Origin: Candidatus Zixiibacteriota bacterium
GTDB lineage: Bacteria; Zixibacteria; MSB-5A5; CAIYYT01
Direction: 5' to 3'
Assembly (NCBI GenBank): GCA_040235515.1
Contig: JBECKX010000060.1
Location: 1 to 28,777, forward strand
Length of the DNA: 28,777 bases
The translations under genes were made by a program, and so were the position numbers. The stretch's first letter is position 1. Every line of letters begins with the position of its first letter. Positions 1 through 28,777 of the stretch are shown here, piece after piece. The notes under the pieces were generated by a model. It did no database searches and was not told where the DNA came from. It was given only the letters and a program-made list of their open reading frames with translations.

Positions 1-1577
1 CCCAAACCTGCGAAGTTGGCATTCACACCACGATATTCGGTATCATAAAGCTCATAGATGTTCAGCGGCCAGTCACCCGTGTAGGTGAGCCAGGGATCGC
101 CGAATCCGGCCGGTCCCTCAGGAATGAAAGCATCTCCAAAGGTGTAGAAATCGCCACCGTTGAACCATGATGTGTCACCATTGGCGTTGATGAACGGTTC
201 CGGTGCGTCAAACTGACCGTTACCGTTGAGATCAAAGAAGTACTCATACTCGTCGAAAAGGAGGAAATCATCCGGCTCAAGTCCGCCACCCGGGGTATTC
301 GGATCACCCGGCTGCTGGAGGAAGCTGCGGTTGTATCTCGAGAGAGTTACTTCATAGTAGGTTGACTTGTCAATCTGGTGAGTTAACTGCGCCTTGTAGA
401 ACGAAGAGCGGTCCTCACGGATCGGCGCGGTACTCGGCGTGTAGATATACTCCCACTGGAAGACAGTCTCATCGGTCCAGGAACCGCGATACTGGAAGTT
501 CAGTCGGATATTGGCACTCGCCTGCACACGCATCTGAATCTGCGCTTCATACTCGTTCCGCATGCGATCGGTCAGGTCGAAGAGACCGAGAATCGAGCGG
601 CTGCGGAAATCGGTCGCGGAAGCCGATGTGAAATAATCTTTGTAACTGACGTAATTGTCAGTCTTGTCCGCGGCAGCCTGAACCTGGTAGAAGACCTTGT
701 CGCTGAACCAGTTCATACCAAGGCGCGGGAGCAACTCCTGGCTGACGAGCGGTTCCGGACCAGACATACTGAAGTCGAGACGATCGAAATTCTCTGAGTT
801 CTTGTTCAGAATATCGGTGCCGAGGTCGTCGGTGAGGTATTCGAGGTTACCGGTCGTGAAGTCGGAACCGGTCTTGGTGGTGATGTTGACGATACCGGAT
901 GAAGCGTTGCCATACTCGGCGTCGAAACCGCCTTTAATGATCTGCAAGTCTTCGATAACGTTACCGGAAATATTCATCGCCTGGTCAACCGAGCCAAGGC
1001 CACCCAACGGGTCTTTGATCGGCACGCCGTCAACAACGTAGGTCACCTCGTTCGAACGACCACCACGGATGTGGATTTCGCCGAAGCGTTCCACCACACC
1101 GACCTGGGTCGTCAAGATATCCTGCACGGTGGAAACCGGCATGTTCTTGATATTTTCTGCGGTGATCTGGCGGACGTTGGTCGAACGGTCAGCCTGCAGG
1201 AGGTCGCGTTCGGCAGTAACCTCGATGGCTTCCATCTCGATGACAGCCTCTTCAAGCGTGAAGTCTACTGAAGTCGTGCGGTCCACCAGGACTTCCACTC
1301 CGGTGGTTCTGACCGACTGATATCCCTGCAGGGCCGCAGTGATATCGTAGGTTCCGGGTGGGACGTTAATGATGATATACTCACCATTAAAGTCAGCCTG
1401 CGCACCCATCGTGGTCCCGTCAATTGTGACCACACCAAATGGCACAGGCGATTTAGTCTTTGAGTTGATAAGCTTGCCACGGACTTTGCCCGTTGTTCCA
1501 GCAAACACGCTGGTAGACGCAAACAGCGCCAGCAAGGTCAAAATCGCAGCATTCCGAATAACATGAGCGATTCGCAT
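1..1577 (-). CDS. TonB-dependent outer-membrane receptor with N-terminal carboxypeptidase-regulatory-like domain and plug; partial, runs off the left edge
   Basis: Hand-translated (absent from the ORF track because there is no stop in the window). ATG at 1577 with AGGAGG just upstream. Signal peptide MRIAHVIRNAAILTLLALFASTSVFA followed by GTTGKVRG; GEYIIINVPPGTYDI; plug motifs IHIRGGRSNEVTYVVDGVPIKD and IIKGGFDAEYGNASSGIVNITTK. Confidence 0.93.
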   Translation of the reverse strand, partial: MRIAHVIRNAAILTLLALFASTSVFAGTTGKVRGKLINSKTKSPVPFGVVTIDGTTMGAQADFNGEYIIINVPPGTYDITAALQGYQSVRTTGVEVLVDRTTSVDFTLEEAVIEMEAIEVTAERDLLQADRSTNVRQITAENIKNMPVSTVQDILTTQVGVVERFGEIHIRGGRSNEVTYVVDGVPIKDPLGGLGSVDQAMNISGNVIEDLQIIKGGFDAEYGNASSGIVNITTKTGSDFTTGNLEYLTDDLGTDILNKNSENFDRLDFSMSGPEPLVSQELLPRLGMNWFSDKVFYQVQAAADKTDNYVSYKDYFTSASATDFRSRSILGLFDLTDRMRNEYEAQIQMRVQASANIRLNFQYRGSWTDETVFQWEYIYTPSTAPIREDRSSFYKAQLTHQIDKSTYYEVTLSRYNRSFLQQPGDPNTPGGGLEPDDFLLFDEYEYFFDLNGNGQFDAPEPFINANGDTSWFNGGDFYTFGDAFIPEGPAGFGDPWLTYTGDWPLNIYELYDTEYRGVNANFAGL

Positions 1578-1810
1578 GGACCTACCTCCTTGCCGCTGAG
1601 GAGCAGCGACCTATCTGTAACAAATGTTGATTAATCTGCACTAATTCAGATGGTTTCGTCAGTAATCTATGGGTTTTCAACTGAAACTGGATTGACGCTA
1701 TCAATTTTGGAAATACGCAACCTTTCCCAAGCAAACACGTAAACTAACTAAGATTGACTCGATTCCTGGTGGCGGACATGCTTGCGCTTAACTCCTTAGC
1801 AGGCAACTCA

Positions 1811-1828
1811 GTATGCAAGTTTGCATAC
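1811..1828. promoter_or_regulatory. Perfect inverted repeat GTATGCAA-GT-TTGCATAC, putative operator upstream of the TonB receptor
   Basis: 8-bp arms with a 2-nt spacer in the AT-richer 1578-2034 intergenic region. Confidence 0.4.
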
Positions 1829-2034
1829 CGGCATTTCCGTTGACGGACAATCCCTGAAATAACCACGAACTACCGCCTCCTGTCAAGCGAAAATTGACTC
1901 TTTCCGTGTAACCGACGCGTTACTTGCTTGTCACACCACATAGACTTGTAACTGCTTATTTTGTTTAATCTTCGCAGGTTCTTTTTCGCCAGTTGTAGCA
2001 CGGCGATTTCGCCGATTACACCGTCTCGGATAGC

Positions 2035-2817
2035 TCATCCGGAACAGCCCAATTCGACCTGAAACACTCTCGCAAACGCCTCCCGCCAAACCTCAGCTAC
2101 CTCATCACAGGCCGGGATCCTCCCCAATTCCAGTTCGAGCGAGGTCACCGACTCTGCTGATAGCGACAAACCCGCAGGCCAGATTTCGGCCAGGTCGGCG
2201 CCACTCCAGTTGTCCTCGATCCGCAGCGACCCATGCTGCAGGAAGAATTCCCCGGCGCGAAACTGCGCACTGCCGCAAATCTTCCGTCCCCGGACCGTAA
2301 CCTCGAACGGATTGAGCATGGCAAAACAGGGCGAAAGCCGATTAGTTGCCTTCGCACCTGACTCGACAGACTCAGAAGTGGTCACGCCCAACATGCTGAG
2401 CGCCAACCGGTGTGCTTTGCTGATCGCTCGATAGGTTGTGCTCAGGGTCCTGAACTCAGGATGCCAGCGCTTGTGCGAGATGACGGCATAGCAGAGGTCA
2501 CCCTTGTGCAACAGCGCCCTGCCGCCTGTCGGCCGTTGAACGACATCGTAACCGAGCCGGCGCGCTTCCTCCACCCGCACCGAGTCGGACGCTCCCTGGT
2601 TGTAGCCATAGCTTACCGCCGGCGGGGTCCAGCGGTAGAAACGGAGAATCGGCCGCTGTCTGCTTCCACCACGTAACTCGCCGAGAAGTCTCCGATCCAG
2701 GCCCATCTGATCGGCGCCACAGGCCGAGGTAAGCCCGAGATAGTCCCATGCAAGAGCTGATTCAGGTAAGAGCGTATCAGCGTTTACGACATGATCTGGC
2801 ACACCGGGTGTTTTCAT
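2035..2817 (-). CDS. Lipoate-protein ligase A / LipM-like octanoyltransferase family protein
   Basis: LRFYRWTPPAVSYGYNQ, QRPTGGRALLH and GRKICGSAQ...FLQHGSL motifs. Start uncertain (ATG 2817 preferred over 2853). Confidence 0.88.
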   Translation of the reverse strand: MKTPGVPDHVVNADTLLPESALAWDYLGLTSACGADQMGLDRRLLGELRGGSRQRPILRFYRWTPPAVSYGYNQGASDSVRVEEARRLGYDVVQRPTGGRALLHKGDLCYAVISHKRWHPEFRTLSTTYRAISKAHRLALSMLGVTTSESVESGAKATNRLSPCFAMLNPFEVTVRGRKICGSAQFRAGEFFLQHGSLRIEDNWSGADLAEIWPAGLSLSAESVTSLELELGRIPACDEVAEVWREAFARVFQVELGCSG

Positions 2818-2993
2818 GGGGCCGAAGATACGCAATGGACGAAAAGAGATCAAGGCGACTCGTCAGATGCAGTGGAGATCCTGCGCCTAATGTCAAACAT
2901 AGGGAGTCGTTTGAGGTCGCTAGTGAGCGAAACGGTCGTTACAGTCACACGATAGGACTAGCGATCGAGACTGTAACCGAGCGAAATACTGAA

Positions 2994-3029
2994 TAATTGA
3001 TTGGGTAATTGATTGAGTGATTGATTGGG
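2994..3029. repeat. Three degenerate 12-bp tandem repeats
   Basis: TAATTGATTGGG / TAATTGATTGAG / TGATTGATTGGG. Confidence 0.7.
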
Positions 3030-3080
3030 AGACTTAATGAATGAGTGACCGAAAGGCCGGGGTGATCAGATCAAATCAGA

Positions 3081-6002
3081 TCAGATGTCGAGCTTGATAT
3101 GGTACTGCTTCATCTTGAGGCGCAGCGTCGACTCGGGGATCGAAAGCGCCTCGGCGGCGTGTTTCTTGACGCCTTCCGCCTTGCGCAGAGCTTCGACGAT
3201 AAACTCACGCTCAAGCCGTCCGAGGTACTCATAGAGGGAGAAATCACCGACCGGTTCGGCGGGCTTATGACCCGATTCTTTGAGGCTATCGGTGATGCGA
3301 CGGGAGATCATATAGCTTGAAATTGACTTCTTTTCACCGGCGAGCAGGACAAGCTTCTTCAACTCATTTTCTAACTCACGAATATTGCCGGGCCAATTGT
3401 AGTCTGCCAGGATACGGAAAGCCTCCGGTTCCACCTTGACCTCCGGGTCGAGCTTGCTGACGAAGTGCCGAATCAACAACGGCAAATCTTCGGTGCGCTC
3501 GCGCAGCGGCGGCAGTTTGACTGCAAAGGTTGAGAGGCGGTAGTAGAGATCCTGACGGAACTCACCATTCTCCATCGCCTTCTTCAGGTCGGCGTTCGTG
3601 GCAGAAATGATTCTGACATCGACGCTGCGAGGGGTGGTTTCGCCCAGGCGAACCACTTCCTTCTCCTCGATCACACGCAGCAGCTTCACCTGCACGGACA
3701 ATGGCAAATCACCGATTTCGTCGAGGAAAAACGTACCGCCGTCCGCTTCTTCGAACAGCCCCACCTTCTCACCATCCGCGCCGGTGAATGCTCCCCGCTT
3801 ATAGCCGAACAACTCCGATTCGAGCAGGGTCTCCGGCAGCGCGGCGCAATTGACAGAGACGAAGCGGCGATCGCGGCGGTTCGAGTTGTAGTGAAGTGCT
3901 TTGGCGAGCAGGTCCTTACCGGTTCCCGTTTCACCCTCGATCAGAATCGAAATCGAGGAATCCTTTACCTGGTTCACCCGCTCAAGCGTTTCGAGCATCT
4001 CCGGGTTTGAGGTAATGATGTTTGGGAACGCGAGTTGCTTCTGCAGTTGGTCTTTCAGGCGGCGATTGTCCTCTGCCAGCCTCCGTTTCTGTTCTTCCGA
4101 CGACTTGAACGCGATGATGTCGGAAAATGCGATGGCGAACTGCAGATTCGCCTGCGAAAATGAGTCCGCGACGTCGTGATTGCGATCGACATAGATGAGC
4201 CCATCGGTATCCTGCGAAAGTTGAATCGGAATCGAGAGGAAACCATCGATCTGGTCGTCATCGATGCCGAGGAAATCGAACATCCGACGCCGGTCAGTCG
4301 AGAGATGGGAAACCAGCAATGGTCGGTCGAGCGGCAACGAACCGCCTCGTCCGTTGCTCAGAGCTTTGGTGACCTTGTTCAGTCTGGTTTGATCGAATTC
4401 GAGTGCCGCGAGCGGTTCGAAGTTGTTGCTGACAGAATCGTAGCTGAGGATAAAGGCGCGCTTGCCGTGCAGCCGATCACGCAGGACTTTCAAGGTGTCT
4501 TCAAGCGAGCCGCTCTTGAGCGAGCCATATTCGATGCGGGAGAGGAGCGAACTGAAGAGGCTGTACTCATTCTCGTTCGAGAGTCCGGAGTCAACCATAT
4601 CTTCTTCGATCTTCATCCGCAGGATCCGGCATTCCTCAATCGAGCGATCGTCGCGCTTCTCGGCGGCCATCGCCTCGCACTTTGAAAGGTGGGAGAGCGC
4701 CTCATCATACTGCCGCGCCTGAACTTCCAGCAGGCTGAACTGGTAGTGGCAGCCAATCTGCAGACTGGTAATGACCAGCTTGTCAGCCAACCGCAGCGAG
4801 GCATGAAGATAGCGCGATGCCGCCTCACGATAGGCATCCGATTTCAGCAACGACTTGCCGGCGATATAGTACGCGTGCGCCAGTTCCCGAAGTTCACCGG
4901 CGTGATCGATCGACGCAATCAAATCGCCGAACAACTCGGCCGATTCAGCGTAGTTGCCGTCAACAGCTTTGAGGGCTGCCAGAATCTTGTCTGCGCCTGC
5001 GACTTCGATCGATTCACCGACACTCTCGGCGACTTCACGCGCCCGCCGTGCATGATCCTCAGCGAGTGCGAGATTTCCGACGCGATACTCAAGTTCCGCG
5101 ATGCGGCGCTCGGTCTGGCTGATGATCGCACTCTCGGGGGCGATGCGGTTGCCGATCTCGATTGCGTGCTCGTAATGTTCACGTGACATGCGCAGGTCAC
5201 CAAGTGCCTGGCACAATTCACCCATATACTCGTGATAGATAGCGCGTTCGCGGATCAGGTTGTTCTGGCGAATCAGTTCGTATGCCCTGTCGAGCGTCTG
5301 GCGCGCCAGCGCATATTCTTCCTGCAGGTACATCACGTAACCGAGTGACAACAGGTTCTTGGCTTCCGAAGCTGACGAACCGGTGCGGCGTGCTACTTCG
5401 ACACACCCTTCCAACGTCTGCCGCGCTTGCTTCCACTCTCCGATGAGTATCTGCACGCGCGCACGGTTACCGCGAGCCTTGTTGACAGCAAGCTCGGAGG
5501 TCTCCGGCAACGACTCCAGCAGTTCCAGCGACTCCGCCAGAAAATTGTCGGCCAGCTTGAACTCACCCCGAATAAAGTACAACTGGGCGAGTTTGTTGTA
5601 ACAGCCGACAAGCTCGTCGTCTCGGTCAATTCTACGGAAGGAAGAAATGGCATCCCTGATGAATGCCTCACCCGCTTTTAGATCGCCGAGGGCAATGTAG
5701 ATCTTGCCCAGCAAGGCCTGCAGACGGCCAATGACACGGTTCTCGGCGGTGGCACTGACCAGCTCGTAAGCCTTCAGCGCCTCGCCCAGGACTTCGCGCG
5801 GCGGTTTATGATGAAATGCCAAAGCCGCCTGAGCATAGTGGAAAGTACCGATCAGGATATCATCCCCTGACTGGCTGACGCCGGCAGAAAGCTTACCGAG
5901 CTCGCTGCGAGCGTCTTCAAACCTATGCTCGTTAATCAGCCAATGTACCGCTTCTAAGCGTTGAGCTGATTCGAGCTTTGCATTACCCAAATTCGTGTCC
6001 AT
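3081..6002 (-). CDS. Sigma-54-dependent transcriptional activator: N-terminal TPR array, GAF-like domain, AAA+ domain, Fis-type HTH
   Basis: Walker A GETGTGKD, GAFTGA loop (3777-3794), Walker B FFLDEIG, FRQDLYYRL, WPGNIRELEN, HTH KKHAAEALSIPESTLRLKMK. The first ~470 aa are repeated helical TPR-like units. No receiver domain and no signal peptide. Confidence 0.95.
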   Translation of the reverse strand: MDTNLGNAKLESAQRLEAVHWLINEHRFEDARSELGKLSAGVSQSGDDILIGTFHYAQAALAFHHKPPREVLGEALKAYELVSATAENRVIGRLQALLGKIYIALGDLKAGEAFIRDAISSFRRIDRDDELVGCYNKLAQLYFIRGEFKLADNFLAESLELLESLPETSELAVNKARGNRARVQILIGEWKQARQTLEGCVEVARRTGSSASEAKNLLSLGYVMYLQEEYALARQTLDRAYELIRQNNLIRERAIYHEYMGELCQALGDLRMSREHYEHAIEIGNRIAPESAIISQTERRIAELEYRVGNLALAEDHARRAREVAESVGESIEVAGADKILAALKAVDGNYAESAELFGDLIASIDHAGELRELAHAYYIAGKSLLKSDAYREAASRYLHASLRLADKLVITSLQIGCHYQFSLLEVQARQYDEALSHLSKCEAMAAEKRDDRSIEECRILRMKIEEDMVDSGLSNENEYSLFSSLLSRIEYGSLKSGSLEDTLKVLRDRLHGKRAFILSYDSVSNNFEPLAALEFDQTRLNKVTKALSNGRGGSLPLDRPLLVSHLSTDRRRMFDFLGIDDDQIDGFLSIPIQLSQDTDGLIYVDRNHDVADSFSQANLQFAIAFSDIIAFKSSEEQKRRLAEDNRRLKDQLQKQLAFPNIITSNPEMLETLERVNQVKDSSISILIEGETGTGKDLLAKALHYNSNRRDRRFVSVNCAALPETLLESELFGYKRGAFTGADGEKVGLFEEADGGTFFLDEIGDLPLSVQVKLLRVIEEKEVVRLGETTPRSVDVRIISATNADLKKAMENGEFRQDLYYRLSTFAVKLPPLRERTEDLPLLIRHFVSKLDPEVKVEPEAFRILADYNWPGNIRELENELKKLVLLAGEKKSISSYMISRRITDSLKESGHKPAEPVGDFSLYEYLGRLEREFIVEALRKAEGVKKHAAEALSIPESTLRLKMKQYHIKLDI

Positions 6003-6011
6003 CGAAAATCA

Positions 6012-6054
6012 GCGTTTCTAAACGTTTTTCGCGTTTCTAAAGCGTTCTTCTAAA
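6012..6054. repeat. Direct repeats GCGTTTCTAAA (x2) plus a variant, between the small gene and the activator start
   Basis: Copies at 6012-6022 and 6031-6041; GCGTTCTTCTAAA at 6042-6054. Confidence 0.7.
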
Positions 6055-6065
6055 TGTACGGCTAA

Positions 6066-6416
6066 CTATCTGTAGTCCGGCTTCGCTACCTTTCCAGATA
6101 GATACTTACTTCCTCTTTCAGGCTTCGGCGAAACCTGATGCACTTGTTGACCAATCACGTACGAGTCGATTCCGGCAAAAAGCCAATATGCCCAGAATCT
6201 AATCCTGAACATGAAGACATCGTCGCCGCTGTCAGAATCATCGACATTGCCGATGTCGTCAGGGTCGTTCCCGATGTTTTCACTGGAGTTCGACGCGGTA
6301 GTCGTGTCGGTCGGCCTGTCATCCCAGGGATGGTCGAGCGCTGTCGCTTGACTTGACAGCAGAAGTGCAACCGAGGCAGTAATGATCACCAAAAATGTAA
6401 TTTTCAGTAGGTTCAT
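6066..6416 (-). CDS. Small secreted protein / putative signalling pre-pro-peptide (116 aa)
   Basis: AGGAGG at 6425-6430 lies 8 nt before ATG 6416 (preferred over GTG 6422). Sec signal MNLLKITFLVIITASVALLLSSQATA with an A-x-A site, then LDHPWDD, an acidic low-complexity linker, an aromatic patch and a basic tail. Confidence 0.8.
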   Translation of the reverse strand: MNLLKITFLVIITASVALLLSSQATALDHPWDDRPTDTTTASNSSENIGNDPDDIGNVDDSDSGDDVFMFRIRFWAYWLFAGIDSYVIGQQVHQVSPKPERGSKYLSGKVAKPDYR

Positions 6417-6534
6417 ACCCACCGCCTCCTAGACTTCACTGTTGAGAGTCTATAGATAATAAATGTTCACTAACTCGAAGCTGTGGTCGCTTCAAAATTT
6501 CAGAATAGAATTGTTTGTGCAAGGATGCACACAC

Positions 6535-6563
6535 ACGATAAGCGTCGCTGCAAACCTTGTCAA
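6535..6563 (-). promoter_or_regulatory. Sigma70-type promoter for the small gene / activator pair
   Basis: TTGACA (6563-6558), 17-nt spacer, TATCGT (6540-6535). Confidence 0.65.
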
Positions 6564-6772
6564 GCAGTTTTTGCGCCGGAGGAAACTTTGAAGCGCAACC
6601 ATGACACAATCCCTTTTACATTAACAACTTACGAAGCGGCGCAGAAAATGCGAGCAGCTCGGATCGCGGCTGACCAAGACCACGTATCAGCAAGTTCCGA
6701 CCGGTCTGAAGCGAGTCGGCAGCCAGCCAAGACCCAAAAAGCCCTCAAAGCCACCGAACATCGCTGAGCAGA

Positions 6773-7558
6773 CTACAGTACCTGGCTCTCGCGCAGTTTC
6801 TTGAACAGCGCATCAGCTATCTCAGCCGGAGTAGCGCCCTCAATCATTTCACCCTTCGGACGTGCCGGCGGGCTGGCCGCTTTGGTGACTTCACTCCGCA
6901 TTGCAAACGCGGGCGAATTCAGATCAATCCCGGTGTCGGCGGTGCTGAGCACTTTAAGCTCTTTCTTCTTCGCCATCATCTTACCCTTCAGGGAAGGCAG
7001 GCGCGGTTCGTTGATTTCCTTTACCACCGACATTACGAGCGGCGTGGAAGCTTCTACTTTATCGAAACCGGTATCGGTCATTCGTTCGACGGTCAAGGTA
7101 TTGCCGGCGACATTTTCGATTTTGCGAACGAACATCACGGCTGGCCAGCCGAGCGCGCCACCAACGGCGCTACTGACGCTGGAGGAGTCGGAATCGACAG
7201 CCTGCTTCCCGAAAAGCACCAGGTCAACATCACCGATGCTTTTAATCCCGGCGGCCAGTGCTGTTGCCACACCAATCGTATCGAGAGCGCCGAAAGCTTC
7301 ATCGCTCAGGTGGACGGCCTCATCGGCGCCGAGGGCCAACCCCTCACGCAGCGCGTACTCAGCTTCCTTGCCGCCGAGTGAGAGAACAATCACTTGGCCA
7401 CCATGCTTCTCTTTGAGGCGCAGCGCTTCCTCGATCGCATAGCTGTCGAAGGGATTGACCATTCCGGGGCTTTGCGGGAGTTTCAACTCGCCTTTGCTGT
7501 CGTCGACTGTCACCAGTGCAATCTCGGGGACCTGTTTGATGCATACCACTATCTTCAC
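6773..7558 (-). CDS. etfB: Electron transfer flavoprotein beta subunit
   Basis: MKIVVCIKQVP, NPFDSYAIEEALRLKE, GKQAVDSDS, INEPRLPSLKGKMMAKKK. GTG start overlaps the rnc stop by 4 nt. Confidence 0.96.
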   Translation of the reverse strand: MKIVVCIKQVPEIALVTVDDSKGELKLPQSPGMVNPFDSYAIEEALRLKEKHGGQVIVLSLGGKEAEYALREGLALGADEAVHLSDEAFGALDTIGVATALAAGIKSIGDVDLVLFGKQAVDSDSSSVSSAVGGALGWPAVMFVRKIENVAGNTLTVERMTDTGFDKVEASTPLVMSVVKEINEPRLPSLKGKMMAKKKELKVLSTADTGIDLNSPAFAMRSEVTKAASPPARPKGEMIEGATPAEIADALFKKLRESQVL

Positions 7559-8337
7559 TTTTCAACCTCCTTGGCGCGTTCCGCCTCAAGGGCCACCAGC
7601 GCGCTGGCTGCGGCCTCCTGCTCGGCGCTTTTTTTGGAATCACCGCGCCCACTACCGAGCCGACGCCCTTCCACGAACACTTCCACAGTGAACACCTTCT
7701 GATGATCGGGACCATCTTCGTCACTGACGGTATAGCGTGGTGCGCCCTTGCCATTGGCCTGCAGGCGTTCGAGCAGCTCGCCTTTGTAGTTACGTAACGC
7801 GAGTTGTTTACTCTTCTTGGAAAAATCGAATGAAATGACTTTGCGAATCACTCCCCGCGCAGCCTCCAGCCCGCCATCCAGGTAGACAGCACCGAAAAGC
7901 GCTTCCAGGCTGTCGGCGAGGATTGACTGCCGCTCCCGGCCGCCGGCCCGCTCTTCATCGGGGGACATGAAAACATACTCTCCCAGTCCGATAACACCGG
8001 CGGTATGAGCGAGCACCTTCTTATTCACGAGGATTGATTTATTCTTGGTCAGTTTTCCCTCGGTCATATCGGTGTAGCGGCTGAAGAGTTCTTCAGCCAC
8101 GATCAGACCGAGCACGGAATCTCCCAGAAACTCCAGCCGTTCGTAGGAGCGAATCGTCGTGGATTCGACCTGCCGCAGGTACGACCGATGCGTGAGCGCC
8201 TTGAGAAGATAGTAGTCGTCGTTGAACTGATAGCCGATCTTGGCTTCCAGGGCCGCCCGCGCCTTTGGGGCAAGACTTAGTTGGCCCCTCTCTGCAGGCA
8301 TCTTCCTGCCAAAAAGCTTGGTCAGGAACTTGAGCAT
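7555..8337 (-). CDS. rnc: Ribonuclease III
   Basis: ALTHRSY, ERLEFLGDSVL signature, ADSLEALFGAVYLD, C-terminal dsRBD (SKKSAEQEAA). Confidence 0.98.
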   Translation of the reverse strand: MLKFLTKLFGRKMPAERGQLSLAPKARAALEAKIGYQFNDDYYLLKALTHRSYLRQVESTTIRSYERLEFLGDSVLGLIVAEELFSRYTDMTEGKLTKNKSILVNKKVLAHTAGVIGLGEYVFMSPDEERAGGRERQSILADSLEALFGAVYLDGGLEAARGVIRKVISFDFSKKSKQLALRNYKGELLERLQANGKGAPRYTVSDEDGPDHQKVFTVEVFVEGRRLGSGRGDSKKSAEQEAAASALVALEAERAKEVEK

Positions 8338-8339
8338 GA

Positions 8340-9587
8340 CTACCCCGTCGTGTTGGTGTGTTTTCCGAGGACCAGTGTAATATTGTGACCGCCGAAGCCG
8401 AAGGAATTGCTGATACCGACTTTGAGATCAGCCTCTTTGGCGCCGTCGGAGAGGAAATCAAGATCGCATTCGGGGTCTTGTTCGAAGATATTGATCGTCC
8501 GGTGCGCGTAGCCATGATTGAGCGAGAGAGCCGTCACCGCCGCCTCGATCGCACCGGCGCCACCGAGCATATGTCCGATCATCGACTTGGTAGAATTGAC
8601 CAGCAGCTTTTCAGCGTGCTCACCGAACACGGAACGAATCGCCTTTGTCTCCGCGATGTCGCCGAGCGGTGTCGAAGTACCGTGGGTATTGACGTAATCG
8701 ACTTCCTCGGGCCTGATTCCGGCCGAAGTCAACGCCGCCCGCATCGCACGCGCAGCACCGTTGCCGTCAGGCGCAGGCGCAGTAATGTGGTGAGCATCAG
8801 CCGACATACCCGCCCCAAGCAGGCTGGCATAGACCCTGGCGCCTCGGGCCAGAGCGTGCTCCTCCTCTTCAACCATGATGATCGCCGCACCTTCGCCCAT
8901 GACGAAACCATCGCGACCCTTGTCGAATGGCCTTGAGGCTGTGGCCGGGTCATCGTTGCGCGTGGAGAGCGCGCGTGATGAACAGAAACCGGCAAACGCC
9001 ATCTCGGTGATGGCGGCTTCCGCCCCGCCCGAAACCACGATATCGGCCTCACCGCGCGCGATAATACGTTGTGCATCCGCCAGGGCATGCGCTGAAGAGG
9101 CGCAGGCACTGACGGTGGAATAGTTTGGTCCCTTGAATCCATACTTGAGCGAAATCAGTCCGGGGACCATATCGATGATCATCATCGGGATAAAGAAGGG
9201 GCTGACCTTGCCGGGGCCCCTCTCGATGTATGTCCGGGTTTGATCTTCAAAAGTCGCGATACCGCCGATACCTGAGCCGGTGACGACACCTACGCGTTCG
9301 AGATTGACTCTGCTCAGGTCGATTCCGGAATCGGCAACCGCCATTTCTGCGGCCGCAAGCGAGTATTGCTGGACCAGATCGGAGCGGCGTAACTCCTTCT
9401 TGTCGATATACTGCAGCGGATCGAAGTTCTTGACCATGCAAGCGATCTTCGAACTGAACTGCTCGATATCGAACCGATCAACCATTCCGGCGCCGCTTCG
9501 TCCCTCTTTGATTCCTTGCCAGAATTCCTCGGTGGAATTTCCGATAGGGGAGAGTATTCCTAAGCCAGTGATTACTGCTTTCTTCAT
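8340..9587 (-). CDS. fabF: 3-oxoacyl-ACP synthase II
   Basis: Start MKKAVITGLG at 9587; VSACASS, NTHGTST, KSMIGHMLG, SNSFGFGGHN. Confidence 0.97.
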   Translation of the reverse strand: MKKAVITGLGILSPIGNSTEEFWQGIKEGRSGAGMVDRFDIEQFSSKIACMVKNFDPLQYIDKKELRRSDLVQQYSLAAAEMAVADSGIDLSRVNLERVGVVTGSGIGGIATFEDQTRTYIERGPGKVSPFFIPMMIIDMVPGLISLKYGFKGPNYSTVSACASSAHALADAQRIIARGEADIVVSGGAEAAITEMAFAGFCSSRALSTRNDDPATASRPFDKGRDGFVMGEGAAIIMVEEEEHALARGARVYASLLGAGMSADAHHITAPAPDGNGAARAMRAALTSAGIRPEEVDYVNTHGTSTPLGDIAETKAIRSVFGEHAEKLLVNSTKSMIGHMLGGAGAIEAAVTALSLNHGYAHRTINIFEQDPECDLDFLSDGAKEADLKVGISNSFGFGGHNITLVLGKHTNTTG

Positions 9588-9737
9588 AAGTGCGGACAAC
9601 AATCCATGATAAAGGTCAAAGTAACGCGATCCGAGACAAACCCTGATCAGACCCGGTGGCGGAGTCAGTGATCGTCTCAAGCGACGAGCTTACTGCAGAA
9701 CGCATAAACGAACGGCGTTTGAAACCACGCTGATCTG

Positions 9738-9980
9738 TTATGCGGTCTCCTGCTTGTGCTCTTTGATGTAATTGATCGCATCGCCGACAGTCTGAATCTT
9801 CTCGGCATCCTCATCCTTGATTTCCAGATCGAATGCATCCTCGAGCGCCATCACCAACTCGACGGTGTCGAGCGAGTCGGCTCCAAGATCATCCACGAAC
9901 TTGGCGTTCGGGGTGACCGCGTCCGCGTCAGCGTTCAGCTGGTCTACGATGATTTCCTTAACCTTGGCTTCGATATCCAT
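9738..9980 (-). CDS. acpP: Acyl carrier protein
   Basis: [17 protein letters not shown] phosphopantetheine motif; GGAGG ribosome-binding site. Confidence 0.98.
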
Positions 9981-10072
9981 GGGAAAAATCCTCCAATGAT
10001 TTGAGAATCAATCTATTCACTAAAGTTGTTATTCGAACTCAGTTCTTTCCGCAATTCCTGAATTGCAGAAAC

Positions 10073-10810
10073 TCACATCAGTAACCCACCGCAAACCGGA
10101 AGCACCTGTCCGGTAACGTACGCTGAATCGTCGGATGCCAGGAAGGCAACGACGTTTGCAACATCTGCAGGCAGGCCCGCTCGTTTCATCGGAATGTTAT
10201 TCAGGAAAGACTCTTTGGCGCTATCTGACAGCTCTTCTGTCATGTCGGTCTGGATATATCCGGGAGCGATCGCGTTGACCGTAATCCCGCGCCCGGCAAG
10301 CTCCTTGGCGCTGCTCTTGGTCAAGCCAATCAGACCAGCCTTGGATGCCGAATAGTTGCTCTGTCCGAAGTTGCCCATCAGTCCGACGACCGACGAGATA
10401 TTTACAATCTTCCCGGAACGGGCTTTCATCATCACCTTGGCCGCGGCCTGCGTCATCAAAAAGGCGCCTTTGAGGTTAATCGCCAGTACCTTATCCCAGT
10501 CAGCCGCACTGAGGCGGATCAGCAATGAATCACGGGTAATTCCGGCGTTATTCACCAGAACATCAACCGAGCCAAACACTTCCGCCGCCCTGGCGACCGC
10601 AGCACCGGCATCCTCTTCCGAGGTCACGTCGCAATGCTGGTAAACGACCTCGCCGCGATCGGAGAGATCTTTCACGGTTGCCGCCCCAACATCGTCGAGG
10701 ACATCCGCGATCAGTACCTTCGCCCCACCATCAAGGAATCTTTCAACTATTGCGCGACCAATCCCCCTGGCTCCACCCGTTACGATTGCTGTTTTGCCCG
10801 TAAAAGTCAA
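10073..10810 (-). CDS. fabG: 3-oxoacyl-ACP reductase
   Basis: TGGARGIG, NNAGITRD, YSASK; position in the fab cluster; TTG start overlapping the fabD stop. Confidence 0.97.
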   Translation of the reverse strand: MTFTGKTAIVTGGARGIGRAIVERFLDGGAKVLIADVLDDVGAATVKDLSDRGEVVYQHCDVTSEEDAGAAVARAAEVFGSVDVLVNNAGITRDSLLIRLSAADWDKVLAINLKGAFLMTQAAAKVMMKARSGKIVNISSVVGLMGNFGQSNYSASKAGLIGLTKSSAKELAGRGITVNAIAPGYIQTDMTEELSDSAKESFLNNIPMKRAGLPADVANVVAFLASDDSAYVTGQVLPVCGGLLM

Positions 10811-11763
10811 ACTACCTCCATAATTTTCTCGGCAACCAAATCAAAGTCAGGCAGTTTGTCAAGATTCATGATTTCAACATCTGAGAGGGTCCGCTTCACC
10901 AAACCGGAGAGGACTTTGCCGGGGCCGATCTCTACCACCCGCGTTACAGCGTTGTTCTTCAGCGTCTCAAGGGTATCCGTCCAGAGCACCGGCGCGGTAA
11001 TCTGATCGACCAGCAACTTCTTGATTTTCGCCGGATCACTCTCCGGCTGGGCGGTCACATTGGCAACAACCGGAAACTGTGCCGGCGAGAATTCCAACTG
11101 ATCGAGTGTGATCTGCAATTTGGCGCCGGCGCTGGCCATCAATGGAGAGTGGAACGCGCCTCCTACCGGAAGCAGCATAGCGCGCTTGGCGCCCATTTCC
11201 CTGGCAACCTCGCACGCCTGTTCGACCGTCGCGTAGTCTCCTGAGATGGCGATCTGGTTGCCGGAATTGAAGTTAGCGGGAACACAGATCCCATGCGGCT
11301 TCATCTTGTCGGTCAATTCCAGCACCTGATCTCGCTCAAGGCCTATAATCGCCGCCATCGTGCCGCGATTCTCATCGCACGCCGCCTGCATCGCTTTGCA
11401 GCGGGTATTGACGGCTTTGATAGCATCCTCATGCGACAAAACACCCGCACTCGCCAGAGCCGAGTATTCGCCAAGCGAATGTCCGGCTGCGAAGTCGGGT
11501 GTGGCGCCGCCACCGTCCTTGCTAAGCTCCGCAAGCGCGCTCAGCCAGGCAAGCGAGTGAACCAGTATTGCCGGTTGAGTAACGACAGTCTCTTTGAGTT
11601 TCTCCTCGGGCCCGTTGAACGAGACCTCTGCCAGGTCGTAACCGAGAATCTCCGAGGCAGTCGCATAGAGCTGCTTGACCGAGTCGAACCTCTCATAGAG
11701 GTCCTGCCCCATGCCGACGTATTGCGATCCCTGACCGGGAAACAAGTATGCGGTTTTGCTCAT
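10807..11763 (-). CDS. fabD: Malonyl-CoA:ACP transacylase
   Basis: FPGQGSQ, GHSLGEY, GGAFHS, EIGPGKVL. Confidence 0.98.
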   Translation of the reverse strand: MSKTAYLFPGQGSQYVGMGQDLYERFDSVKQLYATASEILGYDLAEVSFNGPEEKLKETVVTQPAILVHSLAWLSALAELSKDGGGATPDFAAGHSLGEYSALASAGVLSHEDAIKAVNTRCKAMQAACDENRGTMAAIIGLERDQVLELTDKMKPHGICVPANFNSGNQIAISGDYATVEQACEVAREMGAKRAMLLPVGGAFHSPLMASAGAKLQITLDQLEFSPAQFPVVANVTAQPESDPAKIKKLLVDQITAPVLWTDTLETLKNNAVTRVVEIGPGKVLSGLVKRTLSDVEIMNLDKLPDFDLVAEKIMEVV

Positions 11764-11822
11764 AAGTTAAGTGCTTTCTCTACTAAACGCTATAGCCTGA
11801 GTGCTGACTGCCCGAATCGCGG

Positions 11823-12830
11823 TTAGAGCCTGATGAGTGTGGCGCCCCAGACAAGGCCACCGCCAAATGACACCATCAGGACCAGATCACCCTGCTCGAG
11901 CAGACCCTGCTCGCGAGCTTCCACCATTGCGATTGGAATCGAGGCTGCCGACGTGTTGCCATATTCCTGTATATTGACGAAGACTTTCTCTTCAGGAAGT
12001 TGCAGCCGCTTACGGAGGGCGTCGATGATTCTTATATTGGCCTGGTGAGGGATAACGAGCTTCAGTTCCTCCGGAGAAACTCCGGCATCCTCCAGCACTT
12101 TGATCGCCGATTCCTGCATGTAGCGGACGGCGTGACGGAAGATCTCTGAGCCGTTCATATAGATCCCCTGCGACCCGTTGCCGAGCGTCTCGTGGGTCAC
12201 CGGGTTTCTGGAGCCACCAGACTTGACATACAGCAGTTCCTCGTGGCGCCCATCTGAACCGATGTGCGAGGCTAGTATCCCGCGTGTCGGATCATTCCCG
12301 GCCTTGATCACGACCGCGCCCGCCCCATCACCAAAGAGTACGCAGGTCGTACGATCCTGATAGTTCGTGATGCTGCTGAGGGTCTCCGATCCGAGCACGA
12401 GCACATTCTTGTACATCCCGGCTCTGATAAATGCCAGGGCGTTTTCCATTCCATAGATGAACCCGACGCAGGCGGCATTCAGATCGAATGCTGCCGCATT
12501 GACGGCGCCGAGATGTCGCTGCACGATCACCGCGGCGGAGGGCGTTTTCATATCGGGGGTGCAGGTACCGATCATGATCAGGTCAAGCTCTGCCGGATCC
12601 ATCCTGGCATCCGCAAGCGCCTGCCTGGCTGCCTTGATACACATATCCGAGGTTGCTTCACCGGAGTCGCCAACCACGTGACGTCGTTTGATTCCGGTTC
12701 GGCTCGTGATCCATTCATCGGTGGTATCCACCATTTTTTCAAAATCGGCATTGGTCAGGACTTTCTCCGGCACGTAAGCACCAAGCCCGACGACTTCAGC
12801 GGATATTGAGTTGCCGTTGGCCATATTCAT
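11823..12830 (-). CDS. fabH: 3-oxoacyl-ACP synthase III
   Basis: Cys-His-Asn triad motifs AACVGF, PHQAN, GNTSAAS; LFGDGAGA. Start may be 12830 or 12824. Confidence 0.97.
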   Translation of the reverse strand: MNMANGNSISAEVVGLGAYVPEKVLTNADFEKMVDTTDEWITSRTGIKRRHVVGDSGEATSDMCIKAARQALADARMDPAELDLIMIGTCTPDMKTPSAAVIVQRHLGAVNAAAFDLNAACVGFIYGMENALAFIRAGMYKNVLVLGSETLSSITNYQDRTTCVLFGDGAGAVVIKAGNDPTRGILASHIGSDGRHEELLYVKSGGSRNPVTHETLGNGSQGIYMNGSEIFRHAVRYMQESAIKVLEDAGVSPEELKLVIPHQANIRIIDALRKRLQLPEEKVFVNIQEYGNTSAASIPIAMVEAREQGLLEQGDLVLMVSFGGGLVWGATLIRL

Positions 12831-12838
12831 TTTGCTCT

Positions 12839-13870
12839 CTAACTTTCAATTGCCCCACTGGGGGTCCGCTCGATCCGTCTGCGAATGTGACTGCGCACAT
12901 CTGTCTTAATCATCTCCGCCGCCACGCGTATCGCATTCTTGATGGCAATAGCCGAGGACTTGCCGTGGCTGACGACGCAGTTGCCATCCACGCCCAGCAG
13001 GGGGGCGCCGCCGTACTCGGCATAGTCAAACGACTTGCGCATCCTGCGCAGGAACGGTCCCATCAAGATCGCGCCGGTTTTGGAAAAAATGTTCGAGCTG
13101 ATCTGCTTTCTGATGCGGGTCTCAAGGAATGTCTTTACCGACTCGGCGAACTTCAGCAGGATATTCCCGACGAAGCCGTCGCAGATGATAACATCGCATG
13201 AGCCGGTCATAATATCGCGTCCTTCAACGTTTCCCACAAAATTAAATGTCCCCTGCTGCATCAGCCCATGGCTGGAAAGCGTCAGGTCGTTGCCCTTGGT
13301 GGACTCCTCTCCGATCGAAAGCAATCCAACTCGCGGAGAGGCTACCTTGAGGATATCCTCGGCGTACGAAGCACCCATCTGCGCGAACTGGAAAATGTTC
13401 TCCGGCTTGACATCCACGTTAGCCCCGACATCCAGCAGCAGCGTGGTCTTCTCCAGCATGTTGGGGAACAACCCCGCGATCGCGGGTCGGTTCACACCGG
13501 CGATCCGCCCCAGGGTCAACACCGAATTGGCCATGAAGGCCCCGGTATTACCGGCGGAAACAACCGCCTGGGCTTCGCCATCCTTCTGCATCCTGACGGC
13601 GATCGCCATCGAGGATTGCTTGCGCCTGATTGCATCGGTTGCCGGCATATGCATGTCGACCGCTTCCGGTGCATGACGTATCTCGATCAGCAGCGAATCG
13701 ATTTCTGTCTCCTGGGAGAGATGCTCCTTGAGCACCTCTTCATCTCCCACGAGCACAATCTTGAATTCGGATTTGTCTGCGCGCTCTCGCAGGAATGCCA
13801 CCGACCCCTGAACCAGGGGTAGCGGTCCCAGGTCAGCGCCCATGCAATCGACGGCAATCGTGATTGTCAA
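12839..13870 (-). CDS. plsX: Phosphate acyltransferase
   Basis: IAVDCMGAD, VSAGNTGA, LDVGAN, CDGFVGN, GGAPLLG, SHGKS. Confidence 0.97.
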   Translation of the reverse strand: MTITIAVDCMGADLGPLPLVQGSVAFLRERADKSEFKIVLVGDEEVLKEHLSQETEIDSLLIEIRHAPEAVDMHMPATDAIRRKQSSMAIAVRMQKDGEAQAVVSAGNTGAFMANSVLTLGRIAGVNRPAIAGLFPNMLEKTTLLLDVGANVDVKPENIFQFAQMGASYAEDILKVASPRVGLLSIGEESTKGNDLTLSSHGLMQQGTFNFVGNVEGRDIMTGSCDVIICDGFVGNILLKFAESVKTFLETRIRKQISSNIFSKTGAILMGPFLRRMRKSFDYAEYGGAPLLGVDGNCVVSHGKSSAIAIKNAIRVAAEMIKTDVRSHIRRRIERTPSGAIES

Positions 13871-13879
13871 GGCGTTACC

Positions 13880-14062
13880 TTAAAATTCCTTGCCTTCCGT
13901 AACCTGTGAACCGCGATAGTATCCACAGGCGGGACAGATATGGTGGATTACTTTTTTCTCGCCGCAGTTTTCGCAGTCGATCATACTCGGCACGGTGGCC
14001 TTGTAGTGCGTGCGGCGTTTGCGTCCGCGTTGACGTGAGTGTCTTCTCTTGGGAAGTGGCAT
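13880..14062 (-). CDS. rpmF: 50S ribosomal protein L32 (zinc-ribbon form)
   Basis: MPLPKRRHSRQRGRKRRTH, CENC...CPACGYY. Confidence 0.97.
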   Translation of the reverse strand: MPLPKRRHSRQRGRKRRTHYKATVPSMIDCENCGEKKVIHHICPACGYYRGSQVTEGKEF

Positions 14063-14156
14063 GAGTTACTTTCTCTCTTACTCTACTGATACTCTCTATT
14101 GCCGTTCCTCTCAGCGGGAACAGCGATCAGGTAAACAACCTGTTGTGAATTAACTT

Positions 14157-14184
14157 TCGATCAATTCCGATCGATCAATTCCGA
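14157..14184. repeat. Exact 14-bp tandem duplication TCGATCAATTCCGA x2
   Basis: Copies at 14157-14170 and 14171-14184, just past the yceD stop. Confidence 0.75.
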
Positions 14185-14188
14185 TCAA

Positions 14189-14716
14189 TCAGTGCGCTTC
14201 CGGCTGCCTCTTGCTGTTCAGCTCCTTTAACGCGTCCCAGCGTGGATCGATCCGCTCTTTGTGGCAGTCGCAGTTGTTTTCGTTCAGGTTTGTGCCGCAC
14301 TGGCTGCAGAGCCCCTCGCAGTTCTCCCGACAGAGTGGCTTCATCGGTATCGAGAGCGCGATCATATCGCGCACCTGCGTCGCCAGATTGTACGCTTTGA
14401 TGCTGTCGGAGACCAGCACAAAGTCATCCTGTTCTTCGTCAGGAACCTGTTCCTCCGGAACGAGTTGCAAAACGAGGTTGAGCGGCTGGCGATAGCTTTC
14501 GTCATACTCATTCAGGCAACGGGCGCAGGTATAGCGCAGAGTGAAGCTGAGAAAACCATCGAGGAAAATCTCATTATCCACCCGTCGCACCGAGACGTCA
14601 TAAACGACATCCTTCAGCAGCCTGGCAAGATCAGAGACAACCTCGATCTCATCCGGCCCGGCACTCAGTTGGAGCTGTTTCGGCTCCGATTCTATCGCTT
14701 CCAGCACTATATCCAT
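14189..14716 (-). CDS. yceD: YceD/DUF177 family protein
   Basis: CARCL, PMKPLCRENCEGLCSQCG, DPRWDALK; conserved position upstream of rpmF. Confidence 0.93.
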   Translation of the reverse strand: MDIVLEAIESEPKQLQLSAGPDEIEVVSDLARLLKDVVYDVSVRRVDNEIFLDGFLSFTLRYTCARCLNEYDESYRQPLNLVLQLVPEEQVPDEEQDDFVLVSDSIKAYNLATQVRDMIALSIPMKPLCRENCEGLCSQCGTNLNENNCDCHKERIDPRWDALKELNSKRQPEAH

Positions 14717-14724
14717 AGCTGGTT

Positions 14725-14753
14725 ATTCTACGTTTATTGACTATTATTGTCAA
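14725..14753 (-). promoter_or_regulatory. Near-consensus sigma70 promoter of the yceD-rpmF-fab operon
   Basis: TTGACA (14753-14748), 17-nt spacer, TAGAAT (14730-14725). Confidence 0.8.
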
Positions 14754-14883
14754 GTACCGATTGGCGGCAGGCGGCACCTTGGAGCGTGCCGGCTTAGCCG
14801 CTGATCAGCACAATTGAATACGTTGTTATAACAAGCCGGGGACGAGATGTTCCCGCGGCCGGCAGAATAGAGGGAGGAGGATT

Positions 14884-15240
14884 ATGCCCAATCCGATCGT
14901 CTATCTCGAAATTGGCGCGACCAACGTTGCCCGTTCCGCTACGTTTTATGCCTACGTCTTCGGCTGGAGTTTTACCGATCCTCAGGCGCAGGGCTATACG
15001 ACATTCACGACCGGCACCCAGGGGATTGGCGGCGGGATCTACCGCACCGATGCCATTCACGGGGTGGGAGCCGTGATCGCCTACATTCAGGTGGCAGACA
15101 TCGAGGCGACCTGCGCACAGATCAAGCATCAGGGGGGCCAGGTATTGGTGGCCAGGAAAGAGATCCCGGGTGGCGGCTGGTTCGCGCACTTCCTCGATTC
15201 TGAAGGAAACAAGCTGGGATTGTTTACGCCGAAGGGGTGA
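14884..15240 (+). CDS. VOC (glyoxalase/bleomycin resistance) family protein
   Basis: NPIVYLEI, FYAYVFGW, YIQVADIE, GGWFAHFLDSEGNKLGL; GGAGGAGG ribosome-binding site. Confidence 0.92.
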   Translation: MPNPIVYLEIGATNVARSATFYAYVFGWSFTDPQAQGYTTFTTGTQGIGGGIYRTDAIHGVGAVIAYIQVADIEATCAQIKHQGGQVLVARKEIPGGGWFAHFLDSEGNKLGLFTPKG

Positions 15241-15261
15241 GCGGGGGTGCCACGGATTAGT

Positions 15262-15857
15262 GTAGGGGCGAATGGCATTCGCCCCTACGGTGTCTGTATG
15301 TCCGAACCCCTGCGGTTCGGACCCGGAGTTATCATGTTACGGTTTGTGTGCCCAACTCCGAGTCCCCTCGCCCTCTTGAGGGAGAGGGGCTAGGGGTGAG
15401 GGTGCTTTACTGAGGCAGGAGCCGCAGAGAAGACTAAGCCCGCCCGTTGGGTGGGAGACCTGCAGTGGTTCGCTGTGCAGGCCCGGGTTCGCAGTGGATT
15501 CCCGCCTGCGCGGGAATGACGCTCCCATTCGGTCGCGGTTGTTGTCATGCCCCAAGAGGGCATGACCTACGTTGCTCGTTCTGGGGAGATGTGAGTGGCT
15601 CCGACCCCCCTCGCCCTCTTGAGGGAGAGGGGCCGGGGGTGAGGGTGCCTTGTGGCGGTGGGCGTAGCATGCTGCGCCCCTACGAAAGACGTCATGCCCC
15701 AAGAGGGCATGACCTACGTTGCTCGTTCTGGGGAACTGTGAGTGACTCCGACTCCCCTCGCCCTCTTGAGGGAGAGGGGCCGGGGGTGAGGGTGCTTTGT
15801 GGCGGTTGGCGCAGCATGCTGCGCCCCTACGAAAGACGTCACGCCCCAAGAGGGCAT
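15262..15857. repeat. Mosaic REP-like palindrome array including a 147-bp tandem duplication
   Basis: GTAGGGGCGAATG-G-CATTCGCCCCTAC (15262-15288); GTCCGAACC-N5-GGTTCGGAC (15300-15322); three copies of CCCCTCGCCCTCTTGAGGGAGAGGGGCyrGGGGTGAGGG; ATTCCC-N8-GGGAAT (15498-15517); repeat units 15544-15690 and 15691-15837 plus a partial third unit 15838-15857. Confidence 0.9.
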
Positions 15858-15865
15858 CAGCTACT

Positions 15866-17062
15866 TCACCCGACCAACTCCATCGTATCAAGTGCGATTA
15901 CGAGTTCTTCATTCGCGGGTACGGCGGCAACCTTGACGCGCGATGAATCGGTGCTGATGATCGCTTCCTTGCTGACGGCGGCCTTGTTCTTTGCGTCGTC
16001 CAACTCGATGCCGAGGAATTCCAGGCCCGATACACAATTTGTGCGAACCTCGGCCGAGTTCTCGCCGATACCGGCAGTAAACACGACCGCATCAAGTCCA
16101 CCCATCGCCGCGGCGTAGGCGCCGATATATTTCTTCACGCGATAGCAGTAGATATCAAACGCCAGCTGTGCCCGCTTGTTACCCTCATCCTTCGCCTCTA
16201 TCACTTCCCGCATGTCGGAAGAGACACCGCTCACACCGATCAATCCGGAATGCTTGTTCAGCATCGTGTTAGCTTCATGCAACGACAACTCCTCGCGGCC
16301 AATCATGTGGAGGATAATCGCCGGGTCGATATCGCCGCAGCGGGTTCCCATCATCAGGCCTTCAAGCGGCGTGAAACCCATCGTTGTATCGACGGAGATG
16401 CCATTCTTCACTGCAGACATCGAAGCGCCATTGCCGAGATGACAGGTGATGATTTTCAGCTCTTCGCGCGTCTTGCCCAACATCTCCGCCGCACGCTTCG
16501 ACACGAAGTGATGGTTCATGCCATGAAAGCCATAACGGCGTATCTGGTATTTCTTGTAGAGGACATAGGGCACAGGATAGATGTAGGCATGCTCCGGCAT
16601 CCGGTAGTGGAACGCAGTATCGAACACCGCGACATTCGGCACATCAGGCAGGTTGCGCATCGCAGCCCTGATACCGGTGATGTTATGCGGATTATGGAGT
16701 GGGGCCAGGTCGATCAGGTTGCGTAGCTCGATCATGATTTCATCATCGATCAGCGCCGACTGGGTGAAGCGTTCACCTCCATGCACAACGCGATGCCCCA
16801 CCGCCTTGATCTCGGAGCGGTCCTTGATGACACCATGATTGGGAGAGAGCAAAATCGCAATGACGTGCTCGATCGCCACGATATGGTCGAGCATCTCGGC
16901 TGAGATCGTGATCTCCTCGCGGTCATGCGGCTTATGTTTCAGCACTGCGCCCGACATGCCGATGCGGGAGACGGTCCCCTTGGCGAGGCAGAGACGGTTA
17001 TCCATCTCGAAGAGCTGATACTTCACCGAGGAGGAACCGCAGTTAAGCACCAATATTTTCAT
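15866..17062 (-). CDS. ackA: Acetate kinase
   Basis: MKILVLNCGSSSVKYQL start at 17062; GHRVVHGG, APLHNP, CHLGNGAS, TPLEGL, FTAGIGEN, NEEL. Confidence 0.96.
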   Translation of the reverse strand: MKILVLNCGSSSVKYQLFEMDNRLCLAKGTVSRIGMSGAVLKHKPHDREEITISAEMLDHIVAIEHVIAILLSPNHGVIKDRSEIKAVGHRVVHGGERFTQSALIDDEIMIELRNLIDLAPLHNPHNITGIRAAMRNLPDVPNVAVFDTAFHYRMPEHAYIYPVPYVLYKKYQIRRYGFHGMNHHFVSKRAAEMLGKTREELKIITCHLGNGASMSAVKNGISVDTTMGFTPLEGLMMGTRCGDIDPAIILHMIGREELSLHEANTMLNKHSGLIGVSGVSSDMREVIEAKDEGNKRAQLAFDIYCYRVKKYIGAYAAAMGGLDAVVFTAGIGENSAEVRTNCVSGLEFLGIELDDAKNKAAVSKEAIISTDSSRVKVAAVPANEELVIALDTMELVG

Positions 17063-17942
17063 ATTTCGCCTCCTCGAGCTTGATGCCTTCAGAATCATAC
17101 TTGAAGAATCCCTGTCCCGTCTTCACCCCCAGGTGTCCGGCACGCACGAGCTTCCTCAGCAGTGGACATGGGTTGTACTTGTGCTCAGACAGCTCACGCA
17201 ACAGGTTTTCCATCATACTCATCACTTCATCGAGCCCCATCATATCAGCCAGCGCCAACGGACCCATATTGAAACCGAAGCCGAGCTTCATCGCAGCGTC
17301 GATATCGTCAGCGGTGGCGATACCCTCCATCAGGACATGCATCGCCTCGTTCAGGAGCGGCACGATGATACGGGTGGTAACGTAGCCCGGATACTCATTT
17401 ACCTCGATCGGCCTTTTGTTCAGGCGCGAGGCGAATTCGCGGGTGTGGATCATGGTTTCATCCGATGTCCGAAGCCCGCGCACCAGCTCGACCAACGGCA
17501 CTTTGTGGACAGGGGTCAGGAAGTGCATCCCCACCACTTTATGCGGCCGTGTGGTCGCCGAGGCCAGCTCGGAGATCGAGATGGTCGAAGTGTTTGAGAT
17601 AAAAATGATCTCTGGTGGGCAGAGCTGGTCGATCGTCCCGAACAGCTTGCGCTTCTTCTCGCGGTCTTCATCGATTGCCTCGATCACGAGATCGGCGTTC
17701 TTCACGACGTCATAGTCTGTCGTAGTGCTGATGCGAGCCAGGATCGCCTTCTTCTCGGACGCCGTGATTCCCCATTTCTCGATTTCGTGGTCGAGTGAAT
17801 CAGAGAGGAATTGCCGCGAATGCTCCAGTATGTCGACACTGAGATCGCACATCGTCACTTCGGTGCCGGTTTCTGCGATTGTACGGGCAATCCCCTGCCC
17901 CATCGTGCCGGCACCAATCACAACTATCTTATTTAAAGCCAT
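17043..17942 (-). CDS. hbd: 3-hydroxybutyryl-CoA / 3-hydroxyacyl-CoA dehydrogenase
   Basis: GAGTMGQGIA, VIEAIDE, SNTST, GMHF, MGPLALAD, GHLGVKTGQGFFKY. Confidence 0.9.
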   Translation of the reverse strand: MALNKIVVIGAGTMGQGIARTIAETGTEVTMCDLSVDILEHSRQFLSDSLDHEIEKWGITASEKKAILARISTTTDYDVVKNADLVIEAIDEDREKKRKLFGTIDQLCPPEIIFISNTSTISISELASATTRPHKVVGMHFLTPVHKVPLVELVRGLRTSDETMIHTREFASRLNKRPIEVNEYPGYVTTRIIVPLLNEAMHVLMEGIATADDIDAAMKLGFGFNMGPLALADMMGLDEVMSMMENLLRELSEHKYNPCPLLRKLVRAGHLGVKTGQGFFKYDSEGIKLEEAKYENIGA

Positions 17943-18015
17943 ATTATCCTCTTTCTTTCGAGCCCAATATTAAACGATATCTGCGCAATCGTGCTGGCCC
18001 GAAACGTTTGCGGCG

Positions 18016-18044
18016 AATATATATATATGTTATCGACCTCTCAA
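18016..18044 (-). promoter_or_regulatory. Sigma70-type promoter for hbd-ackA containing an (AT)6 tract
   Basis: TTGAGA (18044-18039), 17-nt spacer, TATATT (18021-18016). Confidence 0.6.
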
Positions 18045-18049
18045 TCTAT

Positions 18050-18067
18050 TTGTGAAATTTCTAACAA
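18050..18067. promoter_or_regulatory. Degenerate Rex-like box upstream of hbd
   Basis: TTGTGAA-ATTT-CTAACAA versus Rex consensus TTGTGAA-N4-TTCACAA (2 mismatches). Confidence 0.5.
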
Positions 18068-18113
18068 TCTCACGCTAAATTCATCCCGTGGTTTGTGCCA
18101 CAACAGATTCGCT

Positions 18114-18143
18114 TTGACAGGGGGGGAAAACCTTGCCTATGCT
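18114..18143 (+). promoter_or_regulatory. Sigma70-type promoter for the DUF2905-like gene
   Basis: TTGACA (18114-18119), 18-nt spacer, TATGCT (18138-18143). Confidence 0.6.
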
Positions 18144-18180
18144 TCGCCTCCTCCTCTCGTATCAGGATCGGAGAGTTGTA

Positions 18181-18396
18181 ATGCTTCAACCAGTTGGCAA
18201 AGTTCTTATTATCGGCGGTGTGGTGATGATTGTTGCCGGACTGCTGTTCCTCTTCGGCGACAAAATCCCGTTCCTCGGCAAACTACCCGGTGATATAATG
18301 TTTCGGCGGAAAGGGGTCACAATCTACGTACCGATCGTCACGTCAATCATCCTCAGCATCATCTTAACAATCATCCTGAACCTCTTCCGAAAGTAG
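18181..18396 (+). CDS. DUF2905-family small membrane protein
   Basis: ATG 18181 preceded by GGAG; GKVLIIGG...LGKLPGDI...YVPIVTSIILS pattern with two hydrophobic segments. Confidence 0.88.
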   Translation: MLQPVGKVLIIGGVVMIVAGLLFLFGDKIPFLGKLPGDIMFRRKGVTIYVPIVTSIILSIILTIILNLFRK

Positions 18397-18646
18397 CCTC
18401 CCCCAAACAGCAATCGAGTGGCATCTTGCTCGCAGTGAATCAGTCTGTTCGGGTTGTTGATTGAGTCGGCAAGTCGCCCAAAATGGAACCCGCACCCTGC
18501 TCCGCCGAACTGCGGCGCCAAAGTGCGGGCAGAGAGCCGAGACTCTCAGAAGAGGCGGGAGCATTAAGCCCCCGGAGTCTTTCTCGCCGATAAGTTTTCG
18601 ATTAGAAAAGGATGGCAGTGCCGAAAGTCTCATGCAGGGAAACTGC

Positions 18647-18690
18647 AAACAAAAGGCGCCACGAACCTGGTCTGAACAGGTTCGGGCGCC
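18647..18690 (-). terminator. Intrinsic terminator of the cytochrome operon
   Basis: Minus-strand hairpin GGCGCCCGAACCTG-N7-CAGGTTCG(T)GGCGCC followed by TTTTGTTT. Confidence 0.75.
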
Positions 18691-18782
18691 AAAACAGCTA
18701 ACCGAAGGCGCAAGCGTGCCTGAAACATCATCTGCGTTATTCTCTCAACCAGGCCTCGAGAGACGCTGGGGAGAATGCACCT

Positions 18783-19919
18783 TTATCTCACCTTGACGAA
18801 TTCTCCGGGCGGGAATTCATCATACGCGCGATCATCGTCGTGACACTCCGTACAAACAGGCTTGGCAGCGAAGTTCCGCTCGAGATGGCACGATTCGCAC
18901 TCGATCTCAGTATGGATTTCGTCGAGCAATAGCCCGGTTCTGGCGTGGTTGAAATTGTTCTCGTTCCAGCCGGAGTGACAGGCGTTACAGTCGGTATTCA
19001 ACCGCGCGATTCGTTTTCCGGTCGGATGGCAGGCACGACACTCAAGTTTGCGGTGGAAGCGGCTCATCGGCCAGCCCGTGTCGGCGTGCGTAAATCCGGG
19101 TCGCTCCTGATTGTCGTGACACTTGCTGCAGCGGTCATCGACGTGACAATCATTGCAGATTGCGTGAACCTCCTCCTGCGTCTTCTTGACCACCGATGCA
19201 GGATTCAAATCATGGCAGTAGCCGCAATTCTCCTGCTTGTGACAATCAACGCAACGGAGGTTGAACAACTCGATATGTTCCATGTGCTGGAACGTCACGA
19301 TGGGCCCGGCGTTGTATGGCGTCGTGTAAACGCGTTTCTCCGGTTCCGTGATCACCGGGTGTTCGATACCCATGATATCTGTCGGGTCCGAGATCGATTT
19401 GGCGATGGCGCCACCTTCCATCGGAATATGACAGATCACACACTTCGTGTCGTGGCTCCACTCACGATGGCAGCCCAGGCACTGGCGGTGGTACGCGCCC
19501 TTGAGGTTGGGTTTCGACAGGTCGGTCGATGTCGAGGTCGGGCTATGACACTCCCTGCAGGGCGGGATCTCATCCGTCGGGCTATAATGGTGACAGGTGG
19601 CGCAGTTGCCCCCCATCTCAGCCATGGAAGCATGCAACTTATGGTTAAAGCTCACCGGCTGGTAGAGGTCTGCCAGCGTGTTGAGCAGCATTGTGTCGGG
19701 CGCTTCCTTCAGGTCGTGCTCGGCGGTTTCATGCACCGCCTGAATCCGCGGACAGGCCTTCAAACATGGTTCATCAACGGTCGGAACGTCACATGTGTGA
19801 CATTCCGCACAATTGAGTTTTGGAAAGTCCTTGTGCTTCTGTGCCGGGGCTGAGCTCAGCCCTGTCAACAGAAATGCCAGAGTACCAAGAATAATTACCA
19901 GATTCCGAATCGGTCTCAT
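18783..19919 (-). CDS. Periplasmic multiheme cytochrome c, 13 CXXCH motifs, cytochrome c3/HmcA-like
   Basis: Sec signal; CAECH, CATCH, CRECH, CLGCH, CVICH, CVDCH, CGYCH, CNDCH, CSKCH, CRACH, CNACH, CESCH, CTECH; class III motifs VSFNHKLH and LKGAYHRQCLGCH. Confidence 0.95.
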   Translation of the reverse strand: MRPIRNLVIILGTLAFLLTGLSSAPAQKHKDFPKLNCAECHTCDVPTVDEPCLKACPRIQAVHETAEHDLKEAPDTMLLNTLADLYQPVSFNHKLHASMAEMGGNCATCHHYSPTDEIPPCRECHSPTSTSTDLSKPNLKGAYHRQCLGCHREWSHDTKCVICHIPMEGGAIAKSISDPTDIMGIEHPVITEPEKRVYTTPYNAGPIVTFQHMEHIELFNLRCVDCHKQENCGYCHDLNPASVVKKTQEEVHAICNDCHVDDRCSKCHDNQERPGFTHADTGWPMSRFHRKLECRACHPTGKRIARLNTDCNACHSGWNENNFNHARTGLLLDEIHTEIECESCHLERNFAAKPVCTECHDDDRAYDEFPPGEFVKVR

Positions 19920-19930
19920 TTCAATTCACC

Positions 19931-21184
19931 TCACGCCGTCGTCATTCTGCCGAGAGACTCTTTTGTGCTCTCGGTCATGGTTTGTGGAACTGAAATCACC
20001 GGGAAGTTCAGCACCAGGAATCGATAGACCAATACTAGCGCCGCGATCAAACCGATCGTTACTGACAGCTCGAAGATGGAGGGGAAATAGGTTGTGGTCG
20101 AGTAGAGCGGCTTGTAGGCGACGAGGAATACGTTGATGCGATTCAACAGCACCCCCACTATCACCATCGCGGCAGCCGTGAAGAGCCAGGGAATGGCATG
20201 ACGAAGCTTCTTGCTGCTGAGAATGACAATCGGAGCCACAACGCCGACCAGCATCTCGATACTCCACATCAACGATTGGAACGACCCTTCGAACAGATAG
20301 GGCCAGGCCTCCCGAATCGTGAGGTCCACCACTTTGACCGCAAAGTACACACCCAGAAGAAGCGGTGTGTAGCGTGCGATCGAAGCCAGAATGCCGGTCT
20401 CGGGCTTAAGTCCGAATGAGCGCGAGGCCAGAATCGACTCGAATATCACCATCGGGAAACCCACCGCAATTGCGGAGAGGAGGAATAGGAGCGGCGAGAA
20501 GCTCGTATACCAGAGCGGGTGCATCTTTGTCGGGGCAATCACCATCAGCGTACCCAGGGAGGATTGGTGCATGCAGGAAAGCACCACGCCTGCAATGATA
20601 AATATCGAGATGAAGCGGCCCAGGAATTTCCGGCAGACTCGCAGCCAGGAGTCGATGATGTTGTTCAGTACCTTCAGCGGACCGGGCAGGTTCACCCGAC
20701 CGATGAAGCGTTCGGCAACGATCGGCAGAAACTCGATATAGAGCACCGTCAGGTAGATCATGACGCACATGCCGACTTCGAAAAGCACCGAATTGCCCTG
20801 CCACATACTGGGGAGCATCGGGTGCCAGACGTTATAATAACGGCCGAGGTCGGCGAGCAAACCGATCACAACGAAAGTATAGCCGAGCATCGCGGTGAGC
20901 AGCGCCGGCCTGACGATGACATGATATTTCTCTTTGTGGAAGATATCCGCGAGCGCCGCGGTCGTAAAGCCTCCGGCGGCGAGCGCGACTCCGGTAGCGA
21001 CGTCGATGGCAATCCAGATACCCCACGGGTACTGGTTGTTCAAGTTTGTCGCACTTTCAAGCCCGAATGCCAGTCGATAGATGTAGGCCGCAAGCCCGAG
21101 GGCCGCGACAATCGCCACGACGATCGTACCTTTAGTGAAGTACGGCTTCTGAATCGGGGTCGGAACCTCAAGATGCGCTGACAT
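19931..21184 (-). CDS. NrfD/HybB/HmcC-family quinone-reactive membrane subunit
   Basis: TNLNNQYPWGIWIAIDV, ADLGRYYN, NSVLFEV, LSCMHQSSLG, HPLWY; about 10 hydrophobic segments. Confidence 0.93.
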   Translation of the reverse strand: MSAHLEVPTPIQKPYFTKGTIVVAIVAALGLAAYIYRLAFGLESATNLNNQYPWGIWIAIDVATGVALAAGGFTTAALADIFHKEKYHVIVRPALLTAMLGYTFVVIGLLADLGRYYNVWHPMLPSMWQGNSVLFEVGMCVMIYLTVLYIEFLPIVAERFIGRVNLPGPLKVLNNIIDSWLRVCRKFLGRFISIFIIAGVVLSCMHQSSLGTLMVIAPTKMHPLWYTSFSPLLFLLSAIAVGFPMVIFESILASRSFGLKPETGILASIARYTPLLLGVYFAVKVVDLTIREAWPYLFEGSFQSLMWSIEMLVGVVAPIVILSSKKLRHAIPWLFTAAAMVIVGVLLNRINVFLVAYKPLYSTTTYFPSIFELSVTIGLIAALVLVYRFLVLNFPVISVPQTMTESTKESLGRMTTA

Positions 21185-22085
21185 TGTGACCCTCCTTCTC
21201 CTCCTCGTCCTCCTTCTCGCCGCGGGAATGCATGATCAATCCCAGCAGGCCATAGAGCGCCAGCGGCGGAATGAACGACTTGAAGATGCCGTGCTGAATC
21301 TTTTCGGTGAGTTCCGGTATATTCTCGGAATTGAGCTCCGGCAGCTCGGTGTTGGCGAACTCGGTCGGCGCAAGGTACATCCAGCTCGTACCACCGATTT
21401 CGGTCTCGCCATAGACGTGATCGACATACTTGTCAGGATGCGCCTTGATCCGCTCGCGGGCGACCTCGATCAGGTCTTTGCGCGTCCCGAAGGTCAGCGC
21501 CTCGTTCGGGCAAATCGAGACACAAGCAGGACGCTTTCCGTCAGCCAGGCGATCGGAACAGAATGTACATTTGCGTACCTGCGGTTTCAGTGCTTCCCTG
21601 TACTCGTACGCCGGGACCTGGAATGGGCATGCGACCATGCAATAGCGGCAGCCGATGCATTTCCAGGCGTCATAAACTACCGGCCCGCTATCGCTCTTGG
21701 ACAGCGCCCCGACGATGCAGGCAGACACGCAGGCGGGAGAGTTGCAGTGCATGCACTGCACTTTCATAGTGTACTGCTTGTTGTTTTCTTCGGGAGCGAC
21801 GAATCGATTCACGACGGTGTACGCGTCATCCGTTGGGCGGCGATGCTGCTGAAAGACCGACTTATCCTCGAAACTGGCGAGATCAGCCTCTTTCAGCTTG
21901 TGCTCATTGTTGCAGGCCCATTCGCACTTTCGACACCCGATGCAGACTGCGGTATCAACCAGAACGCCGTAGTTTTCGCCGCAGTCGGTAACGAAATTCT
22001 CTTCGCTGCCGAGGGCGGTCCCGGTGGCGGCTGAAACCGTCCCAAGTGCAGCCCATTTGAGCAGGTCTCTGCGCGTGAAACCCAT
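21168..22085 (-). CDS. Tat-exported 4x[4Fe-4S] protein, HybA/HmcB-like, with C-terminal membrane anchor
   Basis: TRRDLLK Tat motif; CIGCRKCEWAC, CMHCNSPACVSAC, CIGCRYCMVACP, KCTFC...PACVSICP; HVYGETEIGGT. Confidence 0.94.
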   Translation of the reverse strand: MGFTRRDLLKWAALGTVSAATGTALGSEENFVTDCGENYGVLVDTAVCIGCRKCEWACNNEHKLKEADLASFEDKSVFQQHRRPTDDAYTVVNRFVAPEENNKQYTMKVQCMHCNSPACVSACIVGALSKSDSGPVVYDAWKCIGCRYCMVACPFQVPAYEYREALKPQVRKCTFCSDRLADGKRPACVSICPNEALTFGTRKDLIEVARERIKAHPDKYVDHVYGETEIGGTSWMYLAPTEFANTELPELNSENIPELTEKIQHGIFKSFIPPLALYGLLGLIMHSRGEKEDEEEKEGHNVSAS

Positions 22086-22133
22086 TCTAGATCACCTCAA
22101 TTCCTCGTACAAAATCAACAATAGGTGTCCACT

Positions 22134-22151
22134 TTGTGATTTATTTCACAA
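22134..22151. promoter_or_regulatory. Rex/CRP-type palindrome (proximal)
   Basis: TTGTGAT-TTAT-TTCACAA: one mismatch to the Rex consensus and a perfect TGTGA-N6-TCACA core. Confidence 0.75.
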
Positions 22152-22275
22152 TACTATGGGCACTTATCCTCAAATCCAGACAATTAATGCTACTTTTGGT
22201 CTTGCTTGTCAAGAATAAAATAGCAGCCTTGTCCGATTTTCAAATGCCTCCTTGCACCATAATTGTCGGCAGATA

Positions 22276-22293
22276 ATGTGACAAAATTCACAA
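22276..22293. promoter_or_regulatory. Rex/CRP-type palindrome (distal)
   Basis: ATGTGAC-AAAA-TTCACAA, with a perfect TGTGA-N6-TCACA core. Confidence 0.7.
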
Positions 22294-22393
22294 TAATTAT
22301 CCGTTTAGAATAACTCATTTTGCTTTCGAGACTTAGCCCATTTGGAGGTGAATCCACCTGATTGAGTCGATCGGAGCCGGGAATTGCCGGGGC

Positions 22394-22433
22394 AAAAAAT
22401 AACACCGGCAACCCCGAGGTGAGGTTGCCGGTG
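22394..22433 (-). terminator. Intrinsic terminator after the dockerin-tagged protein
   Basis: 11-bp stem CACCGGCAACC-N9-GGTTGCCGGTG (22403-22433) followed on the minus strand by TTATTTTTT. Confidence 0.85.
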
Positions 22434-22505
22434 CTTTATGTGGAAAGTAAGGTCGGACCTGATTAGACCCTATAAGACCTTCGATCCTGGACTAAAGATC
22501 TCTGC

Positions 22506-25500
22506 TTAGCTGCAGCTACACTTCGGAGCAGGACCGCCACCGAAGATGTAGTTGATGATGTATACAGCGTCACCGATTGAGATCGCGCCGCTACCATCAG
22601 CATCACCATTGAGATCGGTACACGGAGCAGGGCCGCCACCGAAGATGTAGTTGATGATGAATACGGCGTCACCAATCGAGATCGCGCCACTGCAGTCGGC
22701 ATCGCCGCAAATGACAGCCGGTACGGAGCCGGTGGCGAGGAAGCCTTCGCAGTAGAGAGCGGTCCAGTTATTCAGCCAGTTGTCGGTGCTGTTGAAGGCA
22801 CCGGCGTACGGGGCTGAGGCGAACCAGGCATCTTCAGCCGGAGCATCGGAGAGGCTCATGCTGAAGACTACGGAGGTCGCAGCCGGGCGCGGGTCGAGGG
22901 CGTTGGCGCCCAGGACACGGCTCATAGTGCGATCGTTGTTCGTGAACAGCGGGTTCGCAACGATGTTGTCCCAGGTTCCGATACCGGCGGCAGCACCACC
23001 AAGAGTCGGATAGTCGGTGAACACGCGCTGAGCTTCGTGCGGATCGTCGCCTACGAGGGCGGCTGAAGTCATGGCAGTCGGGTCGAACATGCACCAGACG
23101 GTACCATAGATGTCAAGATCAGCCACGGCGAAAGCCGGGTTGTCATAGACGCAACCGGAAACCCAGTTGGCGTCGGTGTATGACCCGGAGGCGCAACGGC
23201 TGTGATACTCGGCATCGATGGTCGGCGTCGTCGCGCAATCCGGAATGGGAGCGAGACTGACGGTTCCGCCTTCATCTTCGAACTCGACGCCTTCGCGCGG
23301 GAATTCGACAAAGATGGCGTTACGGATATGACCACCGGTGTTTTCCTTCGCCTTGATCGCAACATCCTGCTGGGCGGTGGTGACGTTCTCACCCTGACCC
23401 ATCGCAGTGACATTGTAGACGATCGGGCGTGACTTCGGATCGGCATCGATGTTGCCATCGTCGCCGTCGATCTCGAAGGTGCGGTCGCCGCGATCATCGT
23501 TGTAGATCGAGAAGAGGAACTGGAGCTTACCGTTGTAGCCCTGATCCCAATCGAATGAATCGTCATCATTGAAAGCTGAGACGAGGTAGGTGCAGTTGAC
23601 GTTTCCGCCGAACCATTCGTAACCGTCGTCAGCGTTGGCATATACTTCAACGTGGTCGATAGTCGTACCGGCGCCGACGCCACCAAAGGTCAGACCATTG
23701 ATTTCGTTGGCAGCACCGATGACAGAACCACCGTGCTTGAGCTCAACATAGGTAACGACACCGGAGTTGTCGTTGCAGTCGCAACCACCGTAACGGGTGT
23801 TGGCTACCGGCGGCAGGCCCTCGATGTTGTTGCCAAGGCAGACTTCGCCAAGGCCACCATCGATGGTACCGGTGTTGATCGGAGCATTGCCGAGGAGAAT
23901 CAGCGAGCCCCAGAGACCGCGGTCGGTCTGGAGGAGATCACCGACGACATCGATATCGTCCGTCTCAGCGGTGAAGATGATCGGGCAATCCTCGGTACCT
24001 TCGGCAAAGATCTTGCCGTTACGGGTGATGATCAGCGAAGAAACTTCACCCGGGGAAAGGCCGACTTCACCCTTGATGATGGTGCCCTTCTCGATGAAGA
24101 GACTGGCGCCATTGGTGACGAAGGTCGGACCCTGAAGAAGATAGATGTTTTCAGCATTCCAGACCGTGTTTTCAGTGATCTCGAATGAGGTGAACGGTGA
24201 AGCGGGGCCTACCGGAACGACTGTCTTACCGACTTCGGTCTTGCAGTCTACGACGCGGGTGTCGCAGCGCAGGTAGTCGAGGCTCCAGAGACAGGTCCAG
24301 TTGCAGAGCCAGTTATCGGTTGCATTGAAAGCGCCACGATACGGGGCTGAGTCGAAGAAAGCATCCTCGGTCGGGGCATCGACGACGTCGTCGAAAGCCG
24401 GACCATCAGCTGCCGGGCGAGGATCGATCGCGTTGGCGCCCTGGACGCGGATGTTGGCGTCGTCCTGGCCGTAGAAACGCGGGTTGTCGATGACGTTGGC
24501 CCAGGTCTGGCCGGTAACGGTGGTGGCCAGCGCCGGGTAGTCGACGAAGAGACGCTGCACTTCGTGCGGATCGTCGCCGATGTCATCCTGGGTAGTGATC
24601 TCATCCGGTCCGATGTTGTACCAGAGAGTACCATAGATGGTCAGGTTGGCGCCGTTGCCCATAACACCGGCATAAAGCGGATTGCTGTAGTCGCAACCGC
24701 CGACGTAGTTGGCGTCGACGTAGGTGCCGGTCCAGCAGCGTGACTGCTTCTCAGCATCAAGCACGCCGGAACAATCGTTGAACGCACCAACGGTTCCGCC
24801 TTCATCCTCAAACTCTACGCCTTCACGCGGGAAATCGTAGAAGATGGCGTTACGGATATGACCACCGGTGTTTTCCTTAGCTTTGATCGCCACATCCTGC
24901 TGGGCTGTGACAACGGTGTTGCCCTGGCCGTAGGCGGTGACGTTATAGACGGTGGGACGCGAATAAGGCTGCGAGTCAATGTTGCCGTCGTCACTGTCGA
25001 TCTCGAAGGTACGATCACCACGATCGTCGTTGTAGATCGAGAAGAGGAACTGAAGCTTTCCGTTGTAACCCTGATCCCAATCGAATGAATCGTCGTCGTT
25101 GAAGGACGAAACGAGATACTTGCAGTTGACGGTTCCACCGAACCACTCGTAACCATCATCGGCGTTAGCGTACACTTCGATGTGATCGATCGTGGTGCCG
25201 GCGCCGACGCCACCAAAGGTAAGACCATTGATTTCGTTGGCGGCACCGAGAACGGATCCGCCGTGCTTCAGGACGACATACTGGACTACACCGGAATTGT
25301 CGTCGCAGTCACAGCCACCGTAACGGGTCTTGGCTCCCGGAGGAAGACCTTCGATGTTGTTTCCAAGACAGGTTTCACCGAGACCGGCGTCAACCGTACC
25401 GGTGTTGATCGGAGCGTTACCGAGCAGGATCAGCGAACCCCAGAGGCCGCGATCGGTATTGGTAAGATCAAACGGATCAGTCAGGTCGTCCGTGCAGGCG

Positions 25501-25826
25501 GTGAAGATAATCGGCTCGGCTTCGGTACCGGTCGCGAAGATCTGGGCGCCACGCTGAACGATGAGTGAGGCGACATCTCCCGGAGGAAGACCAACGATAC
25601 CTTTGATGATGGTACCGGCCTCGATGTTGAGGGTGGTAGCCGGGGTGACGTAGGTCGGTCCCTGCAGGACATAGACGTTGCCGTTGGTCCAGTTGACCAC
25701 ACCGGCCGGCAGATCGCCTATCGGCACAAAGACCAGGGCCTTACCCGGCTCATTGGTACACTGACCGAAAGCAACCGAAGTCGCCATGATCAGCAGGAGA
25801 GCAATCAGTAAGAGTTTGCGATGCAC
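22506..25826 (-). CDS. Large secreted protein: two tandem ~500-aa acidic, probably beta-helical domains plus a C-terminal dockerin-like domain
   Basis: GTG start with AGGAGG at 25833-25838; signal peptide ending AFG|Q; duplicated NEINGLTFGGVGAGTTIDHxEVYANADDGYEWFGG...DDDSFDWDQGY blocks; twin GDADxSGAISIGDAVxIINYIFGGGPAP at the C terminus. Confidence 0.92.
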   Translation of the reverse strand: MHRKLLLIALLLIMATSVAFGQCTNEPGKALVFVPIGDLPAGVVNWTNGNVYVLQGPTYVTPATTLNIEAGTIIKGIVGLPPGDVASLIVQRGAQIFATGTEAEPIIFTACTDDLTDPFDLTNTDRGLWGSLILLGNAPINTGTVDAGLGETCLGNNIEGLPPGAKTRYGGCDCDDNSGVVQYVVLKHGGSVLGAANEINGLTFGGVGAGTTIDHIEVYANADDGYEWFGGTVNCKYLVSSFNDDDSFDWDQGYNGKLQFLFSIYNDDRGDRTFEIDSDDGNIDSQPYSRPTVYNVTAYGQGNTVVTAQQDVAIKAKENTGGHIRNAIFYDFPREGVEFEDEGGTVGAFNDCSGVLDAEKQSRCWTGTYVDANYVGGCDYSNPLYAGVMGNGANLTIYGTLWYNIGPDEITTQDDIGDDPHEVQRLFVDYPALATTVTGQTWANVIDNPRFYGQDDANIRVQGANAIDPRPAADGPAFDDVVDAPTEDAFFDSAPYRGAFNATDNWLCNWTCLWSLDYLRCDTRVVDCKTEVGKTVVPVGPASPFTSFEITENTVWNAENIYLLQGPTFVTNGASLFIEKGTIIKGEVGLSPGEVSSLIITRNGKIFAEGTEDCPIIFTAETDDIDVVGDLLQTDRGLWGSLILLGNAPINTGTIDGGLGEVCLGNNIEGLPPVANTRYGGCDCNDNSGVVTYVELKHGGSVIGAANEINGLTFGGVGAGTTIDHVEVYANADDGYEWFGGNVNCTYLVSAFNDDDSFDWDQGYNGKLQFLFSIYNDDRGDRTFEIDGDDGNIDADPKSRPIVYNVTAMGQGENVTTAQQDVAIKAKENTGGHIRNAIFVEFPREGVEFEDEGGTVSLAPIPDCATTPTIDAEYHSRCASGSYTDANWVSGCVYDNPAFAVADLDIYGTVWCMFDPTAMTSAALVGDDPHEAQRVFTDYPTLGGAAAGIGTWDNIVANPLFTNNDRTMSRVLGANALDPRPAATSVVFSMSLSDAPAEDAWFASAPYAGAFNSTDNWLNNWTALYCEGFLATGSVPAVICGDADCSGAISIGDAVFIINYIFGGGPAPCTDLNGDADGSGAISIGDAVYIINYIFGGGPAPKCSCS

Positions 25827-26214
25827 TTGTTACCTCCTAAAAGTTAGTGCAGGTTTGGAACTGATTTCGGACTGAAGTAGAACAGAGTGAAACGGAGTCG
25901 ATGCAAAACGGTCCATCCGAGATGCATCCGTGGATTTGCCTGCCTCCCCACCTGAAAGTCTGGTGCAAAGGTCGCTTATGACAGCGAAGGCGGAAAAGTG
26001 CGAGAAGCGTATCATTAAACGTTCAACCGAATCCAATTTGAGTCGCAGCTCGCGCTGCCCGGTCGGTCGTGCTTCACTCAACTCCGAAGGTTCCAATCCT
26101 GCTCGAATCGCGTCGGTCGCGATCCGGGAAGTAACCGCAAACGTACTGCTCATGACCTTGATGATGGCTTTCATGATGACTCTCATGCTGATCATGCTCG
26201 TTCGAGTTTCTTCC

Positions 26215-28777
26215 TTAGATTGAGTACTTCAGGCCGAGTGACCACGAAGTCCCGATTTCATGTTTGTAGCGAATGTATTCCGTGCCAACGAACGTCTGGG
26301 ACTCGATATAGTCGGCGCCCAGAACATTCTTGACCGCACCCTTAACCGTAACCGGTCCCCAGAGACGCTGTGATGCCGTGAGATTGAGCAGGTCACGGGC
26401 GCGCTCGTAAACATCAGGCTTGTTGAACGAAACCTCGGTGAGGCGATCACCAAACCTATTGTAGAGCACCGCCACTTCCGTACCGGTATCGAGGTTGCCG
26501 TAGCTGAGATCAAGGTTGATCACGTACGGTGACTGACCGGAGAAGTCACGGGTATCGGGATAATTGGGGTCGAATGCGCGATAGATTGCCAGTTCGCCCG
26601 GCTCGAGGTCGACCTCGGACTTGACCAGCGTGATGTTGCCGGACAATGTCAGGTTATTGAGCATACCGATACCGGTATGATCGAGGCGGCGGCGGAACTC
26701 CAGCTCCATGCCGATAACGCGGGCATTGTGGACGTTCGCATACTGAATGTCACCATTGACACTCTTCTCGGCGCGTTCGATCGGATCGGTGAAGTGCTTG
26801 TAGAAACCACTGAGCGCGAGCACTTCGCCCGGACGAGTGAACCACTCCCAGCGCAGGTCGTAGTTGCGAACCAGGGTACGGCTCAACTCGGGGTTGCCGA
26901 TCAGATTCACATCATTGATGAATTCGAAGCTGTAAAACGGCGCCATTTCACGCAGGGTGGGACGCGCCAGCGTGATGCTGTAAGCACCACGGAAGTTCAT
27001 GTTCGCCTTCAGGTGGTAGACGATATTCGCCGACGGCAGCCAATCACCACCATCGATCTCTCCCCTGAGACCGCTCTTCGACTCCACCCATTGATCGGTG
27101 TATTCAAAGCGGGCGCCGGAGATGATCTCCAGTCGCTTCGTGATCGGGAGTTCCAGCATCGCGTAACCGGCGCTGATATCCTGCTGACCGACGTAGGAAT
27201 CTCTGCCATTTTGCGCCGCCTGAACCGTGATACCGAAGACGTAGCGAGTGGTGCCACCAAGCTCGCGCGTGCCGATCACGCCGACGTTGGCAGGATCGAG
27301 GTATGCATCGGGATCACCGTTGTACCTGACCGTGGCAGAGTTGTTGTTGTACATCTTCTGCTGCCATTCGTTCTGCACGCGGTCTTTTTTGACGAAGAGT
27401 CCGCCGAGTTTGAACTTGGCTGAGTTGCTGGAATTGCCCGACAGCGGAATCGTGATGTCGGCGCCATACTCGTCGTTGCTCTCGGTAAGATCGCGATAGT
27501 AATGTGTCGGCAGGTCGTAGAGATTCGGCTGGATCCCCCAGATGATCTGGCCGTCGACGCTGTCGCCTGAGTCGCTGAAGAAGCGCAGATCAGGCTGATC
27601 CTGCTTGTTCTCCGCAAAGGACACGTGCCAGTCGGCGCGGGTGTGACCGAGGAGCGGCAGCAGGTGATCACCACTAACCTGGTAGCTGGTCATCGATCGC
27701 TCGGTATACTCGAGAGCGCGGGCGCGATAGGTCGTGCCGACGCCGATGTTATCAACGTATCCCTGAACGAAGCGCGCAAGCTTCTCACCCGACTGATTGC
27801 GGGCATAATTGAACTTCAGCTTGCTCGACTCGCTCAACCTGAGATTGGCGGCAATCAATCCGCCCCAGAGCACGTCGTTGCTTGACTTGGTGTCTACCAG
27901 GTTTGCGTAGGGTGTCAGAATAGTGTTCTTGTCGGTGTCAAGACTCCCCTGCCAGACATTGCGCGCGCCATCGGTGTAATTCGAAGTCTTGCGACTGTAG
28001 GACATGCTGGCAAGAACCCCCAACGGGCGTCCCCAGAGCGAATAGAGATTACCGAATGAGAGTGCGTAACTCTGATCGATTGGCGCCTTGCGCTCATCGG
28101 GTGTGAAATCAGGGTTTAACTGATTGACGATTCCTTCATAGCGATACGCCGCTGCGGAGTCCGTCTGGATTTGTGTGTAGTGCGGCAATTCGCCGTTGAC
28201 GTCTTTGAGGTCCTGCGGCATGTCGTAGAAGTTGCCAGCAAACCCCGCCCATTCCTGGGGTGGTCCGGGGTGCGTCAGCACCGTCTTGCCAGTCGACTCA
28301 GTGTTGTAACCCAACGAGGATGAGAATGAAAGCGTCAGCTTCTCCGGAAGGTCCTTGGTGTTGAGGTTGATGGAGCCGCCGGTAAAGTTTCCCGGAAGGT
28401 CGGGTGTAAAAGTCTTGTTCACGACAATGTTGTCGAGCATGCTGGTCGGAATCAAATCCATCTGAACCGCGGGACGATCGGGGTCGGTCGAGGGAAGCTG
28501 TGAGCCGTTGAGAGATGTGCTGGAGTAGCGGCCTGTCAATCCACGAATAGCGGCATACTTGCCACCAATCACGGTGGCACCGGTGACCTTGCTCATCGCC
28601 GAGGCGGCATCACCCGCGCCGGAACGCGAAATCGCTTCCGACGATATGGCATCAGATACCTTGTTTGAGAGCTGGCGATCCTTCAGGATCGATGCTTCCG
28701 TATTCTGCACACGCTCAGCTTCAACGATGTCGACGATCCCGGACTCCACGACTTCCGAGGCAAGCGTGATATCGAGC
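26215..28777 (-). CDS. TonB-dependent receptor; partial, 5' end lies beyond the right edge
   Basis: The frame stays open past 28749 to the window edge (LDITLASEVVESG). Plug motifs IRGLTGRYS and NKTFTPDLPGNFTGGSINL; IGNPEL...NYDLRWEWF; beta-signal-like end SLGLKYSI. Confidence 0.95.
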   Translation of the reverse strand, partial: LDITLASEVVESGIVDIVEAERVQNTEASILKDRQLSNKVSDAISSEAISRSGAGDAASAMSKVTGATVIGGKYAAIRGLTGRYSSTSLNGSQLPSTDPDRPAVQMDLIPTSMLDNIVVNKTFTPDLPGNFTGGSINLNTKDLPEKLTLSFSSSLGYNTESTGKTVLTHPGPPQEWAGFAGNFYDMPQDLKDVNGELPHYTQIQTDSAAAYRYEGIVNQLNPDFTPDERKAPIDQSYALSFGNLYSLWGRPLGVLASMSYSRKTSNYTDGARNVWQGSLDTDKNTILTPYANLVDTKSSNDVLWGGLIAANLRLSESSKLKFNYARNQSGEKLARFVQGYVDNIGVGTTYRARALEYTERSMTSYQVSGDHLLPLLGHTRADWHVSFAENKQDQPDLRFFSDSGDSVDGQIIWGIQPNLYDLPTHYYRDLTESNDEYGADITIPLSGNSSNSAKFKLGGLFVKKDRVQNEWQQKMYNNNSATVRYNGDPDAYLDPANVGVIGTRELGGTTRYVFGITVQAAQNGRDSYVGQQDISAGYAMLELPITKRLEIISGARFEYTDQWVESKSGLRGEIDGGDWLPSANIVYHLKANMNFRGAYSITLARPTLREMAPFYSFEFINDVNLIGNPELSRTLVRNYDLRWEWFTRPGEVLALSGFYKHFTDPIERAEKSVNGDIQYANVHNARVIGMELEFRRRLDHTGIGMLNNLTLSGNITLVKSEVDLEPGELAIYRAFDPNYPDTRDFSGQSPYVINLDLSYGNLDTGTEVAVLYNRFGDRLTEVSFNKPDVYERARDLLNLTASQRLWGPVTVKGAVKNVLGADYIESQTFVGTEYIRYKHEIGTSWSLGLKYSI

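Follow-up and report, generated by a model that had tools for sequence, protein, structure and literature searches.

The stretch of DNA analysed here, hereafter the window, comprises 28,777 nucleotides (positions 1-28,777, forward strand, of contig JBECKX010000060.1, assembly GCA_040235515.1, Candidatus Zixiibacteriota bacterium). It contains, on the minus strand (as are all stranded features described below), the gene for a 973-aa sigma54 activator of class I (3081..6002) that combines TPR, GAF-like, AAA+ and HTH domains, and, 63 nt upstream by the ORF coordinates, a gene for a 116-aa predicted exported pro-protein (6066..6416) with no matching Pfam family. The ribosome-binding site AGGAGG (6425..6430) lies 8 nt upstream of the pro-protein ATG. 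The two ORFs, the gap and the ribosome-binding site agree in coordinates and layout with the initial annotation of this region. The sigma70-type promoter proposed there for the two-gene operon, TTGACA-N17-TATCGT (6535..6563), occurs at chance level when taken alone (5 sites compared with 5.5 in shuffles), but TTGAC is present upstream of 65 of the 69 homologous peptide genes. The description of the pair as a self-contained unit does not hold because the predicted target promoters are located on other contigs.

The pro-protein starts with a predicted Sec/SPase I signal peptide (residues 1-26; 6339..6416). Inspection by eye identifies an N-terminal Lys, a hydrophobic core and the site ATA/L, and the hydropathy is 2.81; by the same heuristic measure, the values are between 2.4 and 3.8 in 69/69 homologous pro-proteins, and an AxA-like site precedes the motif in 64/69. 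The export of the small protein, suggested originally from its Sec signal, is retained as a prediction. The sole conserved part of the mature protein is the DHPWDD motif (residues 28-33; 6318..6335), in which W is found in all 69 homologs, P in 66, H in 63 and the D at position +1 in 55. The homologous pro-proteins are 87-124 aa long (median 108), and the position of the motif within them floats: it is located 1-2 residues past the signal, 10-20 residues in or, in Krumholzibacteriota, in the middle of the protein. That nothing but a motif of shifting position is conserved would be in keeping with a ligand that is excised or linear; in NprX, too, the active peptide comes from the interior of the precursor (PMC3763537). 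No conserved cleavage site flanking the motif was found in the homologous pro-proteins.

A Pfam search with the activator identifies TPR, Sigma54_activat (residues 662-828; 3519..4019, with an intact GAFTGA at 737-742), an AAA lid and HTH_8, the last corresponding to a Fis-type HTH (3102..3218) with the recognition helix PESTLRLK. With the AAA+ domain containing GAFTGA, the C-terminal HTH and RpoN encoded in the host genome, the protein has the attributes of a sigma54 enhancer-binding protein. There is no Pfam match to a receiver domain in the activator, and no kinase was found among the neighbour genes scanned, in agreement with the initial annotation, so that the protein differs from response regulators of the NtrC/LuxO type. 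The evidence on the claimed GAF domain (approximately residues 500-631; 4110..4505) is mixed: it is not detected by Pfam in the 973-aa protein itself at E<=0.1, but PF01590 exceeds the cut-off, at residues ~496-631, in 4/4 homologs scanned, two of these 53% identical. Class II paralogs have no GAF domain altogether.

The N-terminal part of the activator (residues 1-474; 4581..6002) is a predicted TPR superhelix with invariant N136, N179, E258, Y259, Q296, R299 and E333. The recurrent Asn residues noticed originally are indeed conserved: N136 (in CYNKLA) and N179 (in RGNRAR) are invariant in 46/46 aligned TPR domains, and 83% of 59 class I proteins retain N216 (in AKNLLS). The predicted structure of this region (pLDDT 93.5) shows a Rap/NprR-like fold with conserved polar groove residues; the closest matches are Rap (Z 30.5, 349/355 residues aligned, rmsd 3.8), NprR (Z 29.7) and RapF (Z 29.1), tied with APC5 (Z 30.0), with MalT domain III and APPBP2 also near (Z 28.1). 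Foldseek and HMM searches rank eukaryotic TPR proteins above Rap and NprR. Given the tie with APC5, the match is no proof of common descent with the RRNPP receptors. The first ~370 of the 474 residues align with the whole TPR chains of Rap and NprR, and Y135-N136 and N216 fall, by endpoint offset only, near Y193-N194 and N275 of NprR, which contact its peptide. A co-folding run for TPR residues 1-481 and small-protein residues 27-58, made without controls, scored 0.02 and is counted neither for nor against binding.

Analysis of homologous loci confirms the basic observation of a small exported protein paired with a TPR-sigma54 activator and also generalises it. At 69 of 70 Zixibacteria loci, the gene ahead of the activator is a signal-peptide ORF that contains a [HND][PAT]W motif; this is the consistent upstream neighbour that the initial annotation had suggested looking for. 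The null within the host genome is clean: only 2 of its 65 small signal-type ORFs carry the motif, both ahead of TPR-sigma54 paralogs, and none was found ahead of its other 15 sigma54 activators. Pairing is also seen in 20/20 class II loci of the family and in the best Krumholzibacteriota loci (30/30), the latter with a different motif, GDxD. By the heuristic, no pro-protein was found at 4/20 Krumholzibacteriota class II loci (one of which has no upstream DNA), and no clear one at the class I-type locus L201 of genome G251; at locus L066, pro-proteins occur in tandem. Homologs of the activator are present in 220 of the 251 Zixibacteria genomes searched, and the same architecture is found in 61/61 Krumholzibacteriota genomes searched. 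A scan with full-length distant homologs recovered mostly generic NtrC proteins and led to one Krumholzibacteriia genome, the only one of 10 other genomes so reached to contain clear family members. There are several paralogs per genome, each keeping a distinct motif. The motif differs between receptor classes (HPWD[DE], HPWQD, HPWG and GDxD), and the groove residues F143/L186/R182/Q296 shift to K/K/I/E along with the more acidic motif; since the kin are not independent, each such co-variation may equal one or few events.

Comparison of homologous promoters reveals two boxes upstream of the operon: a distal palindrome, CGCA-N5-TGCG (6640..6652), the predicted activator site, and a proximal box, CGCA-N5-TGCT (6563..6575), which overlaps the first base of the -35 element and is the predicted autorepression site. 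The overlap is repeated in most family-f1 loci. The box is present in 51/69 homologous promoters (2.7 in shuffles) and tracks the recognition helix, occurring with PESTLRLK in 42/43 cases and with PESSLRFK in 0/15; intergenic DNA shows no enrichment of the perfect box by itself (16/79). In support of the sigma54 output proposed originally, phylogenetic footprinting places the box upstream of three conserved sigma54 promoters, for a ~105-nt RNA, a 270-480-nt RNA and a 65-aa membrane protein: 110-116 bp from the sigma54 site at RNA1 (19/20 loci), 96-103 or 176-181 bp at RNA-C41 (12/12) and 91-108 bp at the C104 gene (20/20). In the three promoter sets the box is found at 91-116 bp, about the ~100 bp from -24/-12 expected of an enhancer, as judged by footprinting only. 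The sigma54 scoring was loosened at -12 after C41 and C104 had been seen, so that the scan of the host genome is not a blind test, and the independent check is the footprinting in relatives. RNA1 is present in 67/121 genomes and in 0/12 from four families that have no activator. Two further candidates with a box and a sigma54 site were noted in the host genome (C134:2942 and C203:7688). The DNA ahead of the class I peptide genes yielded no sigma54 site conserved in position; the sigma70 promoter with its overlapping box predicts negative rather than positive feedback for the class I operon.

Families f1, f2, f5, f6 and f18 show synteny of the genes downstream, lplA and that of a TonB-dependent receptor; the f3, f10, f12, f15 and f16 loci examined do not. 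The TonB-dependent receptor was considered as a direct target and rejected because a conserved sigma54 site is missing from the region upstream of its gene. A role of RNA1 as a CsrA sponge was also discarded: CsrA is present, yet RNA1 contains few GGA sites.

The RRNPP systems (Rap-Phr, NprR-NprX, PlcR-PapR, AimR-AimP and AloR-AloP), described in PMC10075063, PMC6458997, PMC7425212 and PMC3763537, resemble the Zixibacteria pair in that a Sec-type pro-peptide is encoded next to a cytoplasmic TPR protein, in the Rap/NprR-like superhelix with conserved Asn, in the short conserved motif inside a variable pro-protein and in the several paralogous pairs per genome. There are also differences: the hosts are diderms; the output is through sigma54; the 973-aa receptor carries GAF, AAA+ and a C-terminal Fis-HTH where RRNPP receptors have an N-terminal HTH or a phosphatase; the pro-peptide gene is upstream and encodes ~110 aa, compared with 21-50 aa in validated RRNPP systems; the motif is near-invariant within a phylum, whereas RRNPP peptides diverge; and Opp, the usual importer of the released RRNPP peptide on its way to the receptor, was not found in most of the genomes searched. 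The published definition of RRNPP pairs specifies a pro-peptide of 10-100 aa with a Sec signal, a receptor of 250-500 aa whose TPRs bind peptides and conserve Asn, and adjacent genes (PMC10075063). The pair has the predicted Sec signal (hydropathy/AxA heuristic), the adjacent position (63 nt) and a predicted TPR fold that matches peptide-binding receptors and keeps the Asn residues, but a pro-protein of 116 aa and a receptor of 973 aa (474 aa for the TPR part alone); because these sizes fall outside the published limits, it is not a member of RRNPP by those criteria (PMC10075063).

Other systems are similar in parts. The superhelical sensor TPR of MalT/STAND proteins (1hz4; PF17874; Z 28.1) likewise senses a ligand for an ATP-dependent activator, but the Zixibacteria protein has neither the STAND NOD module nor the LuxR HTH; MalT is not known to have a paired exported peptide. 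NifA and FhlA are one-component GAF-type sigma54 activators and share the GAF-AAA+-Fis HTH core with intact GAFTGA; they differ in having no counterpart of the 474-aa TPR sensor and the paired exported protein, and class II proteins have no GAF. In Vibrio, LuxO activates the small Qrr RNAs via sigma54 and represses itself through a site overlapping -35, as described in PMC2632942, but its input is a phosphorylated receiver, in contrast to a predicted peptide-binding TPR array and no kinase here. The RNAs also differ from Qrr and other Hfq-dependent small RNAs in that they have no Rfam match and that Hfq (PF17209) was not found in the host genome. No published description of the pair was found in the literature searched, which covered few subscription papers.

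In our best reading of these data, held with a probability of roughly 55%, the pair is a peptide circuit that works in the manner of RRNPP systems and has an output resembling LuxO/Qrr. As the sequence and its conservation show, the two genes form one sigma70 operon, with the pro-protein gene ahead of that of the activator; predicted Sec export and signal cleavage would leave the motif at the N-terminus of the mature protein or close to it, and periplasmic or extracellular peptidases might then free it. The peptide may travel between cells or solely via the producer's own periplasm. Re-uptake would presumably be by the proton-driven OPT (or CstA), not Opp: Opp (PF00496) was not found in the host genome (100% complete) or in 53/61 genomes of the phylum, nor was PTR2 found in the host genome, whereas CstA is encoded there and OPT is present in 243/251 genomes, although it is unspecific, being found also in families without the system. 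Fold and co-variation suggest that the peptide could occupy the groove of helices A4-A9 in the TPR array, its backbone held by N136/N179/N216 and its acidic residues by R182/R251/R299. The sensory domains of sigma54 activators generally inhibit AAA+ until relieved by the signal; accordingly here binding may lift TPR/GAF inhibition of AAA+, or the sign could be the reverse. Footprinting argues strongly that the HTH would read CGCA-N5-TGCG, repress its own sigma70 promoter and activate at least three sigma54 promoters (~105-nt RNA, 270-480-nt RNA and 65-aa membrane protein). More speculatively, the short RNA may pair with the leader of the operon that encodes the class II peptide/activator paralogs and so couple two circuits.

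The circuit interpretation in the initial annotation is thus partly supported. Pairing, fold, the sigma54 output and the apparent joint change of motif and receptor across paralogs and phyla speak for it; the RRNPP size limits, the predicted negative feedback, the absence of a conserved cleavage site and the fold tie with APC5 count against it, and near-invariance of the motif throughout the phylum together with the Opp distribution counts against a quorum signal of the kin type. A second input through GAF, put forward in the initial annotation, and a reporting of cell density by the peptide are hypothetical.

These last features would be explained by a sensor of export status, in which the small protein is a probe normally cleared by Sec and precursor retained as a result of impaired export or an impaired envelope binds the TPR domain in the cytoplasm, switching on sigma54-dependent RNAs that tune envelope genes. 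Re-import would be unnecessary, and this scheme would account for the lack of Opp, the invariance of the motif, its floating position without processing sites and the sharing of one self-limiting sigma70 promoter by both genes; outputs in the form of RNAs and a small membrane protein would also suit it. It is the main rival of the circuit but a less likely explanation, given that the signal peptides are uniformly strong (hydropathy 2.4-3.8) rather than marginal, that several paralogs with distinct motifs and the tandem pro-proteins at L066 are more than one probe needs, that the closest folds are receptors of short re-imported peptides and that OPT, a candidate importer, is almost universal.

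Still less probable is attachment of the mature protein to the membrane via its aromatic, probably amphipathic stretch (residues 67-81; 6174..6218), which is conserved in character, not in sequence, with a membrane partner or an intramembrane protease through which the activator would receive either the motif or a conformational signal. Hydrophobic clustering (z>1) is seen in 61/69 pro-proteins and, in Krumholzibacteriota, to one or the other side of the motif, a basic tail follows the cluster in 51/69, and in family f16 several class II loci have a divergent rhomboid gene next to them; however, the stretch is too weak for a true transmembrane helix (the 19-residue level is reached in 1/69), and the class I pair has no conserved adjoining membrane partner across families. 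It is comparably improbable that the small gene is a mere co-transcribed neighbour or a translation-control ORF of the SecM/VemP type, with the TPR domain binding another protein or a metabolite as in the closely matching MalT domain III: secretion monitors are indeed small exported ORFs located upstream of the gene under their control, but the linkage is perfect across paralogs and two phyla despite changing flanking genes, motif and groove residues co-change, and the motif is near the N-terminus, ~250 nt from the activator start, unlike the C-terminal conserved motif of arrest peptides.

Should the peptide circuit hold, its predicted ligand, operator and target promoters would make it possible to rebuild it in E. 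coli, with no need to culture the host, and orthogonal peptide/activator pairs might be of use in synthetic biology. The analysis also brings to light two or three conserved RNAs without an Rfam family. The literature searched describes intracellular peptide sensing by TPR receptors in Firmicutes and their mobile elements, and the architecture reported here would escape the published RRNPP detector owing to its size limits. A tentative broader reading, to which we give somewhat less than even odds, is that Zixibacteria, Krumholzibacteriota and probably Eisenbacteria share a multi-channel core network of diderms, in which Rap/NprR-like TPR domains fused to sigma54 activators would control hitherto undescribed, Hfq-independent RNAs, a class I RNA would act on the class II operon, and the ligand would arrive without Opp, through OPT uptake or as the unexported precursor. 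If the ligand is the unexported precursor, the system would be a bacterial protein-export checkpoint.

The window carries the gene for a 116-aa predicted exported pro-protein (6066-6416, minus strand), followed by the gene for a 973-aa sigma54 activator with a TPR-GAF-AAA+-HTH architecture (3081-6002, minus strand). A sequence check finds both open reading frames, the 63-nt gap, the ribosome-binding site and the promoter where the initial annotation had placed them. A Pfam search bears out the TPRs, the sigma54 AAA+ domain with its GAFTGA motif and the absence of a receiver domain, and adds a Fis HTH; the GAF domain is detected in all four homologs scanned, but not in the window's own protein. 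The small protein matches no Pfam family. The source genome (100% complete) encodes RpoN. An inverted repeat, TAGACT-N11-AGTCTA (6430-6452), abuts the ribosome-binding site of the pro-protein gene and recurs with a 9-nt spacer in a same-genus genome; by sequence, it is possibly a translation-control hairpin.

Homologs of the TPR-GAF region are present in 220 of 251 Zixibacteria genomes and were not found in families f7, f13, f14 and f17, five genomes of which encode RpoN but yield only weak TPR matches, in unrelated long proteins. Of 430 matches, 70 were inspected (the top 30 and 40 picked for family spread); in 69 of these, a signal-peptide ORF of 87-124 aa directly adjoins the activator gene upstream, so the suggested pairing holds across homologs; the sole unpaired locus has just 174 nt of upstream DNA. 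These pro-proteins share a single conserved motif, [HND][PAT]W (H in 63/69, P in 66/69, W in 69/69, followed by D in 55/69), which in the window is DHPWDD, residues 28-33. In the source genome, the motif occurs in 2 of 65 small ORFs with a ribosome-binding site and a signal peptide, and both precede TPR-sigma54 genes: the window's (class I) and a GAF-less paralog on contig C110 (class II). No motif ORF was detected ahead of the remaining 15 sigma54 activators of this genome, two of them located at contig ends. The class II motif is HPWQD in 20/20 loci of the same family as the source and HPWG in family f16. One tandem array (L066:4843-7999) consists of a class II activator, two HPW pro-proteins (HPWQD and HPWEE) and another TPR-sigma54 activator.

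The TPR family is also found in 61/61 Krumholzibacteriota genomes, where each of the best 30 loci has an upstream signal ORF of 91-138 aa whose interior carries a G-D-x-D-type motif (read by eye, usually GDADD or GDPDD); shorter paralogs show a related G[DE]P motif in 16/20 cases. Eisenbacteria-labelled proteins, compared as protein sequences alone, share the groove residues. The pair is real and conserved across two phyla; no description of it was found in the mostly open-access literature searched.

AlphaFold models the TPR domain as a confident all-helical superhelix (pLDDT 93.5). Its invariant polar residues (N136, N179, E258, Y259, Q296, R299 and E333) lie on alternate helices, by TPR register probably the groove-lining A helices. 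The proposed likeness to RRNPP receptors is partly supported by structural alignment, with Rap (Z 30.5; 349/355 residues, rmsd 3.8), NprR (29.7) and RapF (29.1) at the top, but APC5 ties at 30.0, MalT domain III and APPBP2 are close (28.1), and Foldseek and HMM searches place eukaryotic peptide-binding TPRs first, with Rap and NprR further down. Peptide contacts reported for NprR include Y193, N194, E241, S274, N275, N306 and D309, with N275 conserved in the family (PMC3763537; also PMC6458997). From aligned endpoints alone, Y135-N136 would approximately match NprR Y193-N194, and N216 would match N275, the HMM register being off by about one repeat. In Krumholzibacteriota, groove changes (F143 to K, L186 to K, R182 to I/V, Q296 to E) accompany the more acidic motif, a co-change that may represent a single evolutionary event.

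The motif is very probably the ligand of the TPR domain in some form. Under the favored reading (probability of roughly 0.55), the pro-protein would be exported, trimmed, re-imported and then sensed by the activator. The signal route is the weak point: Opp was found neither in the source genome nor in 53/61 genomes of the phylum, PTR2 was not found in the source genome, and the pro-proteins have no conserved cleavage motif. OPT occurs in 243/251 genomes, even in families that lack the system, and the source genome also encodes CstA. The near-invariance of the motif counts against a kin-specific signal. Sensing of a retained precursor is a less probable alternative. A membrane-tethered route is improbable: the second hydrophobic stretch of the pro-protein keeps its character, yet is no transmembrane helix. 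Equally improbable is that the small protein does not interact directly with the activator.

Set against the five RRNPP features in PMC10075063, the pair agrees with three and falls outside both size limits, and is therefore not filed as an RRNPP member; its predicted mode of action is nonetheless RRNPP-like. In the Paenibacillus Alo systems described in PMC7425212, the peptide gene follows that of the receptor, whereas here it comes first.

An unbiased dyad count over 69 pro-protein/activator promoters identifies CGCA-N5-TGCG as the top dyad (47 loci, against 18 for the best unrelated dyad); with one end mismatch allowed, this box, the predicted operator of the activator, is present in 51/69 promoters versus 2.7 in shuffles. 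The window contains a distal box (6640-6652) and a proximal one (6563-6575) that overlaps the -35 element of the operon promoter. Across the class I loci whose HTH could be read (one truncated HTH excluded), the box accompanies the recognition helix PESTLRLK in 42/43 cases and PESSLRFK in 0/15.

A matrix built from the class I promoters, the window left out, was scanned against sigma54-like intergenic sites of the source genome (G000), and the box is found upstream of 7/95, five at 103-112 bp. Three candidates were compared in relatives. The first, RNA1 (contig C135), is a predicted RNA of ~105 nt that combines an invariant loop with a terminator and has a fold z of -5.2 and compensatory change in 5/20 pairs; it occurs in 67/121 genomes and in 0/12 from activator-less families, and its sigma54 site is kept in 20/20 loci fetched, with the box 110-116 bp away in 19/20. 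The second is a conserved 270-480-nt non-coding element with a terminator (G000:C41:2220-2590, minus strand; relatives L262-L273), found in 19/21 family genomes, with an invariant 40-nt core and with sigma54 site and box in 12/12 loci fetched; its first ten bases are nearly identical to those of RNA1. Neither RNA1 nor this element, searched on its own strand, matches Rfam. The third (relatives L274-L293) has both sites in 20/20 loci, upstream (11/11 examined) of an unannotated conserved gene for a 65-aa two-helix membrane protein (G000:C104:24600-24790, minus strand), which lies between the sigma54 promoter and the gene of a secreted 593-aa TPR protein with its own sigma70 promoter. Many of the predicted target promoters in the three groups have a non-canonical -12 element (TTGAT, TTGTT or TTGGA, not TTGC) that is conserved across relatives. 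Self-repression over the -35 element together with sigma54-driven RNAs, predicted here from sequence, is likewise described for LuxO (PMC2632942); unlike the LuxO/Qrr layout, Hfq was not found in the source genome.

In all 19 class II loci with downstream DNA, the activator gene is followed by a sigma54 site and a conserved RNA of its own (G000:C110:9036-9200 in the source genome; core in 19/19 loci of the family; nothing in Rfam matches the portion covered), and the class II palindrome, GCG[CT]G-N6-C[GA]CGC (16/19), differs from the class I box. A complement of the RNA1 loop is present in 14/20 class II leaders, and predicted duplexes have z of -1.4 to -4.7 in 11 matched genomes (-2 or lower in 9/11), whereas class I leaders give -1.2 to +1.5. 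Pairing of RNA1 with the class II leader, which would link the two circuits, is no more than suggestive, as this leader ranks 50 of 2753 as an RNA1 partner in the source genome. In the source genome, an 11-nt complement of the loop also lies 85 nt before the start of a 656-aa TonB-receptor-like gene (G000:C121:20444).

Elsewhere in the window, the region upstream of a TonB-dependent receptor gene (minus strand, ending at 1577) contains, at 1578-2034, T[AG]AAC-N17/18-GTCT followed by GCTTGAC, conserved in most of 13 aligned regions from several families; the former resembles an ECF-type promoter and the latter a sigma70 -35 element. Intergenic DNA after ackA (15544-15864) contains a GC-rich, REP-like tandem repeat with a 147-bp unit, in 2.2 copies that are 94% alike. 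Downstream of a TonB-dependent receptor gene, 22506-25826 (minus strand) encodes a secreted 1106-aa protein that is internally duplicated, carries two dockerin-like repeats in its C-terminal part and has no Pfam match at E<=1e-4.

The mechanism of the pair is inferred. In family f16, the class II promoters of L063-L067 and L071 have no TTGAC nearby; instead, a sigma54-like site precedes the peptide gene at -91 to -96, an arrangement that would allow positive feedback. Several of these loci also have a divergent rhomboid protease gene upstream.
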